A program made the translations under genes and the position numbers. From positions 5,582 through 69,581 of IMG/VR virus record IMGVR_UViG_3300022074_000027: a stretch of DNA of 64,000 nt; one strand, written 5' to 3'. Positions within the stretch are counted from its first letter, which is position 1, and each line of letters opens with the position of its first letter. The stretch comes from a virus. Of the stretch, positions 1 through 64,000 are shown piece after piece. A model generated the notes under the pieces. It had not been told where the DNA came from, made no database searches, and was given only the letters and a program-made list of their open reading frames with translations.

Positions 1-107
1 GGTTCTACAGAGTTCTTTTCACAATAATCCAACAATGCATCAAGATAAGTAGATTCACTATCATTTGCAAGTTTTTCTATTCTCATAGAAAACTTAGTTG
101 GGGTCAT
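1..107 (-). CDS. 33: late transcription coactivator gp33, 5' part (runs off window)
   Basis: Hand translation MTPTKFSMRIEKLANDSESTYLDALLDYCEKNSVE resembles the gp33 N-terminus of marine T4-like phages; gp55 is also in the window. Confidence 0.7.
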   Translation of the reverse strand, partial: MTPTKFSMRIEKLANDSESTYLDALLDYCEKNSVE

Positions 108-111
108 TAAT

Positions 112-483
112 TTATTCGTGTTCACCACCGACATCATTTTTATCCAATTCTATTCGTTTACCATTATACCACATAAATCTACTACGACTTGGTGTGTGGT
201 ATCCATTAGTTCCTTTTTCCATTCTTAAAAAAAAAGATGGTTTTCTTTTTGCAGTTTCAAATGTTGCAACTGTTATAACTATTGCAGCCAATAAAAATAT
301 ATGGGCGATTGCAGTAATACCAAACATCCACATACTACCAAAAAACATAGAAAACGCAATACACCACATCCATGCTAATACTTGAAGCACCATATGTCTG
401 GTGTTTGTGTCTGGAATATGTCGTAATGGATTTCTTTCATTATCCATGACTCCATTCCATGCATCATATATAAATTCTCTCAT
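112..483 (-). CDS. hypothetical membrane protein
   Basis: 123-aa ORF with two hydrophobic segments and a GAGG RBS. Confidence 0.7.
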   Translation of the reverse strand: MREFIYDAWNGVMDNERNPLRHIPDTNTRHMVLQVLAWMWCIAFSMFFGSMWMFGITAIAHIFLLAAIVITVATFETAKRKPSFFLRMEKGTNGYHTPSRSRFMWYNGKRIELDKNDVGGEHE

Positions 484-503
484 AATATTCCTCTAGTTAA
501 TTT

Positions 504-777
504 AGTGGTGATGTTTCTGTTTCCAAGTACACCACCGAAACTCAGTACGATTAAGCTGCTTGAGCGTAATCTACATATGCATTGTTATCGTTTGCATTTA
601 CGAGTTTTGACCTATTACGCAGTCAACCGATAATTCTACTCTCATCTCTACATATTAGTCGAACCTATTTCACCCCCATCATAAGCACACGATAACTGTG
701 CTTCCATGTGTTTATGGTGGAGGTGGAGGGTATCGCACCCTCGTCCTAATCATGCGTTGAATCGTATCAACGAATTA
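504..777 (-). ncRNA. ssrA: circularly permuted (two-piece) tmRNA
   Basis: On the minus strand: T-arm GAGGG-TGCGATA-CCCTC plus CACCTCC-ACCA ending at 715, a 37-nt intervening hairpin (678-714), then GGGGGTG (677-671) forming an acceptor stem with G3.U70; tag frame 595-551 reads ANDNNAYVDYAQAA*; outer ends approximate. Confidence 0.92.
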
Positions 778-782
778 TGTTC

Positions 783-790
783 TATTTATA
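783..790 (-). promoter_or_regulatory. T4-type late promoter TATAAATA upstream of the tmRNA
   Basis: Exact TATAAATA on the minus strand in the intergenic gap. Confidence 0.75.
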
Positions 791-795
791 TCAGA

Positions 796-1212
796 TTATG
801 ATACAGAAGTCAAGTCAACTTTTACTTTTTCTCTATTTAAAATATGCTCTTCTTCTATTTCATCTTTTGATTGACCATGATAACGTACTGCATGGTGATT
901 ATCAACAAGAATTTGATTGATGTTATATTCCCCACCAAACCAAATCTCACCTAATATTCTACCAAACTTACCTTTACCATCTTTGAATGTTTTCAAAGTA
1001 AGGTCACCAGCATTTGTCCATTTAACTAAGAAGTCCTTAGCTGCATTACCATATACTTTTTCAACTTTGTCAGAAGTTCTTGATTCTGGAGTGTCGATAC
1101 CGTACAATCTAATTCTTTGTTTACGCATCCATACACCAAAACCCAAGTCAATGTCAACATCAATTGTATCTCCGTCAACTACTTTGACAAGTTTACACTT
1201 ATACTCATACAC
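796..1212 (-). CDS. thermonuclease (SNase-like) family protein
   Basis: VVDGDTIDV, IRLYGIDTPES and GKFGRILG motifs. Confidence 0.88.
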   Translation of the reverse strand: MYEYKCKLVKVVDGDTIDVDIDLGFGVWMRKQRIRLYGIDTPESRTSDKVEKVYGNAAKDFLVKWTNAGDLTLKTFKDGKGKFGRILGEIWFGGEYNINQILVDNHHAVRYHGQSKDEIEEEHILNREKVKVDLTSVS

Positions 1213-1465
1213 CCTTTTTTTCCTCGTTCATTTGTTGCTCTATCGGTTTCAAAAGTTCTTCCATATCTTCTTTTGGTACACATGATATTTTTTGAGGTGG
1301 TATTCTACCCTCATATTGTTGTATCGCTTTTGCAAATAAACCAAATTGATTTGCAACAACATAATTCAAGCAGTCCTCTTGTTTATCAAATGTAGTATAG
1401 GGTATCCATAATGGTGTTGTGCCGTCAGGCTGAAACAACATCACTACTACTACGAACCATTTCAT
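1205..1465 (-). CDS. hypothetical protein with hydrophobic N-terminus
   Basis: ORF; likely start MKWFVVVV. Confidence 0.55.
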   Translation of the reverse strand: MKWFVVVVMLFQPDGTTPLWIPYTTFDKQEDCLNYVVANQFGLFAKAIQQYEGRIPPQKISCVPKEDMEELLKPIEQQMNEEKKGV

Positions 1466-2159
1466 TTTCTTTTTCCCAATCTGTGGTGAAATCATCAATT
1501 GCTTCTACTAACTTAGGGATATACTCTCCTTTGTCTTTGATAAACTCTTGAACAACTCCATCTTCTGTTACAACCAGAATTACAATTTGTGGAATTGCAA
1601 CACCAGTTCGTTCTTCAAACATCTCTGAATATGCAGATGCTTGAATATAGTAGGATTCGTTCCAATCATCATTTCGTTCTTTTGTAGAAGTCTTGAAGTC
1701 AATGATGGAAGCGACTCCGTTATACTTTGCAATACAATCTACTCGACCTGCTACTTTATATTTGTGCGAAAATAAAGAACACTCTTGAGCAAGAATATTG
1801 TTAACACTTTTATCTAGATAAGGTTTCATCTGACCAAATAAAGTGTAAGGTAAGAAATTCTTTTTATGTTCGTTGAATTGGTCTGGATATTCACTATTCA
1901 TATTATTTAGATAATCTTCACAAATTTTATGCACTTTAGTACCACGATTTGCGGCAGTTCGTGCAATGTAATTTGCAACATCTTCACCAACTCTTTTTCT
2001 CCATTCAGATATACCGACCATCTTTTTCTTCTGTAGAACAGTAGTAATAGATGGATAAAGTTTACCCTCTGGAGTTTCATAAAACCTTTTACGGTTAATA
2101 TTTTTAGTCTTCAATTCTGGTATTTCAATTGGTAGTCCATTATGTATAAATGTCATCAT
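1425..2159 (-). CDS. PD-(D/E)XK exonuclease (Cas4-like, T4-like phage family)
   Basis: YPSITTVL, RGTKVH, AGRVDCI...IIDFKTS and YYIQASAY motifs. Confidence 0.85.
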   Translation of the reverse strand: MMTFIHNGLPIEIPELKTKNINRKRFYETPEGKLYPSITTVLQKKKMVGISEWRKRVGEDVANYIARTAANRGTKVHKICEDYLNNMNSEYPDQFNEHKKNFLPYTLFGQMKPYLDKSVNNILAQECSLFSHKYKVAGRVDCIAKYNGVASIIDFKTSTKERNDDWNESYYIQASAYSEMFEERTGVAIPQIVILVVTEDGVVQEFIKDKGEYIPKLVEAIDDFTTDWEKENEMVRSSSDVVSA

Positions 2160-2166
2160 ATATCCT

Positions 2167-2709
2167 TTAGTTTTGTAAGTAAACCCCTGCTATTTTAAGA
2201 GCTTCAAGTTCTGTTTCTTCAACTCTTCTTAACCAACCTCTCCCAAAGGTAGAAAAGGTTTTCAATCTCTTGTAGTAATTTCTGCGTCTTTCTGAATAGT
2301 CTACAATCAAATCTTCTTCACCTCGCATTGCAATCCATTCATCTACTTGTCTAAGAGTATTAGGGCCAATGGCACCATCACTAACAGCGCCGACACACTT
2401 CTGTAGAAACCTTGCTCCTCGCCCAGTACCAGCGTTAACACCCATATCGAAAACACACAAATCCACACCATTAGGTAACGAATCGCATTTGCATCTGTCC
2501 CAATAATTCTGTTTATAAATCGGTGCAACATCACTTATCCTCAAATCTTTCATGTCTTTCTGAAAAAGGTCTTGTTCTATACACCAATTTTCATAAACTC
2601 TTTTAGTTACGCCCTTGTTAGTTTCACCGCCTGGGTCTTTTGGATGATTTACATAACCGCCTTCATGATGTAGAATCAATCCTAAACAATGTTCATAATT
2701 CTCTTTCAT
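2167..2709 (-). CDS. GH108 lysozyme (candidate endolysin) with peptidoglycan-binding tail
   Basis: HEGGYVNHPKDPGGETNKGVT catalytic motif; C-terminal FGRGWLRRV. Confidence 0.9.
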   Translation of the reverse strand: MKENYEHCLGLILHHEGGYVNHPKDPGGETNKGVTKRVYENWCIEQDLFQKDMKDLRISDVAPIYKQNYWDRCKCDSLPNGVDLCVFDMGVNAGTGRGARFLQKCVGAVSDGAIGPNTLRQVDEWIAMRGEEDLIVDYSERRRNYYKRLKTFSTFGRGWLRRVEETELEALKIAGVYLQN

Positions 2710-2843
2710 TTACCTTGTCCTCTATATTTTTTAAAATTTCTACGTTTCTCTTTATTCATTGTAGAAGTTATAGGTGTTCTTCCTATGGAAGTACCTTTCT
2801 TGACTGGCTCGTGAGTTGATTGTGTCTTAAATACTTTAGGCAT
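2706..2843 (-). CDS. small basic protein (45 aa, not in ORF track)
   Basis: MPKVFKTQSTHEPVKKGTSIGRTPITSTMNKEKRRNFKKYRGQGK; start and stop overlap both neighbours. Confidence 0.7.
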   Translation of the reverse strand: MPKVFKTQSTHEPVKKGTSIGRTPITSTMNKEKRRNFKKYRGQGK

Positions 2844-3547
2844 TAAGTTTCTATTCCTTTTTTAGTTTTTGCAATCAGATAACTACGAACTAAACCAGAA
2901 CGAACAATATCACCAATATTAAATTCTATTGCAGAAATTTCTTCCATCTCTGTTAAAATATCCATAAAATGTGCCATACCATCTTTATCTGCATTTTTAC
3001 TTAAATCTGTCTGGAAAAAATCTCCAGAAAATATAATCTTTGCATCTTGACCTACACGAGTCATAATCGTATCTAATTCATGAAAGTTCAAGTTCTGACA
3101 TTCATCAACTATGATAATACAATTATCTAATGTTATACCACGAAGATACGAAGTTGTCAAGAACATCACAGAACCTTGTGCTTTCAATCTATCGTATAAC
3201 ATACTAAATGCTTGGTCAGTTGGTTGTTCAAACATAAACTGAACCATATTTTGATAGGGTACTTGATACAATGCAGTTTTATCTTCTTCATCACCAGGCA
3301 AGAAACCAATCTCTCTTGTAGGTACTGCACTTCTTACAATGTACACAGTATCGTATGGACTCTCTGTATCTAACACATTTTGTAGTGCAAGATATAAAGA
3401 AATAAAAGTCTTACCAGTTCCAGCTGCACCATGTAAGAAAAGATTCTTATCTTTCTTATATTCTTCAAATACAACTTTTTGATTGTCAGTAATAGGTTTA
3501 ACCTTTACTAAGTCATCATATTTTAAATCTTGTTTTTTTGCCATCAC
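2843..3547 (-). CDS. phoH: PhoH-like ATPase
   Basis: GAAGTGKT Walker A, REIGFLPG, RGITL, IVDECQN. Confidence 0.93.
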   Translation of the reverse strand: MMAKKQDLKYDDLVKVKPITDNQKVVFEEYKKDKNLFLHGAAGTGKTFISLYLALQNVLDTESPYDTVYIVRSAVPTREIGFLPGDEEDKTALYQVPYQNMVQFMFEQPTDQAFSMLYDRLKAQGSVMFLTTSYLRGITLDNCIIIVDECQNLNFHELDTIMTRVGQDAKIIFSGDFFQTDLSKNADKDGMAHFMDILTEMEEISAIEFNIGDIVRSGLVRSYLIAKTKKGIET

Positions 3548-3843
3548 AAAACCCCATGTTTTTTCAAGACTTGTCGAGTCTTCAATTCTTTAGTAGTTTT
3601 CTTATTATATTTATTGCCCAATGGAGTGTTGGGGTGTGCTTCTGCAATCCTTGATAAATTCTCTTTCCAACCAGAATCAGTCTTAATTCTATCACCAGTT
3701 CCAGATGCAGACATAGCAAATAAAGATGGAAGTTGTACAATGTCTGGGTTTTGTTCTAAGAACAAATCTTTACCACCCATTGTAAAAAACTCTTCCCACT
3801 CTTCACCAGTTTTATTATTTTTAAAATTATATGTCGGCATCAA
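3544..3843 (-). CDS. conserved T4-like hypothetical protein
   Basis: MPTYNFKN start; coupled to phoH. Confidence 0.7.
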   Translation of the reverse strand: MMPTYNFKNNKTGEEWEEFFTMGGKDLFLEQNPDIVQLPSLFAMSASGTGDRIKTDSGWKENLSRIAEAHPNTPLGNKYNKKTTKELKTRQVLKKHGVL

Positions 3844-4081
3844 GTTTCTCTTTCTGTAGTTTAGTTAATTCTTCTTGAAGTCTAACTACTGTCATTTGGA
3901 GTGCATGAATTTCCCCTTGCATATCTGCAACGGTTCTTTTCCATGTTTCTTCTCTAGTTTCTTCTATCGTCATGCTACTCTTTCTATAAGAATCTTCTTG
4001 TCTAAGTTTCCAAAGCATCCAATCATAGTATCTTTCTGGCTCTGGGTCTTGAACCACTCTGGAATAGGTCTGTTCTTCCAT
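3827..4081 (-). CDS. hypothetical coiled-coil protein
   Basis: ORF with heptad-like C-terminus; overlaps the upstream gene by about 110 nt. Confidence 0.5.
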   Translation of the reverse strand: MEEQTYSRVVQDPEPERYYDWMLWKLRQEDSYRKSSMTIEETREETWKRTVADMQGEIHALQMTVVRLQEELTKLQKEKLDADI

Positions 4082-4593
4082 GTTGCGAATCTCCTCTTTG
4101 CAACTTTGTAGAGATTACGATACGCTTGAACTGTATCACCCTCAACTAAACACTCTGGGAATTCTTTCATAGCTTGTGGAACTGGAGTGTTACCCATCAC
4201 ACTAGATGGCATATTCTTAGGTGGTTCTCTTAACAACCACCAGTTTTCTTTTGCACCATGTTCTTTCCCATACCTATATGTATATTCGTCACAAATCAAC
4301 TTATAATAAGTAAACATTAACATATAGTTTTCTCGACACATTCGTACCCATATGTTAGTTGGGTGATTCACATGACCAGCAAGATATAAACCTTTATTCA
4401 TCTTTCTATCTGCAAGTTTCCACCGTTTAATCTTATGACCTCTTGCAGTTTTATCATAGAACAATTCACCATCAAGAACCCTATGTGCAGTACTCAACAT
4501 CTGTTTGTACTCTGTAGGCATCTTAACAATGTGTTTATCACAATGATACTCAATTGACTTAAAAGGGTCTTCATCTAAGTAAAAGAAATTCAT
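3970..4593 (-). CDS. pyrimidine-dimer DNA glycosylase/endonuclease V-like protein
   Basis: MNFFYLDEDP...HCDKHIVKM...QMLSTAH, HVNHPTNIW and VQAYR motifs. Confidence 0.7.
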   Translation of the reverse strand: MNFFYLDEDPFKSIEYHCDKHIVKMPTEYKQMLSTAHRVLDGELFYDKTARGHKIKRWKLADRKMNKGLYLAGHVNHPTNIWVRMCRENYMLMFTYYKLICDEYTYRYGKEHGAKENWWLLREPPKNMPSSVMGNTPVPQAMKEFPECLVEGDTVQAYRNLYKVAKRRFATWKNRPIPEWFKTQSQKDTMIGCFGNLDKKILIERVA

Positions 4594-4727
4594 CGGCTGT
4601 ACTTTTCCAAAAGATATTCAGAAACAGTAACACCTTTCTTTTCAGCACGCTTGGTGATATATCCTTTACGTCCATCACTCAATTTTTTGTAGTCTTTTAC
4701 TACATCTTTTGAATATTTTAAGTTCAT
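4590..4727 (-). CDS. small basic protein (45 aa, not in ORF track)
   Basis: MNLKYSKDVVKDYKKLSDGRKGYITKRAEKKGVTVSEYLLEKYSR fills the gap with overlapping start/stop codons. Confidence 0.6.
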   Translation of the reverse strand: MNLKYSKDVVKDYKKLSDGRKGYITKRAEKKGVTVSEYLLEKYSR

Positions 4728-5248
4728 TACTTCTCCCATCTGTAAAATATGTGGTCTGCAATCTCTACCGTTTTAGTTTTAGATTTTCTCCACGCTGGAT
4801 AAACATAGTCAGCATGGTAGTGGGTTGCACCCTCTGTAAAATCTACTATTTGAATATCATCATACACTAAAACTAGTGCTAAGTCAAGTAACCTTTTATA
4901 AGTTGTTGGTTCTTTTGGGTCATCACTTTTACCATCACAGAACCAACTAAATTGACAACGATTCTTTATAGGATAGAAAGTTCCATTTTTCTTCCAAGAC
5001 TCCCTCGTAGGCCCTTGTTCTACCACCCCACAGACCGTGTTAGGATATCTACTATCTTTTACACGATTCATAACCACTAAACTTACTGCAAGTTGTCCAG
5101 CAAGACCTTGATTCCTTGCTTCATAATACATATTCTTTGCAAGACAAGTTGCTTCAGTATGTCTGAATTTATCTACTTCAACTTTATCAACTGATGTAGT
5201 TGCAACTAAAAATGATAATACTACTTCCTTTATCATTTTACTGTCCAC
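4727..5248 (-). CDS. cell wall hydrolase, SleB/Hydrolase_2 family
   Basis: CLAKNMYYEARNQ, VVMNRV, CQFSW, GATHYHA, HIFY. Confidence 0.9.
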   Translation of the reverse strand: MDSKMIKEVVLSFLVATTSVDKVEVDKFRHTEATCLAKNMYYEARNQGLAGQLAVSLVVMNRVKDSRYPNTVCGVVEQGPTRESWKKNGTFYPIKNRCQFSWFCDGKSDDPKEPTTYKRLLDLALVLVYDDIQIVDFTEGATHYHADYVYPAWRKSKTKTVEIADHIFYRWEK

Positions 5249-5493
5249 ATTGAACCAAATGCATCAAGGTATTCTGCATTTGAAGTTTGAAGTGTTATAT
5301 AATCACCAAAGTGAAAATCAAATGTTTTCAATAGATGTATATAATCACCTTGTGTCATTTCATCAAGTATAGTATGATAATTCATACCTAATTGTTGTGC
5401 AAGATTTTTTGCATCACCAAGTAGTGAAAAGGCATTACCCTTTTCACCATCTATATTGATAACAATCTTATCAGTAGGTGTTTTTTCTATCAT
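5233..5493 (-). CDS. hypothetical protein
   Basis: ORF in an early operon, overlapping its neighbours. Confidence 0.65.
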   Translation of the reverse strand: MIEKTPTDKIVINIDGEKGNAFSLLGDAKNLAQQLGMNYHTILDEMTQGDYIHLLKTFDFHFGDYITLQTSNAEYLDAFGSMWTVK

Positions 5494-5819
5494 ACTGATT
5501 CTCCATCTAAAGTTTCAAAACCCATTCGAGCAACTACATACTTTTCAGTACCTAGTAACATCTGGTCACCAACTGAAGTAGACCTTAGACCCATACCACT
5601 AGATATGTCACCGACAACTGTAACATTTGGATTTGCATCATTACCAATCTTTAATGACCAACTACCATGAATGTTATTTGTCCACTTGTAAGCATACTCT
5701 AACTTATCAATAACTGACTCTGCATCATTAGGTATTTCTACAAAAGCAACTGTAGATGGTTTACCCTCAAACGCTGTATGAATAACTGCAACTTGTTCCA
5801 TTTCTCTCTCCATTACCAA
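5490..5819 (-). CDS. hypothetical protein
   Basis: ORF with RSTSVGD motif. Confidence 0.65.
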   Translation of the reverse strand: MVMEREMEQVAVIHTAFEGKPSTVAFVEIPNDAESVIDKLEYAYKWTNNIHGSWSLKIGNDANPNVTVVGDISSGMGLRSTSVGDQMLLGTEKYVVARMGFETLDGESV

Positions 5820-6028
5820 ATTTTAGTTCCATTTTCAGCAGACTTTTGCATTTCAAAAATCTCTGCCTGTTCTATCATGAATTGGTCTTGCATCTCTGCA
5901 TCAACCATACCCACGAAACTCTTAGTCAAGTGTTTCCACTTACTCACAAGAAGATTTGCAGCCTTGTGCTTTTCTTCATCTGAAAGTCGTGCAAGTGACT
6001 CTACGAATTGTTCTGCTGTGATTTTCAT
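5813..6028 (-). CDS. hypothetical early protein
   Basis: Start MKITAEQ after a GAGAGG RBS downstream of the promoter at 6057-6085. Confidence 0.65.
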   Translation of the reverse strand: MKITAEQFVESLARLSDEEKHKAANLLVSKWKHLTKSFVGMVDAEMQDQFMIEQAEIFEMQKSAENGTKIW

Positions 6029-6056
6029 AATATACCTCTCTTTTTTGATTCTATTA

Positions 6057-6085
6057 ATACTACCATGTTTTGATAACAAAGTCAA
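6057..6085 (-). promoter_or_regulatory. sigma70-type promoter with spacer palindrome (P1)
   Basis: TTGACT-17-TAGTAT with TG extension; TGTT-N5-AACA at 6066-6078. Confidence 0.8.
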
Positions 6086-6303
6086 GTCGTTTCTATCATG
6101 CAACCGAAAGTATTTTTCACTACAAAAGTAGTATCTGTACCCTCTGCCATTTCATTTAGAACCATTTTTTCTTCCTCTGCATTACCCAAACATTGATGCA
6201 AAGAAACAATCTCTGGCTGTTTCTCTGATTCACACTTTACAATTGCCCAACCGTCTATCGGATTTCCTACATTGTCAAACATTATATCACTCCATTTTCC
6301 CAA
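6082..6303 (-). CDS. hypothetical protein (start probably 6282)
   Basis: ORF track. Confidence 0.55.
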   Translation of the reverse strand: MGKWSDIMFDNVGNPIDGWAIVKCESEKQPEIVSLHQCLGNAEEEKMVLNEMAEGTDTTFVVKNTFGCMIETT

Positions 6304-6707
6304 ACATCATCTGCAAGTTTCTTTTCCATTCGGTATGCTTCCTTTTCCCAAGGTAAGTCCCAATAGTTAGTATCTTCTGATATCATCTTAGACTTCCATC
6401 TAGCTCTACCTTTTACGATACCATCATTCATTTCATTTCTTGCATACTGTTTTACATGAACCATTTCATGACATAGTGCTTGCACCAAATCCTTAATACC
6501 AATAGACTTATCAAGTTCTATCTCAAATTTTCTATTAGTATCTTGCATCATACAAAATCCAATTGCATCACTCTTGATAGTCACAAGATTAACTTGGATA
6601 TCAAGAGTTCTGAATCTAGGAAGAAGTTTTTTAATCATGTGAGCAACAACCTTATGACAGATTTCTCTCTTTGTGGCGTTACTACCATTTACTTCAACAA
6701 AGTTCAT
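6282..6707 (-). CDS. zinc metallopeptidase-like protein
   Basis: HEMVH (HExxH) with a downstream PWEKEAY. Confidence 0.75.
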   Translation of the reverse strand: MNFVEVNGSNATKREICHKVVAHMIKKLLPRFRTLDIQVNLVTIKSDAIGFCMMQDTNRKFEIELDKSIGIKDLVQALCHEMVHVKQYARNEMNDGIVKGRARWKSKMISEDTNYWDLPWEKEAYRMEKKLADDVWENGVI

Positions 6708-6710
6708 ATT

Positions 6711-7028
6711 TTATGCAGCCTCTTTTGTGGGTTGTAACATTGAAAAGGGAACAGTATAAAGAGCAGTTCCACCAGAGATTGGATTAACTACCATTTCAAC
6801 AATCGCTTTAGTCTTATTGATTTTAGTAACTGTTCCAAGTCTCTTTTTTGTTTTTTGGACAATGTAAACTTTGTCACCAACATTGATACCAGACTTTGCT
6901 TTCATTACTTTGATATCTTGTATCATACTTTGAACTTGTGTAAGTTCTGAAATTGTAAGACCCATTAAGTCTTTTGTGATTTTTTCTACTGTCATAATTA
7001 ACCTCTCATTTCTACAGCATTGTTCCAA
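6711..7028 (-). CDS. hypothetical protein, KOW/SH3-like C-terminus (start probably 6995)
   Basis: INVGDKVYIV...GTVTKINKTKAIV. Confidence 0.6.
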   Translation of the reverse strand: MEQCCRNERLIMTVEKITKDLMGLTISELTQVQSMIQDIKVMKAKSGINVGDKVYIVQKTKKRLGTVTKINKTKAIVEMVVNPISGGTALYTVPFSMLQPTKEAA

Positions 7029-7240
7029 AGATTTTTCGCACCATCATAGTGGTCAAATCCATTCTCATCAGCGAAATCCATTCCACTACAAAACATCACT
7101 TCACCGAAAATCTTTTTAGTATCTAAAATATATGCAAGCATCTTAGGAGTCTTTGCAAACCCAACTTTGTTACCAGCACCGATAAAAACACCGATACCAC
7201 CGTCCATTGCATCAATAAAAACTGTTTCGTTATTTGTCAT
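6998..7240 (-). CDS. hypothetical early protein
   Basis: First ORF after promoter P2, AG-rich leader. Confidence 0.65.
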   Translation of the reverse strand: MTNNETVFIDAMDGGIGVFIGAGNKVGFAKTPKMLAYILDTKKIFGEVMFCSGMDFADENGFDHYDGAKNLWNNAVEMRG

Positions 7241-7270
7241 GATTTCTCTCTTTCTCTTGATTATGTATAT

Positions 7271-7299
7271 ACTATATCGTGTTTTTAGAACAAAGTCAA
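7271..7299 (-). promoter_or_regulatory. sigma70-type promoter with spacer palindrome (P2)
   Basis: TTGACT-17-TATAGT; TGTT-N5-AACA at 7280-7292. Confidence 0.82.
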
Positions 7300-7349
7300 G
7301 TACTATTTTAAGTCGTTGATTTTATTGAATTTTTTAGGGGGGTTAAAAG

Positions 7350-7379
7350 TAAAATAGGGGGGTTGAAACCCCCCTATTT
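7350..7379 (-). terminator. intrinsic terminator
   Basis: AAATAGGGGG...CCCCCTATTT hairpin followed by a U-rich run on the minus strand. Confidence 0.7.
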
Positions 7380-7396
7380 CTCACGATTCGCAAGGT

Positions 7397-7555
7397 TTAT
7401 TGTAACTGACCATTTTTGTTCATTACATAAACTCCTCGAATCATGAAGGCAATACTCGTTAGAGATAAAAGGGCGAGAGTTGAGAGAGAGGAATTTGGCC
7501 CATCTAACCCAGAAGCAAGCATTGCAATTATCATACCGATACCAAAACTAATCAT
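7397..7555 (-). CDS. small two-TM membrane protein (52 aa, not in ORF track)
   Basis: MISFGIGMIIAMLASGLDGPNSSLSTLALLSLTSIAFMIRGVYVMNKNGQLQ, GGAG upstream. Confidence 0.5.
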   Translation of the reverse strand: MISFGIGMIIAMLASGLDGPNSSLSTLALLSLTSIAFMIRGVYVMNKNGQLQ

Positions 7556-7605
7556 AATATAGAACTCCGAATCAATTTCATTTCACTATAATAGTTATAC
7601 CATAG

Positions 7606-8070
7606 TTATTTTACAGAGTCAAGTCTCACATAGTCTGAATTCCAACCAAATGCTGTTTTGACAACTTCATGGGAAAGACCTTTGATTTTTTGATGCAGTT
7701 TTTTATCTTTTGCATAGACAAGAATTTCTGCTTCATCTTCATGTAAACCCTCTAACATTTGGATATACATATTTTCTTTTTGAGCTCTAGGTGTAACATT
7801 ATCTGCACCTTTAATAAAATGATACAAACGTCTTGCTTCTTGAGAAAGCAACGTATGTTCAGTACCCTCTGGAACATCATTAGGTTTATAAGGAACTGCA
7901 CCCTCTGGTAATGCCCATACAATTCTTGGGTCAAAAGATGATTTGATAATCATTCTTAGTGCTTCAGAATCATTCTCTTTTAGAATATTAATCTTCTGCG
8001 ATTTAGTTTTTGCTTTATGCACTTTATCTAACACCTCTGATAATAGTGGTGTATATGTTTTTACTGCCAT
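7606..8070 (-). CDS. conserved T4-like hypothetical protein downstream of RNase H
   Basis: LPEGAVPYKPN and IQMLEGLHEDEAE motifs; gene position. Confidence 0.75.
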   Translation of the reverse strand: MAVKTYTPLLSEVLDKVHKAKTKSQKINILKENDSEALRMIIKSSFDPRIVWALPEGAVPYKPNDVPEGTEHTLLSQEARRLYHFIKGADNVTPRAQKENMYIQMLEGLHEDEAEILVYAKDKKLHQKIKGLSHEVVKTAFGWNSDYVRLDSVK

Positions 8071-8936
8071 TAGAAATCTCCTATGTTTTCCATTAAGGTC
8101 TTTAGTTTATTCTTTATAAAATAATTTAGTAAATGTTTACGACTACCCTCTGGAGCGTCCAAGAAAGTTTGTGTACATTTTTCTTTAATGTCATCTGGAA
8201 TATAGGATAAATCTATTAAAGTTCTATTTCTTTGATAGTTTCTCATCATCTCTTCATTACAGTAATCACTTGGCTCCAAATCAATCCATGCATCAAGTTT
8301 TCTTTTAGTCATGGGTTTTTGTCTTAACTCATCTACAAAAGTATTATCAGGCGACAAAAAGTTTGGTACTCCATCACTTCTATCACCCTTTAAGATATGT
8401 TCTTTAATATATGTAGTAGGGTCTACACCGTTTACATATTTCTTTTGTATAGGACTATATTGTGTTACAAAATTATATTTTTGTAATTGGATAAAATCCT
8501 TATCACTAGATAAGATTAATACCTTTTCATAGTTCTTAGGTTCTTTTGCAACATGAAATACCACAGATGCAATAATATCATCTGCTTCTGCATTTTCTAC
8601 TTGCAAAACTTTGTATGGGAAATATTCAGTAAGTTCATCTCGAATTGTATGAAGAGTTTCAAATATTTGATTCCAATCAAGACTAGATTTCTTTCTATCT
8701 TTTCTTCTTGAAAACTTATAATTTGGAAAGTATTCTCTTCTCCAATTACCTTTGTTATCATAACATAACACAAGTTCTCCAAACTCACCTTGGAATTTAG
8801 AGCGATAACTTCTTAGAGAATTAAGAACCATATGTCTTACAAAGTCTGGTTCTATATTTTTTTTACCACCGAGCTGCACCATCAAACTTGATAGTGTAAC
8901 TTGATTCATATCAACTAGTATCATCTTCCTTATCAC
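8070..8936 (-). CDS. rnh: T4-type RNase H (5'-3' exonuclease)
   Basis: ILVDMNQ, EADDIIA, ILSSDKDFIQLQ, GDRSDGVPN. Confidence 0.92.
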   Translation of the reverse strand: MIRKMILVDMNQVTLSSLMVQLGGKKNIEPDFVRHMVLNSLRSYRSKFQGEFGELVLCYDNKGNWRREYFPNYKFSRRKDRKKSSLDWNQIFETLHTIRDELTEYFPYKVLQVENAEADDIIASVVFHVAKEPKNYEKVLILSSDKDFIQLQKYNFVTQYSPIQKKYVNGVDPTTYIKEHILKGDRSDGVPNFLSPDNTFVDELRQKPMTKRKLDAWIDLEPSDYCNEEMMRNYQRNRTLIDLSYIPDDIKEKCTQTFLDAPEGSRKHLLNYFIKNKLKTLMENIGDF

Positions 8937-9339
8937 TTACCATATCTGCTAACAAATTCAAATCAACTTTAGTGGTAATGGTGTTCTCTTTATCTTCAGT
9001 AACCGTTTTCACAACGATATCCATAAATGGTTGTATGGGGTGTCTGAAACCAATATCTCTATACAAAATACCTCTAACGACTTCATTAAGAAAACTGATA
9101 TCTCCAATGAATCTTTCATTCTTGATATCTATACCATTCTCACCACAGTTGTGAATTAATCCAATCATCAAACCCTCTGCAAGATTATCTGCAAAATCTA
9201 AATCTTGTTGAGTTTCAGTTGGATTAATATTAACAACTTTAGGTATCCTTTTACCTTTAAATTTAGTTGGAAATTTTATGATATTATTTTCCATTAATAT
9301 CCTAACTCCTGCTTTCGTTTTTGTAGTTTTCTTTCCCAC
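8911..9339 (-). CDS. hypothetical protein (start probably MENNIIKFP)
   Basis: ORF track. Confidence 0.65.
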   Translation of the reverse strand: MGKKTTKTKAGVRILMENNIIKFPTKFKGKRIPKVVNINPTETQQDLDFADNLAEGLMIGLIHNCGENGIDIKNERFIGDISFLNEVVRGILYRDIGFRHPIQPFMDIVVKTVTEDKENTITTKVDLNLLADMVSDKEDDTS

Positions 9340-9569
9340 CTTTTTTTACCAGCTGCTTTTTGTCTTCTTTTCTTTTCACCTCTGGTTCGGTGGGAAGTTC
9401 TTTCACGCAGTTCTTGAAACAAACCTTCTTTCATAAGTTTCTTTTTAAGGACTCTGATAGCACCATTTATATCAGATGTCATGTTACCATCTTTGTCCTT
9501 AACTTGGCGAACTGTAACAGTCATTCCATAGTCTTTTTTATATTTATCTTTCTTTTTAAAGTAACTCAT
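9294..9569 (-). CDS. rpsU: ribosomal protein bS21
   Basis: VTVR...INGAIRVLKKKLMKEGLFQELRERTSHRTRGEKKRRQKAAG pattern. Confidence 0.85.
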   Translation of the reverse strand: MSYFKKKDKYKKDYGMTVTVRQVKDKDGNMTSDINGAIRVLKKKLMKEGLFQELRERTSHRTRGEKKRRQKAAGKKRWERKLQKRKQELGY

Positions 9570-9577
9570 AGGCTCCC

Positions 9578-10258
9578 TTATGATAGTTTTTCTGCATCAA
9601 TGATTTTATCAAGTTTCTTGATTTCATCAACTTTAGTCTGATTGACAGTTTCATCAAGTTCCTTGAACGCTTCATTACTTTTGATTTTAGACATTAACAT
9701 TTTGTCTTTCTTCAACCTATTTAATAGGATTTTCTGAGCGTTTTCATCAGAGTATTCTAACAACACATATACACGATATTGTGTACCATTAGATACTACT
9801 TTAGATTCTTGGACATTATATCCAGCAACATCAACATCAGAAATGATATTCTTTGTTGCAGTTTGAATCTCATTCATAACAGAAGCGTCTGCATCAGTAG
9901 AACCTACCTTAGTAATAAAACTCTTCGTAATAGAATTAACTCTACCATTAATTCTGTCAGCAAGAGTTGTTTTTGCAGACAAGATTGCAATATCATTTGA
10001 TAGTTGCAAGTCTGGTGTATTTGCAGTACCTACTGCATAGATAGCATCATCTTTGACAGGCATCTTAGTATACCAACTAGGTACTTGTTCTACTTGTTGT
10101 TTTACTTTTGCAGATTGGTGTTCATACAATTTCTTAACAACACCAATTGGTGGTTTAACAACCACATTAGCTGTGTTTGCACTTACAAAAGGATTTGATG
10201 CACTACAGGCACTTAACAGTACACCTAGAGATGCAACGGTAGTCATTTGTTTAATCAT
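9578..10258 (-). CDS. lipoprotein (LPP20-like)
   Basis: Lipobox LLSAC; VPSWY...IYAVGTA. Confidence 0.7.
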   Translation of the reverse strand: MIKQMTTVASLGVLLSACSASNPFVSANTANVVVKPPIGVVKKLYEHQSAKVKQQVEQVPSWYTKMPVKDDAIYAVGTANTPDLQLSNDIAILSAKTTLADRINGRVNSITKSFITKVGSTDADASVMNEIQTATKNIISDVDVAGYNVQESKVVSNGTQYRVYVLLEYSDENAQKILLNRLKKDKMLMSKIKSNEAFKELDETVNQTKVDEIKKLDKIIDAEKLS

Positions 10259-10398
10259 TATCTAACCTCTTTCAATTTATTAACGATTGTGTCACGAATA
10301 CCACTATCAACAAAAACGTCTTTAGTGGTTGCTAATATATTGGGGTGATATGTGACTAGTATTACCCCAACAATAATTCCAAATATAAACTTCATCAT
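10258..10398 (-). CDS. small membrane protein (46 aa, not in ORF track)
   Basis: MMKFIFGIIVGVILVTYHPNIL..., fills the gap with overlapping codons. Confidence 0.6.
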   Translation of the reverse strand: MMKFIFGIIVGVILVTYHPNILATTKDVFVDSGIRDTIVNKLKEVR

Positions 10399-10860
10399 CT
10401 AATAACAATCTGTTCCGCCAGTTGTCCAATTCGCATAACAACTGCCTGGTTCATGAACCTTATAAGATACAGACGTATTACCAATCTTTACATTATTTGT
10501 AATTCCATACCCAAACACAGTTCCCACAGGCGCATTTTTATATATGGTCTGATTTATCTTATGATTAATCAATGTACCAACAATAGTACTCACAATACTT
10601 GGTTGTGGTTTATGATATGTAGGTTCTGAATAAACTACCCTTTCAGTAACTACTGGCGTAGAATCTCTATAGATATACACAGGCTTCTCAATCTCTTTAT
10701 AGATTACTTTAGGTTTAGTTTCACAATCATAATCAGTAGTTGACGATACTATCTCACCACTTTTCTGAGTCACAACTTTTTGATACTTACAATCTTGTGC
10801 AAATGCACTTGTGGTCATAAGTATCGCAGTTGTAGTTAATAACAAAGTTTTCATATTCAT
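10399..10860 (-). CDS. secreted hypothetical protein
   Basis: Signal peptide MNMKTLLLTTTAILMTTSAFA; start corrected from the track. Confidence 0.65.
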   Translation of the reverse strand: MNMKTLLLTTTAILMTTSAFAQDCKYQKVVTQKSGEIVSSTTDYDCETKPKVIYKEIEKPVYIYRDSTPVVTERVVYSEPTYHKPQPSIVSTIVGTLINHKINQTIYKNAPVGTVFGYGITNNVKIGNTSVSYKVHEPGSCYANWTTGGTDCY

Positions 10861-10864
10861 AATA

Positions 10865-11176
10865 CTACACCATTTCTTTTGCATTGTCAAGTATATCGGT
10901 AGCAACACAGTATGCATTGAAATCGAATCCACCAATATGCCACTCGTACTCTTCAGTAGGTACATATCCATCTTTCCAATTGTAGATGGTAAAGGTAGTA
11001 TTGTTTTCATCTTCAGCATTAACACTCCATTGTGCATTGACCTTTTCATAAGGACTTGCATCTGTCATGGTTGGTTCTCCAAAGACCTCTACTAACTTGT
11101 CGTAGGTGGTAGTAACCTTACCTTGTAAACTAGTTCCAACGGTTTTGATTGTATCACAAGCAACAAATTTATACAT
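10865..11176 (-). CDS. hypothetical phage protein
   Basis: GTSLQG...YDKLVEVFGEP...FTIYNWK...WHIGG; GGAG RBS. Confidence 0.7.
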   Translation of the reverse strand: MYKFVACDTIKTVGTSLQGKVTTTYDKLVEVFGEPTMTDASPYEKVNAQWSVNAEDENNTTFTIYNWKDGYVPTEEYEWHIGGFDFNAYCVATDILDNAKEMV

Positions 11177-11378
11177 ACTTACAATCTCCTTTTCCAATAC
11201 CGACTAACAATTCAAAGAACAAGTCTTCCCAATCGTCTTTCTTTTCTTTGACGTAATCAAATGCATAAACATTTTCTTTCGCCCATTTGATTGCCTCTTT
11301 GGCAGTATCAAATTCACCAGTTTTACCCATCTTATTAGTCTGAGTATAAACAAAGTATTTCACAGTTTTAGTAGTCAT
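11169..11378 (-). CDS. hypothetical early protein
   Basis: GAGAGG RBS after promoter P3. Confidence 0.65.
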   Translation of the reverse strand: MTTKTVKYFVYTQTNKMGKTGEFDTAKEAIKWAKENVYAFDYVKEKKDDWEDLFFELLVGIGKGDCKYV

Positions 11379-11409
11379 TTTGACCTCTCTTTCTCATTAT
11401 TACAGAATC

Positions 11410-11438
11410 ATCTTACCATGTTTTTACAACAAAGTCAA
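11410..11438 (-). promoter_or_regulatory. sigma70-type promoter with spacer palindrome (P3)
   Basis: TTGACT-17-TAAGAT with TG extension; TGTT-N5-AACA at 11419-11431. Confidence 0.8.
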
Positions 11439-11440
11439 GG

Positions 11441-11614
11441 CTAATCGCCCAAATCTTCAAACTTTTTTTCAACTAAATTTCCAACCAAACTGTCAATCAC
11501 ACTATTACCCTCAAGACCAGCTTTATCAAGTGCATCTTGAAATTCATCAACTGTCATTGACCCTACCTCTTCACAAAGGTTTTCTTTAATTGTATCATTT
11601 TGTAAATTACTCAT
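11441..11614 (-). CDS. small acidic protein (57 aa, not in ORF track)
   Basis: MSNLQNDTIKENLCEEVGSMTVDEFQDALDK..., AGGAG RBS. Confidence 0.65.
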   Translation of the reverse strand: MSNLQNDTIKENLCEEVGSMTVDEFQDALDKAGLEGNSVIDSLVGNLVEKKFEDLGD

Positions 11615-11622
11615 AACATCTC

Positions 11623-11853
11623 CTATCCGTAATGCATATCTGCATAGTCAATGCATTTATCCATAACATCTTCATAGAACAACTCTGAATTTTCTTCTTG
11701 AAGTTCTACTAACTGTTCATCATTAAGTTCTTTTCCAGATGAAACGAACTTTGCAGAATCTATATAAGCATCAACAAAGTCTGGATAGTCTTTCATATCA
11801 ATACCATCAACTTCAACATCTGTAACTTCTAAATTATTTAATTTATATTTCAT
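11623..11853 (-). CDS. small acidic hypothetical protein
   Basis: DYPDFVDAYI motif, AGGAG RBS. Confidence 0.7.
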   Translation of the reverse strand: MKYKLNNLEVTDVEVDGIDMKDYPDFVDAYIDSAKFVSSGKELNDEQLVELQEENSELFYEDVMDKCIDYADMHYG

Positions 11854-11864
11854 ATTATCTCCTA

Positions 11865-12068
11865 TTAACTAAAGTGGTCGCCAGTTTCAATCGCAAAGAT
11901 TTCGTCCTTTGCAATATCAGCACCCATATTTCCAAACTTTGTTTTGATGTCTGTAATCAAATCTTCTTTTGTTTTGATATTTGCATCAGCAACAAAATTA
12001 CCATCTTCGTCAAAAAAGTCCCAAACGGTTTCTTGAACGTCCATCACAAAATTCTTAACTTTTCCCAT
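11865..12068 (-). CDS. hypothetical early protein
   Basis: MGKVKN start, first gene after P4. Confidence 0.65.
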   Translation of the reverse strand: MGKVKNFVMDVQETVWDFFDEDGNFVADANIKTKEDLITDIKTKFGNMGADIAKDEIFAIETGDHFS

Positions 12069-12099
12069 AATTTTCTCTCTTTCTCTTGATTATGTATAT

Positions 12100-12128
12100 A
12101 CTATAACTTGTTTTTATAACAAAGTCAA
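12100..12128 (-). promoter_or_regulatory. sigma70-type promoter with spacer palindrome (P4)
   Basis: TTGACT-17-TATAGT; TGTT-N5-AACA at 12109-12121; 34-nt leader/-10 segment identical to P2. Confidence 0.82.
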
Positions 12129-12134
12129 GGCAAT

Positions 12135-12168
12135 AAAAAACCCTTGTAAATCAAGGACTTACAAGGGT
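12135..12168 (-). terminator. intrinsic terminator after petB (contains an IHF-like site)
   Basis: CCCTTGTAA-N9-TTACAAGGG stem followed by T6 on the minus strand. Confidence 0.7.
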
Positions 12169-12219
12169 CATTTGTTCTAGTTTTATTTGTTTTTGTGTGA
12201 ATCGGTGCGAATCACCGAA

Positions 12220-13425
12220 TCACTCTCTTAAAACTGGTGTTGATATACTTGCTGGCAAAGGTTTTGTTTTTTCAACAAATGGTAGTAGTGGTAATAGAAC
12301 CAAAAAGTGAAAGAAGTAATATGCAGTTGCAATTCTACTTAAAATAACATATAACCCCTCAGCTGGCATTGCACCAAGATATCCTAATGCAATACAATCT
12401 GCAAACAATATCCAAAAGAATATTTTATACATTGGTCTAAATTGTGAAGACCTAATTGGTTGTCTGTCTAACCAAGGTAAAATGAATAGTACCATGATTG
12501 AACCAAACATAAACAACACCCCACCAAGTTTGTCTGGTATTGCTCTAAGTATTGCATAGAACGGTAAGAAGTACCACTCTGGAACAATGTGAGGTGGTGT
12601 AACCATTGGATTTGCTGGAATGTAATTATCTGGGTGTCCCATAAAATTAGGAAAGAAAAATACTGCAGCGGCAAAGAAAGTTAAGAATATACTTAATCCA
12701 AATAAATCTTTTATCGTATAATATGGATGAAATGGAATAGTATCTTGTTTACCGCTGGTATCAATTCCTATAGGATTGTTACTACCAAATCTGTGTAGTG
12801 CAACCAAGTGTAGAATAACAACTCCAACTATTACAAAAGGCATCAAAAAGTGTAGACTAAAGAATCTATTCAGTAGTGCATTATCTACACTAAATCCACC
12901 CCATAACCAAGTAACAAATTGTTCTCCAACTAATGGTATTGCACTAAACAAATTAGTAATAACGGTTGCACCCCAAAAACTCATTTGACCCCAAGGTAAA
13001 ACGTAACCCATAAATGCAGTTGCCATCATCAGTAGTAATATCAATACTCCAAGTATCCAAAGTAATTCCCTTGGTGCTTTATATGAACCATAATATAGTC
13101 CACGAAATATGTGAATATAAACTACTATGAAAAAGAAACTTGCACCGTTCATATGAATATAACGTATTAACCACCCATGATTAACATCTCGCATGATTCT
13201 TTCTACAGAATCAAATGCATAATCAATATGAGGTGTGTAATGCATACTAAGGACTATTCCAGTTACAATCATTATAACTAGAGTAATACCAGCCAACGAA
13301 CCAAAGTTCCAAAAATAATTTAGGTTCTTTGGTGTTGGATATTCGTTGAGTTCATGATTCATGAAAGAGAATATACCAAGTCTATGGTCTATCCAATTCA
13401 CGACTGGATTTTTGAATTTTTTCAT
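12220..13425 (-). CDS. petB: cytochrome b of the bc1 complex
   Basis: WNFGSL; heme ligands in [22 protein letters not shown] and SLHFLMPF...ILHLVALH; [19 protein letters not shown]; PEWY Qo motif. Confidence 0.97.
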
Positions 13426-13426
13426 C

Positions 13427-13852
13427 TTACTGGATTTCAGACAACCACTTCTTTAACTTCTTTTTACTTTTACCAAAAACTTTTGTTTTTGATATTTGCT
13501 TAATATTAGACAAGTCATCACCAACAATAACTAATCCTATCATACCCATAGATTTATGGGGTGTACATTGATATAAGTAGATTCCCTCTCTTTCAAATGT
13601 ATAGGAATACTCTTTATTCATTTTACTTTTTGGTAACTTCTTAATTCCGTCTGGTGCAGAAATAAAATGCACATTATGTCCTTTAGATGCAGGCAACCAT
13701 GTAATTGTATCTCCAACAGCAACTTCTGCTATTTCTTTTGAATATACCATCTTGTTACCGCTTCCGTCTTTATTCAACATATCAATAGTAACATCAGCTG
13801 CATTTGCAGAGAATGTTACCATAACAAATAGTAGTGTAAATAATCTAATCAT
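13427..13852 (-). CDS. pseudoazurin (type 1 blue copper protein) with signal peptide
   Basis: Signal peptide ending ANA; mature MLNK...[27 protein letters not shown] give the His/Cys/His/Met Cu ligands. Confidence 0.9.
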
Positions 13853-13868
13853 AATTTTCCCTTTCATA

Positions 13869-13958
13869 TTATCCACCGTGTCCATAAGTATCATAATCCC
13901 ATTCTGATTTGGATTGTTTACTTACAAATTCATTTTCTTCTTCAGTATAAGGCCACAT
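13869..13958 (-). CDS. 29-aa peptide (not in ORF track)
   Basis: MWPYTEEENEFVSKQSKSEWDYDTYGHGG; TAATG coupling to the upstream gene, GGAG upstream. Confidence 0.5.
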   Translation of the reverse strand: MWPYTEEENEFVSKQSKSEWDYDTYGHGG

Positions 13959-14206
13959 TATTTATTCTCCAACTCGACTAACATTTTGTCATACATTTCA
14001 TTAGTTAAATCATTCATTTTATCTAAATTAAATGACATCTCTTTTACATCTGAAACTGACCTAATTGCTGGTAAGTGACTCATTATTTGTTTATTTGCAT
14101 GAAGTTGTTTACCTCTTTGCAATTCTATTAATACTCTTTGAAACCATTTACTAACGGTTTCACAAATTCTGCAAGTCTCGACATAGACTGCTTCTGCGAC
14201 AGACAT
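13958..14206 (-). CDS. hypothetical protein, first gene of the petB operon
   Basis: AGGAG RBS, CxxC near the N-terminus. Confidence 0.7.
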   Translation of the reverse strand: MSVAEAVYVETCRICETVSKWFQRVLIELQRGKQLHANKQIMSHLPAIRSVSDVKEMSFNLDKMNDLTNEMYDKMLVELENK

Positions 14207-14249
14207 TTATTTCTCCTATTTTTGAAAATGTAGTTTGATACTACAATTA

Positions 14250-14257
14250 TATTTATA
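14250..14257 (-). promoter_or_regulatory. T4-type late promoter TATAAATA
   Basis: Exact match in the intergenic gap upstream of the 14206-petB gene run. Confidence 0.75.
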
Positions 14258-14308
14258 TAAGATATTATGTTTTGATTTGGAAAACTATTGTTTCCTTTTT
14301 GGAATTAA

Positions 14309-14665
14309 TCATCTTGTAAGTTTTTCCCAAGTACTTTTTGTTCTTCTTTTAGTTTTAGGTTGTGGTGCAAAAGACTGTTTAGCTCTTTCTGCTTCTTCTT
14401 TCATTCTTTTTGTTGCTTTCGCTTTATCATCATTTACTTGAAATCTAGATTTTTCACGCATAGAAAGTTGTGCATTAAAATGATTTTTAACTTCCTCTGC
14501 ATTATCTGTAAATTGTAACAAAGTCTTTATAGCAATATATGCATCACCTTTAAACATTAGTCTACCATCACGATATACTGTTCCAGTTCCGTCATCTATT
14601 AATATACTACAATTTTTATGTTTAAACTTCATCTTTGTGCAGTCCGATAAAATATTCTGCATCAA
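14309..14665 (-). CDS. hypothetical protein
   Basis: ORF track; true start probably the internal MKFKHK. Confidence 0.6.
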   Translation of the reverse strand: MMQNILSDCTKMKFKHKNCSILIDDGTGTVYRDGRLMFKGDAYIAIKTLLQFTDNAEEVKNHFNAQLSMREKSRFQVNDDKAKATKRMKEEAERAKQSFAPQPKTKRRTKSTWEKLTR

Positions 14666-14960
14666 CTAAAACCAATGGTTTGTGATTATTTCTTTTCACA
14701 ACTACAATTGGTTCATAGTCTTTGCAATTTTCGACTGCTTGAGAATAGGATTCCCAGATGTTAACTTTTTCTTGATTCTTACATTCAATTGAGTAGGGAA
14801 ACTTCTCTCTTGCAGCCCTTGCCATAATTAAATCTTCACCACCAGCACCCATAGACCTACTTTCTACGTCTTCTGGGTGTACTTTGAGTTCTTCTATTAA
14901 TTGGTCACGAACCCATTGTTGTAATCTTCTACCTTTAGCTTTTGCTGACTGAGTTTTCAT
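14622..14960 (-). CDS. PD-(D/E)XK nuclease-fold protein (resolvase-like)
   Basis: SAKAKGRRLQQ, GAGGEDL, SIECKNQE. Confidence 0.7.
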   Translation of the reverse strand: MKTQSAKAKGRRLQQWVRDQLIEELKVHPEDVESRSMGAGGEDLIMARAAREKFPYSIECKNQEKVNIWESYSQAVENCKDYEPIVVVKRNNHKPLVLVDAEYFIGLHKDEV

Positions 14961-15081
14961 TTTCACATTTTTCACATCTACACCTAGTGCAAACCTCTAT
15001 TGCTTCACCAGCACCTTGTAAGTCTTTCTTGAATATCATACCACAATGTGACTCATGACCACAATTTTTACAACTAGTCAT
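14935..15081 (-). CDS. small Cys/His-rich metal-binding protein (48 aa, not in ORF track)
   Basis: MTSCKNCGHESHCGMIFKKDLQGAGEAIEVCTRCRCEKCENENSVSKS. Confidence 0.65.
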   Translation of the reverse strand: MTSCKNCGHESHCGMIFKKDLQGAGEAIEVCTRCRCEKCENENSVSKS

Positions 15082-15188
15082 TCGCAACACTCACATTGAC
15101 AACCAGTACATACATCATTTACACAACATTCACAATCTTGACCACAATGACAATTACAACCACATTTTATACATTTACAACTAGTCAT
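15078..15188 (-). CDS. metallothionein-like peptide (36 aa, 14 Cys, not in ORF track)
   Basis: MTSCKCIKCGCNCHCGQDCECCVNDVCTGCQCECCE; GGAG RBS; ATGA overlap with the next gene. Confidence 0.7.
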   Translation of the reverse strand: MTSCKCIKCGCNCHCGQDCECCVNDVCTGCQCECCE

Positions 15189-15345
15189 AGTCTTCTCCAA
15201 ATTCTTCGTCTATATAATCCTCATCATTATTTATCTCTCCCCCACAGAAGACACAATGTTTTGCAACGTAATGAGAATCAGACATACCATAACGAACTGT
15301 GAATTCTACATCACATTCGTTACAGTACAATATTTTTTTTGCCAT
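15181..15345 (-). CDS. zinc-ribbon protein with acidic tail
   Basis: CNEC...CVFC; start coupled to the nrdJ stop. Confidence 0.7.
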   Translation of the reverse strand: MAKKILYCNECDVEFTVRYGMSDSHYVAKHCVFCGGEINNDEDYIDEEFGEDYD

Positions 15346-17270
15346 TAGATTTCGCAACCCCCAGCGGCAGAACAAGCAAGTTCTTGAGAACCAATAGTCA
15401 TATCAGTTTTCTCATATTCACCTAACATTGACCAATCAACATTCTTAGGCATTTTATTTAGTAGTTCTTTATACTGATTATTATCACAGTCTTGATACGG
15501 TGCTTGTTTATATGAGTGTTCACTAAATGGTAAGAATGATACACCAGACATCCAATCAAAGTTTTCGTATACCCATGCACCAACTTCTAACCACTCATGT
15601 TCTTTTACAGAAATAGTTACAGATGGTTTATGTTCACACCAATGCTTCTGATATGTCAACCACAACTCTAATTGTTCGATTGCGTTCATGTCTGTTCTGA
15701 AAACAGAGTGTTTATCAACTTTCATAGGAAATGAAAATACAGCAGTATGACTTGGATTCATTACATCATCTTCAACTGGAAATCCAGCATCAGTCATCAT
15801 CTTTGTCAATGGGTCTTTCTTATCACCACGAACAGTACGAATATAGTATGGATTATGTCTTGCATGAATACCAGAGGCTGCATCTGTAAGTTGTGATACA
15901 GTACCAGATGGTTTTACACAAGTGATTGCGACAGACCTTGGAATACCAAGTTTCTTTGCCCACTTCTTATTCGTTTCTACTGCAACTTCTTTTAGTTCTT
16001 CTAACAGACTTTCTAACCCCTTTTCCTTACCGTTTGTAAGTGGGTTATCCATAATACCAGTAAGTGATACACCAAGTAGTCTTTCTTCTGAACAATTCTT
16101 TTTCCATACATTTGATACATACTTGAAGTTTGTGAGTGTAGATTGGAAAGTACCAAGAATAGTTGCAATCCTAACTTTTTCTTTAAGAGTTTCTTTTGTA
16201 TCAGATGTTCTAATAACTGCCTCTGAAAGATTACAAAATTCTCTATCTCGTAAGATTATCTCAGAACAAGGATTCGTACCAAACTCATGACCATCAATAG
16301 TTCTACGACCATTCTTCGCAGCCATCTTATTTGCAGACTCACGATTGAAGATACCTCTTTCTCCAGACTTAGAATCATAAAGAGATTTCCACTCATCCAT
16401 GAAGATACCAATATCTGGTTTTTCAGAATAACACGCAGAATTATTTGCAAGTGCTCGTTGTGCATTTTGTTCCCACCATGAACCAGATTTTGCATGACGC
16501 ATACGGTCATCTGATAAATTAGACAAACTAATTAAAGCACTTCTACGAACACCACCGACAACAACAATCTCTGCAATCTTACAAACAATGTCATGACATT
16601 CTAATGATGTTAGTTTTCGTCCAGCAGAGTTCTTAAATGTAGTAACAGTAAAATTAAATAAACTTTCTAATGGGTCTGGGCCAGATGCACGACCACCAAA
16701 AGTTTTTAATGGAGCACCAGCAGGACGTACCTTTGACATATCCCATTTTGGAATCTGACCAATATACAACATACCTACTAATTCTTTAAATGCTTTCGCC
16801 CAACCTAATTTACTATCTGCGACTTGAATTACTGTATCTGACAAATAAAATTCTTCTGCAACAACTGGAAGTTTTGCAGTAAATTGTCTTTCTACAGAAA
16901 AACCAACACCAGTACCATTCATCAATACATAAAGGATTTCATCAAACGCTGCAACTCTATCTACTGCAACATATGAACAATTATATCCAGCAATATTTTC
17001 TTTTTTCAATGCAGGCCCAGCAGTCATCAAACACCTCATTGATGGCATTACTCTTGTATCAAGGATTGCTTCTTCTATTTCATTTCTTGTCTTATCGTCT
17101 AATTCATAATTACACATATCTTTTAAATGGTCTTTGAAAAAATCAAAGTATCTTTCGATAGTTTCATTCCAGAACTCTCGCCTACCCTCATCAGGCAACC
17201 ATCTAGAGTACCTTGATAAGTGTATGAATTGTTGATATTGCGTGGGTAGTTGATTAGACAGATTAGACAT
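15345..17270 (-). CDS. nrdJ: class II (adenosylcobalamin-dependent) ribonucleotide reductase
   Basis: MPSMR, YNCS, VVVGGVRRSA, TNPCSEI, TCVKPSGTVSQL, C-terminal CSAAGGCEI. Confidence 0.93.
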   Translation of the reverse strand: MSNLSNQLPTQYQQFIHLSRYSRWLPDEGRREFWNETIERYFDFFKDHLKDMCNYELDDKTRNEIEEAILDTRVMPSMRCLMTAGPALKKENIAGYNCSYVAVDRVAAFDEILYVLMNGTGVGFSVERQFTAKLPVVAEEFYLSDTVIQVADSKLGWAKAFKELVGMLYIGQIPKWDMSKVRPAGAPLKTFGGRASGPDPLESLFNFTVTTFKNSAGRKLTSLECHDIVCKIAEIVVVGGVRRSALISLSNLSDDRMRHAKSGSWWEQNAQRALANNSACYSEKPDIGIFMDEWKSLYDSKSGERGIFNRESANKMAAKNGRRTIDGHEFGTNPCSEIILRDREFCNLSEAVIRTSDTKETLKEKVRIATILGTFQSTLTNFKYVSNVWKKNCSEERLLGVSLTGIMDNPLTNGKEKGLESLLEELKEVAVETNKKWAKKLGIPRSVAITCVKPSGTVSQLTDAASGIHARHNPYYIRTVRGDKKDPLTKMMTDAGFPVEDDVMNPSHTAVFSFPMKVDKHSVFRTDMNAIEQLELWLTYQKHWCEHKPSVTISVKEHEWLEVGAWVYENFDWMSGVSFLPFSEHSYKQAPYQDCDNNQYKELLNKMPKNVDWSMLGEYEKTDMTIGSQELACSAAGGCEI

Positions 17271-18273
17271 TAGTTTTTCTCCAATTAGTAAATTTTAACA
17301 AGGCCATATTACCTTGATATGTGTTGTTGTTTATTATTTCTTTTATCTCTTCTTTAGTTCTACCAGACATAATCATTTCATTAATATCTTTCTGTTCAAT
17401 TCCATCTGGCCATAAAACCATACTATATCCCATTTCAAGAAGATTACTCATACTTTTCAGTACTTGTGAATTTCTTCTATCATTGTCTGGAATGATAGTG
17501 TAATCTTTAGTCAATAACTTAAATTTATTAAAACCAAGTACAGCAACACAATTGTCCACAAAGAGTGAATCAATAGGGCCTTCTACTGCGAATTTTGGTT
17601 GATTAGATTTAAGTCGGTCTTGACCAAAGATAAGTTGCGTGTCCTCATGGACTTTACTAGTTTGATATTTAAGTTTATCATCTTTTTTGTAAGACCTTCC
17701 TTGACACGCTATGAATTTATTCTCACTATTATGCAAAGGTATCAATAACCTTGCAGTATCATTATTTACGTCTAGTTTCTTAGGACACCACTCATTTGAC
17801 CATTTACTGAACGAATCCGTGTGATACAAGAGGTAATGTTTATCAGATGGTATTTTCCTCTGTAAAACATATTGTCTTGCATAATGATTCAATCCTAATG
17901 AGGATACCTTTTTCACTAGTTTAGATTTTAGTGGTGAAGTTCCTTTAAGATAAGGTGCTTGAGTTGTAAACTTCTCATATACCTCTTCTTCTTTATCTTT
18001 ACCACTATCTAAAAACTTCTCTTTTATATAGTCATCATGCAACTGCGAGTCTAGGTGTTTTAGAAAATTATTTAAGTTTGCACCAGTTCCACAGTTGTGA
18101 CATTTATATATAAGATTCGAGTCTTTACGAAAGACATAACCTCTGGCTTTCGTTAAATTTGTTTGAGAATCACCACAATATGGACACCTAAAATTCCAGA
18201 GGTAATCCCCTTTCCTTTTAAACTGTTGGAGTCGTGATGATGCTAAGAGTAAGTACTTTTGTTCTATATACAT
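17263..18273 (-). CDS. 61: DNA primase gp61
   Basis: FRCPYCGDS...YKCHNC zinc finger, VEGPIDSLF TOPRIM, KDINEM. Confidence 0.93.
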   Translation of the reverse strand: MYIEQKYLLLASSRLQQFKRKGDYLWNFRCPYCGDSQTNLTKARGYVFRKDSNLIYKCHNCGTGANLNNFLKHLDSQLHDDYIKEKFLDSGKDKEEEVYEKFTTQAPYLKGTSPLKSKLVKKVSSLGLNHYARQYVLQRKIPSDKHYLLYHTDSFSKWSNEWCPKKLDVNNDTARLLIPLHNSENKFIACQGRSYKKDDKLKYQTSKVHEDTQLIFGQDRLKSNQPKFAVEGPIDSLFVDNCVAVLGFNKFKLLTKDYTIIPDNDRRNSQVLKSMSNLLEMGYSMVLWPDGIEQKDINEMIMSGRTKEEIKEIINNNTYQGNMALLKFTNWRKTNV

Positions 18274-18280
18274 GAAAATC

Positions 18281-18309
18281 AGTATATACGAGTTTTAAGG
18301 TAATGTCAA
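18281..18309 (-). promoter_or_regulatory. sigma70 promoter of primase (probably leaderless mRNA)
   Basis: TTGACA-17-TATACT; ATG begins 8 nt after the -10 box. Confidence 0.7.
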
Positions 18310-18716
18310 GTCCATATGGGAAGTTTTGTAATAATAAATCCAGCAAAGATAGAACCACCAATAATAATCCAACGCCACTTTTCTAAAATACCAACTCTGT
18401 CAGATAATTCCTCACGAATCTTTTGCAATTCGTCTGAAATTCTGCGTTCCATTTCGTTCATATGTTTTGTTGATTTTTCTGCGTTATTGGATATTCTGGA
18501 GTGTAGTTCTTGTATATTTTCTCTAAATTCTTTTTCTTGACCGTCTAGGATTTCCTCTTGTCGCATCAATTTTTCCTCATGCACGGCCATAATAGTGTGT
18601 AGAGATGATGATACATCAGCAATCTTTTCGATTGCTTTATCTAGTCTGACATGGATTGATTTCATGTCGTGTACTTCTCTTTTCAGAAGTTCAATTTCGG
18701 TTTCTATCTCAGCCAT
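18306..18716 (-). CDS. coiled-coil protein with C-terminal TM helix
   Basis: Heptad pattern and WRWIIIGGSIFAGFII; AATAAATA late-like box at 18728-18735. Confidence 0.7.
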   Translation of the reverse strand: MAEIETEIELLKREVHDMKSIHVRLDKAIEKIADVSSSLHTIMAVHEEKLMRQEEILDGQEKEFRENIQELHSRISNNAEKSTKHMNEMERRISDELQKIREELSDRVGILEKWRWIIIGGSIFAGFIITKLPIWT

Positions 18717-18781
18717 TTCTCTACTACTATTTATTCGTTGTCAAGGAATTGACACTCATATTTATTTGTCACACCTATTTG

Positions 18782-19384
18782 TCATTTTCCAGTCCCAGAA
18801 AGATATTTAGGAACATCACTATTTGCATCTCTATGTTTATTCCACGCAACAAACCCACCTATTCTTAACGCCCAATACGCAAGATAGTTTAGAAAATAAA
18901 ATCCATTCACTTCAATATTGATATCTCTAAATGTCATATCCATCCATTTTTGAGATTTCTTACCGATTGTCTTTCCATTTTTTAATAACAATGTTTCATA
19001 CTTATATCCATAGTCATGTACAAGTCCACCAATTAGTAATAGTCCAACTGGTGATAAAAACTGTGCTAAAAACTTTGGTACACTTGCACCATCAAACTTA
19101 AATCCTTTTGGTATAACATAGTTCTCTCCACAGAGAGAATAGTTAAAGTCTTTCACTACTTCCCAATGTCTTGTACCAAAAAACCATAACATGATTGCAC
19201 CCCAGAAACCCTTATCTTTTGTTGCAATTCTAATCGGTTTCATATGTGGATAATCTTTGTATTTAAAACTAACTCTATTGTCTATCTTTCTATCAAATAG
19301 ATTAATAATGAATCCTATAATAACTAAGATAATGAATACGGTCATAGGCCAAAACTGTATTGCCATATTTAAAATAAAATCCAT
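18782..19384 (-). CDS. DUF1353-like membrane protein
   Basis: IPKGFKFDGASVP, GGLVHDYGY. Confidence 0.75.
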   Translation of the reverse strand: MDFILNMAIQFWPMTVFIILVIIGFIINLFDRKIDNRVSFKYKDYPHMKPIRIATKDKGFWGAIMLWFFGTRHWEVVKDFNYSLCGENYVIPKGFKFDGASVPKFLAQFLSPVGLLLIGGLVHDYGYKYETLLLKNGKTIGKKSQKWMDMTFRDINIEVNGFYFLNYLAYWALRIGGFVAWNKHRDANSDVPKYLSGTGK

Positions 19385-19749
19385 TATTCTTTCTCCTCTT
19401 TAGGTTTTACTGCTTTTTCATAATATAATATAATTTGTTTTTGTTTCTCTATATATAGTTTTATCTGTTCCATATTGATAGCAAGAGCTTCAAATGATTT
19501 TGGGTCTAGTGCATAAACTACAAACGACCCTTGCATATCTTTAACTCTCTGAATAGTTTCTTCTAGATTCTTTTCAGTTATAACTATAATATCTGCATTT
19601 TTTAATTCTAAAGGTTCTGGTCTAGGTACAATATTAATTGTTGGTGTATAGACCTCTGCCTTTGTAACAATTTGTTTCTCTGGTGTCCAAGAGCAACTAC
19701 TTAGTAGTAGCAGACTCAATAGACTCGAAAAAATTATCGACTTTTTCAT
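19384..19749 (-). CDS. outer-membrane lipoprotein, o-spanin candidate
   Basis: Lipobox LLSSC, Pro-rich stretch, overlaps the 3' end of a TM/coiled-coil gene. Confidence 0.6.
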   Translation of the reverse strand: MKKSIIFSSLLSLLLLSSCSWTPEKQIVTKAEVYTPTINIVPRPEPLELKNADIIVITEKNLEETIQRVKDMQGSFVVYALDPKSFEALAINMEQIKLYIEKQKQIILYYEKAVKPKEEKE

Positions 19750-20074
19750 TTATTCTCGCCTCACTTGCTTTAGGGTCTTGAAGACTGTTTTTTACTAAAT
19801 CAGTCTGTGCTAACAAATCTTTAATGACTGTATTTGCCCTTTTCGCTTCTTCTAAACTTTTATTTAAATCATTTGCTAATTGTATTTGTTTCTTTATATT
19901 ATCTTCCATTGCAGTAATTTTTACTTCAAGACTTTTATTACTTACTTCTAATTGTGCATTGTTTTCGGTTAGTGTTGCAATACGTTGTTGAGTATCATTA
20001 TAATACCCATATGCACCCCATACTGCACCACCAACTAAACCAAAAACAACGACTAATGCATAAATCCTAATCAT
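19697..20074 (-). CDS. i-spanin candidate
   Basis: N-terminal TM followed by a long coiled coil. Confidence 0.6.
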   Translation of the reverse strand: MIRIYALVVVFGLVGGAVWGAYGYYNDTQQRIATLTENNAQLEVSNKSLEVKITAMEDNIKKQIQLANDLNKSLEEAKRANTVIKDLLAQTDLVKNSLQDPKASEARINEKVDNFFESIESATTK

Positions 20075-20077
20075 ACA

Positions 20078-20299
20078 TTACCCCTTTATTTTTTTAGTAA
20101 TCCATAGAACAAGAGCATAAACTAATAAACCATATAATGTTGCGATACCTATATCTACCAAGTGTTCTCTCATATGGTAGATAAATTCAATACCAGCTTC
20201 GACATCACTCATACCGTTACCACCAGTTCCAATGTTTATTGATTTTCCCCCAGCGATATCTCCAGTAGTTTGTTCTATGATTATATTACTCTCGTCCAT
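20078..20299 (-). CDS. small membrane protein
   Basis: C-terminal TM segment. Confidence 0.6.
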   Translation of the reverse strand: MDESNIIIEQTTGDIAGGKSINIGTGGNGMSDVEAGIEFIYHMREHLVDIGIATLYGLLVYALVLWITKKIKG

Positions 20300-20460
20300 T
20301 ATTCAGACTTCCAAATTGTCCAAACCCCCCATGCAATTGCAAGTCCAGCAGCAATCTTTGCAAGTGGTGCCATGAATAGAATCATCAGTCCTAGTGCGAT
20401 ACATACTGCACCGTCCCATGATGTTCTTTCTTTAATTCTTCCTTTAATCCAATTTTTCAT
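20299..20460 (-). CDS. small two-TM protein, holin candidate (53 aa, not in ORF track)
   Basis: MKNWIKGRIKERTSWDGAVCIALGLMILFMAPLAKIAAGLAIAWGVWTIWKSE, GGAG RBS, upstream of the spanin-like genes. Confidence 0.55.
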   Translation of the reverse strand: MKNWIKGRIKERTSWDGAVCIALGLMILFMAPLAKIAAGLAIAWGVWTIWKSE

Positions 20461-21203
20461 GTGTTTCTCCCTTCATATTTCAAAACCTTACTTGTTGTTT
20501 TAAAATCTGGTTTTCTCATGATTGTTTTATTGGTGACTTCAAATTCATCACCCTTTGTTTTGATAACAACTGGTAGATTAAGATTACTTGACATATCCTT
20601 TAGAACTGCTTCTATATCTGGATTGTTTTTTATATTTCTACCTTTATTACGTTGTATCTTCTTAAAAAACCTTTGTAGTTCTGATACTTTGATAGCAGGA
20701 GTATTCCTTGGGTCATTCAGTCTATCTACAAAGTGTTTAGTAAATTCAACATCAATATTATATTTCTTTAATATTCTATCTGCGAATTTTTCCAAATCAT
20801 TTACATCTCTTTGTGTAAAATCTTCGTTCTTTTGTTTAGTAATTTTTTTCATCTTTTCAATATATGCACGATAGACATCAGCAGCACCTATCTTACCCAT
20901 CACTCTTGCTCTTTGTTCCATTGCAATCGCAGCTTGTATCTTATGTGCATGGGTTTTACCAGAACCCTCAATCTTTTTAACACTATCCTTTGCATCTTGT
21001 ACAGTTGCAAATTTTAGACCATGTATTGTTCCCTTTGGATTCTCATCTGTATACAAATCCGAATGTTTATCACTTCCTGCTGGTTGACCTTTTTTTCTTG
21101 CAATACGTTTAGTTGTCTTTGCAATAAGATTTAAACGCATAGTTGCGTTTAGGTCTGCCATTGGATACATAAAATTTGTATTCGAATAATCTGGTCTAGT
21201 CAT
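20457..21203 (-). CDS. hypothetical two-module protein, probably virion-associated
   Basis: HSDLYTDENPKGTIHGL module followed by a FTKHFVDRLNDPRN module. Confidence 0.65.
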   Translation of the reverse strand: MTRPDYSNTNFMYPMADLNATMRLNLIAKTTKRIARKKGQPAGSDKHSDLYTDENPKGTIHGLKFATVQDAKDSVKKIEGSGKTHAHKIQAAIAMEQRARVMGKIGAADVYRAYIEKMKKITKQKNEDFTQRDVNDLEKFADRILKKYNIDVEFTKHFVDRLNDPRNTPAIKVSELQRFFKKIQRNKGRNIKNNPDIEAVLKDMSSNLNLPVVIKTKGDEFEVTNKTIMRKPDFKTTSKVLKYEGRNT

Positions 21204-21417
21204 ATAATCCTACCGTATCTTTTGAAATGTATACTGGTTTACAGTATGCAGTCGCTTTATGTTTATTGGGAACAAGGGATTGATAACTGTAATTACCATA
21301 TCTTTTTACAACTTGTGATGCAAAATAATTACAGCGATTTATATCATAAAAGTACATAGGATTACCCCTTTGTTCTACATCCCCCAATAGTAACACTAAA
21401 AGAAATGCATGAACCAT
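21196..21417 (-). CDS. small secreted hypothetical protein
   Basis: Hydrophobic N-terminus, two Cys. Confidence 0.55.
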   Translation of the reverse strand: MVHAFLLVLLLGDVEQRGNPMYFYDINRCNYFASQVVKRYGNYSYQSLVPNKHKATAYCKPVYISKDTVGLYD

Positions 21418-21418
21418 G

Positions 21419-21925
21419 TTACTTCATGATGACACTTAGTAGTTTTAAGAATTGTGCTTTACTACCGTTGTTGATTGTGTCTTCTAATTTCTTTTTAGTA
21501 TCTGGTTTAACTTTATCAATAGCTTGAACAAACGCAGATGCAGTAAACAAGTCTACTTTCATCTTACCATCTTTCATTTTGATAGGCATATTTTGTTTGT
21601 TCTTTACAATCTTTCTTAGAATATCCACATTACCCTCAAGCAAATATTCATTACCAAATGAATCAAGACTCTCTTTTACTTTTTCTCTAAAAGTATCATC
21701 TCGTTTTGCACGAAGCGTTTCGATTCTTTTCATAAATGCTTTTGCTTCTTTAGTACGTCCATCATATAAATTTTTCTTTTTCTTTTTTTCTCTATCAATT
21801 TGTTTGTCAACTGATAAATCAACACCACCACCACTAACAGAGTTCGCTGGAGCATCTTCTGATTTAATTCCTAAATTTGGGTCATCATAGAATTTCTTCA
21901 TAATGTCGTTAAATTTTTTACTCAT
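21419..21925 (-). CDS. hypothetical late protein
   Basis: EDAPANSV and YDGRTK motifs. Confidence 0.65.
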   Translation of the reverse strand: MSKKFNDIMKKFYDDPNLGIKSEDAPANSVSGGGVDLSVDKQIDREKKKKKNLYDGRTKEAKAFMKRIETLRAKRDDTFREKVKESLDSFGNEYLLEGNVDILRKIVKNKQNMPIKMKDGKMKVDLFTASAFVQAIDKVKPDTKKKLEDTINNGSKAQFLKLLSVIMK

Positions 21926-22557
21926 AGTTCTAAATCCTCTAATCCTACTTCTTTGATATCTTCTGCACTAACAAATATTTTACTCTGTGTTGGTATATGT
22001 ACAACAGAAAAAATATCTACCCCAAGTACATTATCAGATGGCGACATATCTTCAAAAGTCTGAACTTCATCTCCCTCTAATGCGTCTGGTGTGTCTGCAT
22101 CTTCTTTATCAAAAGTAATATCTTGAGTTAGTTTATATATACCTTTTGATAACATACCATTTGTCAAAGTTACTTCCTCTGATATAGTATCATCAAGTTC
22201 ATAGTTATTTTCTTTAAGATACTTCATAAATTCTTGTTCCCACATTTTAGGGTCAACATCTTCTTTAAAAGTATCTTTCAATAGAAACAATGCAGCTGCA
22301 TAAGTTCCTAACTTTGTTCTAAGGCCAGGAACTTTACCAAATAATTTTTTGATATTAAAAACAAGTTTATGCAGTACAGTATATGCGTTTTTCTCTGCAA
22401 TCTTGTCTAATGAGGTGGGTCTGTTTGTGCCTGGGATTAAGATACGATTTCCATCTTTATCTATAATACCAAGTTTGTATGCCTCTTGTTTCTCAAAAGG
22501 TGTAACAAGTAACTTTATAAATCTATAAGTTACAAATAAATCTATCGCCCTACCCAT
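21922..22557 (-). CDS. conserved T4-like hypothetical protein
   Basis: DLFVTYRFIKLLVTPF...AYKLGIIDKDG. Confidence 0.75.
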   Translation of the reverse strand: MGRAIDLFVTYRFIKLLVTPFEKQEAYKLGIIDKDGNRILIPGTNRPTSLDKIAEKNAYTVLHKLVFNIKKLFGKVPGLRTKLGTYAAALFLLKDTFKEDVDPKMWEQEFMKYLKENNYELDDTISEEVTLTNGMLSKGIYKLTQDITFDKEDADTPDALEGDEVQTFEDMSPSDNVLGVDIFSVVHIPTQSKIFVSAEDIKEVGLEDLEL

Positions 22558-22919
22558 TATAGTTCCTTTAAAACCTTAGTAATTTTCTCATCATCATTAA
22601 TTTCTTTTAAATCATTTACTGGTAACATACCCAGATATACAAGAAAAGATTTCAATTGCGGCCAAAACTCTGGTTCAATTTTAAATAATAATAAAGTAGA
22701 CGCAGCATCTGGGCCAAAAACATTATTGAGTACGATAATATGATTTAGTAATAGTCTTTCTTTCACAATTCCGTCTTGACTATACTTTTTAAGTAATCGT
22801 TTAATATACTTAAATCGTTTCATATCATCATAAAACTCTTTTTCACCCTCGCATTGTGGATTGTCATAGTGTTTTAATGCGAATAATAATATATTGTCAT
22901 TCGTTATTTTTTCAAACAT
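22557..22919 (-). CDS. conserved T4-like hypothetical protein
   Basis: FALKHYDNPQC...FKYIKRLL...LLLNHIIVL. Confidence 0.78.
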   Translation of the reverse strand: MFEKITNDNILLFALKHYDNPQCEGEKEFYDDMKRFKYIKRLLKKYSQDGIVKERLLLNHIIVLNNVFGPDAASTLLLFKIEPEFWPQLKSFLVYLGMLPVNDLKEINDDEKITKVLKEL

Positions 22920-23317
22920 TAAACGATTTGAGCCATCACCTTATGAGTTCCAGTAGGCAGTTTCTCAAATACAAAATTGATACTTCTTCCACTTTCTTTT
23001 TCGTCATCAAACTCATCAATTGGTGTGTCTACACTTTTACCAAATGCACCACCATTCATAATCAAAGGTAATGATACCTCACCTTCACTTCCAGTAAATT
23101 GTACATCTTCAAAATGAAGACCAATTCTCATTAATTTTTGTCTTAATTCATCTACAGCTTTCTCTGGAACAAGATATTCTTTCATTCCAATAGAACCAAC
23201 AAATGCATTTAACTTTTCAATAACAGAATCGTCTGATAAATCTTTTAAATGTCCATCATCATCAATAATGTTATTTGTTCTTGGAATTTCAACAAATTCT
23301 TTGAAAGATTTTAACAT
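22919..23317 (-). CDS. hypothetical protein with capsid-targeting-like N-terminus
   Basis: MLKSFKEFVE. Confidence 0.65.
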   Translation of the reverse strand: MLKSFKEFVEIPRTNNIIDDDGHLKDLSDDSVIEKLNAFVGSIGMKEYLVPEKAVDELRQKLMRIGLHFEDVQFTGSEGEVSLPLIMNGGAFGKSVDTPIDEFDDEKESGRSINFVFEKLPTGTHKVMAQIV

Positions 23318-23556
23318 CCGTCATCTCCCACTACATCTTCGTCAAATCCATCATAGTCACCAACATCATCATGTGTATGAGGTAAGTCTCCCCCCTCATG
23401 TGAATGGGTTGTACCATCTTCATGAGTATGCTCCTCATTTGGATTTTCAGTAAGAATTTCTTGAAGAACTTCTTGTTTCTCATTTTTAGTTTCTGCGATT
23501 TCTTGTACTGGTTGAACTACCATAGGTTTTCCACCAGCTCCATATCTAATTTCCAT
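23311..23556 (-). CDS. small acidic His-rich protein
   Basis: EHTHEDGTTHSHEGGDLPHTHDD. Confidence 0.65.
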   Translation of the reverse strand: MEIRYGAGGKPMVVQPVQEIAETKNEKQEVLQEILTENPNEEHTHEDGTTHSHEGGDLPHTHDDVGDYDGFDEDVVGDDGC

Positions 23557-23566
23557 GTCTTAACTC

Positions 23567-24043
23567 CTAGTTAACTACAGAACCATTACTTGCAATCACA
23601 TACCATTTACTGTTTGTGAAGATACAAGTTGCAGATTCACCGATTGCATTAAACTGTAATTGAGCAGAACCAGTTGCAGTCGAACCCCAATTTGTTACAG
23701 TCACACGATATGATGAACCAGATGATGGTGCTGTTGTCATAACAAATATTTTGATTTGACCATTTGTACCATCTGCAAGTGTTCCAGTTGCAGTCGTATT
23801 AGAACCAGCACCACTTAGATTGATGTTAGTAATTGATGTTGAAGTACTTGGTGCAGTTGAACCAGTTACGGTTTGTGCAGTACCATCTAATGCAATATAT
23901 GTTGGAATGTTATTAAAAACATTCGCAATACTAATATGTTTATTAACTGGTGTACCACTTGGGTCATCAATCACATGAAGTAAATCTTCTCCAGCGATAC
24001 CACTTCCTAAATTACTTAATGCAGTAATCTTCTTGTCTGCCAT
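23567..24043 (-). CDS. virion structural protein (fibre/decoration-like)
   Basis: MADKKITAL start, Thr/Gly/Ser-rich, [10 protein letters not shown]...KWYVI. Confidence 0.65.
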
Positions 24044-24056
24044 TTATTTTCTCCTA

Positions 24057-24296
24057 TTAACCCTTTTTCTTTTTGGGGATGCTACTGTCGCTATCCACAA
24101 CGACACCACTATTATTCATTAAGTCTTGCAGAAACAAGTCACATTGTTGAATAGCACCACTAATTGCATGGTGCTGTGCAACAAGATTAGTTTTCTCTGC
24201 ATCAAGTTTATTTAATTGTTCTTTCACCGTTGACAAATCACTTTCAAGTGTTTGCTTACGAATATTAATTTCAGTTTCAGTCAATTGACCAGCCAT
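24057..24296 (-). CDS. coiled-coil hypothetical protein
   Basis: ORF with GGAG RBS. Confidence 0.65.
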   Translation of the reverse strand: MAGQLTETEINIRKQTLESDLSTVKEQLNKLDAEKTNLVAQHHAISGAIQQCDLFLQDLMNNSGVVVDSDSSIPKKKKG

Positions 24297-24334
24297 TATT
24301 TACTCCATTATTTAAAATTATATACTATTATATA

Positions 24335-25843
24335 TTAACTATCTGGGGTTGCAATATCTTCTGCATCACCAGAAATACTTGAAGCGGCAACTAGAGTTTC
24401 ATAATGAACTCTACCAGCACGACCACCAGTACCTACAGTTTTCTTAACCCAACCAATATGAGCAACTTCTCTACTATCTACATCACCGTCAAGACCTAAA
24501 CCTTGAGATGCAACAGCAGTACATTGTGTAGCACCAGTTACAATTGTAAAGGTTTGAGCGTTATGACCAGTACCAATATTAATTGCAGTTCCACCAGAGG
24601 TAGCAGCAATCTTAAACGTATTGTCAGTTTTATCTCTTACGAATACAGTTTGAGCATCAGTTACGTTAGTCATCAAAGTACCACCACCAACTTGGTTGTA
24701 AGTAATTTGGTCTGTATCAGATAAACCATGTCCAGCAAATGTGATAACATTTGAACTAGCGTTTACTGCACTTGTAGGAATAGTCATTTTTGGAACTTCT
24801 ACTGTTACAGTAGGAACTGCTTGATAGTCAGAACCACCGTCAGTTACAGTTACACCAGTTACTTCACCACCAGAGATGGTTGCTGTACCAGTTGCAGTAT
24901 CACCAACAAATGTTTGTGCATTGTTACCAGCACCATCAATATCTAGTGCAGTACCAGAATTTGCATTTGAAAGTGAAGATGCAATTTTAAATGCAGTAGT
25001 TGAACCAGTATTGATTACAAAAACTGCTGTACTATCTGCAAGGTTAGAACCACCAACAGTCATATTTGTACCACCAGAAGTATATGTTAACTTCGTACCA
25101 GTTCTCATATTGTGTCCAGCATCTACAGTAATTGTATCATCAGTAGTTGAAACTTTTGCAGTTGCAATAGTTCTTGTAGTCGGAGCTGCAACAGTAATTG
25201 TAGGTGCTTGAACATATCTTGCACCACTTACATTAACTGCAATATCTGTAACATTATCGACACCAGCAAGAGATTCAGCAGATGTAATACCTAAGATATT
25301 TGCATCAATATGTGGTGCTGAAGAAGCAAAGTTAATTGGTGGTCTTGTTACTGTACACGCAGAACCACTATTTGTAGATGGCGAAAAGTCTTCAGTAATA
25401 GTAAATGCTTTTGTTGATGTACCAGAAAATGACTGTGCGTTATTTCCAGTTCCAGTAATATCAATCTGTGTTCCACCAGCAGTTGCAGATAGTGTAAATG
25501 CGTTTGCACTTGATACAGTCTTTACAAAAAAGATTGTATCATCTGTTAAACCAGCAATTGCAGTTCCACCATTTGCTTGGTAAACTACTTCTTGGTTTGC
25601 AACAAATCCATGATTTGTTATAGTTACTTGTTCGTTAGATGCATTGACAGCAGATGTTGCAACAACTCTATTAGGTTGGATATCTTTTACCCTTACCTTA
25701 TCACCGTTGTCATCAATGACAATGTCACCCACTTTAATTTCTGATGTATCAGCACTTGAGTTACCTTGTACAATTGCACTTCCATTTGTGAAAGTATATG
25801 TACCAGTTAACGCAGAACCGTCATCCATACTCCATGAGCTCAT
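24335..25843 (-). CDS. virion structural protein with three internal beta-repeat domains
   Basis: Repeated IT...HG...Y...GGT...FV......F.IA....GTAI units; C-terminal GWVKKT.GTGGRAGRV.YETLVA; CATAAATA at 25877-25884. Confidence 0.75.
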   Translation of the reverse strand: MSSWSMDDGSALTGTYTFTNGSAIVQGNSSADTSEIKVGDIVIDDNGDKVRVKDIQPNRVVATSAVNASNEQVTITNHGFVANQEVVYQANGGTAIAGLTDDTIFFVKTVSSANAFTLSATAGGTQIDITGTGNNAQSFSGTSTKAFTITEDFSPSTNSGSACTVTRPPINFASSAPHIDANILGITSAESLAGVDNVTDIAVNVSGARYVQAPTITVAAPTTRTIATAKVSTTDDTITVDAGHNMRTGTKLTYTSGGTNMTVGGSNLADSTAVFVINTGSTTAFKIASSLSNANSGTALDIDGAGNNAQTFVGDTATGTATISGGEVTGVTVTDGGSDYQAVPTVTVEVPKMTIPTSAVNASSNVITFAGHGLSDTDQITYNQVGGGTLMTNVTDAQTVFVRDKTDNTFKIAATSGGTAINIGTGHNAQTFTIVTGATQCTAVASQGLGLDGDVDSREVAHIGWVKKTVGTGGRAGRVHYETLVAASSISGDAEDIATPDS

Positions 25844-25885
25844 TAGTTTTCTCCTCGTTATAGTATATACTACTTCTATTTATGT

Positions 25886-26419
25886 TTATTTGAAACCTAA
25901 CTGTTTCAATTGTGCAATAGTGTTACTTGGGGATGTATGATGAATCCCAATTCCACCTTTTGCTTTCCATTCATTCACATTTTTAATATAATCGTCTATA
26001 AGTAAGTTAGGTTTACCATCATTTGTCATTGCGTACTTTTGTTTATCCTCTCGCAATACTAGATGAATTCTACTTCTTTTTGTCAATTTGGCTTTACTAC
26101 TTAACCACTTAAACTTACCCTTTCTAGAGTTTGCATCTTTGGTTGAGTACGCAGATAAAATATGTGCATCATATTTATCAATAAATGTCCACATTTTCTT
26201 TGCACCAGGCATCCATTCTAAACTTTCCCAAAAATCTTTTTTTGCAGATATCTTAGGCCACTTAGTACCTTTATCTGCTTTTGGAAAAGGAACACCAAGT
26301 ACACTCTCTGCACCCTTTAAAAAATCACATAATACCATATCCATATCACAATAGATAGTTGGTAACTCATCAACCTCTTCAACTATGTTGGTTGTATACA
26401 CATCATAAAACGTCTTCAC
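25886..26419 (-). CDS. HAD-family 5'(3')-deoxyribonucleotidase-like protein
   Basis: IYCDMDMVLCDF, FWESLEWMP, LLIDDY...W...GGIGI. Confidence 0.8.
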   Translation of the reverse strand: MKTFYDVYTTNIVEEVDELPTIYCDMDMVLCDFLKGAESVLGVPFPKADKGTKWPKISAKKDFWESLEWMPGAKKMWTFIDKYDAHILSAYSTKDANSRKGKFKWLSSKAKLTKRSRIHLVLREDKQKYAMTNDGKPNLLIDDYIKNVNEWKAKGGIGIHHTSPSNTIAQLKQLGFK

Positions 26420-26420
26420 T

Positions 26421-29400
26421 TTACACTCTATTCCTCTCGTTTTTTACTTTAGGCATTTTAGGTGACATATCAACTGGAGTCATTTCTTTGCCAGTATCCG
26501 TCATCTTCTTTGTACCATCCTTCTTACTCTTTGTCAAGTCTTTTTTTTTAGTGTCCTCATCATCACTATGAGTATCTTCACCCCAGACTTTTAAAATAGA
26601 ATCTCGTAAAGAACCTTTCTTAGTTTCAAGATATCTTTCGTACTCAACTGTAGAAAACTCTTCATTTTTCTTTTTCTTTTTGAAAGGCTCATACTTATCT
26701 GGATTAGATTGTTTTCCCTCTGTACCGATTGATTTTGAAATTGCCTTACGTCTTTTGTGTAAGAACTTATCAGAGTCATCAACATCTCCGTCATTGTCAA
26801 TGTCCTTGTCCTTACGGTCAGCAAACTTCTTTTTAACTGCTTTAGGTTGAACTGCATCAAGACCATCACCATCATCAGACTTGTCGTTCTTGTTAGTTTC
26901 AGAATTTAATGCTTCTTCAACATCATATTCTTTACCACCGATAGTAAATGTTTTTTCACCATTCTTTTTTGCCATTTTAGCTGCATAGATAAAGTTATTT
27001 TCTTTCTTTGGTTTCTCACCTCTCTCTTTTTTAGAAATTGCAATCGCAGCTTGTTGTGCAGGCGATACTGCTTCTTTCCACATTTCTAAAACAGTATCTT
27101 TTAATGATAAGTTACCATCAGTTAGTTTTTCAGTCATTTCACTCTCCTTAAATTCTTCTTTTCTTGTTGGTTCTGGGTCATCAAACATATTTGCATTTTT
27201 AACTGTAACTTGAGTAATCTTTACTGGTTTGGGTGCTCTCTTTGCATATGCTTCTGCATCTTTTTTGTCTTTATAGACTGCCATACCAGAAGTATTACCT
27301 TTACCAAATTCAACTTTAAAACCTTTTAATGCTTCATCAAGTACATAATCTTCTCTTCTGATTTTACCAAGTTTGTTTATATCTGCTGCTTTATAATTGT
27401 GTTTAAGCATAAGTCTTGACATTGCCATCATACTAACAAAAGGTATATCTGCTTTATATAATTGTTCTAAACCATCTTTATTTGAGTCAATTTTATCGAA
27501 TATTTTCATTAAAGGTGTTGGATTAATCTTTTTACCCTTCATAGGTTCATATGCTTTTTTAAGTTTATTAATCATGTCATCACTAAACTTTGCTTCTTTT
27601 ACTGCCTTTTCCAAATCTTTTGCTTGTCCAGCATGAGCATCACTTGCACCTTTTAATTTTTTAATAATTTCTTTTACCTTTGGTTCATCTTCTTTATCAA
27701 GTGCTTCTTTAATATCATCAATAGATGCACCCATGTCACCAATTGCAAATGTTACTTTTCCATCTCTTCTATATAAGAAACTTTTTACACCAGTTGGGTT
27801 TGCACGATTCTTTAATGTGATTTTCTCTGTACCATTTCTCAAAGTATTTTTAGATACCACAAGATAAGTACTAAAATCTTGGTCTTTTCCAATTGATGAA
27901 CTCTTTTTAATCTGAACAGTTGATTTTGGTTTTAGTTTATCAAAAATCTTATTCAATTTAGGGTCGTTCATTTTAAGTTCATTCATCTCAACTCCTTCTA
28001 TAATTCCTAAGTCCTTTAACTCCTTTGGTGTTTTTGCAAGTGCGTTCATCTTCTCTAATGTCTTATCAGAAATTTTCTTTTTGATAGGGTGCATTGTTGA
28101 CTTTGTTCTTCTTGCAATATCTAATGCATCTTTTTTATCAGATGCATATCCTTGGACTTTACCTTGCATATTAATTAGAACATACTTCATATCCATCTCA
28201 TCAAGTTCAACTTCTTCTCCAAACAAATCAGGCTGTCCACTACGAAATTTCTCTGCTTCTTTAGCACTATTATGTGGTTTACCAATATCCACAAACTTAC
28301 CTTTGGTCATTTTTTGAATTTGGAATTTACCATCTTTAGTCTTGATAATTTTAATAGTTCCCTCTTTGGATGCTTCATCAAGTACAATCTCTTCACCCAT
28401 TCTAAGTTGTTTACCAACCATCTTTGATACATTTAACATATCACGGTATGACTTGGAAATCATTGTAACAAACTTTTCTTTATCTCTAGGTTTCTGAATT
28501 TTGTCATGAGCTCTGGTAAGTAAAGTTAAAATCTTTGGGTCTACCTTTTGCGACTTACCATCTTCAAACTCAATAGGTTTAGTACCCTTAGAATCTAATG
28601 ATTGTCTCATCTGCATAATCATATTTTTCATTGCAGACTTCTTATCAGTATCAGATGCTTTAGGTTCGTCTATATCAGCAGGGTCTACTTTTCTACCTCT
28701 ACCCATAGCTCTCATTGCGTCTGCACGAGCAGATGCTTCTTTGACTACACTTCTAATATCGTCATCTTCAATCTTAAACTGTTTGATTGCTTTATCTTCT
28801 GCATCATCTTCGTTTTTTGCATTTACAGTTTTAGAAAAAAGTTTACCCCCCTTGGAGTAGTTTACTTGGAACTTTGCTTCACCAATTTCAACACTCTCAC
28901 CTAATTTCTTTAATCCAATCTTTTTTGCTAAGTCTTTTGCGTCTGCACCAGTATTATATGCGTTACTTTTAATTCTATCTTTAAACCAGTTAATAATTAC
29001 TGGTCTTGCATCACCATTTGGATTTTTATTACCAGCAACATAAAGAGAATCAAACAACTCATCATCACCTAGTAATCTATACAGTTGATTAGTTGCATCA
29101 TCACCTTCTTTACCTAATTTAAATTTTTTGGACATTAACTTTTTAAGTTTATCTACATCACCTTTTTCATCTGCCATTGCCCAAGTGCCTTCTTTAATCT
29201 CAAGTTGTTCTTTATACATATTCAACTCAAATGGTTTTGAACCACCTTTGTTGTAAACTTGGATTTGTAGGTTTCCACCTTTACCTTTTAGTCTGTACTT
29301 ATTCGTTTTACCTTCAGATGGTTTTCTTGGGCCAGTTGCAACTTTTCTATCTATTTCATTTTTGTCAACTGTAATTCCTAATTTCTTTTGTGCGTAATCA

Positions 29401-29510
29401 TATGCGTGTTGCATTGCACCAGAAAAAGTCTTGTGATACAAGTCATATTTTTCATTTTGTTGTTGCACCTCTGCGAGTGCTTGACTCATTGTTTTTGCAT
29501 ATCTAGTCAT
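26421..29510 (-). CDS. 1029-aa Lys/Glu-rich modular protein, probable internal head protein
   Basis: Chain of short unrelated modules separated by (I/L/V)xE motifs; DKDIDNDGDVDDSDKFLHKRRKAI module. Confidence 0.7.
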   Translation of the reverse strand: MTRYAKTMSQALAEVQQQNEKYDLYHKTFSGAMQHAYDYAQKKLGITVDKNEIDRKVATGPRKPSEGKTNKYRLKGKGGNLQIQVYNKGGSKPFELNMYKEQLEIKEGTWAMADEKGDVDKLKKLMSKKFKLGKEGDDATNQLYRLLGDDELFDSLYVAGNKNPNGDARPVIINWFKDRIKSNAYNTGADAKDLAKKIGLKKLGESVEIGEAKFQVNYSKGGKLFSKTVNAKNEDDAEDKAIKQFKIEDDDIRSVVKEASARADAMRAMGRGRKVDPADIDEPKASDTDKKSAMKNMIMQMRQSLDSKGTKPIEFEDGKSQKVDPKILTLLTRAHDKIQKPRDKEKFVTMISKSYRDMLNVSKMVGKQLRMGEEIVLDEASKEGTIKIIKTKDGKFQIQKMTKGKFVDIGKPHNSAKEAEKFRSGQPDLFGEEVELDEMDMKYVLINMQGKVQGYASDKKDALDIARRTKSTMHPIKKKISDKTLEKMNALAKTPKELKDLGIIEGVEMNELKMNDPKLNKIFDKLKPKSTVQIKKSSSIGKDQDFSTYLVVSKNTLRNGTEKITLKNRANPTGVKSFLYRRDGKVTFAIGDMGASIDDIKEALDKEDEPKVKEIIKKLKGASDAHAGQAKDLEKAVKEAKFSDDMINKLKKAYEPMKGKKINPTPLMKIFDKIDSNKDGLEQLYKADIPFVSMMAMSRLMLKHNYKAADINKLGKIRREDYVLDEALKGFKVEFGKGNTSGMAVYKDKKDAEAYAKRAPKPVKITQVTVKNANMFDDPEPTRKEEFKESEMTEKLTDGNLSLKDTVLEMWKEAVSPAQQAAIAISKKERGEKPKKENNFIYAAKMAKKNGEKTFTIGGKEYDVEEALNSETNKNDKSDDGDGLDAVQPKAVKKKFADRKDKDIDNDGDVDDSDKFLHKRRKAISKSIGTEGKQSNPDKYEPFKKKKKNEEFSTVEYERYLETKKGSLRDSILKVWGEDTHSDDEDTKKKDLTKSKKDGTKKMTDTGKEMTPVDMSPKMPKVKNERNRV

Positions 29511-29520
29511 ATTTTTTTCC

Positions 29521-32031
29521 TTAGTTATCTACTTTTGAACCAGCACGCCATTGAAAACAACTCCAATATCTTGCTTTCCATTTAGGGCCAGGGTTCGTAT
29601 CACATTGGTGTCTTGCACGAAAATTCTTTCTTGCGCCTGGGTCATCACGATTAATACTCATATTTGGGTCACCAAATCTAACTACAACCACTTTGCCCTT
29701 TTCGTTTTTTACATAAACCTTAAACTTTTTATTAGGGTTTTCACTTGTACGAATAGGGTCATTTAATTTGACCTTCTTACCTTGATACTCTGCCTGTTCC
29801 ACCATGTGGTCATACAAACTCTCTGAAAGTTTTAATAACATTCTTTCGTATGTATTATTTAGGTTTTTCTCCCATTCGTCACCATATCGTTCCATATATG
29901 ATTGTCTAGTATCATCATCTAAATACCAATCTTCAATTGATTCTTTCTTCGCTTTCTTCTTCTTTTTATATCCACCTGCTTTGATTTTTGCTTGTAAATC
30001 TGGGTCTGCTTTACCACCAGTTAACATTGAGTTAACTCTTGCAAATGCCCATTGTTGTGGAGTAGTGCCTGGTCTATGTCCAGTTTTCCATGCAGCCATT
30101 CCTCTATCATAACTTTTCTTGAGAATACCATATGGAACACCAGTTTTTTCTGATTTAGTAACAAGTCCAGCAATCTTTTCGTCAAGTTGAAAACTCTCAC
30201 TTAAATCAGTTCTACCAAATCCAAGTTTAGGATTACCTTTTATCATTGAATCTAGATGCATCTTCATATAAGAATCTACTTCTTTTGCAATACCAATCTC
30301 TTCTGCTTTAGTGATTATCTTATCATATAATATTTCTGCTTTCTTTTTTTGTTCTTCACTTGCACCATTTGTATCCATGGCTTCTTTTTCCATCTTATAG
30401 AAAACATCTTGCATACGAGTAAGTTCTTCTGCACCATCTTTACTTGCGTGTTTCTTCATTACTTTTTGTGCAGAACCACACATATAGAAAAACTTTGTAG
30501 TGTAATCACCTACGGTAATTTCGTGTTCTGGTTGTTCATCAATTTCTTTTTGAACATCTGCAGCAATTTTTTGTAAACTCTTTCTTCTCATAAATTTGGT
30601 TTGACCAGCTTTACCTTTTTTTGGTAACATGAGATTAGGAAGTTTTTTATCTTTTTTCAGAGTAGACTTTTCATTTGTTTCATCTGGAGAAGAATATGGG
30701 TCAATCTCTTTTGTATGGTCAAAATAATCTTTACCTATATCGTAAGATTCACCTTGAGCTCTTTTAATCTGGTCAGAAGTAGGCGCACCCTTCTCGCCTT
30801 TCTTTCTCATCTTTTCACCAGAACCCCTTGCAATTCTTTCTTTCTTCTTTCTGATATTATCCCAAAGACCTTCTTTCTTTGCCATCTTAGTAAGAGTTGC
30901 ATAGTATATTGACTTACCTTCTTCTTCACCGTATCTATCAATGAAGTCTTTCATGTCAATATCTTTTTCGTATTTCTTTAGTTTATCTTTTTCTGCGTCA
31001 GTAAGTTTTCTCTCACCATACATCTGTTTAAACTTTTTGGTATACTGAGATGGTTTAGTTTTCTTATCAGAATCGCCAGGAGCAGGTTTATATGAAGATG
31101 GGTCATTATCTGGTTTGTCAGCACCTTTTGCGAAAAATCTTGCTCTTGCAGTTTTAGTAGATTTTGACATATCTTTTCCACCAACACCTTTTGCATAATA
31201 CTTTGCTGGTTGAGTACCTTTCATATCCTCAACATCATCTTCTTGTTTAGTCTTTGTAATCTTTTTTGCTTCAATTAAATCAGTAATCCATGCTTTATGT
31301 AAACCATCACTTGTTTCCATAACAACATAGTTTGTACCTTTGCGAATAACTTTACCATCAATACCATCTGTAGTTGTTACTTCTTCATTAACATTAAATA
31401 TCTCACCACGAATATATGCATCTCTTAACATTTCTTCGAATGTCCAGTTCTGTTCTTTCAGACCCATACCATCTCTAACATCTTTAAATAGTTTCTCACC
31501 TTGTTTAAAACCAGATGGTAGTCCTTGTTTAAAACTGTCGTAGTTATTCTCTCCTGCTGCAGCTCTCATCTTAGATGCAGACATACCAGATACATCATCT
31601 GCATCTGGGTCTCTATCTCCAGCAGAAACTACTTTGATAGAATTGAAATCGTAGAAACCATGAGTTCCCTTTTTACCGTTATATTTGTTAAGTAGAGTTT
31701 CAAACTCTTTTACTCTATCAGAACCAACAACCATAGTTACATCTGTATAACCTTGGTCATATAATATATTTGATATCTCAAAAACTTGTCTTGCTTTTGA
31801 CACAATAATATTTTTTGCATATCGTGGAAACATCTTTTTCATGTATGCAACTTTTTTAGGGAAAGATAATGGATTCTTTTTAGGGTCTTGAGTTTGAGAT
31901 GGAAATACCATAATAGTTCCACCTTGAGCAGCAAGTGCTTTGATTAATTTTTCGTGTCCAGTTGTTGGGGGATTGAATCTACCAAAAGTAAAAGAAACTT
32001 TTTTAGTTTGTTGTTCGAACAATCTAAGCAT
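29521..32031 (-). CDS. cytidyltransferase-like nucleotidyltransferase fused to a modular C-terminus
   Basis: FGRFNPPTTGHEKL (HxGH-like), VVGSDRV, SAGDRDPD...MSASKMR; start set at MLRLFE. Confidence 0.8.
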   Translation of the reverse strand: MLRLFEQQTKKVSFTFGRFNPPTTGHEKLIKALAAQGGTIMVFPSQTQDPKKNPLSFPKKVAYMKKMFPRYAKNIIVSKARQVFEISNILYDQGYTDVTMVVGSDRVKEFETLLNKYNGKKGTHGFYDFNSIKVVSAGDRDPDADDVSGMSASKMRAAAGENNYDSFKQGLPSGFKQGEKLFKDVRDGMGLKEQNWTFEEMLRDAYIRGEIFNVNEEVTTTDGIDGKVIRKGTNYVVMETSDGLHKAWITDLIEAKKITKTKQEDDVEDMKGTQPAKYYAKGVGGKDMSKSTKTARARFFAKGADKPDNDPSSYKPAPGDSDKKTKPSQYTKKFKQMYGERKLTDAEKDKLKKYEKDIDMKDFIDRYGEEEGKSIYYATLTKMAKKEGLWDNIRKKKERIARGSGEKMRKKGEKGAPTSDQIKRAQGESYDIGKDYFDHTKEIDPYSSPDETNEKSTLKKDKKLPNLMLPKKGKAGQTKFMRRKSLQKIAADVQKEIDEQPEHEITVGDYTTKFFYMCGSAQKVMKKHASKDGAEELTRMQDVFYKMEKEAMDTNGASEEQKKKAEILYDKIITKAEEIGIAKEVDSYMKMHLDSMIKGNPKLGFGRTDLSESFQLDEKIAGLVTKSEKTGVPYGILKKSYDRGMAAWKTGHRPGTTPQQWAFARVNSMLTGGKADPDLQAKIKAGGYKKKKKAKKESIEDWYLDDDTRQSYMERYGDEWEKNLNNTYERMLLKLSESLYDHMVEQAEYQGKKVKLNDPIRTSENPNKKFKVYVKNEKGKVVVVRFGDPNMSINRDDPGARKNFRARHQCDTNPGPKWKARYWSCFQWRAGSKVDN

Positions 32032-32428
32032 TTTTCTGTGCCTCCTTGTTCTTTGCAATTCTTTTTGATTCACCACCTTTAAGTTTTAGTAATAACTTCT
32101 TTGCAATTTTGTCGATTACTTTACGTTTCTTTGCAACGATTGTTTGGTCAATCTTAATTCTTTTTGAAAGAGGCATTTCTTTATAATCTGCAGCACCTAA
32201 TGACCTTTTGATAACCATCATTTTTGCTTGTTTCTGTGCAGCCTTTTGAAGTTTTTCTGGACTTCTTCTTCTAACCATAGACCTTTTCTTTGCAAGTTTA
32301 ACTGAAGGTTTTCTTGCAAGTAACTTCATTCTTCTCGCCATCTTTCTGCGAGTTTGCATAGCTTGTGCTGGAGATTGTTTTTCGTCAAAAGAATTAACTT
32401 CTGAATATAATTCGTTTAAAGTTTTCAT
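32024..32428 (-). CDS. very basic hypothetical protein
   Basis: Arg/Lys-rich; start MKTLNELYSE. Confidence 0.7.
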   Translation of the reverse strand: MKTLNELYSEVNSFDEKQSPAQAMQTRRKMARRMKLLARKPSVKLAKKRSMVRRRSPEKLQKAAQKQAKMMVIKRSLGAADYKEMPLSKRIKIDQTIVAKKRKVIDKIAKKLLLKLKGGESKRIAKNKEAQKNA

Positions 32429-33666
32429 TTGTCCCATGCCTTTATTGCAGTAAAGTTATTAAAACTAAATTCCATTCTATCAACTAACTTTACAGCATCA
32501 CCAGATATTCTATCAATTGCAACATATCCCTCTGGATTTACAACTTTAAATCCATTTGAGGTCTTGATAAAAGTATCTGTTAAACCTTTAACACTATTTA
32601 GTTTCTTTACGATTTCCATCTTAGCATTTACTAAATGCATTTGGAAAGTAATAACTTGTTGTAAATTACCCAAGTCTTTTTTAAATTCTCTTAGGTATTC
32701 TACTTTCTTTGTTTCCAGAACATCTTTAGATTTCTGGGTTTTTAGTTTATCAATCTCTTTTTGGAAATGATTCTCTACATGAATAACATATCCATTTGCG
32801 TGTCCTCTGGGGTCTTTGATTGCTTCACCCACACGAACCTTTGTATTGTTATATGTTTTAAGACTTGCACCCACCAACTTACCAGTAAGAGAATCTTGTA
32901 AGGCTAAAAACTTCTTTAGTCTAATTGCATTAATTCTTTGGAATGTTTTACCAGCATTAGATAAGTGTGAAGTAACCACAGCAGTTTCTTTTGCAGTCAT
33001 TGTTGCAGTACCAGATGCATCTTTATATGTTGCATCATCCATCCAAACAGATGAACTTTTTGATAGTTTACTAATGTTCGCACCAAATGATGCTTTCATA
33101 TCTTGTAGTGTAGAACCAGTATATGTTGTGTGCCATACAATACCAATCTTTGCACTATTAATACTTTTACCAATATCAGATGTTGGGTCTACTGCATATA
33201 CAATTGTGTTAGGTTGAAATGTAATAAAAGACTTACCATCAATCTTTTCTTTACCTTTGTCTTCAGAGGTAAACATTAAATCACCTTGAAGAACATTTTT
33301 AATACCCAACTTAGAAAACTCTGTAAATGAAGTTGTAAACTTTGATTTTAAAGTACCACTCAACTCAGCTGCATCTTCAATTTCTTTGACACTTTTATAA
33401 AGTAATGGTTTTTCATTGAATACTGATTTCTTTGCAACAAAGAACTTACCATCACTTGGGTCTGTTCCAGCAAATATTGCAGGCGCTCCGTCCCATTTGA
33501 CTGTCATGTTGACTGAAGACCTTGCTTCACCAGCAAGCATATCTCTTAGTGAACGAACAAAGTTAATTGCAGCTCTACCCCCAGGCACACCAAAGTTTAA
33601 TATCTCATCTTCGATATGTTCTAAGTGTAGGTTCTTACCCTCTTTTCCTTCAAATAAATAAATCAT
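32425..33666 (-). CDS. conserved T4-like protein (DUF6267-like)
   Basis: KNLHLEHIED, TVKWDGAPAIF, QGDLMF, PEGYVA, KLVDRMEFS. Confidence 0.78.
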   Translation of the reverse strand: MIYLFEGKEGKNLHLEHIEDEILNFGVPGGRAAINFVRSLRDMLAGEARSSVNMTVKWDGAPAIFAGTDPSDGKFFVAKKSVFNEKPLLYKSVKEIEDAAELSGTLKSKFTTSFTEFSKLGIKNVLQGDLMFTSEDKGKEKIDGKSFITFQPNTIVYAVDPTSDIGKSINSAKIGIVWHTTYTGSTLQDMKASFGANISKLSKSSSVWMDDATYKDASGTATMTAKETAVVTSHLSNAGKTFQRINAIRLKKFLALQDSLTGKLVGASLKTYNNTKVRVGEAIKDPRGHANGYVIHVENHFQKEIDKLKTQKSKDVLETKKVEYLREFKKDLGNLQQVITFQMHLVNAKMEIVKKLNSVKGLTDTFIKTSNGFKVVNPEGYVAIDRISGDAVKLVDRMEFSFNNFTAIKAWDK

Positions 33667-34766
33667 TAGAATTTTAAAGTGGTAAAATCACACATCATTC
33701 GTGTAGGATAACCATCTTTTCCTTGTGTATCTCTTATGTTAATTTTGAATCGATAATACTTGGAAGACATTTCCATATCAATTCTTTTACCTCTTCCAGT
33801 TTTTCCACCATAATAAACTACACAACTTCCAACTTTTGCAGACTGTGACATAGCTGCACTATCCATCTTTTTAGAAAATACTCTACTTCTCATTTTATGA
33901 ATAACATGATATCCATGACCTATACCACTTTCTAAAAGTGCTTTAATCATGATTGGATTAGGTCTTGTTGTAACCTTACCACTTTGTGTTTTTACATCAT
34001 CATTAAATATTGAACAAAATCTTTCATTATCAATACCAAATAAACTTAATAATTGTAATCCATCTCTATTTTGGATTTTACCTTCTTTAATTTCTTTAGG
34101 GGTTAGTTTTGTTCTGACACCAACATTAAAAAATGTTGTAGTAGTTTCAAATTTTAAACTGAGAAATATTTTAGTACCATCATCTTTAATTAGAGTAATG
34201 TCTGTAACACTTTCTCCAATATTAGTTCCAGTTCCTTTTGTATTTGAAACAGTAATATTACCACCAAACTCTAATGGTCTTTTAGTATTTTCACCACCAA
34301 CAACATTAACAGTTAATGTTTTAGAAGAACTCAATTGATATGTTTTATCTAAATGAAGTATTGCCGATAATATTTCTTTATCTGATACAGCATCAACACC
34401 TTCTGCAAACCAAGCATTTAAATCATTTGCAAAAGCAGTTTCAAATGCGTTTCCTCTATTATTTGCACCACGATTTCCTTTTGAACCGTTACCATATTTT
34501 ATTCTAATAGTTTTTAGACCAGCACCTTGTTTTATTGAAGATATATCTTCAATTGCTTTAAATGTTCTGGAAACATTTATATCTTTTTGTTTTTTGAGGT
34601 CTATGTTAATTGGAGTTTCATCACCCTTACCTTTCAAATAATTGAAAAGTGCAATAGTATCAGCAACACTTTCATGCGGCCAATCTGCAAGTTTTGATGA
34701 TATTTCTTCTTCTGTTTTTGGAAAGAAACTATAAGCTTCTTGTAGATAATTACTAAATCCTAACAT
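33666..34766 (-). CDS. hypothetical protein, possible restriction-endonuclease-like fold
   Basis: GNAFE...VTDITL...IFLSLK resembles a PD-(D/E)XK variant. Confidence 0.6.
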   Translation of the reverse strand: MLGFSNYLQEAYSFFPKTEEEISSKLADWPHESVADTIALFNYLKGKGDETPINIDLKKQKDINVSRTFKAIEDISSIKQGAGLKTIRIKYGNGSKGNRGANNRGNAFETAFANDLNAWFAEGVDAVSDKEILSAILHLDKTYQLSSSKTLTVNVVGGENTKRPLEFGGNITVSNTKGTGTNIGESVTDITLIKDDGTKIFLSLKFETTTTFFNVGVRTKLTPKEIKEGKIQNRDGLQLLSLFGIDNERFCSIFNDDVKTQSGKVTTRPNPIMIKALLESGIGHGYHVIHKMRSRVFSKKMDSAAMSQSAKVGSCVVYYGGKTGRGKRIDMEMSSKYYRFKINIRDTQGKDGYPTRMMCDFTTLKF

Positions 34767-34791
34767 CCAAGTTCTCCATATACTAATATTA

Positions 34792-35076
34792 CTATTTATA
34801 TGTTAGGAAATTTGGAAAACCGTAATCACCGAATGGTTTGTTTTTGTTTAAGACATTAGAGTAATGTTCTGCATCTTCTTTGAATTTGCAAGAACGAATG
34901 ATACGTTGAGAGGGAAGTTCAATAATTTCCCACTTCTTTGTATCTATGTTAATGTCATGATAATATTTTACTTTATAATTCTTCTTATACCTTGAGGTCA
35001 GAGAATTTTTCATACTTTTTGCCTTTTCCAGCAAATGGGGTATTATCGAATATAACTTCATCTGTTTCTTGTCCAC
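34792..35076 (-). CDS. hypothetical protein (true start probably internal)
   Basis: ORF track, FGDYGFPNF C-terminus. Confidence 0.45.
   Translation of the reverse strand: MDKKQMKLYSIIPHLLEKAKSMKNSLTSRYKKNYKVKYYHDINIDTKKWEIIELPSQRIIRSCKFKEDAEHYSNVLNKNKPFGDYGFPNFLTYK
34793..34800 (-). promoter_or_regulatory. T4-type late promoter TATAAATA
   Basis: Exact match at the head of the late gene block starting at 34766. Confidence 0.75.
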
Positions 35077-36406
35077 TATCAGTTAAATCTTTTTGTGCTT
35101 CTTGTTCTACATCATACAGTTTCATCTTCGCTCTGTCAATACCTAATATAAATCTTTTATTCATAGTAGGGTCATTATAACGATTCTTTAACTGTTTAAC
35201 ACATATCTGATTTAAATCTTCAAGTTCCTCTGTAGATATAAGTGCAAACATAAGGTCAGCCGTAGCAGGCAAACCAAAACTTTCTGATGTATCTTCCAAA
35301 CCAATGTCGCTTGACACAAATCCACTCCTAGTTGTTTGTGTCGCTGAAACAATCGGTACATTAGATTCGACTGCGAGACCTCTAAGTTCCTCTGCAATCG
35401 CTTTAATATAGAAGTATGAACCAACATTTGCATTTCCCCTAAATCGTGATGATGCACAAATATTCAAATAGTCGATAAAAATAATGTCTGGTCTAAAACT
35501 TCTCTTTAATGCAAGTTCTTTTAATAGTGACCTAAAGTTACCAACATGAGCAGATGCAGTTGGATATTCTTTAATAATTAATTTTCCATTTGTCTTTTTT
35601 TGTATTTTAGTTAGATAATTTTCAAACATCTTCTTAGGTAATGTATGTAAATCATCTATAGTTATATTCATGAGATTAGCGTCTATTCTTTCTGCAATTC
35701 GTTCTTCAGCCATCTCAAGTGTAATGTATAAAACATTTTTTCCTTGCATCAATACTGATGATGCAACATGACACATAAACAAACTCTTTCCAACACCAGT
35801 TCCAGCGAGTGCAATGTTTAGAGTCTTTTGTGGTAAACCACCTTTCGTAATCTTATTGAAGTAATCAAGGTCAAACTTGATTTTATCTTCTTTCTTATGG
35901 TAAAAATCGTATCTATTTAGTCCGTCATCAACATAATCATGTCCCACAGTTAAATCAAATGATACTGCAAGTGCATCTGATAATATGGACGGTATAGCCT
36001 CTGGTGTTCTATCTTTATCTTTACCATCAATAATTTTAATTCCGTCAAGGACTGCATTATAAATTGCTTTGTCCTTACAGAACTTTTCAGTTTCATCATG
36101 CAACCAATCTAAATCAACATCTGTTTTATCAAGAGTCGATATAACCTCAACTACTTTTTGGTATTCATCTTCAGTCAAATCTTTTCGACTATCAATACCA
36201 ATAGTTAGTGTTTCTTTAGTTGGTAGAGCATTATACTTTTCTAAAAACTTTTCAATCTCTTCAAATATAATTCTTTCATCACGGTTTGAAAAGTATAAAG
36301 GTTTTATAAAAGGAATTACTTTTCTACAGTAATCCTCATTGTGTATTAGGTTTGTGAGAGTTGTTCTCTCAATCGTCTGTGTTAACATATTGCAAATTTC
36401 CATCAT
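34985..36406 (-). CDS. 41: replicative DNA helicase gp41
   Basis: LAGTGVGKSLFMCH, ITLEMAEE, IFIDYLNIC, SATQTTR, QLKNRY. Confidence 0.95.
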   Translation of the reverse strand: MMEICNMLTQTIERTTLTNLIHNEDYCRKVIPFIKPLYFSNRDERIIFEEIEKFLEKYNALPTKETLTIGIDSRKDLTEDEYQKVVEVISTLDKTDVDLDWLHDETEKFCKDKAIYNAVLDGIKIIDGKDKDRTPEAIPSILSDALAVSFDLTVGHDYVDDGLNRYDFYHKKEDKIKFDLDYFNKITKGGLPQKTLNIALAGTGVGKSLFMCHVASSVLMQGKNVLYITLEMAEERIAERIDANLMNITIDDLHTLPKKMFENYLTKIQKKTNGKLIIKEYPTASAHVGNFRSLLKELALKRSFRPDIIFIDYLNICASSRFRGNANVGSYFYIKAIAEELRGLAVESNVPIVSATQTTRSGFVSSDIGLEDTSESFGLPATADLMFALISTEELEDLNQICVKQLKNRYNDPTMNKRFILGIDRAKMKLYDVEQEAQKDLTDSGQETDEVIFDNTPFAGKGKKYEKFSDLKV

Positions 36407-36680
36407 TTAGTTGTTGGTCTAGTATATCATAAAGTACATCACCAATCAAGTTAAAAAACTCATCATCTACCATTTCTTTTGGTAATCCATTAGAATCTAT
36501 AATGTCCCATTCGAAATGTAGGGGAAGTTTCCCATTCTCATCTTCTTTTTCTGCAAAACTCACCTTACCATATTTATAAACAACTCCTTGATATTTTCCT
36601 GCTTCTTTTGTCAAACCGATAGCTTGCCATGTTTTATCTTTATTTTCTACAAAGGTATACTTATCACCAATATCAGACAT
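36369..36680 (-). CDS. conserved hypothetical protein at the gp40-like position
   Basis: Lies between uvsX and 41; YQGVVYKYGKV. Confidence 0.6.
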   Translation of the reverse strand: MSDIGDKYTFVENKDKTWQAIGLTKEAGKYQGVVYKYGKVSFAEKEDENGKLPLHFEWDIIDSNGLPKEMVDDEFFNLIGDVLYDILDQQLNDGNLQYVNTDD

Positions 36681-37236
36681 AATGTAAATAACTTCCAATC
36701 GTATATTTTGGTGTATTACCAGTTACTTTTCTACCAGCATGAAGATATGTCCACATAGGTGGAAACATTAACATTCTACTTGTTTTGGGAACAACCCTTA
36801 ACTGATAATGAGGAAATTCTGTACAACCACTTTCGTTTTCTGTTTCATTAAGGTAAAAGAAAAATGCAAGAAATCGTTTTGCACTTTCGTGATTACCAAC
36901 ATCAACATGGTCTGCAAACTCATCTACATCATTAGGCATATACCTTTTCATACGAAACGCTTCAAATGCATATTGTTTAGGAAATTGTTTCCCATCAACA
37001 TTACAATCTTTTACATAGAATCCAATCGCTTCTTTGAAAACATAGTTTAACCAATCTTCAAATCGTTTCCAGTTATCATGATTATGTAGAGTTATTTGAT
37101 TAAAACTTCTATGACCATCAAGTTTAATTTCTTCTTGTTGGTCTCTATTCTTTTCAAACTCTTCAATTAAATCTTTGCATACATTATTACCTAAAGGTAA
37201 ATCGTATACTTTAATGTAATTCGGAGATGTTTCCAT
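36673..37236 (-). CDS. 2OG-Fe(II) oxygenase (prolyl-hydroxylase-like)
   Basis: DHVD...FFYLN...GCTEF...MFPP..TYLHAG...KY. Confidence 0.85.
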
Positions 37237-38239
37237 ATTTAAATTCTTTCATTGCAGCTTCATCTAATTGTTTCATAACCTCTTCAGTAAAGTACTTCTC
37301 TGGGTCATTGTTAATAGTTTTACCATATTGTTTTGTACCGTCTGGTAATTCAATACGAGTAGATACTTGTTTAAATATACCATACTTTACTGCAAGTTCA
37401 ATAAGTCCATAATACCTATCAAGTCCTTTATCATAAGTTAATCGTACATCTACCATTTTATTTTCAATTGTCAATCTTGACTTTTGATTTTTACAATGTA
37501 CAATATTACCAATCACTTCAGTACCATCTTTTTCTTTCTTCTTAGAAAGGTATACAATAGAAGATGCTGCATATTTAAGTCCAGAACCACCACCCATTTC
37601 TTTAGTAGGAAACATAGAACCAACAACATCATAAGTGTGATTAGTAACAATCATAGGAATTTTTGCACGACCAAGTTTCAAAGTCAATACACGAAATGCA
37701 GCTTTAAGAACTTGAGCACGAGTCATATCCCTCGTTTCTTTACCGTCAGCAGTATCCTCTACTTCTTTAGTGGTAGATAACATACCAAGTGAATCAAGAC
37801 ACAATAGAATAGGTTTTCTATCTGCTTCATTTTGGTCAAGATACTTTTCCATTACTTTGAGTGATTGAGTTCTAAACTCTTGTACAGTTGTAACTGGAAA
37901 GATAACCATTCTATTTGGGTCAATACCTCTATCAATTACCATTTGTTTAGTAATCGCACTTTCTGATTCAAAGTAAATAACTCCAGCTGTTGGGTCACTA
38001 TCTAAAAAGTTTTTGCAAATACCTTGAAGAAAGAAAGTTTTGCCTGTCGCAGATTCACCAGCGAGTGCAGTAATCTTATTACTTGGTAAACCACCAAAAA
38101 TAGAACCACTTAATAGTGCATTAAAAATATATGAACCAGTATCAATATAGGAATCTACGTCCCCTGCTTCTACACCATCTGCAACCAGACCAGCATATTC
38201 ATTACCAGCCTGTTTTGCAATATCTTTTAAAAAGTCCAT
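37211..38239 (-). CDS. uvsX: RecA-like recombinase UvsX
   Basis: [27 protein letters not shown]. Confidence 0.93.
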
Positions 38240-38643
38240 TATATATCATCCTCATCTCTGTTATCAGAACGAAACTCATCAAATCCGCCTGGATATCTTT
38301 TTTCTAGTTTCGCAGTATTGATATCAATAAGTTCTTCAATATTAGTATCAAGTGCAAGACAGCCTTGTGCAATATACCACATTATATCACCTAGTTCACT
38401 TTTCAAATGTGTTACTGTGTCTTCATCCATTTCTTTACCTTGGAATATACACTTTTTAATAATTTCATTGAACTCTCCGACTTCACCAGAGAGTCCAATT
38501 CCAGATGTTAGTAACCTTGATGGGTCAACACCTTGTTCTTCGACTATCTCAACGGCATCAATAAAGTCATCTAAGTTTTTAGTTTGGTCACTAGAAACTT
38601 CATCAACAAACTCTTGATAGTCTGAAAGTAAATTTGTATCCAT
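38239..38643 (-). CDS. mazG: MazG-like nucleoside triphosphate pyrophosphohydrolase
   Basis: GLSGEVGEF...ELGDIMWY...[10 protein letters not shown]. Confidence 0.85.
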
Positions 38644-38664
38644 AATAAATCTCCAATTTTGTTA

Positions 38665-38693
38665 ATCATATACTATATGTATATGAAAGTCAA
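38665..38693 (-). promoter_or_regulatory. sigma70 promoter (no spacer palindrome)
   Basis: TTGACT-17-TATGAT upstream of mazG-uvsX-41. Confidence 0.7.
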
Positions 38694-38696
38694 GTA

Positions 38697-39671
38697 TTAC
38701 CCAAAAAAACTTTCTAAGTTATTTTCTTGTTCTTTTGCAACCTTACCAATAAGTCTTTCTGGTTTACCAGCTGAACCCAAAGTTGCTAAACGGTTATCAC
38801 AATATGCAGTAGTGGTATATCTTGTACCATTACCTTTAATATATGTTACACCATGAACCTCATTTGAGTCTGCAATAATTACTGAATTATCTGGAGCGTT
38901 GATTGCAATACCATATCTTGGAAAACAAAGATATGCACCCTCATAATCACCATCTCTAAAACAATTCATTGTTGTTAAACCAGCATCTAAATCACCACTA
39001 TCAACATGAGCAGACATTGCTTTAGACTGACCAATATGATACCTATTTGCAGAAAATGTTGTAAACATACCAACTCTATGTTCTTCTCTTACAAAAGTTT
39101 CAATCCACTTCTTTTGTTTTGCATAAACCTCTGGTAATGCTTTTTCAAATGCTTTCTGATTCCATTTAGATATTTCACTAAAGTTTTCCCACTTCTCTGG
39201 ATTTTCTTTACACCAACCAGCAGTACCAATCTTACCAGTAAATCTACCTCTTTTGTAACCAATCATAACAGAACTAATCTCATTACAGTATGCAATCTTT
39301 CCCCAATCTCCAGATTTAGTTTTCACATAATATGAGTTTGGAGTCCTTAGTTTATAATCAACACCCTCTTTCAAACCCTTTGCTTCCATTTCTTCTTTTA
39401 CAACTGGGCCAGCACAGTTTGCTCTCATAACAGAAACGTCAGAAATACTTTTCAACATTTCTTTTACTGAATCATCTGGGTAAACATTAGTTACAACTGC
39501 AGCTAATGGTGCATTATCTCCATCAATAGTTTTAAATGGTTTATATACTCTTACATCTTCATCTGTAACTGTTAACAATTCATCATATGAATCATCACCT
39601 AAAAACTTACCATTCCATTGTGCATAAGTTTCTTTTTTACCTAAGTCCTTCTTAGCTATATACGTTTGCAT
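38697..39671 (-). CDS. TET/JBP-like 2OG-Fe(II) dioxygenase
   Basis: FTTFSAN...SAHVDSGD...GAYLCFPRYGIAI...ADSNEVHGVT...RYT; overlaps a C5-MTase gene. Confidence 0.78.
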   Translation of the reverse strand: MQTYIAKKDLGKKETYAQWNGKFLGDDSYDELLTVTDEDVRVYKPFKTIDGDNAPLAAVVTNVYPDDSVKEMLKSISDVSVMRANCAGPVVKEEMEAKGLKEGVDYKLRTPNSYYVKTKSGDWGKIAYCNEISSVMIGYKRGRFTGKIGTAGWCKENPEKWENFSEISKWNQKAFEKALPEVYAKQKKWIETFVREEHRVGMFTTFSANRYHIGQSKAMSAHVDSGDLDAGLTTMNCFRDGDYEGAYLCFPRYGIAINAPDNSVIIADSNEVHGVTYIKGNGTRYTTTAYCDNRLATLGSAGKPERLIGKVAKEQENNLESFFG

Positions 39672-40866
39672 TTTTAGTCTCCTTATATGGTTTTAGTATA
39701 TTATTATAAATGTTGTTTGATAAGTAGTGCATACAAAGTGGTGCAACCATCAATCCTATTCGTGCAAGATTTTCATTTAGTTTACCAGTAAGTTTATAAT
39801 CTTCTGGAAGTGTCATAATCCTTGCAGCCTCAAGTGTAGTATAAACTCTATCTTCCTCTGGATGTAAATGAACACCAAGTGAAGTTTGTAAACCTTGTTC
39901 AGACAAAGTATGACTTGGTTGATTCCAAGGTACTCTTCTTGATTGATAGAAACTATTTTTTCTCTCTGGTAACACTTTACCTCTTTTCTTTCTATGTTCA
40001 ATCCACTTGTCAAACCAAGGGGTCACTACATCATCTCCAACTGAAACGACTTTATCTGGATTCTTTGGTAATCGTTTCATCCACTTATATTTAGCGCTTT
40101 TCTCCATAGCCATTCTTAAATCATATGCTTCAGACATATTTTGGTTTGTCTTTTGCAAATCATTAATTGCATCATGTATAGTATGAACATCTGTATCTGG
40201 CTCTGGATAAACAGTACTATCTAAACACATAAACGGTAATCCTATATCATCCATAACATCATTACGAACTGATACAATAAACACTCTTTCTCTTTTTTGT
40301 GGAACACCATAGTATTGACCTTTCATAACTCTAAACACAGTTGTGTATCCACACTTTTCAAAGTCATTTACCATTCTTTGTAAATGTTCTTTTGCATATG
40401 TCATTGTAAGACCTTTTACATTTTCACACACAACTACTTTAGGTTTTAATTCGTTTGTAATACGAATCTGTTCCCAAGTCAAATCTTCAATATTCTTTTG
40501 TTTAACACCATATGCAGTTTTCTCTTTACCCCAACCTGCTTGTTTAGTACCAGACATTGAAAATGGTGGACAAGGTGGAGAACCATCAAGTATGTCTAAC
40601 TCTCCAACTTTAAGACCAGTAAGTTCCATAATCTGTTTACCAGTAACATTTCTTATATCACCACATATGTTTGGTGTTCCTGGCCAGTTCGCAAGATAAT
40701 CTTGCATTGCAACTTTCTGAAACTCATTTACAAATAAACATTGTCCACCAGATAGTTTATAACCACTAGATGAACCACCACCACCAGAAAAAAAAGAAAT
40801 ATAAGTAAACAGTTTTCTATCTGCTGACTTTTGTAAATCATCTAGTGTATAACGAAAATATCTCAC
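39652..40866 (-). CDS. DNA cytosine-C5 methyltransferase
   Basis: FSGGGG (motif I), GSPPCPPFS (IV), ENV (VI), PQKRERVF (VIII). Confidence 0.93.
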   Translation of the reverse strand: MRYFRYTLDDLQKSADRKLFTYISFFSGGGGSSSGYKLSGGQCLFVNEFQKVAMQDYLANWPGTPNICGDIRNVTGKQIMELTGLKVGELDILDGSPPCPPFSMSGTKQAGWGKEKTAYGVKQKNIEDLTWEQIRITNELKPKVVVCENVKGLTMTYAKEHLQRMVNDFEKCGYTTVFRVMKGQYYGVPQKRERVFIVSVRNDVMDDIGLPFMCLDSTVYPEPDTDVHTIHDAINDLQKTNQNMSEAYDLRMAMEKSAKYKWMKRLPKNPDKVVSVGDDVVTPWFDKWIEHRKKRGKVLPERKNSFYQSRRVPWNQPSHTLSEQGLQTSLGVHLHPEEDRVYTTLEAARIMTLPEDYKLTGKLNENLARIGLMVAPLCMHYLSNNIYNNILKPYKETKNANVYS

Positions 40867-43358
40867 CCAAAAAAATCCTCTAAAGTTGTTTGTGTTCCAA
40901 ATGACCTATCAATCTTCCAATCAATGATATTGGTAATGAATGATAATGGTTCAATAAAACTTTTGATATACATTACATCATAGTCTATAAATCGGTGAAT
41001 GTCAAGTTCATCTGGAAATTTACCAATAAAAGATATAACATTAGAACCTAATGAATTAGGTTGTCGTAGTTCAAGGAATTTAATCTTATCACCTTCCATG
41101 ATAGTTTGATATTTATTGGTTAGACCTTTTTCTTTTATCATGTGATTGAAAAGTAAACTTCCTTTTATGTGCATGGGTGTGCCTTTGACAAATATTGAGG
41201 AACTAGAACCAAACTTTTTAAGTCCATTACAAGAACGAGGGTATGCAATCTCTTCTGGCGAAAGTTTTGTAAATTCATCACGAAAAGAAATAAGGAAATC
41301 ATTGAGTTGTTTTTCACCACCTTCCATAATAATTTGTAATGCTTCCTTAATCTTTGCACGACATGGTGCAGGCGTACTTGATTTAACTGCTTCAATTCCC
41401 ATTACCTTGAGTTGAGGTTCTTTGTATCGTACACCCTCAACATCCCATGCATTAAGAATGTATCTTTTCTTTGCAGTCCAAATACCTTTGTCTGCAATTA
41501 CTTCTCTTTTCATTTGCATCTTTTGGTCATATGCAGACATCATATTAGCAAGAGTCTGATAACTCTTGTCAATAAAAGGTTCAATCTTCTCTGTAGCAAT
41601 AGTGTCCAAGAAGTTGACAATCTTCTGTACATCTCTTCCTTCTTTAAACACACGATTAACCAATCTGTCAAAAGTAACGTATATCGAATCTGTATCACTT
41701 GCAATAACGTAATCTTCATTTGTAGTTTCCAGTAATTTATTAAGATATTCATTTATCTTCTTTTCAATCCAACGAATAGACAGTTGACCAGCTGTAGTAA
41801 TACCCTCTGCAATTGCAAGGTCATAGTAACGAAAGTATTGATTACCAATTGCACCATAAGCAGAGTTAAGTGAAATCTTTCGTGCCATCTGAATATTGTT
41901 ATAACGACTAATGTACTTTAAGTATTTAGCATCTTTCGTATCTTCATAATCTTGTTTTGCCTTCAACATCTTTTTCTTATAAACAGTACGGTCATTATAT
42001 ATTTCTTGCATCATCTCTGGTAAGAAACCTTTTATATCTTTACGATACAATGCACCATTTGGTGTAATTGTAGTATTATCAGGCAGATTAAAATCAACAC
42101 CTTTTAATATACTATCAACTTTCAAACCTTTGATAAAATCACCAGACACAAGTGTTTCTGGTGAAAGATTATATTGCATAATCAAATGTGGATATAGTGA
42201 ATTCAAATCAAAAGACATTACCCACTTGTGCATACCAACTTGTGGTTCTTTAACATATGCACCCTCATACTTCTCTGCTTTTGAATGATATGATTTTTGT
42301 GGAATAACAATATTCTTTTTCTTTAAATAATTGTGTATCAGAACATCCCAATACTTAACTTGACCGAATACATCTTCATAATTAACTTTCGCTTCATATG
42401 CCATTGTAAGACAAAGTTCTAATAACTTCATCTTATCTTCAAGACGGTCAACAAGTTCAACGTCAACAATATTATATTCTAAGAAAGACTGATAATCTTT
42501 TGTATACCAATCTTTGAAAGTATCATATGGATTATCATTTTTCTTTTGACCAAGTTCAACAAATGCAATATGATTAAGTGCATAACTCTCTTGGTTTGTG
42601 TAAGTAAACTTGCGATAAAGTTGTAGGTAATCAAGATTTGCAACACCAGTAATATCATATACTTGTTGATTTCTACCATGTGAAAATACTGTTCTTGTAC
42701 TAATTAAACCCCAAGGTGAAAACTCTTTTGCTCTATCTTCACCAAGAACTTTGGTAACACGATTGATAAGATATGGAATATCAAAGAATTCAGTATTCCA
42801 ACCAGTAACAACGTCTGGATAGTTTCTTGTCCAAAAGTTCATAAACTCTGCAAGGAGTTGATTCTCATTAGAACAGTTAATGTAAGTTATATCATCTCTA
42901 TCATTTTTGAAATCACCAAGACCCCAGACAACTAACTTTTTAGTAGTTTGGTTTTTAATGGTAATTGATAACATCTCTTCATTTGCAAGTTGTGGGTCTG
43001 GAAACCCATTGTCAGCTCGTGTTTCAATATCAATTGTAACTGTTAGTATTTTATCACTATCCCAATCAACTGAATTAGGATATGATTCTGAAAGGTATGT
43101 GTATGCGAACCTATCTAATCCAAAGACTAGATGGGGTTGTTGTTTGTATTGTTCTAAGAACTTCTTTGCATCTTTAATGGTATCATGCTTATAAGGCATT
43201 ACATATTTACCATCAAGGGTTTTGAAGTCTGTTTCTTTCTGAACTGGAACGTATAAAGTGGGAGAGTACTTCACTTTACGATTTACTCTCTCACCGTTTT
43301 TGTATTCACGAACCAAAATATGATTGCCCCAAGGGGCTACGTTTGTATAAAAATTCAT
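40863..43358 (-). CDS. 43: family B DNA polymerase gp43
   Basis: DIET exo I, FDLNSLYPH, KISLNSAYG, SDTDS, KKRY. Confidence 0.97.
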   Translation of the reverse strand: MNFYTNVAPWGNHILVREYKNGERVNRKVKYSPTLYVPVQKETDFKTLDGKYVMPYKHDTIKDAKKFLEQYKQQPHLVFGLDRFAYTYLSESYPNSVDWDSDKILTVTIDIETRADNGFPDPQLANEEMLSITIKNQTTKKLVVWGLGDFKNDRDDITYINCSNENQLLAEFMNFWTRNYPDVVTGWNTEFFDIPYLINRVTKVLGEDRAKEFSPWGLISTRTVFSHGRNQQVYDITGVANLDYLQLYRKFTYTNQESYALNHIAFVELGQKKNDNPYDTFKDWYTKDYQSFLEYNIVDVELVDRLEDKMKLLELCLTMAYEAKVNYEDVFGQVKYWDVLIHNYLKKKNIVIPQKSYHSKAEKYEGAYVKEPQVGMHKWVMSFDLNSLYPHLIMQYNLSPETLVSGDFIKGLKVDSILKGVDFNLPDNTTITPNGALYRKDIKGFLPEMMQEIYNDRTVYKKKMLKAKQDYEDTKDAKYLKYISRYNNIQMARKISLNSAYGAIGNQYFRYYDLAIAEGITTAGQLSIRWIEKKINEYLNKLLETTNEDYVIASDTDSIYVTFDRLVNRVFKEGRDVQKIVNFLDTIATEKIEPFIDKSYQTLANMMSAYDQKMQMKREVIADKGIWTAKKRYILNAWDVEGVRYKEPQLKVMGIEAVKSSTPAPCRAKIKEALQIIMEGGEKQLNDFLISFRDEFTKLSPEEIAYPRSCNGLKKFGSSSSIFVKGTPMHIKGSLLFNHMIKEKGLTNKYQTIMEGDKIKFLELRQPNSLGSNVISFIGKFPDELDIHRFIDYDVMYIKSFIEPLSFITNIIDWKIDRSFGTQTTLEDFFG

Positions 43359-43364
43359 AATATA

Positions 43365-43393
43365 GTTATACCACCTTAGTAGTAAAAAGTCAA
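43365..43393 (-). promoter_or_regulatory. sigma70 promoter of gp43 (probably leaderless mRNA)
   Basis: TTGACT-17-TATAAC with TG extension; ATG begins 7 nt after the -10 box. Confidence 0.7.
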
Positions 43394-43400
43394 GTCGTTA

Positions 43401-43625
43401 TTAACCACCAATTATATTTGGGTCAAATTTACTTCTGAGTGTTTCTAGTTTATCTTCGTAATCTGCTACCATACCAAGATTCTTGTCTAGTTCTTCCATC
43501 AAATCTCCGTGTTCACCAATCGCCACTGGATTTGAAAGATACACTTCAACATTTGCACTATGGTATGCAATCTTACCTTTAAGATATTCTTCTAAAGCAT
43601 TATACATAATTACTCTACTTGCCAT
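43401..43625 (-). CDS. conserved hypothetical protein
   Basis: HSANVEVYLSNPVAIGEH. Confidence 0.7.
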   Translation of the reverse strand: MASRVIMYNALEEYLKGKIAYHSANVEVYLSNPVAIGEHGDLMEELDKNLGMVADYEDKLETLRSKFDPNIIGG

Positions 43626-43628
43626 TCG

Positions 43629-44036
43629 CTACTCCTCTTTCTTTTTTCCAATATTATATTTTGTTTCTAGTTTCCAATTTTCTTTATCTTTAAAACTGAT
43701 AACTTTAATTTGCGATAAAGGTGCAGCTTCTACTTCACTTTCCTTTACCACTTTTACTAATCCCCAATCTGATAATAGATTAGAAATAGTATTTCTTCTT
43801 GCAATATCATTCTCTGATAAGTTTGTATCCTTACCATCTAATGCAAATAATTCTTTGAAATGTACGATATAATATTTACCTTGCTTGTGCAATATATGAC
43901 AAGACTGAAATAGTGTTTTTTCTTTTCTTGAAGCGACACCAATACGAGAGAGGGTTTCACGAACCTTGAGAAAGTCATCTGGTTCTTTAAGAGCAACTTC
44001 TAACATATTGTCTGGCTTCCACGATACTTCATTCAT
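43629..44036 (-). CDS. regA: translational repressor RegA
   Basis: PDDFLKVRETLSRIGVAS...CHILHKQGKYYIVHFKELF. Confidence 0.95.
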   Translation of the reverse strand: MNEVSWKPDNMLEVALKEPDDFLKVRETLSRIGVASRKEKTLFQSCHILHKQGKYYIVHFKELFALDGKDTNLSENDIARRNTISNLLSDWGLVKVVKESEVEAAPLSQIKVISFKDKENWKLETKYNIGKKKEE

Positions 44037-44428
44037 TTTTTTCCACCTTTATTCAATTTATCTTTGATGGTGGCGATTTGTTCGTCAGTAAGTATGTTTA
44101 GTGCTGTTCTTGCTTTTTCATTGTTATAACCAAAGAATTCTTTGACATACTCTAGATTTTTTTCTTTACTCGCCTTCATCCAAGAAGCGTATCTTTTTTG
44201 CTTCTTTAGACTATTTAGTAAAAAATCATATTGTAACTTATTATCTAAATGACAATGTTTATTCATCTCATTTATCAACATAATAGTATCATTAAATGGT
44301 GCAAGACATTTATTGATTATAAATGCTGGATACTTTTTCTCATATAGAGGGTCATCACCGTCCATGAGATTATTTTTATCTTCATTAATTGATTTTAGGT
44401 ATTGTTTAAGTTCATACATTACCACCAC
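44033..44428 (-). CDS. 62: clamp loader small subunit gp62
   Basis: YPAFIINKCL...QYDFLLNSL...YNNEKA; gene order. Confidence 0.88.
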   Translation of the reverse strand: MVVMYELKQYLKSINEDKNNLMDGDDPLYEKKYPAFIINKCLAPFNDTIMLINEMNKHCHLDNKLQYDFLLNSLKKQKRYASWMKASKEKNLEYVKEFFGYNNEKARTALNILTDEQIATIKDKLNKGGKK

Positions 44429-44625
44429 CCCATAACTCTACCATTACCAGTAATAATCATTAAACAAGTAATAATATGTAATAAGAACCAAGGAGTCCTC
44501 ATTATCAAGTGTATGTGGTCATCTTTCTTGTCATCATCATATGCATGACTACCCATGGCTTTACACCAGTATTTCCAAAGATTGTTCATTTGAATTGACA
44601 GTTCTGCATAAGTTCTGTCATACAC
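44419..44625 (-). CDS. small membrane protein (start probably MNNLWK)
   Basis: WKYWCKAMG...HIITCLMII. Confidence 0.55.
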   Translation of the reverse strand: MYDRTYAELSIQMNNLWKYWCKAMGSHAYDDDKKDDHIHLIMRTPWFLLHIITCLMIITGNGRVMGWW

Positions 44626-45521
44626 GCAAGAAGATTTATTTCTTGGTCTGCGACAAAGGCGGATTTGTAACTGTAGTCAGCAAGTACAAGAACAGCATTG
44701 GGGATAGTGCGACCATCCAAATTATCATAAAGGGAATCGTAAATCCTACGATAAATACGGCTTGGGTCATTATCAAGGTTGTTGACAATCCATCTACGAA
44801 CATTGGTAAACTCTTTGTTTTTAAGAAATGATAACAGTTCTTTAACTGAGTCTTCAGATAAGTTAACCAGTATTCCAGCATCTATTTCCCCACTTGCACT
44901 ATACCTTTGCAATTCATTCAGAACTCTTCTCCAATCTGGAAAGAACTTTTGAATTAAACTTGCAACTACTTTTTTATTATAGTGTATTTGTTCATTATTT
45001 AGGATTACTTCACACCTATTCATGAAATCCATTGCAAGTTGAGGTTTTTCTCCAGCAGGAATACGAAACTCTACTGTAGAACATCTACTGTGTAGTGGTT
45101 CAATAATACGATTACGAAAGTTACAAGTAAGAATGAATCCACAATTCTTACTAAACTCTTCTATGAAACCACGAAGCGCTGGTTGTGTAGATTGTGGATT
45201 AAGATAATCTGCTTCATCAAGAATAACATATTTTCTTCCACCCTCTAAACTTACAGTAGATGCAAAGTTTTTGATTTTGTTTCTAAGTACATCAATACCA
45301 GATTCTTCAGAACCGTTAATCATCATGTAAGTACAACCAAGTTGTTCTAACATTGCTTTTGCAACTGTAGTTTTTCCACAACCAGCTGAACCAGACAGTA
45401 GTAGATTCGGTGATTCACCATTTTGTACAAACTTTTGGAAAGTTTTCTTCAATTCACTTGGAAGTATCGCATCCTCAATTGTGGTTGGACGATACTTCTC
45501 AACCCATAACATTTCATTCAT
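44586..45521 (-). CDS. 44: clamp loader large subunit gp44
   Basis: WVEKYRP, GSAGCGKT, DEAD, SRC. Confidence 0.95.
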   Translation of the reverse strand: MNEMLWVEKYRPTTIEDAILPSELKKTFQKFVQNGESPNLLLSGSAGCGKTTVAKAMLEQLGCTYMMINGSEESGIDVLRNKIKNFASTVSLEGGRKYVILDEADYLNPQSTQPALRGFIEEFSKNCGFILTCNFRNRIIEPLHSRCSTVEFRIPAGEKPQLAMDFMNRCEVILNNEQIHYNKKVVASLIQKFFPDWRRVLNELQRYSASGEIDAGILVNLSEDSVKELLSFLKNKEFTNVRRWIVNNLDNDPSRIYRRIYDSLYDNLDGRTIPNAVLVLADYSYKSAFVADQEINLLACMTELMQNCQFK

Positions 45522-45535
45522 AAAAAAGATTTTCC

Positions 45536-46192
45536 TTAAGCAGTTTCTAATGCGATAAAGTATTCAATGTTCTTACTAACATTTTTGAACTTTGAAATAC
45601 CTTTAGTAGATACTTCTACTTCATAGTCACCACTTAAAAGTTTTAGGTTTTCAACCTTAAAGAAAAACTTTTGATTTGGTGTTGCACCTTCTCCTACTTC
45701 AATGGAAAAATTATTTGATGTATCATTTTTTCTATCTGATACCCTAAGTAACATAATACCAACATCACCAGTATCAAGAACCATATCTGGTGCATTTAGA
45801 ACACTTGCAGCCTTCAATACTTTATTAAACGTATCTTTAGTTAGTGTAAAAGTTGCATCTGAAGTTGGAAAAGTTATATCAGATTTTGGGGTAGTTACTA
45901 CAGTAGGGTCACTATAGAAATATTTTAGAGATTGATTGCCTTCCCACATTCTAACACTATTCTCACCAAAATCTAATTCTGGGTCATTAAATAATGACAT
46001 TGCAGACAACCACTCATTTAAGTCATAAATTGCAAATTCAGTTTCAAACGTATCTGGTAGTTCTGCAATAGATACAATGTTCTTCATTGAACTCATTGTA
46101 GCAATTTTATTACCAGTATTTACTAAAAGATTGGAATTAATATTTGCATAATTTTTTAAGATTTCTCTTGTTTCATTCGATAGTTTCATCAC
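45536..46192 (-). CDS. 45: sliding clamp gp45
   Basis: MKLSNET...FAIYDLNE...YFIALE; gene order. Confidence 0.92.
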   Translation of the reverse strand: MMKLSNETREILKNYANINSNLLVNTGNKIATMSSMKNIVSIAELPDTFETEFAIYDLNEWLSAMSLFNDPELDFGENSVRMWEGNQSLKYFYSDPTVVTTPKSDITFPTSDATFTLTKDTFNKVLKAASVLNAPDMVLDTGDVGIMLLRVSDRKNDTSNNFSIEVGEGATPNQKFFFKVENLKLLSGDYEVEVSTKGISKFKNVSKNIEYFIALETA

Positions 46193-46230
46193 GAATCACT
46201 CCTATAATTAATTTAACATTACTATACAAT

Positions 46231-46261
46231 AAAAAGGGGGGAAAGTCAAGTCCCCCCTTTT
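46231..46261 (-). terminator. terminator after hsp20 overlapping the gp45 sigma70 promoter
   Basis: AAAGGGGGG...CCCCCCTTT hairpin whose loop contains TTGACT, with TATAGT downstream. Confidence 0.65.
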
Positions 46262-46272
46262 ACTTTGACAGA

Positions 46273-46728
46273 TTACTTAATAGTAATCATTTTTGGTTTT
46301 TTCTCTTCTGGTACGATTCTTTCAAGTTCGATAGTCAACATACCATTTTCGAGTTTTGCACCGTTTACAACGATATCATCTGCAAGGGTAAACTTTCTTG
46401 TAAAGTTTCTCTGTGAAATACCTTTGTAAAGAGTATACTCATCAGTTGCACCTTTATCTTTATCCTTAACTGATTTAACAGTAAGAGAACCCTCTGCAAC
46501 TTCAATTTCAATATCTTTCTTATCGAAACCAGCTAGTGCCATTTCAATTTCAAATTTGAAATCTTCTGTCTTTTGGATATTATAAGGTGGATAACCACTA
46601 CTTTCCATTTGGTGAGTTGCATAATCAAACAATCTATCAAATTGTCTGTCGAAACCTACGCTATATGGAATTAATGAGTTAGTATCAAACGCTTGAAGAG
46701 CGCTTTTTAAATTGCTAAGATTTGTCAT
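46273..46728 (-). CDS. hsp20: small heat-shock protein Hsp20 (IbpA-like)
   Basis: VGFD, YPPYNI, IEMALAGF, GISQRNFTRKFTL, NGML. Confidence 0.95.
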   Translation of the reverse strand: MTNLSNLKSALQAFDTNSLIPYSVGFDRQFDRLFDYATHQMESSGYPPYNIQKTEDFKFEIEMALAGFDKKDIEIEVAEGSLTVKSVKDKDKGATDEYTLYKGISQRNFTRKFTLADDIVVNGAKLENGMLTIELERIVPEEKKPKMITIK

Positions 46729-46784
46729 TTTATATCTCCTATGTTAGCAAGATTAAATTTGTAGACCCATTTTGGCATCTACAG
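46729..46784 (-). promoter_or_regulatory. ROSE-like RNA thermometer
   Basis: UCUUGCU-AACAU-AGGAGA hairpin with a bulged G over the SD, preceded by a UGUAGA/UCUACA hairpin. Confidence 0.68.
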
Positions 46785-46790
46785 TTATAT

Positions 46791-46817
46791 ATATGGGGAT
46801 TGAATCTTAGAAGTCAA
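46791..46817 (-). promoter_or_regulatory. RpoH (sigma32)-like promoter
   Basis: TTGACT-13-CCCCATAT upstream of hsp20. Confidence 0.6.
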
Positions 46818-46836
46818 CCCCCACACATAATTTTTT

Positions 46837-47778
46837 TTAAGCGACTTCTGCCATTTCTAATGCAGTATTAAGTGCTTTCATTTTAGTCTTACGATTTCTT
46901 CCATACCAAGATGAAGTCAATCGACCATCAGCAGACCTACCTTGAACATGGTCATTCAAGTAAGTTACTGTATTGAACGCTTGCCAGAACGTACCCTCTC
47001 CAAACTTTGCACCAGGCTGTGTCTGAAGATTTTCAAGTCCTAGTTTTGCATTTAAAGAAGTAGTTGGGAATACACCATCAACTTTTTCTTTTGCAGGCGA
47101 ACCAAAAACAGTATTAAAGTACTGAACAATATTCTCTGAAGTGTACCTTTTTGAACCAAGGAACTCTGCCATTGTTTTATATTGTTCTAGTTTCTCTCTT
47201 GCAATACCAAGAGTATCTTTAACTTCAGAAGAGTCAAACTCTTTTCTGTGGTTAACCTTTAACATTGCATCACTCTCTTTACTAAGAGAAAGAGTCAATG
47301 TGTTATTACATACAACACGAATTGGTGTCATACGAATATCAATCGCTTTACCGAATTGATGAGGATTTGAAAACAGAAAATAATTCTCTGTAACATCACC
47401 TTTAAACAACTCAAAAGAGTCATTTGTTTTTGCAAGTGCCCAGACCATTTTACCATTGTCTAGAGAACCAGCAGTATGCATTTGCATATCCCCTGCTTTT
47501 ACATATTCTTCAAAGAAGTTGAAAGCATCAGCGTTCTGAACTGGATTCCAACCCTTACCAACAACATCAAGTACTGAACCGTCAGAAGACCTTACAAGTG
47601 CTTGTTTGTTTTTGATGACAGTACCACCAGCAGTTACTAAGTCTTGTTTTTCTACAGACCAATCAACTCCTGCTTTTTGCATCATTTGTTCTGGTGTCAA
47701 GTCATCAATAACTTTTACACCTAGACCATGCCAAGGTAACTCTCCAGCGTAGGCCATTGTTTCTACCATATGTGCCAT
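46837..47778 (-). CDS. DUF932/DUF945 phage-plasmid-like protein
   Basis: MAHMVETMAYAGELPWHGLG, PVQN, TPIRVVCNNTL. Confidence 0.85.
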   Translation of the reverse strand: MAHMVETMAYAGELPWHGLGVKVIDDLTPEQMMQKAGVDWSVEKQDLVTAGGTVIKNKQALVRSSDGSVLDVVGKGWNPVQNADAFNFFEEYVKAGDMQMHTAGSLDNGKMVWALAKTNDSFELFKGDVTENYFLFSNPHQFGKAIDIRMTPIRVVCNNTLTLSLSKESDAMLKVNHRKEFDSSEVKDTLGIAREKLEQYKTMAEFLGSKRYTSENIVQYFNTVFGSPAKEKVDGVFPTTSLNAKLGLENLQTQPGAKFGEGTFWQAFNTVTYLNDHVQGRSADGRLTSSWYGRNRKTKMKALNTALEMAEVA

Positions 47779-47821
47779 ATTTAATCTCCTATCTCTATGA
47801 CTGATTCTTTATTATGTATAT

Positions 47822-47850
47822 ACTATACCATGTTATTAAAACAAAGTCAA
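47822..47850 (-). promoter_or_regulatory. sigma70-type promoter with spacer palindrome (P5)
   Basis: TTGACT-17-TATAGT; TGTT-N5-AACA at 47831-47843. Confidence 0.82.
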
Positions 47851-48416
47851 GTCTCTTTCAAGAATTGTTTTTCGTAATCTAAGTATTCTTGTGGGATATC
47901 AATTGGAAACTCTCCACCAATATTATAAGTTCCCTCTTTTTCATTCCATAGTCTTAATCCCAATACTTTATACTTGTCTTTGATTGAATACTTTAAAAAG
48001 GTTTCACCAGTTTTTAATCCATAAAACCCAGAGTTACCTTTTGGTGATTGTAAACTTAATTGGATATTTTCTTCTTTAGTAGTATAGATAATTTGAGTAC
48101 CTTTTAAAGACCACTCAATAAAATCATCTACATTTTCTACTAAATACCAATTATCTAACAAAAACTGTCCATATAATTGTGGCATCATGAAATGGTCTTT
48201 TGTAATTAAAGGTTTACCATTTGCATCTTGTTTCTTTTCATCTTTATAATCTTGAGCAGTTTCAGTTCTCCAACCAGAGTCAGTTGTTTTCTGTAGTGCT
48301 TCATAAAAAGTTCTAGTCCAAAGTCTAGGGTCGTACAAATTACCACTTTTCCAATGATGAATATTTGTAGAGTAAAACCTATGACACTCTTTCAATGTAT
48401 TTTCTAATTTTGACAT
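47847..48416 (-). CDS. hypothetical early protein
   Basis: GAGAGG RBS after P6; KDHF...TTKEEN is weakly HNH-like. Confidence 0.65.
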   Translation of the reverse strand: MSKLENTLKECHRFYSTNIHHWKSGNLYDPRLWTRTFYEALQKTTDSGWRTETAQDYKDEKKQDANGKPLITKDHFMMPQLYGQFLLDNWYLVENVDDFIEWSLKGTQIIYTTKEENIQLSLQSPKGNSGFYGLKTGETFLKYSIKDKYKVLGLRLWNEKEGTYNIGGEFPIDIPQEYLDYEKQFLKET

Positions 48417-48441
48417 ATTTCCTCTCTCATTGTTACGAATC

Positions 48442-48470
48442 ATCTTACCATGTTTTCAAAACAATGTCAA
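48442..48470 (-). promoter_or_regulatory. sigma70-type promoter with spacer palindrome (P6)
   Basis: TTGACA-17-TAAGAT; TGTT-N5-AACA at 48451-48463. Confidence 0.8.
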
Positions 48471-49414
48471 TCATTATCTGAAATAATTTGGTTTTGAAAT
48501 TCCCAATCTGGAGCCGTATAGTTCGGTGAGTTTATCAACTCTGCCTGTTTTAATACTTGTTCCTCATAAGATGAAAAGATATTCTTTCTTGACTTTCTTG
48601 CAAATGGAATTTGTTGTGCATCTAAATCATGAAATGCAGTAACAATCTTTACCTTGGTATCTGCACCAAATTCTTCTTTTACTTTCATTACTGCATCAAA
48701 GTTTGCTTTGTCTGCTCTCCTTGATTCTTCATGTACAGTTCCAAAAGACTTTATTACAGTTTTTATAAATGGCAAATTTTTTTCAATCTCTAATGCAACT
48801 GATTTTAAGACACTCTCTTTAATTGTTGCAACAAATTCTACAGCGGTCTTTAGGGTTTTTGCAATTTCAATTTTCATTGAATTCAACTCTGTTTTTTTGG
48901 TAACTTGTAACTCCTTTAAAACTTGTGTTATATCAGACTCTAAGATTTTTTTACCATCTTCTTCCATTTCTTTTAGAGTTAATTTTGCAGTTTGAATTAT
49001 ATCATCATCATTTCTAAACTCTTGTCCAAAATCATGACCTTTTTCTCTTGAATTTTCTATACTCTGAGCAATTCTTTTATTTCTTTTTGTATCAAATTTT
49101 ACAACTGCAACCCACATTTCTTTTTCACCAGCAGACTCATGTCCTTGATATCTATGATTGCCTGTTAATAAATCATACTTACCAGTTTCTTCATTAAACT
49201 CAACCATTGGTGGTTCATATGCAAAAGGTAAATAATCACCTTTCATTATTGCATTTTTAATTTTTTTAACTCTTTCTTTTTTTGCTGGTTTCTTTCTCGC
49301 ATGATTTATTATGTTAAATTCAATATCTGTAATCGACAACCACACTAATTCTACACTTATTAGACCAACATAATTTGGTTTTACTACTGTTTGTTTTCTT
49401 GAAATATTTGACAC
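48467..49414 (-). CDS. ParB/Srx-like N-terminal domain protein
   Basis: PPMV...YDLLTGNHRY. Confidence 0.65.
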   Translation of the reverse strand: MSNISRKQTVVKPNYVGLISVELVWLSITDIEFNIINHARKKPAKKERVKKIKNAIMKGDYLPFAYEPPMVEFNEETGKYDLLTGNHRYQGHESAGEKEMWVAVVKFDTKRNKRIAQSIENSREKGHDFGQEFRNDDDIIQTAKLTLKEMEEDGKKILESDITQVLKELQVTKKTELNSMKIEIAKTLKTAVEFVATIKESVLKSVALEIEKNLPFIKTVIKSFGTVHEESRRADKANFDAVMKVKEEFGADTKVKIVTAFHDLDAQQIPFARKSRKNIFSSYEEQVLKQAELINSPNYTAPDWEFQNQIISDND

Positions 49415-49443
49415 TATTTTACCTCTTTTTTTGATTCTCTATT

Positions 49444-49472
49444 ATACTACCATGTTCTAAGAACAAAGTCAA
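49444..49472 (-). promoter_or_regulatory. sigma70-type promoter with spacer palindrome (P7)
   Basis: TTGACT-17-TAGTAT; TGTTC-N3-GAACA at 49453-49465. Confidence 0.8.
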
Positions 49473-49476
49473 GTCA

Positions 49477-49848
49477 CTATGCAACATTTCTTAATGTTCT
49501 TGACCTATCTGGGTGTCTTAACTTTCTTAATGCTTTAGCTTGGATAGAACGGATTCTTTCTCCTGTTACACTAAATTGTTGTCCGACCTCTTCTAAAGTA
49601 TGGTCAGTATCCATACCAATACCATATCTCATTCTTAGGACTCTTTCTTCTTTAGGAGTCAAAGTTGATAAGACTTTTGTAATAGCTTCTCTTATTTCAA
49701 AATCTAAAACTTCAGGCATTTCATAAGTATCTTCTAAAGTTTCAAATGACTCAAAAGGTTCTTTCTCATACTTGTTAAATAAATTTGTTCTATCCATATA
49801 TCTATTTCTAAAAACGCCTGGGGTCATAATTTTTCCTTTCTCTTTCAT
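49477..49848 (-). CDS. stand-alone sigma70 (RpoD) region-4 protein
   Basis: [55 protein letters not shown]; no regions 1-3. Confidence 0.88.
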
Positions 49849-49857
49849 TATGTATAT

Positions 49858-49886
49858 ACTATAGCATTGTTTTCATAACAAGTCAA
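49858..49886 (-). promoter_or_regulatory. sigma70-type promoter with spacer palindrome (P8)
   Basis: TTGACT-17-TATAGT; TGTT-N5-AACA at 49868-49880. Confidence 0.8.
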
Positions 49887-49932
49887 GGCATTTATAAAAT
49901 CCTTTAAAATCAAGGACTTATCTTTATATTTT

Positions 49933-51273
49933 TTACATGAAATTCATTAATGGTGCGAATCGATTGATTCTTGATTCTGCGATTTCAAAGTATTCTTTTT
50001 CTTTCTCAATACCGATAAAATCAAACCCCTCGTCTTTTGCAGCCATGCCTGTAGAACCACTTCCCATAAATGGGTCAAGAACTGTACCACCTTTTGGTGT
50101 AACCATTCTACATAAGTATCTCATTAGGTCAACAGGCTTTACAGTTGGGTGCGTATTCTTTCTTTCAATAACTCTGTTTAAACCAATACCTTGTCCTTTA
50201 TCGTAACCCTCACCTTTACTTTGAGCTCCACCAGACATACCCATCTTTTTAGTTTCAAAATTATCTAATCCATCATTTCTTTCTGACTTAGAAGTTTTTG
50301 GGCAATAGAAAAACCTTGCCCATTCTGTTTCTAATCCATCATGCATAACATTTGCTGGAAATCTACCTCTAGGGTCTGCATCTGCATATTGTGTTCCCTC
50401 TGCTTTCATACCAGAGTTTCCATCTGTCCAAACTCCATCTTCACTTCTAGATTTACGAACTACTTTTTTTCTTGCAACATTTTCTGTTTGACCAAAACTT
50501 AGTTTGTCAATACCAATTGTTTCTTTCGATTGTTTACCAACATCTTTAAAATCTGGATTTGTATCTGGATACTTTGCATCATTACCCTCTATCCTACAAC
50601 CATCAATATTGATTGCACCAGTTCCATGTTTCAATACATTATCTACAATAGAACTTTCTGATAAAGGTTTTCTTGCCATCACTATAGGTTCGTGTGCTGG
50701 TTTCAATGCAGTTCCCCAGCCTTCCCATTCAGAATTACCTTTTGTGTAAATATGATTTCCAGATGTATTATTAGAGTTCCAACCATTATCATCATCAAAT
50801 GGTTTTACATTTCTAGTTCTTTCTCCTACTGCAACTCTGTCGTTACCTTGTTTCTTATCAACTGCTTTTCCCATATCCATACTCTTAGGAAAACCACTTC
50901 CATATAACCACATCATCTGGTCACGAATCTCAAATCCAGCATCTTCAATTGCAACTGCCATTCTATGATAATTACGAGAGGCAGAAAATGCAAGTAGATG
51001 TCCACCTGGCTTTAATAGTTTCAATGCAAGTTCCCAAGTTTCTGGTCTAAATGCAATATCTCCACCATCCCACTCTTTACCCATAAATCCAGTTGATGCT
51101 CTTGCATATGCACCATCTGTTCCAAACTGTGCTGGTGCAGAGTTTTCTTTACCAAATCGTTTTACAATAGATGTCAAGTGATATGGTGGGTCAGTAACAA
51201 CTGAATCCACTTGTACTCCATCATCAATTAGTTTCTGCATTTCTTCAATGCAATCTCCATTAATTATCATCAT
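49933..51273 (-). CDS. N4-cytosine/N6-adenine DNA methyltransferase (beta class)
   Basis: VTDPPY near the N-terminus; HPTVKP and LDPFMGSGST near the C-terminus. Confidence 0.9.
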   Translation of the reverse strand: MMIINGDCIEEMQKLIDDGVQVDSVVTDPPYHLTSIVKRFGKENSAPAQFGTDGAYARASTGFMGKEWDGGDIAFRPETWELALKLLKPGGHLLAFSASRNYHRMAVAIEDAGFEIRDQMMWLYGSGFPKSMDMGKAVDKKQGNDRVAVGERTRNVKPFDDDNGWNSNNTSGNHIYTKGNSEWEGWGTALKPAHEPIVMARKPLSESSIVDNVLKHGTGAINIDGCRIEGNDAKYPDTNPDFKDVGKQSKETIGIDKLSFGQTENVARKKVVRKSRSEDGVWTDGNSGMKAEGTQYADADPRGRFPANVMHDGLETEWARFFYCPKTSKSERNDGLDNFETKKMGMSGGAQSKGEGYDKGQGIGLNRVIERKNTHPTVKPVDLMRYLCRMVTPKGGTVLDPFMGSGSTGMAAKDEGFDFIGIEKEKEYFEIAESRINRFAPLMNFM

Positions 51274-51565
51274 TATTTTCCTCGTAAAGAATTAGTGCAA
51301 TTAGAGCATAGTTTGCCATATCAACTAAAGTATCTTTAATACTTTCATCTTTTACTTTTAGTTTCTCTTTCTTTGCAAACCCCATAATACGACTAAACTT
51401 ATCTCCGATACGAACACAACAACCTTTCCATGCTGGAATACCAGCCATTTCACAAGTTCTGAAGTTTGCAAATACATCTTCTGCACTTGCATAGTCATGT
51501 CGTTTTGCATCATGAGTTTTCTTCATTTCTTCTAACAATTGATAAAATCGTTCACTTTGATTCAT
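51260..51565 (-). CDS. DUF1599 / nucleotide-modification-associated alpha-helical protein
   Basis: KRHDYA...NF...RIGDKFSR...ESIKDTLVDMANYA. Confidence 0.7.
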   Translation of the reverse strand: MNQSERFYQLLEEMKKTHDAKRHDYASAEDVFANFRTCEMAGIPAWKGCCVRIGDKFSRIMGFAKKEKLKVKDESIKDTLVDMANYALIALILYEENNDDN

Positions 51566-53274
51566 TATACTACCACCCTACTAAAGTTTCTACTCTTCTC
51601 AAATTTAATTGTATTTCTAAACTTATCAAATAACATATCTTGTTTATGTGATATTACAAATACATTCTCCTTATCAAAAGTACCTAAGATTTTGAGGAAC
51701 GCATCTGTTCCGTCTGTATCTAGTGAACTATCAAATATTTCATCAAGTATAAGTAGATTAGTATTCGTAGAGTTTTTCATCTTTGCAATGGCTCTCCAAG
51801 TAAAAAGTAGTGCAAGGTCAATTCGCATCTTTTCACCCTCTGAGAAATTTGCATATGTAAAATCATCACGATATCTTGATTTAATAGTTTCACTAAAATT
51901 CTCATCAATATTAAAGTTAACAAAGAAATCCATAGATGATAAGTAAGTGTTAATTAACTTATTCATAATTGGTAGATACTGTTTTACAATCTTAGTTTTG
52001 ATACCAGTATCTTGTAACAGATTTTTTGCAACATCATAATAGAATAATTCTTCTTTTAACTTTTTTGAAGTTGAATCTAAACTATACAACTTTTCTTGTA
52101 GTTTGTCAAGTTTTTTTACATCTTCTTCTGCAATTTCTTTATCTTTTATTTGTTTGATTTCAGTTTCCAGAGTTGAGTTAAACTTTTCTAGTTGAGTAAT
52201 CGTACTACGATACTTTCCAATCTCTACTTGATTCTTCTGAATTGCAGTTGCAAGATTTCTAAAGTCTTTTACTTTTTTGTTGACTTTATTCATTTCATCT
52301 GATAACTTATTTAATCCAGTTTCAAGTTCTCTAACTTCTAACAACTTCTCATCAATAGATTTACGTTTAAACTCTTCATCAATGTGCTGTTCACAAGTAG
52401 GACAATCATCATTCTCTTCAAAGAATGTTATTAGATTAGTACTACGATTATGTTTATCTTTTATAGAGAATTGAATATCTTTTAGTTTATCTCTTTTTGT
52501 AGTAACTACCTCTTCACCTTTCATCGCTTCCAAAAAGGTGTCGGTGGATTGTTGTAACTCTGTTTCTTTCTTTTTGTTTGCAAAGATTTCTTCTTCATTA
52601 GTTGATATAAGATTTGTCTTTTCAGAAAGAATATTATCCCTATTGTTTTTAGAATCTTCAATGTACTTCTCTTGTATCTCTATCTTACTTTTAGTAAGTT
52701 CAGAGGCATAATTACCTTCTGTAATATTTGTATTTATCTCTCTTACCTTTGTTTTAAGAACAAAGTTCATTAGAGAGAATATCTTAATGTCAAGAATATC
52801 TTCTACAACTTCTCTACGAGCTTTAGTATTTAATTGCATAAATGGTACAAACGTAGAACTACCAAGTATAACTACTTGTGTAAATGAACGATAATTAAAT
52901 TTAAGGATTTGTGTTTCTAAATGTTTCTGATAATCTTTTACATTTGCACTTTGATTAATCATTATATCATTTACATAGATTTCAAACGTATTTGGTTTAA
53001 TACCACGAACAACTTTTACTTGTTTGTTTTGTGTTTCAAACTCCACCTCAACAACTGCATCTCTTGAATTAATTGAGTTAATCAATTGTGATTTACTAAT
53101 TTGACGAAATGGTTTATTGAATAATCCAAAACAAAGTGCATCTAAAATAGTAGATTTACCAGCACCGTTTTCTCCAATAATTAATGTTGATGGGTTTTTG
53201 TCGAGAAAAATCTCTGTGAAAGTATTTCCAGTTGAAAGGAAATTCTTCCATCTTACTTTTGTGAACGTAATCAT
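51565..53274 (-). CDS. 46: recombination endonuclease subunit gp46 (Rad50-like)
   Basis: GENGAGKS, CPTC hook, FSEGEK, LILDEIFD. Confidence 0.95.
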   Translation of the reverse strand: MITFTKVRWKNFLSTGNTFTEIFLDKNPSTLIIGENGAGKSTILDALCFGLFNKPFRQISKSQLINSINSRDAVVEVEFETQNKQVKVVRGIKPNTFEIYVNDIMINQSANVKDYQKHLETQILKFNYRSFTQVVILGSSTFVPFMQLNTKARREVVEDILDIKIFSLMNFVLKTKVREINTNITEGNYASELTKSKIEIQEKYIEDSKNNRDNILSEKTNLISTNEEEIFANKKKETELQQSTDTFLEAMKGEEVVTTKRDKLKDIQFSIKDKHNRSTNLITFFEENDDCPTCEQHIDEEFKRKSIDEKLLEVRELETGLNKLSDEMNKVNKKVKDFRNLATAIQKNQVEIGKYRSTITQLEKFNSTLETEIKQIKDKEIAEEDVKKLDKLQEKLYSLDSTSKKLKEELFYYDVAKNLLQDTGIKTKIVKQYLPIMNKLINTYLSSMDFFVNFNIDENFSETIKSRYRDDFTYANFSEGEKMRIDLALLFTWRAIAKMKNSTNTNLLILDEIFDSSLDTDGTDAFLKILGTFDKENVFVISHKQDMLFDKFRNTIKFEKSRNFSRVVV

Positions 53275-54335
53275 TATATCTCCAAATCACAAGCTTCTAA
53301 GTAAAGTGATTTTAATGTATTTTTCAATCTTGATTTATCTAACTCTACATCAAGTTCATCTACATACTTTTCTAATATTGCATTTGTGTCTTGTGTATTT
53401 TCTGCAATATCATCAGATACATTTGATGCATCTAAATCTGAAAAGTCCTCGACAATCTTGACTTCATGAGTTTGTTCTTGTAACAATCTATCGGTAAATC
53501 TATCAAACTGATATAAGTCTTTTTTATTGACTACAACCAATTTGATAAACTTATCCCTATACTTCTTTGTTTCAATTTTACTATAATCGGTTGTCGTATC
53601 ATCATAATAAATTTTCTCAAAGATAGTATATGGATTCACAATTCTTTCCATATCCATTGTTTCAGTATCAAAGACATGGAATCCTTTAGGACAATTATCA
53701 TCACTCCATGTCATTTGATATGTAGAGCCAAGATAATAGATTTGACCATCATCAGACTTTTTATGAAAGTGTCCAGAGAATACAGTTGAAAAAGTTTTGA
53801 ATACTTCTTTAGGATAACCGTTTTCAGAGAAATGACCTTTGTGCATTTCAAATCCATTTATCTCTAAATGACCCATACAAATCTTTGCATCTGTATCTTT
53901 GATGCTTTGTATTGTACTACCATAGTTCTCTGCATTAATCCAAGGAACAAAATGAATAGGTGTACCATCAAAATCTACAGTATCACAATTTGCATAGTAT
54001 TTAATATTACTATGTTTATTACCTACTAATTCTGCTACAGAGTTTATTTCATTGGTGTTCTTGTAAAATGTATCATGATTACCAATCAAAATATGTGTAT
54101 CAATATTTCTATCAACAATTGGTTGTATGAATCGTCTACGAAAATCATTTGCAATCTTATATGAAACAAACTTACGTCTGTCCATAGTATCACCTAAATG
54201 TATAATTGTATCTATCTTGTTTTTGTCAATGTATGGGAAAAAGACTTCTTCCCAGAACTTATAAAAATACTCATTAAACGGTAAACTATCGTTTCTCGCA
54301 CCGAAGTGAGTATCAGTTATCAGCGCTATCTTCAT
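53274..54335 (-). CDS. 47: recombination endonuclease subunit gp47 (Mre11-like)
   Basis: DTHFG, HLGD, GNHD, SGHFH. Confidence 0.95.
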   Translation of the reverse strand: MKIALITDTHFGARNDSLPFNEYFYKFWEEVFFPYIDKNKIDTIIHLGDTMDRRKFVSYKIANDFRRRFIQPIVDRNIDTHILIGNHDTFYKNTNEINSVAELVGNKHSNIKYYANCDTVDFDGTPIHFVPWINAENYGSTIQSIKDTDAKICMGHLEINGFEMHKGHFSENGYPKEVFKTFSTVFSGHFHKKSDDGQIYYLGSTYQMTWSDDNCPKGFHVFDTETMDMERIVNPYTIFEKIYYDDTTTDYSKIETKKYRDKFIKLVVVNKKDLYQFDRFTDRLLQEQTHEVKIVEDFSDLDASNVSDDIAENTQDTNAILEKYVDELDVELDKSRLKNTLKSLYLEACDLEI

Positions 54336-54843
54336 AAAATAATTCTAATCCTTTTGGTTTCACTTTTTTCTTTTTGGGTTTATAAACATCTTCCTCTGGC
54401 AAAAAGTTCTTTTGTAGATAATCTATATACGGATTATCAAACTCTTCTCCACCATAATCTTCAGGCATGACATTCATATTTTCAATGTATTTGTTTTTTA
54501 CATGAGCTTGTTTTTTCTCTTTCTGTATTCGTCTTAAAAACGCATAATAAATTATTTGTGTAAAATATGCAAATGGATTATTAGATTTCTCTGGATTAAA
54601 GTTGTGTACATATTGTAGACAGTTTTCAATACCATCAGATATCATTTCTTCACGATAAGTATAGTTTATAAAGTTTGGTCTATACGATAAGTGATTCGCA
54701 ATTTTAAGAAAACATTCACCAATATAATTTGTTATTGGTGGTGGATTTTTACCTTGTTCTTTTGCTTCTTTACAACGATTATTCCATTCAATCATTGCAG
54801 TAAGAAATTCTTTATTATTTACATAATGGGGTTTTTTTGACAC
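54313..54843 (-). CDS. 55: late sigma factor gp55
   Basis: HYVNNKEF, PNFINYTYREEMISDGIENC, NPFAYFTQI. Confidence 0.95.
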   Translation of the reverse strand: MSKKPHYVNNKEFLTAMIEWNNRCKEAKEQGKNPPPITNYIGECFLKIANHLSYRPNFINYTYREEMISDGIENCLQYVHNFNPEKSNNPFAYFTQIIYYAFLRRIQKEKKQAHVKNKYIENMNVMPEDYGGEEFDNPYIDYLQKNFLPEEDVYKPKKKKVKPKGLELFYEDSADN

Positions 54844-54872
54844 GACACCTTTCCTTTATTAAAAGTTATACT

Positions 54873-54901
54873 TTTATACCATACTACGATACTAAAGTCA
54901 A
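54873..54901 (-). promoter_or_regulatory. sigma70 promoter of gp55
   Basis: TTGACT-17-TATAAA with TG extension. Confidence 0.65.
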
Positions 54902-54914
54902 GTCGTTGTGTGAC

Positions 54915-54943
54915 TTGACTCTCAAGTAATTATTGTGTATACT
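54915..54943 (+). promoter_or_regulatory. divergent plus-strand sigma70 promoter (antisense to the uvsW operon)
   Basis: TTGACT-17-TATACT; its -35 is one arm of a perfect 9-bp inverted repeat shared with the gp55 promoter. Confidence 0.55.
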
Positions 54944-54967
54944 CACTTTGTGACTCACAGAGTAATA

Positions 54968-55366
54968 TTAATGTATTGTAGGTTTTTCTTCATCTTCATC
55001 ATACCAACTACTCATAAGTTCTCTAACCTCATTTTCTATACCCTCTAGCTCTTTATCGGTGGGTTGTCTATATTCGGTTGTTTTCATATCTTCCATTTTA
55101 CTTACACAAAAGTCATAGAATCTTGTTAATCCAATTGACGAATCTGTAATTGCAATCACATTGTTTTTGATGATGTCATATGTCTGGTTTTGACTGTAAT
55201 TAATCCAACGAGAGAAAGCCATAGCTTCCTCTACCTTACCCTTTTTAATTCTTGGGTAAATATTAACTTTTAATGGATTTTGTATTTTAAGAAACTCTCC
55301 GTTACCATCAGATACATTCCCTACAATCTCTTCACCATTTCTTAATTTTAATATTTTGGTTTCCAT
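54968..55366 (-). CDS. conserved T4-like Sm-fold-like hypothetical protein
   Basis: ILKLRNGEEIVG; located after uvsW. Confidence 0.72.
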   Translation of the reverse strand: METKILKLRNGEEIVGNVSDGNGEFLKIQNPLKVNIYPRIKKGKVEEAMAFSRWINYSQNQTYDIIKNNVIAITDSSIGLTRFYDFCVSKMEDMKTTEYRQPTDKELEGIENEVRELMSSWYDEDEEKPTIH

Positions 55367-55367
55367 G

Positions 55368-56846
55368 TCATTTCTCTATTTTAAGATTTTTAATTTGATA
55401 ATTAAATTCTTCTTCATTATAGATATTTATTCGTTCCATAAAATGACGAAGTGTAAAATTCTGTCTTGATTTGTGTGTAAAGTCATCTGCTATATCATAA
55501 AGAGTTGCAGCACTCTTTTCTGTTCCTTGTCGTAATCCTCTACCAATTGACTGTAACACTCTAATTCTTGATTTGCTTGGACTACTGAAGATAACATTAT
55601 GAAGATTACGAATGTTAATACCAGTAGAGAAAGTGCCGTATGATGCAACAATGATTGCGTTCTTTTCCTTTTCCGTGATTTCACGAATATTTTCCCTTGT
55701 TTGTGTATCAGTACCACCATGAACGTAAAATACTTTTCTATCTAAGTCTTTTAACATATCATATAATACTGCACCATGTTTTTCAACAAATTGAAATAAT
55801 AATAGTGTATTACCTTTTAAGTGTGTTGTCAAGTCAATAATAAATTTATTTCTTCTTTCATCTCTCACAATCAAATCTACTTCATCTTGAAAGTTCTGGT
55901 CTTTCATAAATTTACAATCAACTTCTGGATATTGTAACACTATACACTTAATATTTAATTTTGCAAGTGTTTTATTTTCCATAAGTTCTTTTGTTGTTGT
56001 TACTTGGTTGACAGACCCAAATAAACCCTCTAGTATAAGCCTGTGCGTCTGTGTGCCGTCCAGAGTACCAGTAAACCCATGTCTGTGTACACATTGTTGT
56101 AATTTATTCATTATACTTGTTAAGGATTTTGCTTTAAAAAGGTGTACCTCATCACCTAATATACAACCAAAATTATCGAAGAATTTCTTAGGCATTTTAT
56201 AAAGTGATTGCCAAGTTGATATTACGACTTGATGAGTTATTTCTCTAGAGTGTCCTTGATATATTCTTTGCATCATTTTTTCATCATACCCATAGTCAAC
56301 AAAGTCTGAATACATTTGTTCTACCAAAGATGTTGTGGGTACAAGTATCAGTACTTTACCAGATTCATACCATCTTGTCAAGAGATAAATTATTAACGAC
56401 TTACCACTAGCAGTAGGGCTGAGAAGAAGACTCCTATCATTTCTGACTGCATGAACAAATGCGGCCATCTGGTAATCACGAATCTGTAAAGTTGTTCCCT
56501 TGGACTTAGGTGACACTCCTCTAACAAATCTATCCAACTCGCTAGTTCCATATTTTCTCTCATTTAAAACTCCTTCCTTATACTCAATATCTATTTCGTT
56601 TCGTTTTGCAAATTCTTCTATATATGGTAATAGTCCTACATAAATTTCATTTGATGCAACTGAATACAGTCTAATTTTACCGTCCCAAATTCTATTTCTG
56701 TATGTAGGCATAAATCTAGCGCCTGGGACTTCAAACGTAAAAAAGTCTGACAATTCTCTTGCATAATTAGGTTCAGTTTTAACACACAGATGAACCTCAT
56801 TCTTTTTTGATATAATCAAAATGAACCCTCTAAGAATCTCTTCCAA
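55368..56846 (-). CDS. uvsW: helicase UvsW (start probably near 56819)
   Basis: SPTASGKS, DEVH, GFTGT, QSIGRGLR. Confidence 0.95.
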   Translation of the reverse strand: MEEILRGFILIISKKNEVHLCVKTEPNYARELSDFFTFEVPGARFMPTYRNRIWDGKIRLYSVASNEIYVGLLPYIEEFAKRNEIDIEYKEGVLNERKYGTSELDRFVRGVSPKSKGTTLQIRDYQMAAFVHAVRNDRSLLLSPTASGKSLIIYLLTRWYESGKVLILVPTTSLVEQMYSDFVDYGYDEKMMQRIYQGHSREITHQVVISTWQSLYKMPKKFFDNFGCILGDEVHLFKAKSLTSIMNKLQQCVHRHGFTGTLDGTQTHRLILEGLFGSVNQVTTTKELMENKTLAKLNIKCIVLQYPEVDCKFMKDQNFQDEVDLIVRDERRNKFIIDLTTHLKGNTLLLFQFVEKHGAVLYDMLKDLDRKVFYVHGGTDTQTRENIREITEKEKNAIIVASYGTFSTGINIRNLHNVIFSSPSKSRIRVLQSIGRGLRQGTEKSAATLYDIADDFTHKSRQNFTLRHFMERINIYNEEEFNYQIKNLKIEK

Positions 56847-57244
56847 TCAATCGCATTTTTAATTTGAAATCCACGATTGTTTACTGACTTACAGACTCTT
56901 TCTGCATAATCACACATTGCATTATGATATTCAACTTTATGTTTTGATTTAATTAAGTCTTCATCACTTTCAAGATATGTGGGTAAATCTTGTTTGAGTA
57001 TTTTCAAATCAAACGGATTTTCTTGGTAAACACTTGGTGGTGCTTTACCAGAATAGTATTCCCATTTTTTTCTGAAAAGAACTTTATATTCGGACTCTGC
57101 TTGTTTTGATAACAGATTCCAACGAGTATATATTCTTAAATACTTTGCGTAAAGTTCTGGTGTTTTGAGTGATTCAATGTCTAGTTTTTCATTGTCTATT
57201 TTGAGGTCTTTTTCAGCCTCATTTTGAAGTTGTTCCAAATCCAT
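56816..57244 (-). CDS. uvsY: recombination mediator UvsY
   Basis: EYYSGKA...RGFQIKNAIDW. Confidence 0.9.
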   Translation of the reverse strand: MDLEQLQNEAEKDLKIDNEKLDIESLKTPELYAKYLRIYTRWNLLSKQAESEYKVLFRKKWEYYSGKAPPSVYQENPFDLKILKQDLPTYLESDEDLIKSKHKVEYHNAMCDYAERVCKSVNNRGFQIKNAIDWKRFLEGSF

Positions 57245-57258
57245 AATATAACCTTATT

Positions 57259-57849
57259 TTATAATGTAAATATTTCGTATAGTGTATAACTGAAAGTACA
57301 AGTCGCTGTCAAGTATGTAACGTCCCCTGCTTGTTGGTCAAATTGTAATGCACTTAATGCTACTGGATATATATCAGAAAACCTAACATCAACTGTTGGG
57401 TTATTTTTACTTGATGTAATTATTAATGATGCATCACTATACATAGACTGCACCCCAACTGCATTATCATTTGTTTTTGCAGAACCAGTAGACTTTGGTG
57501 TTTGTGTAGGAAATGAGTTTGTGTTTCTACTTCTAAAAGATTCAAACTGTGTTCTTGATTTAGGAAAACCTATAGCAACTAACCAATCATGAAGTTCTGT
57601 ATAATTTTCTAATTTTTCATCTACAAGAAATTGTAGGTCTAGATTTTCATATGTTAATGTATGACCTTGAACTGGTAATTCTTTAAATGGTGTTGGTATA
57701 ACAACATCACCTAAATTTATTCCAGGCAAGTTTACTTGGGTAGTAAAAAATTCTACCTTTGGAAGTTTGTTACATTTAAATACAAATTTTGATGGGTCTG
57801 CATAGTCAAGTTCAGTCGGTTGTCTTGACAACATATTCGTTGTAACCAT
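57259..57849 (-). CDS. 3: tail tube terminator/completion protein gp3-like
   Basis: VNLPGI, FLVDEKLENY..LHDW, YPVALSALQFD; position after gp23. Confidence 0.75.
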   Translation of the reverse strand: MVTTNMLSRQPTELDYADPSKFVFKCNKLPKVEFFTTQVNLPGINLGDVVIPTPFKELPVQGHTLTYENLDLQFLVDEKLENYTELHDWLVAIGFPKSRTQFESFRSRNTNSFPTQTPKSTGSAKTNDNAVGVQSMYSDASLIITSSKNNPTVDVRFSDIYPVALSALQFDQQAGDVTYLTATCTFSYTLYEIFTL

Positions 57850-57991
57850 TTAGTTTCTCCATAACCATTCTTCTTTGTTCGTCAGAGTATGATGACCACA
57901 ATGTTATTTCATCTCTGGTTCTTCCACACCCAATACAAATATTTTTTTTTAGTTCGCATATTTGTATACAAGGACTTTCTATGGTTTTCAT
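57812..57991 (-). CDS. DUF1289-like Cys-rich protein (59 aa, not in ORF track)
   Basis: SPCIQIC......CIGCGRTRDEITLW. Confidence 0.72.
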   Translation of the reverse strand: MKTIESPCIQICELKKNICIGCGRTRDEITLWSSYSDEQRRMVMEKLNGYNEYVVKTTD

Positions 57992-58007
57992 AGTATTATT
58001 TAGGTAT

Positions 58008-58035
58008 AAAAAAAGGGGGGTCGAATGACCCCCCT
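58008..58035 (-). terminator. intrinsic terminator after gp23
   Basis: GGGGGGTC-ATTC-GACCCCCC followed by T7 on the minus strand; late-like CCTAAATA at 57997-58004. Confidence 0.85.
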
Positions 58036-58060
58036 AAAGTAACTAACAATTCGTTTCTTA

Positions 58061-59398
58061 TTACATTAAGTTAGCAACTTGTACTCTTCTGTAGTAAGTG
58101 TTATCGTTTGCGCCAGGCACAACATCATTAGCAGATGAAGTTGCAAATGGGTTTTGAGCAACACCATAACGAGTCTTAAATCCAATTTTTGGTTGGAAAG
58201 TATTCTCACCTACAGCACGAACCATTTGTAATGGTACATACGGACAGTAGAAAATACCAGCGTCATATGGTGAAGTTCCCTTATATCCTACAACGTAGTA
58301 CTGTTTTGCAGCGTTGTTTGCAGCATATGGGTCGATATACACTCTATATCTTCCGTTAAGTACACCAGCAAAAGTGTTACCAGTATCATCAACTTGTAAG
58401 TTGTTACTTAGAGCAGGAGCGTAATCTAATACACCAGCCATTTGAAGTGCAGATGCAACATCAGATGAAGTAATGATTAAGTTACCTTTTCCTCTACGAG
58501 TTTCTTGAGCAATAACATTCGCATCTCTTTCGATTTGGAACATTAGACCTTTGAACTTCTCAACAGACCATCTACCGTTTGAGTCAGTATCTAAATCGAA
58601 GATACCAGCAGTAGTTGTGTTGACAGATGCACCTTTCTTAGCAGATACATAGATTGTTCTAATGACTTCTCTATTGATTTCTGCAAGAATTTCAGCAGAC
58701 AGAATATTTGACAATTCTGTTTCTGCGTCAAGACCGTGAATTGCTTTAAGGTCTTGTGCAAGTTCCATAGTGTATTCTGCTTTTAATGCTCTTGACTTTG
58801 CAGTCACAGTTGACTTCTCGATTGAGAACGCCATTTCTGCGAAAGAGTTAGCAGATGCATCACCTAATGCTTCAGCTTCAGCAGTAGTCATACCACCACC
58901 AGTATCAGTACCGTATCCGTCACCACCAGTTATATATGCACCTGGCGAGGAGTCATTTAAGACAGCAGGGTTAGTACCAGTCATTGCAGTTGTATTAAGG
59001 TCACCTGCTTTATCATCATTTGAGAAACCAGTATTTGGTTCGTTGAATAATGCTTCTGTTCCACCTTGTGAATCAAAGTTTGACTTCATTGCGAAGATAA
59101 GACCAGTTGGGCCAGTCATTGGTTGCACAGAACAAATATCGTATGCAATCAAGTTAGGCATAGACCTTCTTACTAAAGAAATGAGAATTGGGTCATATGC
59201 AGCCATATTTGAACCACCAAAACCAGAGTTGGTTGGAGCGGCTTCAGATAAGAACGCATTGTCCTCTTTCATTGCTTTTTCTTGGTTTTCTAAAATAATT
59301 GAAGTAACGGCTTTTTTGTAATTGTCCTTAATCTCAGGCAAATCTGGATGACTGAGGACTGGCTGCCACTTCTCTTGTAAGTTTTCTGAATTATACAT
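58061..59398 (-). CDS. 23: major capsid protein gp23
   Basis: KWQPVL, VQPMTGPTGLIFAM, KSRALKAEYT, FQPKIGFKTRYG; GATAAATA at 59429-59436. Confidence 0.97.
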   Translation of the reverse strand: MYNSENLQEKWQPVLSHPDLPEIKDNYKKAVTSIILENQEKAMKEDNAFLSEAAPTNSGFGGSNMAAYDPILISLVRRSMPNLIAYDICSVQPMTGPTGLIFAMKSNFDSQGGTEALFNEPNTGFSNDDKAGDLNTTAMTGTNPAVLNDSSPGAYITGGDGYGTDTGGGMTTAEAEALGDASANSFAEMAFSIEKSTVTAKSRALKAEYTMELAQDLKAIHGLDAETELSNILSAEILAEINREVIRTIYVSAKKGASVNTTTAGIFDLDTDSNGRWSVEKFKGLMFQIERDANVIAQETRRGKGNLIITSSDVASALQMAGVLDYAPALSNNLQVDDTGNTFAGVLNGRYRVYIDPYAANNAAKQYYVVGYKGTSPYDAGIFYCPYVPLQMVRAVGENTFQPKIGFKTRYGVAQNPFATSSANDVVPGANDNTYYRRVQVANLM

Positions 59399-59441
59399 TT
59401 TTTGTATCCCCTTATTTAACTTTACATATATTTATCATTAT

Positions 59442-60872
59442 TTATTTCTTGACATTATTAAAAGGTTTTGCATCTTGCGTATTGTAAGGTGCTTGTCTTT
59501 TAATAGCGGACATATATGCAGCCATAGCTCCGCTTACATCAATCTCTTTAGTCTCTTCATGGTTCTCTTCTACTAGAGTTGAGTTTTCTGAAGGAACTGA
59601 TTTAGGAAAATAGTTTTCCTTTAAGGTATTGAGTTTTTCTTCAAATGATTTCTCATCTGTAAACTCAACGTCTTCAACAAGACTCGCAAACTTTTCAGTT
59701 TGTGTTTCTGCTAAATCTTGTGAAACCTTTGCAATCACTTGTTCTTTAACTAAAGAGTTTTCTACTTTATTTTTTTCGGTAAGTTTATTGATAGTTTCAT
59801 TCAACTTACCTTCCAACTCTTCAATCTTTTCTGCTTGTGATTCTAAGATATCATACTTTTCGTCTGGAACATCAATATAATGCTCTTCAAAAAGTGTTTT
59901 CAAACCACCGATAAAGTCTTCTGCGATTTCTCCCTTTAGACCTCTTTCGATTGCAAGTTCGTTTTCTGTCATCCATTCCTTAACAACGTAGTCAAGATAA
60001 CCGTCTACTTTTTCTGCAAGTTCAGTTTTGAAAGTTTCGACTTCTTCTGAAATCTCTTGAGTTTTTTCTTCCTCAATTCTTTCTACCTCTGAACGTACCT
60101 TTGATTTGACTGCTGCTTCAAAAATAGTTGCAGCTTTCTTTTGGAAATCTTCAGATAAATCTTCACCTTGTACAAGTGCGTCAACATCTTCAGCAACATT
60201 AATGGTTGCAAGTCTTTTTTCAATAGCTTCTTTTGCTTTGTTAAGACCTTCCATTTCCATTTCGTCATCTGATTTATCGCTATGCATACCCATTGTCATT
60301 TTGTATGTTGCTTCAAGTTCTTTCTTTTTCATTTTCTTCATAGAATGATTCATTGCAGTAATCATAGCATCTTTAGTCTTAGGCATATCCATTTCTTCAT
60401 GATGTGCTTCAGATACCATTACTTCCATATCTGATGCCATGACTTTTTCTTCCAAACCATGTTTGAATTGAACGTCATACCACTCTACATATCCGTCATC
60501 AGTCGGAATTGCATGAGAACCATGAATTGGTTTACCTTTACCCCAAATAGGGTGTTCTACAACTGTAGCACAATCGTGGTCTTTTGAATGACAGAGGTCT
60601 CTGATTTCTTCATCAGTATATCCTTCTTTCATTTTTTCTGGTGCCATAGCTTTATCCTTTGATGGAATTGAACTGTCTTTCTTAGCTGACTTTGCGTAAT
60701 CCTTTTTCTTATCATCACTCTTAACGACAGCTGGCCCAGTATCATCTACTTGTGCTTCACTCTTCTTCATTGGTTCTGCTTTCGCAGCACCTTTCTTTAG
60801 AGCATCTGCCTCGTTAATATCAGCAAGAACTTCTTGTTCTAATTCCTCAATTGTCTTGTCTATTTCTGACAT
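59442..60872 (-). CDS. 22: prohead core scaffold gp22 with an inserted His/Cys module
   Basis: LSEDFQKKAATIFEAAV, VDGYLDYVVKEWM, LFEEHYI. Confidence 0.9.
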   Translation of the reverse strand: MSEIDKTIEELEQEVLADINEADALKKGAAKAEPMKKSEAQVDDTGPAVVKSDDKKKDYAKSAKKDSSIPSKDKAMAPEKMKEGYTDEEIRDLCHSKDHDCATVVEHPIWGKGKPIHGSHAIPTDDGYVEWYDVQFKHGLEEKVMASDMEVMVSEAHHEEMDMPKTKDAMITAMNHSMKKMKKKELEATYKMTMGMHSDKSDDEMEMEGLNKAKEAIEKRLATINVAEDVDALVQGEDLSEDFQKKAATIFEAAVKSKVRSEVERIEEEKTQEISEEVETFKTELAEKVDGYLDYVVKEWMTENELAIERGLKGEIAEDFIGGLKTLFEEHYIDVPDEKYDILESQAEKIEELEGKLNETINKLTEKNKVENSLVKEQVIAKVSQDLAETQTEKFASLVEDVEFTDEKSFEEKLNTLKENYFPKSVPSENSTLVEENHEETKEIDVSGAMAAYMSAIKRQAPYNTQDAKPFNNVKK

Positions 60873-60909
60873 TTGAAGTCTCCTTGATTAATTAAACCTT
60901 GTTTCATTA

Positions 60910-60917
60910 TATTTATA
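60910..60917 (-). promoter_or_regulatory. T4-type late promoter TATAAATA
   Basis: Exact match upstream of gp22. Confidence 0.78.
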
Positions 60918-60919
60918 AA

Positions 60920-61573
60920 TTATAACTTTTTAAGGAATTTTGCGAAAGCCAATGCTTGGTAATTCGCTTCTCTAGAACGTATATTACGTTCCATTTCGTT
61001 CTTGATTTCCGCTACCTCTTGTTCTCTTAACAAACCATTGTTCCAAATCCACTCTTTACCTTCCATAATTCCGTCTACGAAAGCATTAGGTGCAGAGGGG
61101 TCTGCAACAATATCAGCAGCAGTTGCAAGATAGAAATCGTTTTTGACGTAGTTTGCATCACCTTTTTTCTCCAAACTACCCATACCTCTTGACGAAACTG
61201 CGAGTTTACCACCGTCATCCATAATATTTTTTACTATATTACCCATTGGTGTTGACATTACTTTTGCTTCACCAATAAAGTTTTTACCGTCTGGTTCTAA
61301 AGAAGTTACCATGTGAGATACTTTATCTAAATTGACAGTAGGCCCATCTGGGTGTCCTAGTTCCCCATATGCACGATTCTGTTCTATGAACTCTTTGTTA
61401 TATCTTTTCACTTCTTTATCTAAAACCTCAAAAGGATATACTCTCCCATTTCGGTTTTTAATTTCAGATTGCATAAAGACACCTTTTAACTTGTAATTTT
61501 TCTTACCAGTTTTATCGTCTTGTTCTGTTATGTACTCTACACTATCTGCAAAATTTTCTGAAAAAAGTTTCAT
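60920..61573 (-). CDS. 21: prohead protease gp21
   Basis: NRNGRVY, GELGHP, VSSRGMGS, DIVADPSAP. Confidence 0.95.
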   Translation of the reverse strand: MKLFSENFADSVEYITEQDDKTGKKNYKLKGVFMQSEIKNRNGRVYPFEVLDKEVKRYNKEFIEQNRAYGELGHPDGPTVNLDKVSHMVTSLEPDGKNFIGEAKVMSTPMGNIVKNIMDDGGKLAVSSRGMGSLEKKGDANYVKNDFYLATAADIVADPSAPNAFVDGIMEGKEWIWNNGLLREQEVAEIKNEMERNIRSREANYQALAFAKFLKKL

Positions 61574-61584
61574 GTTACTATCTC

Positions 61585-62079
61585 CTATGGTTGATTACCG
61601 ACTGCTGTACAACTCATTGCAGCAGTACAAGCGATAGTATCACTTGGTTTTTTATCTAATATAATAACTTGGTTTGCAACTAATACTACTGTACCAGCAT
61701 ATGTGTTAGTTGCAGTAATTGTATGGTTTTCAGAAGGGCCATCTGTTAAAGTCAACACAACACCATTTTGTGCGTTAGTCATTCCAGTTGCAAGGTTAAT
61801 TGTATTTGCATCAACAACTCTTACAAAAAATTGTCCACCATCTGTTAATTCTGTAATTGCAGTTCCACCACCATCTGAATATGTTACTTCATCTCCAGTA
61901 GTAAAACCATGACTTGAAATAGTAATCGCTGTACCATCAACAGCTGATTGTGCATTAAATGTTCCAAGTGCAGCTGCAATTGTTACAGTTCCAGCGTTAG
62001 TTGCACCAACTCTTATTCTTGTTGCTCTATTCAATGTAGTCGCTGATGTTACATTGGTTGCGCTACCTTTTAAAATCAT
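61585..62079 (-). CDS. virion structural protein with one beta-repeat domain
   Basis: ITISSHGFTTGDEVTYSDGGGTAI, the same unit as in 24335-25843. Confidence 0.7.
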   Translation of the reverse strand: MILKGSATNVTSATTLNRATRIRVGATNAGTVTIAAALGTFNAQSAVDGTAITISSHGFTTGDEVTYSDGGGTAITELTDGGQFFVRVVDANTINLATGMTNAQNGVVLTLTDGPSENHTITATNTYAGTVVLVANQVIILDKKPSDTIACTAAMSCTAVGNQP

Positions 62080-62327
62080 GCATATTCTCCTAACATCTCT
62101 CTTTCAAAGTATTTATGCAGTTCTTTTTCACGCACTTTATACTTACGAGATGTATCTTTTATAGTTTTTTCAAAAGTATTTAGGAAATCGGAAGGTTTCG
62201 CATCCATTTTCTTAAAAATATCGTCAACTGCCTCTTTCATTTTCGGAGACAGTTTCTTATATTCTTTTGTATTTTTATGCTCGTCCTTTTCAGGCAAGTC
62301 AATCTGATTGAAGTTCTTCTTCATCAT
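62076..62327 (-). CDS. prohead core-associated protein (gp68-like position)
   Basis: Lies between portal and protease. Confidence 0.55.
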   Translation of the reverse strand: MMKKNFNQIDLPEKDEHKNTKEYKKLSPKMKEAVDDIFKKMDAKPSDFLNTFEKTIKDTSRKYKVREKELHKYFEREMLGEYA

Positions 62328-62487
62328 CCTCTACTTCTGGAATATGTTGTGTTACCATTGTCATAGCAACATCTTTTCGTTTTGTTTCTAATCCGTTTGC
62401 AACTCTTGTTTGCATTGCGTCTTTAAAATGTGTTTCTGCACCCAGATTATCTCCAGATGCAATAGCATCAATTATATCTTTTGTCAT
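62299..62487 (-). CDS. prohead core protein gp67-like
   Basis: DIIDAIASGD..A...F...M; immediately after gp20. Confidence 0.65.
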   Translation of the reverse strand: MTKDIIDAIASGDNLGAETHFKDAMQTRVANGLETKRKDVAMTMVTQHIPEVEDDEEELQSD

Positions 62488-63965
62488 ATCGTATCATCTC
62501 CATTTTCTTCTCCATCACCTTCATCTTCAATTTCTTTGGTCATGGATTCTATTTCTTCATCTGTTTGACGAAGTACGTTTTTCTGAACCCATCTCTTGGA
62601 AAAGAAATTTCCAACATAAGGTTCAAGACTTCCTAGCATTTCTATTCTTTCTCTTAGAATTTCTGCATCACGCAGTTCTGCAAAATGACCATCTTGTAAA
62701 AAGTCATATGCAATATGTTCTTTCATTGCATCCCATTCTTCTTCTGCAATTACTCCAGTAAGAATAAGTTGCGTTTTTAGAATGTCATGAAATAGTATAG
62801 TAAATTTCTTTCTTAACCTTTGTACAAACTTTGTAAATTTAAGTTCATCTCTAGTTATTTCTGTAGACCTACCAAGACTGAAATTACTTTCTGCTTCCAT
62901 TCTTGAAATAGGAACATTCAAAGACCTATACAATTTTCTTTGGAAGTAAACAATGTCATCTATCTCACCAAGGTTCGAACCGCCTGGGAGTGTAGTAATT
63001 TCTGTACCTCTACCACCCTCTCGTCTAGGCAACCAGAAATCTTCTAACATTGACATTTGATTTCTATCATCACGAATCTCACCAGTAGATGCATCATATA
63101 CCAGTTTGTTACGATAACGATTCATAACATCTTTTAGATACTGTTCTGCTTTAATCTTTGGTAGATTACCAACGTCAATATAAAAGATACGTCTTTCTGG
63201 AGCTCTTGATATTCTGTAAATAACAAGACTATCTTCAATCATACGCAGTTGATTTACTGGTTTGATTGCTTTATGTAGATAAGATAAAACACTACCTTTT
63301 GTCTGGTCAATTAAACCAGATGGACAATAACTTATAGAGTCTTTTGTAATTTTAAGACCACTATCATTTTGACCACCAGACATTACACCAGTTTCACTAT
63401 AGATGTAATATTCTTCTGTTTTTTGTTTTTCACTAACACCATTTAATGGGTTAGGTCTTCCAGATATTTTCTCTCTGACCTTTTTAATTTTATTTGGGTC
63501 AATGTATCTTAATTCTGTAATACCTTTTCTTGGGTCTTTTTTGTCAATAACTTTATGATAGAATACTCTACCATCAACATACCACCTACGAAAGATGTCA
63601 TGTCCTTTTTCTTGGAATTGTAATAGTTGTAATACTCTATCGAATTCTTGTCTAATTCTCTTCTTAACATTAGAAGATACATTAAGACCGTCAAGAGACA
63701 CCGATATAGGTGCATCAAGTTCGTTAGCTGCAATCGCTTCACTTACGATATCTTCAATTGCACTATCACATTCTGGTTGTTGAGAAATATTACGATATCG
63801 TTTGATTAAATCGTATTGAGTTTTGTCTTTCCCATTAGCGTCATAAACAGAAGAATAGAAACCGCCACCAGCGATATCTATTGTTCCATCATCAGATGAA
63901 GGCAGAGTAAATGACTCTGCCTCATCTTTTTTACGAGTAATGCGAAAACCGAAAAGTTCTGCCAT
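62484..63965 (-). CDS. 20: portal protein gp20
   Basis: WYVDGR, YRISRAPERRIFYIDVGNLP, EDFWLPRREGGRGTEI; CCTAAATA at 63988-63995. Confidence 0.97.
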   Translation of the reverse strand: MAELFGFRITRKKDEAESFTLPSSDDGTIDIAGGGFYSSVYDANGKDKTQYDLIKRYRNISQQPECDSAIEDIVSEAIAANELDAPISVSLDGLNVSSNVKKRIRQEFDRVLQLLQFQEKGHDIFRRWYVDGRVFYHKVIDKKDPRKGITELRYIDPNKIKKVREKISGRPNPLNGVSEKQKTEEYYIYSETGVMSGGQNDSGLKITKDSISYCPSGLIDQTKGSVLSYLHKAIKPVNQLRMIEDSLVIYRISRAPERRIFYIDVGNLPKIKAEQYLKDVMNRYRNKLVYDASTGEIRDDRNQMSMLEDFWLPRREGGRGTEITTLPGGSNLGEIDDIVYFQRKLYRSLNVPISRMEAESNFSLGRSTEITRDELKFTKFVQRLRKKFTILFHDILKTQLILTGVIAEEEWDAMKEHIAYDFLQDGHFAELRDAEILRERIEMLGSLEPYVGNFFSKRWVQKNVLRQTDEEIESMTKEIEDEGDGEENGDDTI

Positions 63966-64000
63966 GATATAGAAACTCCTTTTGTACTATTTAGGGAGTT

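Follow-up and report, generated by a model that had tools for sequence, protein, structure and literature searches.

Why should a virus of the ocean carry a gene for cytochrome b, a core membrane subunit of respiratory complex III, directly behind a gene for the blue-copper protein pseudoazurin? The question is raised by a stretch of 64,000 nucleotides (here called the window; positions 5,582 to 69,581 of IMG/VR record IMGVR_UViG_3300022074_000027). The source record is 69,581 bp (69.6 kb) long, with a CheckV completeness of 46%. Phage hallmark genes are found on both sides of the slot that holds the two genes, namely gp23, portal, gp43, gp41, clamp, clamp loader, UvsX and UvsW, and from its sequence the contig is clearly an uncultured T4-like ocean myovirus, with the Melnitz methylophages as its closest cultured relatives. 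Every long open reading frame near pseudoazurin and cytochrome b lies on the minus strand, in agreement with the original description of ordinary phage genes flanking an operon on the same strand. The operon itself is a single minus-strand unit, and its features are, in the direction of transcription:

14250 to 14257, minus strand: TATAAATA, a motif resembling T4-type late promoters, which stands 51 nt upstream of where the 82-aa gene starts and is invariant in a four-way alignment
13958 to 14206, minus strand: gene for a hypothetical phage protein of 82 aa, which opens the unit and precedes the slot in all 13 relatives
13869 to 13958, minus strand: conserved 29-aa open reading frame (MWPYTEEENEF...GHGG), with homologous frames aligned in L009, L003 and L031
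13427 to 13867, minus strand: pseudoazurin, 146 aa from the ATG at 13867 (PF00127, 1.8e-16), with alternative starts at 13852 and 13894
12220 to 13425, minus strand: bc1-type cytochrome b (petB/fbcB), 401 aa, long form with fused C-terminal domain, identified from Pfam and solved structures
12196 to 12222, minus strand: conserved 3' element (TGATTCG...CACCGATTC..., with short GATTCGC-like repeats), beginning at the stop codon
12139 to 12169, minus strand: intrinsic terminator, a 14-pair stem with a 3-nt loop followed by TTTTTATT; T-run; fold of -19.2 kcal/mol
12100 to 12128, minus strand: sigma-70-like early promoter TTGACT-17-TATAGT, 10 of 12 matches, directly 3' of the terminator

The cytochrome b is intact. 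Pfam matches are found to PF00033 (2.3e-78, residues 28-214), PF00032 (6.6e-45, residues 270-371) and PF13631 (1.2e-46), and the N-terminal four-helix di-haem domain and the C-terminal domain sit in a single polypeptide, as in long-form proteins. Solved cytochromes b align almost without gaps over residues 18-386, with E-values of 2.1e-156 for 8bel and 8.9e-148 for the Paracoccus structure 2yiu. All the residues that had been noted in the full-length protein could be located: the haem histidines His91, His105, His192 and His206 (within HMNGAS, HIFRG, SLHF and LHLVALH), PEWY at 282-285, WGATV at 151-155, and the Qi-site His211 with Lys239/Asp240 (IKD). The haem, Qo and Qi roles of these positions are assigned here from the numbering customary in bc1, together with the near-gapless alignment to solved cytochromes b. 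The C-terminus is 16 aa shorter than in most relatives, and virus-specific substitutions include RLP to RLG near residue 16 and PFVGES to PLVGEQ. The partner subunits are a different matter: Rieske protein (PF00355) and cytochrome c1 (PF02167), described as lacking from the window, gave no match in the whole 69,581-bp record either, and none in any of five viral records including this one (611 kb in total). With the record 46% complete, petA and petC could sit elsewhere in the phage genome.

Pseudoazurin is identified from solved relatives. Its best 22 distinct PDB sequences are all pseudoazurins or "blue copper protein", with E-values from 3.6e-23 (1bqk) to 5.9e-19, and other cupredoxins match more weakly (amicyanins 1e-12, plastocyanins 4e-8 or weaker). 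The only PHROG matched is phrog_515, PetE plastocyanine (2e-8). The structure alignment extends to query residue 139-145 and thus covers the C-terminal extension. In the 146-aa form the copper ligands are His64, Cys101, His104 and Met109, and GHNV and CTPHKSMGM align with the ligand motifs of 1bqk. The N-terminus is hydrophobic and ends in ...FSANA|ADV, a putative signal peptide, after which ADVTIDML aligns with residue 1 of mature 1bqk; the expected four ligands are therefore supported by alignment, and the expected signal peptide is a prediction from sequence. The longest frame (13427 to 13894) encodes 155 aa, and a start at 13867 or 13852 is likelier than one at 13894. The protein resembles solved pseudoazurins (1bqk; 1paz; 1adw/3erx/4bwt) over the full mature length, in its Lys-rich C-terminal extension, in its His/Cys/His/Met ligands and in its putative signal peptide, but those proteins are bacterial, whereas this copy is encoded by a phage. 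Pseudoazurin copies in SAR116-labelled genomes are 53-59% identical at best, and a Pelagibacteraceae copy is 55% identical.

The genes of the unit are tightly packed. The start of the 29-aa frame overlaps the stop of the 82-aa gene (TAATG), a single nucleotide separates its own stop from the pseudoazurin ATG at 13867, and the pseudoazurin/cytochrome b junction reads TAA-G-ATG, so that cytochrome b does begin 1 nt after the pseudoazurin stop, as first described. The framing signals were also recovered as claimed, with the motif at 14250-14257 and the stem at 12169-12139, and two further leading genes can now be added between the motif and pseudoazurin. Neither Pfam nor PHROGs has a family matching the 82-aa protein; its nearest ESM Atlas clusters are viral-only hypothetical proteins with scores of 0.83-0.86, which is a lead only. 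The motif TATAAATA, which we take to be the -10 position of a T4-type late promoter, is kept 51-60 nt upstream of the 82-aa gene in all 13 syntenic relatives. The window has 5 occurrences against 8.4 expected, no more than chance would give, and all five are on the coding strand. In other viral lineages the exact motif is absent from the 400 nt upstream of cytochrome b in all 65 loci examined, and late timing is therefore not a general trait of these genes.

At the other end, L159, L160, L179 and L205 all retain the terminator, and both arms of the stem there show a change from G-C to A-T. The early promoter behind it is placed to start the next gene (12068) and belongs to a family repeated in the window, TTGACTTTGTT...AACA...TA..T. 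Together the two elements look like a promoter-early stem-loop (PeSL) cassette: a stem-loop terminator stands beside a strong sigma-70-like promoter, and the content of the adjoining slot varies among relatives. PMC2839356 describes such cassettes in the hyperplastic regions of T4-type phages, where they are reported to mediate shuffling, and the likeness includes their position at the edge of a variable slot. The present case differs from that description in having a late-type motif, and not a second PeSL, at the far edge of the slot.

How the two genes came to be neighbours can be read from the relatives. The content of the slot could be resolved in 14 genomes of this lineage, the window included: 10 have only pseudoazurin there, 2 have only cytochrome b, and 2 have the pair. 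The relatives with pseudoazurin only end in ...TTG TGA TTCGCACCGATTCGCA, then the terminator, then the TTGACT promoter. The window has that same tail, but 3' of cytochrome b, and the insertion site can be followed base by base against the relatives that do not have the gene. Since the 3' element follows pseudoazurin in those relatives and cytochrome b here, it marks the boundary of the insertion. The near identity of some of these phages is telling: L160 has a ribonucleotide reductase (RNR) and a primase 98% identical to those of the window phage, and L159 has flanks 95-100% identical, yet neither has cytochrome b. On this comparison, cytochrome b is an insertion into an older pseudoazurin cassette, and a dispensable one.

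The source of the inserted gene is a cell. The window protein shares 88% amino-acid identity with that of L078, a cell labelled SAR116. In a 159-row tree the viral group that includes the window (group A) forms a clade with an SH-aLRT of 98; in a 39-row tree the viral clade has support of 100/98 and is sister to L078 at 100/98, and monophyly of the 15 named viral rows is not rejected by the AU test (p = 0.89). The viral clade lies within a larger cellular one and spans several phage backgrounds, and these relationships show the phage cytochrome b to be host-derived. L078 carries the gene in a petA-petB-petC operon (fbcFBC), at a GC content of 30.5% as compared to about 33% in the phage. The two copies are alike in their long form and catalytic residues as well as in their sister position; however, the cellular operon has a Rieske gene (PF10399, PF00355) upstream and a cytochrome c1 gene (PF02167, 1e-95) downstream, both missing from the phage record, and the phage copy uses phage regulatory signals. 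SAR11 was rejected as donor, as the copies of Pelagibacteraceae belong to a separate clade, with 65-68% identity.

The phage probably infects a low-GC alphaproteobacterium of the type labelled SAR116. Other genes did not assign a host. The phage tmRNA tag (ANDNNAYVDYAQAA) is nearer to the L078-type tag (ANDNYAPVAAAA) than to the Pelagibacteraceae tags ANNKFALAA and ANQKFALAA, with RNAs too divergent to decide, and the tmRNA DNA gave one 35-nt match. Ribosomal protein S21 is 35-39% identical to copies in three genomes, with none detected in the L078-type genome, and a 20-kb phage stretch compared with five candidate host genomes matched only in a 200-nt stretch of sigma-70 region 4. Should the host be SAR11 after all, assembly of the phage protein with host subunits would be heterologous, given the 65-68% identity.

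What, then, would the two genes do? The reading that we favour, and that seems to us somewhat better than an even bet, is that two separately acquired, host-derived electron-transport genes have been stacked in a variable slot, and that cytochrome b supplements host complex III; this is the most likely role of the protein during infection as far as it can be inferred. Pseudoazurin would be the older occupant of the slot, with its own late-type promoter upstream and the terminator and early-promoter cassette downstream. A single transfer from a SAR116-type cell would have brought cytochrome b into phages, after which it would have passed from one phage lineage to another, and here would have landed exactly between the pseudoazurin stop and the 3' element of the cassette, a placement that puts both genes on one predicted transcript. 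The phage protein may then insert into the host membrane, acquire host haem and join host Rieske protein and cytochrome c1, so that complex III would be added or renewed while host gene expression is being shut down. Pseudoazurin, once exported, may carry single electrons through the periplasm on the acceptor side of complex III, and the two proteins together may sustain respiration and ATP supply during virion production. The classical redox partner of pseudoazurin is the nitrite reductase NirK. The L078-type genome, which is incomplete, gave no NirK-type match but does encode a haem-copper oxidase together with c-type cytochromes; this would fit a carrier with an aerobic role.

A bolder form of this idea is conceivable but rather doubtful, namely that phages of marine heterotrophic alphaproteobacteria rebuild the acceptor end of respiration. 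New complex III would form around the phage cytochrome b together with the Rieske and c1 subunits of the host, and the copper carrier would take electrons onward, in an iron-sparing path specific to the virocell that might set burst size where surface waters are poor in iron and energy. In that case cytochrome b would be a mobile cassette, gained and lost by phage populations with local conditions.

A closer partnership between the two genes was the original proposal, an electron-transfer module, and in its strong form it would mean a co-adapted pair in which the phage copper carrier is the specific recipient of electrons from complex III, so that cytochrome c would be bypassed and iron spared. 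On that proposal the phage protein would also replace the host subunit, and proton-motive force might be maintained. Several observations speak for such a pair: the genes lie 1 nt apart within one late-type unit; the arrangement recurs in loci L002 (98% and 96% identity for pseudoazurin and cytochrome b) and L009 (93% and 86%); and L005, from a 131.6-kb record of a different phage lineage, has both genes 2.9 kb apart. In the respiratory chain, cytochrome b and pseudoazurin also take part in the same step. The wider distribution points the other way. In the 13 syntenic relatives with both flanks present (the window being excluded), 10 have pseudoazurin alone, 2 have cytochrome b alone and 1 has both. 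Cytochrome b is encoded at 76 IMG/VR loci, of which 38 are 86-98% identical and in at least two replication-gene backgrounds, and of 10 other large viral records with cytochrome b, 1 has any cupredoxin. Conversely, pseudoazurin relatives occur in 191 IMG/VR stretches, and in the best 80 of these cytochrome b co-occurs, besides L009, at two loci (L158, which is the L002 contig, and L221, which is the L005 contig). In bc1 complexes the soluble carrier contacts cytochrome c1 and not cytochrome b, and any special pairing would hence need to run through a host subunit. We therefore regard co-adaptation as improbable, although it deserves to be kept in view. What holds of the module is that both genes are intact in a single unit, and what does not hold is a conserved pair.

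In favour of two stacked genes that are useful in themselves, selection has to be considered. In cytochrome b, dN/dS between the window and L002, L009 and L003 is 0.079, 0.091 and 0.103, compared to 0.025-0.057 in other viral pairs and 0.014-0.077 in cellular pairs, and in pseudoazurin it is 0.04-0.30 among viral copies. There are no stops inside the cytochrome b match of the window record, and all full-length viral copies in the trees read open. Relaxed selection, named beforehand as an outcome that would speak against a function, is thus contradicted, with constraint as strong as in cells. As synonymous sites between virus and L078 are saturated, their 88% identity reflects constraint and not recency. 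Host derivation, a place in a genuine phage and purifying selection are features of phage auxiliary metabolic genes, and the sequences show them here. The same data bear on the thought that cytochrome b is a passenger, neutral or nearly so, shuffled into a hyperplastic slot by PeSL-type recombination without benefit to the phage. Presence/absence polymorphism between near-identical phages would be expected from such a passenger, and the gene adjoins a stem-loop and early-promoter cassette of the kind reported in PMC2839356 to mediate shuffling. Yet dN/dS of 0.03-0.10 across viral pairs near or at synonymous saturation, open frames throughout and a clade spanning several phage backgrounds make mere carriage quite unlikely.

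Roles directed against the host or against rival phages seem very improbable too. One could imagine cytochrome b as a dominant-negative subunit, as a depolariser of the membrane that times lysis or as a block to superinfection, and a lone subunit without its partners, behind a late-type promoter motif that would put it near lysis, could be seen in that way. However, all catalytic residues are kept, under constraint equal to that on cellular copies, and a decoy needs neither intact Qo and Qi sites nor four haem ligands.

In cytochrome b and pseudoazurin one sees an apparent respiratory analogue of the genes for photosynthesis in cyanophages. The T4-like cyanomyophages have psbA/psbD, petE plastocyanin and PTOX, and in both cases a host-derived core membrane subunit is accompanied by a soluble blue-copper carrier, in a variable region of a marine T4-like myovirus and under purifying selection. 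The cyanophage genes serve a photosystem, whereas those of the window belong to respiratory complex III of a heterotroph. Cytochrome b is not known to turn over as fast as D1, and the analogy with psbA therefore comes without its usual rationale of damage and turnover. Phage genes of photosynthetic electron transport changed the modelling of ocean primary production, and a respiratory equivalent in heterotrophs is undescribed in the literature searched. The searches of that literature found no description of a phage-encoded cytochrome b or pseudoazurin, and no characterised petB-pseudoazurin operon, as had been surmised. The nearest paper found was PMC3877843, and in the main texts of PMC7029224 and PMC9004378 the terms cytochrome, plastocyanin and azurin do not occur. 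Cytochrome b is without a family in PHROGs v4, and in the collection searched the GenBank phages lack the gene except at the end of a Helicobacter prophage record, while pseudoazurin is absent from the cultured phage genomes. Both genes are nonetheless widespread in uncultured ocean viruses, as the 76 loci and 191 stretches in IMG/VR attest. Should phage cytochrome b join host subunits, abundant bacterioplankton would respire during infection with a partly viral complex III, which would bear on estimates of carbon remineralisation, and there would be a natural system for the entry of a lone core subunit into a pre-existing membrane complex. The polymorphism of the slot offers a ready-made comparison of phages with pseudoazurin only, cytochrome b only, or both.

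All of this depends on the contig being real, and continuity of the region had been named as a point to verify. Both junctions are bridged by two other IMG/VR contigs and by contigs from two further studies. In run X5, contigs span them without a single difference (13148-13861 and 12078-12625), and in run X9, from another study, they do so at 13124-13555 and 12094-12287. GC is uniform across the contig (0.28-0.40). A chimeric assembly, or host DNA mis-binned as viral, is therefore hardly credible and was rejected, even though the contig comes from a metagenome assembly and its cytochrome b is 84-91% identical to many cellular-looking proteins, because three independent IMG/VR contigs have the arrangement in common, other studies cross both junctions, composition is uniform, the regulatory tail 3' of cytochrome b is the phage's own, and synonymous sites are saturated relative to the nearest cell (L078). 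The stretch is also present in oligo-dT RNA libraries (n=2, one study), where contigs cross the pseudoazurin-cytochrome b junction, with the flanks covered as well and DNA carry-over possible. Gaps in this coverage in parts of cytochrome b carry no weight, as holes in contig data prove nothing.

Two minor observations concern the mapping. Three apparent skips of part of the region have short sides (20-26 nt) that fall within the most conserved part of cytochrome b, and they probably stem from other organisms. A peak in depth at 12964-13060 is cross-mapping of a conserved region of cytochrome b.

Comparative analysis shows two intact, selected and host-derived electron-transport genes, for a cytochrome b and a pseudoazurin, which share a single transcription unit of the phage and carry its signals, and the observation behind the original prediction is confirmed. 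The unit reads as follows.

14250-14257, minus strand: TATAAATA, a T4-type late-promoter-like motif heading the unit
14206-13958, minus strand: 82-aa gene, preceded by an AGGAG ribosome-binding site
13958-13869, minus strand: 29-aa gene (ORF MWPYTEEENEF...WDYDTYGHGG), its ATG overlapping the stop of the 82-aa gene
13867-13427, minus strand: pseudoazurin, 1 nt past the 29-aa gene
13425-12220, minus strand: cytochrome b, 1 nt past pseudoazurin
12222-12196, minus strand: short repeat-like element beginning at the cytochrome b stop codon
12169-12139, minus strand: terminator, 14 pairs and a T-run
12128-12100, minus strand: promoter TTGACT-17-TATAGT, just 5' of the next gene

The cytochrome b is matched end to end by PF00033, PF13631 and PF00032 and aligns nearly gap-free with solved mitochondrial and alphaproteobacterial cytochromes b. 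His91, His105, His192, His206, His211, Lys239/Asp240, PEWY and WGATV are present, as expected of the intact bc1 subunit with Qi-site residues that had been proposed. Its C-terminus is 16 residues shorter than in most relatives, the shortfall lying downstream of the last matched helix. Among solved structures the cupredoxin is closest to pseudoazurins (3.6e-23). The N-terminus of its mature form lines up with residue 1 of the solved mature protein, all four ligand positions are kept, and coordinates and alignment agree with a cytochrome b placed 1 nt behind such a protein. Cytochrome b has a dN/dS of 0.079 against the viral locus L002 (dS 0.18), of 0.091 against L009 and of 0.103 against L003; the values are 0.025–0.057 in other viral pairs, with cellular pairs at 0.014–0.077 by the same measure; where relaxed selection had been raised as a concern, these values are purifying. 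Viral copies of pseudoazurin give 0.04–0.30. By these ratios, selection keeps both predicted proteins working.

A chimera or mis-assembly can be ruled out. The same gene order is repeated in two further IMG/VR contigs, L002 and L009. Both cytochrome b junctions, and with them the continuity over 12100–14400 that had been called for, are bridged outside the source assembly by contigs of run X5 (12078–12625, 13148–13861 and 13832–14700, zero differences) and of run X9 from a different study (12094–12287 and 13124–13555). Synonymous sites are saturated between the phage gene and its nearest cellular counterpart, so it is not freshly mis-assembled host DNA. In one study, contigs from two oligo-dT RNA libraries match the stretch, neighbouring genes too, and some of them lie over the pseudoazurin-cytochrome b junction (X15, 13336–13488, 1 difference; X16, 13343–14170, 8 differences), but contigs alone do not show transcription.

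By its gene content the viral record (69,581 bp; 46% complete by CheckV) is unmistakably that of a T4-like myovirus, which bears out the phage surroundings first described. Hallmark genes include the gp23 capsid protein, T4-type portal and scaffold, as well as gp43 polymerase, gp41-type helicase, primase and exonucleases. The record also holds a clamp, clamp loader, RecA/UvsX-like protein, Hsp20, UvsW-type helicase, PhoH and two cell-wall hydrolases, and a class II-like ribonucleotide reductase and a RusA-like resolvase adjoin the unit. All long ORFs of the window share the minus strand, and its GC content is uniform (0.28–0.40). Judged by polymerase, the Methylophilales Melnitz phages (67%) are its nearest relatives in culture, ahead of cyanomyophages (~56%).

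The expected head and terminator of the unit are both in place, and TATAAATA is kept 51–60 nt before the 82-aa gene in 13/13 syntenic relatives. Its five occurrences in the window do not exceed the number expected by chance (8.4). All five sites are on the coding strand; those at 14250, 34793 and 60910 have a ribosome-binding site and start codon ~30–45 nt downstream, in one case those of the scaffold gene, and the one at 783–790 lies at the 5' end of the phage tmRNA. In other viral lineages an exact copy within 400 nt upstream of cytochrome b was found at 0/65 loci. The TTGACT promoter belongs to a family within the window: 6 of 18 pattern hits start TTGACTTTGTT and two more are close. The consensus is TTGACTTTGTT..AACA....TA..T, with -35 starts at 6085, 7299, 11438, 12128, 47850 and 49472 on the minus strand and near copies at 48470 and 49886. 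Promoter-early stem-loop (PeSL) cassettes of T4-type hyperplastic regions are described as a terminator stem-loop beside a strong sigma-70-like promoter, a definition that the terminator and TTGACT promoter fit (PMC2839356).

A new point of this analysis is the comparison of the slot, the variable position holding one or both genes, in 13 relatives covering both flanks. The common order is primase, reductase, RusA-like gene, 118-aa gene, 82-aa gene, slot, 67-aa gene and, further on, S21; the window, L003, L009 and L031 all keep the 29-aa ORF between 82-aa gene and slot. Pseudoazurin stands alone in 10 relatives, cytochrome b alone in two (L003 and L031, with identical proteins) and both in one (L009). 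L002 has both genes and, its upstream flank being cut off, falls outside this count. In pseudoazurin-only phages the gene ends ...TTG TGA TTCGCACCGATTCGCA, followed by terminator and TTGACT promoter as in the window, with a G-C to A-T change in both arms of the terminator stem. In the window the TTCGCACCGATTCGCA-type tail, terminator and promoter stand after cytochrome b rather than pseudoazurin, and this shared tail shows that cytochrome b was inserted between the pseudoazurin end and the cassette's own 3' tail. In L003 and L031 a short ORF resembles the signal peptide of the L009 pseudoazurin and is possibly a remnant of a lost pseudoazurin.

The interpretation as a respiratory module is thus partly supported: both genes are intact, selected and in one unit, but they share the slot in only 2/14 genomes with the window counted in. 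The pair is two juxtaposed cassettes and no conserved module. As a general pairing, petB with cupredoxin neighbours fails, with any cupredoxin in only 1/10 other large cytochrome b-bearing records; that record holds L005, its pseudoazurin 2.9 kb from its cytochrome b. L160, with reductase and primase 98% identical to the window's, and L159, with flanks 95–100% identical, are both without cytochrome b. At population level cytochrome b is dispensable, and its benefit may therefore vary with conditions.

Relatives of cytochrome b occur at 76 IMG/VR loci, 38 at 86–98% and 38 at 55–67% identity to the window protein. With one genome per species, the nearest cell is L078 (88%), known from a single-cell genome that bears the label 'SAR116 cluster', where an ordinary petA-petB-petC operon lies in a locus of 30.5% GC; other SAR116-labelled genomes reach 79–80% and Pelagibacteraceae 65–68%. 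A 159-row tree groups the window with the high-identity viral loci in a single clade (SH-aLRT 98) beside L078. A careful 39-row tree gives the viral clade 100/98, its sister position to L078 100/98 and its place within the SAR116-labelled group 97/94, and the 15 named viral rows are compatible with monophyly under the AU test (p = 0.89). The clade covers several phage backgrounds (the window's lineage, the L005 lineage and one with a 737-aa reductase only ~33% identical to the window's), which fits a single capture from a cell, then exchange between phages. In the low-identity set (L033-L055, L058, L060, L061, L063, L064, L066-L071, L073-L075, L077), the 29 full-length copies that entered the tree branch together as a clade apart (SH-aLRT 100) with a long stem (0.48), which looks like a separate, older capture. 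In this set the L075 contig is labelled as a giant-virus MAG and record G013 as a provirus. On the 43.5-kb contig of L063 (CheckV 12%), 4008–7215 holds NuoB-like (PF01058, 1.2e-27), SufB (PF01458, 7e-79) and cytochrome b genes head to tail; this is either viral DNA equipped with several respiratory and Fe-S genes or a cellular stretch wrongly entered as viral.

Pseudoazurin has relatives in 191 IMG/VR stretches (the best 80 of 191 were retrieved) and among 5,173 proteins of a large protein collection; tblastn at 1e-5 found none in the GenBank phage collection. In candidate hosts the closest copies reach 57% (L078-type), 59% (another SAR116-labelled genome) and 55% (Pelagibacteraceae), and by this low identity pseudoazurin has long been resident in phages. 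The commonest same-strand neighbour of viral pseudoazurin (19/79 loci) is a small DoxX-family membrane protein, e.g. L232:6452-6880 (PF07681, 2.2e-8). In the SAR116-labelled genome of L237 (32–1926), pseudoazurin comes after genes for a c-type cytochrome and a sulfite-oxidase-like molybdoenzyme (PF00174 and PF03404), a hint that its partner in cells is neither bc1 nor NirK.

An alphaproteobacterial host, the finest assignment reached, is independently supported, because the phage encodes a permuted (two-piece) tmRNA of alphaproteobacterial type at 460–817 on the minus strand (ARAGORN tmRNA*; Rfam RF01849, 111.6 bits; RF04321, 117.1 bits). Its tag ANDNNAYVDYAQAA is nearer the L078-type tag ANDNYAPVAAAA than Pelagibacteraceae tags. 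In such a host, the phage cytochrome b would enter the membrane, take host haem and combine with host Rieske and c1 subunits, so that complex III capacity would be raised or renewed while host expression is off. As originally noted for the window, Rieske and cytochrome c1 genes are missing: its record gave no match to either, and neither did four other cytochrome b-bearing viral records (82–172 kb), all five being fragments; the 46% complete record of the window also gave none to c-type cytochromes, haem-copper oxidase or multicopper oxidase. An exported pseudoazurin would be an electron carrier on the periplasmic side, its electrons going probably towards an aerobic oxidase, since the incomplete L078-type genome encodes c-type cytochromes as well as a haem-copper oxidase and gave no NirK-type match. 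Both genes fall among phage auxiliary metabolic genes, with an inferred function. The expectation of an undescribed system held up in a full-text literature search, which found no description of a phage cytochrome b or phage pseudoazurin. K00412 reads are listed in uncontaminated viromes in a 2013 study, without genomic context (PMC3877843), and the main text of the pelagimyophage and Melnitz papers is silent on both proteins.

Some further genes of the window deserve mention. A ribosomal protein S21 homologue (9294–9569, minus strand; PF01165, 1.8e-7) is, among cultured phages in the collection, common only to Melnitz phages (47%); S21 is reported as a pelagimyophage auxiliary gene (PMC7029224). 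Just downstream of the DNA polymerase (38697–40866, minus strand), a C5 cytosine DNA methylase (PF00145, 7.5e-53) adjoins a Tet/JBP-like 2OG-Fe(II) oxygenase whose match (PF12851, 3.2e-7) is under the Pfam cut-off, and the two may be a DNA hypermodification pair. A 123-aa protein (49477–49848, minus strand) is little beyond sigma-70 region 4 (PF04545, 2e-17); over ~200 nt its DNA matches three candidate host genomes at 70–74% identity, and it could be a host-derived sigma fragment for transcription takeover.

Follow-up and report, generated by a model that had tools for sequence, protein, structure and literature searches.

Why would a T4-like phage keep a free copy of the part of a sigma factor that reads the -35 element? 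The question is raised by an intact 123-aa open reading frame on the minus strand (49477-49848) of the window, a 64,000-nucleotide stretch of DNA from an uncultured ocean T4-like phage. The AsiA/MotA system is missing from T4-like phages of the most abundant marine bacteria. The protein encoded here probably tampers with the reading of ordinary promoters by host RNA polymerase. The function that we tentatively propose, at a little short of an even chance, is that of an early, RNA polymerase-directed surrogate of sigma region 3.2-4, which would uncouple the enzyme from canonical -35 reading. The features of the locus are collected in Table 1.

Table 1. Features of the sigma-4 gene and its surroundings, in window coordinates (residues are numbered on the 123-aa reading frame).
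Feature	Position	Strand	Basis
Early sigma-70-type promoter, TTGACT-17-TATAGT, with TGn extended -10	49858-49886	-	10/12 matches
TGTT-N5-AACA palindrome (TGTTTTCATAACA) within the promoter spacer	49868-49880	.	sequence scan
Seven further in-frame codons upstream (MKEKGKI), more likely 5' leader than coding	49828-49848	-	in 3-4/53 members
AAGGA ribosome-binding site, 6 nt ahead of the second ATG	49834-49838	-	sequence reading
Likely coding sequence, 116 aa and stop, from the second ATG (MTPGVF...)	49477-49827	-	ORF list, family starts, AAGGA
Conserved acidic N-terminal motif, residues 28-47, probable RpoD region 3.2 remnant	49708-49767	-	53-member alignment, hhalign
Sigma region 4 domain, residues 49-122	49483-49704	-	Pfam, AlphaFold2 model, Foldseek
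Recognition helix segment, residues 95-105 (E. coli 583-593)	49534-49566	-	sigma-70 alignment, 29 variants
Next promoter of the class, TTGACT-17-TAGTAT, right after the stop codon, serving a ParB-like gene	49444-49472	-	

The first-pass annotation had described a stand-alone copy of RpoD region 4, and this identification is borne out by Pfam, PHROG, Foldseek and an AlphaFold2 model. The Pfam profile Sigma70_r4 (PF04545) matched residues 59-112 over its whole length (profile 1-50 of 50, E 2e-17, 62.9 bits against a gathering cut-off of 24.1), and PHROG 351, "RNA polymerase sigma factor", matched the 123-aa reading frame at E 3.4e-23. No further Pfam family scored above its cut-off in this frame: Sigma70 region 2 (PF04542), the mark of a working sigma factor and required to bind core and recognise the -10 element, was absent, as was the receiver domain of a PhyR-type mimic, and no LuxR/GerE-type profile matched at E <= 0.01. 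In the AlphaFold2 model, residues 49-122 have block pLDDT values of 86-95, and Foldseek superposed the domain on region 4 of E. coli sigma-70 over 72-74 residues (rmsd 0.8-1.0, 62-64% identity) and on C. crescentus 9pfq_F with 76% identity over 71 residues. The closest solved chain was 7ye1_F, a 652-aa RpoD (C. crescentus according to the Foldseek title), in which residues 574-648 aligned with residues 47-121 of the query at E 2.5e-30. The best identity to alphaproteobacterial RpoDs was 81% across 57% of the query, and in place of GIDM and GKQFDV of the E. coli chains the phage protein has GIGM and GQQFSV, which are alpha-type signatures. In the hhalign comparison (probability 99.9), family columns 6-120 were collinear with RpoD 535-671, so that the protein in its entirety matches the C-terminal ~137 residues of RpoD, region 4 being preceded by what is probably a shortened remnant of region 3.2. 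It shares the fold and order of alphaproteobacterial region 4 and the end of region 3, and differs from RpoD in standing alone at 116 aa without regions 1-3.0, in missing ~16-20 residues of region 3.2, in its altered and hypervariable helix, and in being phage-encoded under an early promoter. The gene originated as the captured 3' end of an alphaproteobacterial-type rpoD, which marine T4-like phages have retained as an early gene of accessory character. A homodimer prediction (two copies, alignment A2) scored 0.01 against a mark of 0.42, which has no bearing either way.

The recognition helix departs from that of RpoD. Residues 42-121 aligned with E. coli sigma-70 528-609, with a 2-residue gap close to the start, and the alteration of the 11-mer TRERIRQIEAK, invariant in 17 of 17 alphaproteobacterial RpoDs, was confirmed in the alignment with 7ye1_F. 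From the alignment offset of +488, G96, S101 and Q103 correspond to E. coli R584, Q589 and E591, positions that we take to be base-reading, R584 and Q589 of E. coli contacting the -35 element. When the family was aligned to see whether these substitutions are conserved, they were not: G584 occurred in 1 of 53 members (G96 being found in the window phage alone), S589 in 4 and Q591 in 6. There is therefore no single "rewritten" helix but a hypervariable one, with 29 variants among the 53 members and the wild type once. Mapped on a tree from which the helix columns had been left out, residues 584, 585 and 589 change 12, 13 and 9 times, against a median of 4 for the rest of the domain. In the comparison of the window with L064, nonsynonymous differences amount to 8.8 at 26.2 sites for the helix and 7.0 at 152.7 sites for the remainder of region 4, and relatives that are 83-94% identical still differ in the helix. 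Among small sigma-4 reading frames of several families in viral contigs, the wild-type helix was found in 0 of 37, compared with 8 of 8 bacterial-type RpoDs of the same set.

The family as a whole retains the fold core, helix 2 and the basic stretch A594-K597, and positions 583-586 and 589-591 are free to vary. R562 and K597 are invariant, R588 is present in 49, K or R at 593 in 53 and R596 in 52 of the 53 members; the conservation of R588, R562, K593 (K or R) and R596-K597 suggests that DNA contact is still under selection. Helix 5 is among the fastest-changing stretches, positions 602-609 changing 9-18 times; it is variable except at L607, and it is part of the flap-contacting surface according to the available text of PMC2988021. 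The first proposal, that the protein keeps its protein-binding surfaces and alters DNA reading, therefore holds only in part: the scaffold and helix 2 are kept and the base-reading positions are changed, but helix 5 is as variable as the recognition helix. The family pattern fits a scaffold that is retained while the canonical -35 element would no longer be read.

The family comprises more than 50 stand-alone proteins of 102-124 aa in uncultured marine T4-like phages. It is highly improbable that they are functionless fragments of host rpoD left by illegitimate recombination. Assemblies do sometimes contain rpoD 3' ends that are duplicated or chimeric (P0121, P0054); however, the frame is intact and the motifs invariant in more than 50 clusters, the gene has its own promoter and ribosome-binding site, and it occurs in two genomic islands and in numerous lineages of phage. 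It is also under purifying selection, with pairwise dN/dS of 0.14-0.44 among 7 coding sequences (6 distinct, L004 being identical to L005). The sample comprised just 7 because, of the 80 loci kept from the metagenome scan, L064 was the sole clear family member and the others were bacterial rpoD. P0121 (281 aa, with region 4 present twice) and P0004 (a 996-bp contig and sole carrier of the wild-type helix) may be assembly chimeras with bacterial rpoD. Neither Melnitz nor the 95%-complete relative G004 has the gene, which is therefore dispensable for the basic programme, and no neighbouring gene was conserved across the family. A search of the openly accessible literature turned up no account of a phage-encoded, free-standing region 4 derived from RpoD.

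The first-pass annotation overlooked the N-terminal 47 residues, which probably derive from RpoD region 3.1/3.2 and form the best-conserved stretch of the protein. This family module reads MTPGVFKNRYM...KEPFESFET, and E30, P31, F32, E33, F35, E36, T37, Y42 and E43 are invariant in 53 of 53 members. The KEP..ET motif was paired by hhalign with KEPISLET... of RpoD; outside this motif, the N-terminus resembles region 3.2 weakly. An Atlas lead for region 3.2, a Sigma70_r3 cluster at 0.90, had few features in common. A profile of the N-terminus retrieved just 15 cluster representatives from 1.84 billion proteins, all of <=168 aa. Region 4 was present in 9 of the 12 that were read, the others being P0243 and P0244 (broken or truncated copies), P0248 (a 52-aa fragment) and P0253 (a repeat protein). 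Among cultured phages, the N-terminal half had no match in 50,697 phage records at E <= 1; matches in Vibrio phage D506 and Microcystis phage MaAM05 were rejected, as they lie within annotated sigma-factor genes of 1803 and 1077 nt (~600 and 358 aa). Region 3.2 folds on its partner in the holoenzyme. The AlphaFold2 model leaves the remnant extended at pLDDT 52-62, and this low-confidence extended model, together with nine invariant residues, would suit a segment that folds on a partner. As to possible delivery in the virion, no conserved cleavage-type motif (I/L-x-E) was seen by eye in the N-terminus, residue 54 is N in 33 of the 53 members, and the promoter is early.

The real product is probably the 116-aa form. 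Its MTPGVF start is found in 46 of 53 family members, against just 3-4 with the 7-residue extension, and the first ATG falls within a leader common to other promoters of the TGTT-N5-AACA class. In the promoter of the sigma-4 gene, the hexamers lie at 49886-49881 and 49863-49858, 17 nt apart, with TGC at 49866-49864. The window contains 8 promoters of this class, that of the sigma-4 gene included, and 25 TGTT-N5-AACA palindromes in total where 4.1 are expected. A TGn element accompanies 6 of the 8 palindrome-class promoters, compared with 1 of 15 other -35/-10 pattern matches. At TGn/-10 promoters, the -35 contact is dispensable and transcription is AsiA-resistant, as stated in the accessible part of PMC2988021. 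Parts of the gene are matched, with 0-2 differences, by contig pieces from four RNA libraries of two studies, which is no proof that it is transcribed. One such piece extends past the predicted start into the promoter; two of the libraries are oligo-dT, and DNA carry-over is possible.

The location of the gene among promoters bearing an operator-like palindrome raises the alternative of a free-standing, sequence-specific DNA-binding regulator of LuxR/GerE or LtrA type, whose helix would be retuned in each lineage for phage or host promoters. Such a regulator would account for the retention of basic DNA-facing residues, R562 and K597 being invariant, and for a helix as hypervariable as those of specificity-switching repressors. 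There is also a precedent in the LtrA family of small phage activators with a sigma70_r4-like part (PMC3753634, available text). However, no covariation between helix and palindrome was found, and the palindrome is unchanged beside five different recognition helices, TRER(I/V)RHLKCC among them. Gene and palindrome promoters also dissociate both ways: the 145-kb relative G004 has 3 palindrome promoters without a family gene or any Sigma70_r4 domain, and the 50-kb contig G001 has the family gene without any TGTT-N5-AACA promoter. A scan of viral contigs for TTGACTTTGTT-N5-AACA returned at least 118 stretches, mostly single matches attributable to chance, and only its multi-copy loci were used. 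In addition, the helix changes among close relatives too fast for a promoter set to follow, and the search for LuxR/GerE families was negative at the threshold given above. A regulator of this kind is thus unlikely, and the earlier suggestion that the protein is the factor binding TGTT-N5-AACA is disfavoured. The LtrA-type late activators of Gram-positive phages are likewise small and carry a region-4-like helix-turn-helix, but, in the part of PMC3753634 that is available, they show limited similarity to sigma factors and activate late operons at terS. The sigma-4 protein is a near copy of RpoD, with an early promoter and a region 3.2 remnant.

The phage encodes its own gp33, gp55 and gp45. 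In T4, the late co-activator gp33 is commonly regarded as taking over, on the beta-flap, the function of sigma region 4, and the two use the same flap. The sigma-4 protein is likewise a small phage protein proposed to replace sigma-70 region 4 on the flap in phages with gp55 and gp45. However, it has no sequence relation to gp33 (the PHROG scan lists 351, 36, 1740 and 3512 only, without phrog_254), and gp33 is not known to have a DNA-reading helix-turn-helix. A replacement of gp33 was rejected, as the record has a separate gp33 homologue (G000:C1:5482-5694). The only region-2-like match in the 69.6-kb record is gp55 (phrog_234), at 20 bits and below the Pfam cut-off, which brings up the notion of a split sigma, with gp55 providing the region 2 function and the sigma-4 protein the linker remnant and region 4, so that some gp55 promoters would gain an upstream element without clamp and gp33. 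T4 gp55 lacks region 3.2-4, and the corresponding sites on polymerase would therefore be free; two-piece sigmas also exist, as in SigO-RsoA of B. subtilis and gp55 with gp33 of T4. Nevertheless, TTGAC lies upstream of only 1 of the window's 5 TATAAATA late-type motifs, the tmRNA promoter, the promoter of the gene is early and not late, gp33, which the phage has, would be a competitor on the flap, and the gene is missing from close relatives that have gp55. Such a division of labour is improbable.

In the surrogate function that we propose, host sigma-70 holoenzyme would transcribe the gene early from its -35/TGn/-10 promoter, and the product would dock at the site that sigma-70 itself uses for region 3.2-4, on the beta-flap and the RNA-exit side, with the conserved N-terminal segment as a second anchor on polymerase. 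We infer that polymerase carrying the protein would be uncoupled from reading TTGACA-type -35 elements, because the base-reading positions no longer spell the canonical helix. The outcome would resemble that of T4 AsiA, with -35-dependent, mainly host, initiation depressed and the TGn/-10 and gp55-dependent late promoters spared. Similar to the gene described here, AsiA (with MotA) is early, and its effect is the one proposed here, a sigma-70 holoenzyme that loses its -35 and flap contacts with TGn/-10 promoters spared (PMC2988021, available part). AsiA differs in having an unrelated fold and in remodelling the host region 4, while this phage would supply its own copy. No match to AsiA (PF09010) was obtained in the protein nor, in a search run without a positive control, in G000, Melnitz, G004 and G001, and the available part of the Melnitz study reports no middle promoters (PMC9004378). 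Counting against the surrogate, a free region 4 must compete with both the tethered region 4 of sigma-70 and the phage's own gp33. The fast change of helix 5, the conserved basic residues that hint at continued DNA contact, the absence of the gene from Melnitz and G004, and the weak resemblance of most of the N-terminus to region 3.2 count against it as well.

Extended to the whole family, the surrogate reading would mean that marine T4-like phages carry widespread, undescribed, host-derived proteins that replace host region 4 in trans, with hypervariable helices that either erase -35 reading or give lineage-private upstream codes. This generalisation is possible but doubtful. If true, it would represent sigma appropriation by domain substitution and not by remodelling, evolving under an arms race. 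The recurrence of -35-reading domain copies in several families, none of the 37 with a canonical helix, points to a general and testable route of RNA polymerase takeover.

Alternatively, the protein would be a decoy that soaks up a binder of region 4, such as a host anti-sigma factor or regulator, a defence sensor, or the AsiA-like factor of a rival phage, with the variable positions forming the contested interface. Consistent with this, surface positions in helices 4 and 5 change fast and repeatedly although the scaffold is conserved, and so is the accessory, mobile "moron" character of a gene found in two different islands. AsiA itself contacts residues of regions 4.1 and 4.2 that normally touch -35 DNA or the flap (PMC2988021, available text). 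Partner-switch mimicry of sigma is established in alphaproteobacteria, where PhyR of the PhyR-NepR-EcfG system uses a sigma-like domain as a mimic and not as a sigma factor (PMC4551977). However, PhyR is a cellular protein with a receiver domain and a known target, and it mimics an ECF sigma; the sigma-4 protein shares none of these traits. Moreover, no candidate partner and no conserved neighbouring gene across the family were found, and a decoy leaves the best-conserved part of the protein, the region 3.2 remnant, unexplained. We therefore consider a decoy quite unlikely. The naturally varied region 4 sequences of these phage copies also lend themselves to work on -35 recognition and flap binding.

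The protein encoded by the sigma-4 gene had Sigma70_r4 as its sole Pfam match above the cut-off (residues 59-112, E 2e-17, 62.9 bits against a cut-off of 24.1), and its PHROGs matches were to 'RNA polymerase sigma factor' families. It belongs to the Sigma70_r4 domain family and is not a sigma factor, because it lacks region 2. The best solved relative was 7ye1_F, a 652-aa RpoD (E 2.5e-30, chain residues 574-648), and in this alignment the RpoD sequence svtrerirqieak was faced by an altered sequence, in agreement with the first-pass annotation, which had described an RpoD-like region 4 with a changed TRERIRQIEAK. Alignment to E. coli sigma-70 (528-609) placed G96, S101, and Q103 at positions 584, 589, and 591 (E. 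coli numbering is used for the helix hereafter); R584 and Q589 of sigma-70 presumably contact the -35 element, as the structural and genetic literature holds. In an AlphaFold2 model built with 53 homologues, residues 49-122 were of high confidence and residues 1-47 had a pLDDT of 47-62; the N-terminal extension is very conserved and is predicted to be extended or disordered by itself. Foldseek superposed 72-74 residues on E. coli sigma-70 region 4 (rmsd 0.8-1.0) and gave 76% identity over 71 residues to a C. crescentus factor. Identities as gp33, AsiA, or a LuxR/GerE-type or PhyR-type protein were rejected on the Pfam and PHROG scans and the presence of a separate gp33 homologue.

Relatives were collected by a word-indexed search of proteins of 67-216 aa, in which 1994 scored at E <= 0.001 and the best 120 of these 1994 were listed. 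The family alignment holds 53 full-length small relatives (P0001-P0056 and P0080), leaving out P0019, P0024, and P0052, which have longer N-terminal extensions, and P0054, an RpoD-like fragment. Its members, of 102-124 aa, share an invariant N-terminal acidic motif (E30, P31, F32, E33, F35, E36, T37, Y42, E43) and an invariant region 4 core (L60, L63, P65, E67, R74, L85, K109). The turn between regions 4.1 and 4.2 is four residues shorter in 37 members and RpoD-like in the other 16, including that of the window. TRERIRQIEAK was invariant in 17/17 full-length alphaproteobacterial RpoDs, and 29 different 11-mers occupied this helix among the 53 family members. The wild type occurred once, in P0004, which lies on a 996-bp contig and may, judging from its C-terminal half, be a chimera, since this half matches the tail of P0121, a protein that looks like an RpoD with a duplicated region 4. 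At position 584, 33 members have R, 11 S, 3 Q, 2 I, and 2 A, and the window alone has G; at position 589, 34 have Q, 13 K, and 4 S; and at position 591, 44 have E and 6 Q. Thus the window's substitutions are not conserved among its homologues (G584 1/53, S589 4/53, Q591 6/53). R588 (49/53), I587 (49/53), R596 (52/53), and K597 (53/53) were kept.

On a quick maximum-likelihood tree of the family, built with the helix columns left out, position 585 changed 13 times, 584 12 times, 589 9 times, and 583 8 times, against a median of 4 at the other 61 region 4 positions and 0-3 changes at 587, 588, and 595-597. Helix 5 (602-609) and a few other positions underwent 9-18 changes, so that the base-reading positions rank among the fastest but are not alone in this. 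In a comparison of the window with L064, the closest relative for which DNA was available, differences fell at 8.8 of 26.2 nonsynonymous sites in the helix and at 7.0 of 152.7 elsewhere in region 4. The family keeps its fold core, and the canonical sequence is no longer maintained at the base-reading positions. That the protein is a decoy for a region-4-binding protein, varying under an arms race, seems unlikely to us.

Scanning of viral contigs gave 58 loci, and a motif search read the helix in 50 of them. Among 37 small sigma-4 ORFs (<200 aa, low G+C), which have at least four kinds of N-terminus and include some identical copies, there were 22 different helices and the wild type in none (0/37); the wild-type helix was present in 8/8 bacterial-type RpoDs of the same set. 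On these sequences, the helix alteration reaches beyond the gene's own family. Further stand-alone region 4 families of 76, 81, and 136-194 aa, with unrelated N-termini and no wild-type helix, were observed on low-G+C viral contigs, several of which have T4-like genes in common with the window.

Profile-profile comparison of the family with the 17 RpoDs gave a probability of 99.9 and a single, collinear alignment of family columns 6-120 on RpoD 535-671. The N-terminal segment aligned to RpoD TPEEL...AKEPISLET, where region 3.1 ends and region 3.2 begins. The family then lacks about 16-20 residues of the region 3.2 linker before region 4. A BLASTP comparison with a single RpoD gave the same picture (49% identity, 140 columns, 20 gaps), and an Atlas feature search with residues 8-52 ranked a Sigma70_r3 cluster first (0.90), with few shared features and as a lead only. 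A profile of the N-terminal 43 residues found 15 proteins at E <= 0.001 among 1.84 billion representatives, all of <= 168 aa; 9 of the 12 that were read carry region 4, and the rest comprised two copies that were broken or truncated, a fragment, and a repeat protein. The N-terminal module is therefore confined to a region 4 context. GIGM and GQQFSV, which are GIDM and GKQFDV in the E. coli chains, are alpha-type signatures and point to a donor among the Alphaproteobacteria. P0121 (281 aa) is an RpoD fragment with two tandem region 4 copies, and P0004 (118 aa) has a phage N-terminus fused to a bacterial-looking region 4; these are either assembly chimeras or real phage-host rpoD recombination.

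The first-pass annotation had also given the gene its own promoter and ribosome-binding site, and both were found (Table). The promoter is of the palindrome class, with TGTTTTCATAACA as the TGTT-N5-AACA of its spacer; AAGGA lies 6 nt upstream of the second ATG. The product is most likely of 116 aa on sequence grounds, because MTPGVF is the start in 46/53 relatives and the first ATG falls within a leader common to sister promoters. Pieces of the gene with 0-2 differences occurred on contigs of four RNA libraries from two studies, which is not proof of transcription. At locus L007 (1438-1704), an 88-aa member without the MTPGVF...KEPFESFET part begins MTLEKSYEMPEV immediately behind a palindrome promoter, and it may be a natural N-terminal truncation.

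Table. Features of the window and loci of related sequences
Feature	Position	Strand	Description
Sigma-4 ORF	49477-49848	-	123 aa
Promoter of the sigma-4 gene			TTGACT-17-TATAGT; 10/12 matches, TG before -10
ParB-like gene	48467-49414	-	315 aa; phrog_1033, E 1.2e-7; own palindrome promoter, follows the sigma-4 gene
N6/N4 DNA methyltransferase	49933-51273	-	446 aa; single Pfam match, residues 22-433, profile of 221 positions
tmRNA gene promoter	755-790	-	TTGACT, 17 nt, TATAAATA
Further sigma region 4 families	L017-L034, L035, L037, L038, L040, L042, L048-L051, L060		Loci from the viral-contig scan

The 69.6-kb IMG/VR virus record that is the source of the 64-kb window was estimated to be 46% complete. 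Among cultured phages, the Methylophilales phages Melnitz (Kyanoviridae) are nearest to it, with a DNA polymerase 67% identical and DNA patches at 77% identity. At the syntenic spot, Melnitz has just a 40-codon ORF and a peptide deformylase gene, and the window has a 198-aa gene, the ParB-like gene, the sigma-4 gene, and the DNA methyltransferase gene. The span of the methyltransferase match relative to its profile implies a large insertion between motifs. Family members lie on low-G+C contigs that have T4-like genes in common with the window. Among the loci compared, the sigma-4 gene was found in two different islands, adjoining a ParB-like gene (window, L064) or between ribonucleotide reductase and a bS21/RNase H region (L003, L004-L006, L052, L058), and no conserved neighbour gene was found; its behaviour is that of a mobile accessory gene. 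Pairwise dN/dS of 0.14-0.44 (7 coding sequences) indicates that selection maintains it, and a functionless remnant is hardly credible. A ParB-like homologue also follows the family gene in L064 (443-1459), and a small gene that is bS21-like by eye lies a few genes downstream in L003 (5465-5701), L052 (6830-7078), and L041 (1508-1756; cut-out coordinates).

The sigma-4 gene is an early-promoter-driven, selected, stand-alone copy of sigma region 3.2 (a remnant) and region 4. Recognition of the -35 element requires region 4 on the beta-flap, and AsiA blocks it while TGn/-10 promoters remain active (PMC2988021). As the simplest reading, which we put forward tentatively, the sigma-4 protein would take the place of region 3.2-4 of sigma-70 on the polymerase, and polymerase carrying it would be uncoupled from -35 reading. 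If such a surrogate still read TTGACA, it would have no effect, which would explain why each lineage has lost the exact helix by different substitutions. Competition from gp33 and from the host's own tethered domain, the variability of helix 5, the retention of basic DNA-facing residues, and the dispensability of the gene in relatives count against this surrogate. Its likeness to AsiA may be in outcome, that to gp33 in site on the polymerase, and that to PhyR in being a mimic. The record encodes gp55 (phrog_234), gp45 (phrog_223), and a gp33 homologue (phrog_254; 5482-5694 of the record), so that the T4-type late machinery needs no sigma-4 gene to be complete. A role for the protein as the other part of a split sigma, paired with gp55, is quite improbable. 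A search without a positive control gave no AsiA-family match in the record, Melnitz, or the contigs G004 and G001, and the published description of Melnitz reports no middle promoters (PMC9004378). The main texts of open-access papers yielded no account of a stand-alone region 4 that derives from RpoD and is carried by a phage.

TGTT-N5-AACA occurred 25 times in the window, spanning 3752-61032, against 4.1 expected (six-fold; 25 was reached in 0/100 shuffles). Eight copies lie in spacers of TTGAC(T/A)-17-TAnnnT promoters, and the other 17 are mostly inside genes. The sigma-4 protein had been proposed as a possible binder of this palindrome. Palindrome promoters flank family genes with different helices (L007, L041, L052, L058, L064). 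They were absent from G001 (50 kb), whose family gene is 79% identical, and from G002 and G003; in all of these, the early promoters have other spacers. A single match was present in Melnitz (141.5 kb), which lacks a family gene, and G004 (145 kb, rated 95% complete) has three palindrome promoters, no family gene at E <= 10 with a profile that finds those of the record, G001, and G002 at about 1e-61, and no Sigma70_r4 match either. Gene and palindrome thus dissociate both ways, which argues against the sigma-4 protein as its reader; that the protein is some free DNA-binding regulator is somewhat unlikely. A TGn extended -10 was present in 6/8 palindrome promoters, including that of the sigma-4 gene, against 1/15 other -35/-10 pattern matches.

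On contig G007, which is without a family gene, a 106-aa protein (L280, 1432-1752, minus strand) with a weak Sigma70_r4-like helix-turn-helix (15.9 bits, below the cut-off) is encoded between two palindrome promoters. In other phage lineages (G002, L008), the cassette promoters contain repeated spacer sequences peculiar to each, such as AAACGAATCAGT and ATAAT-N6-ATTAT. The sequences suggest that variable islands hold lineage-specific promoter cassettes. Of the 5 TATAAATA motifs, that of the tmRNA promoter alone has TTGAC upstream, and this combination could therefore serve both host sigma and gp55.
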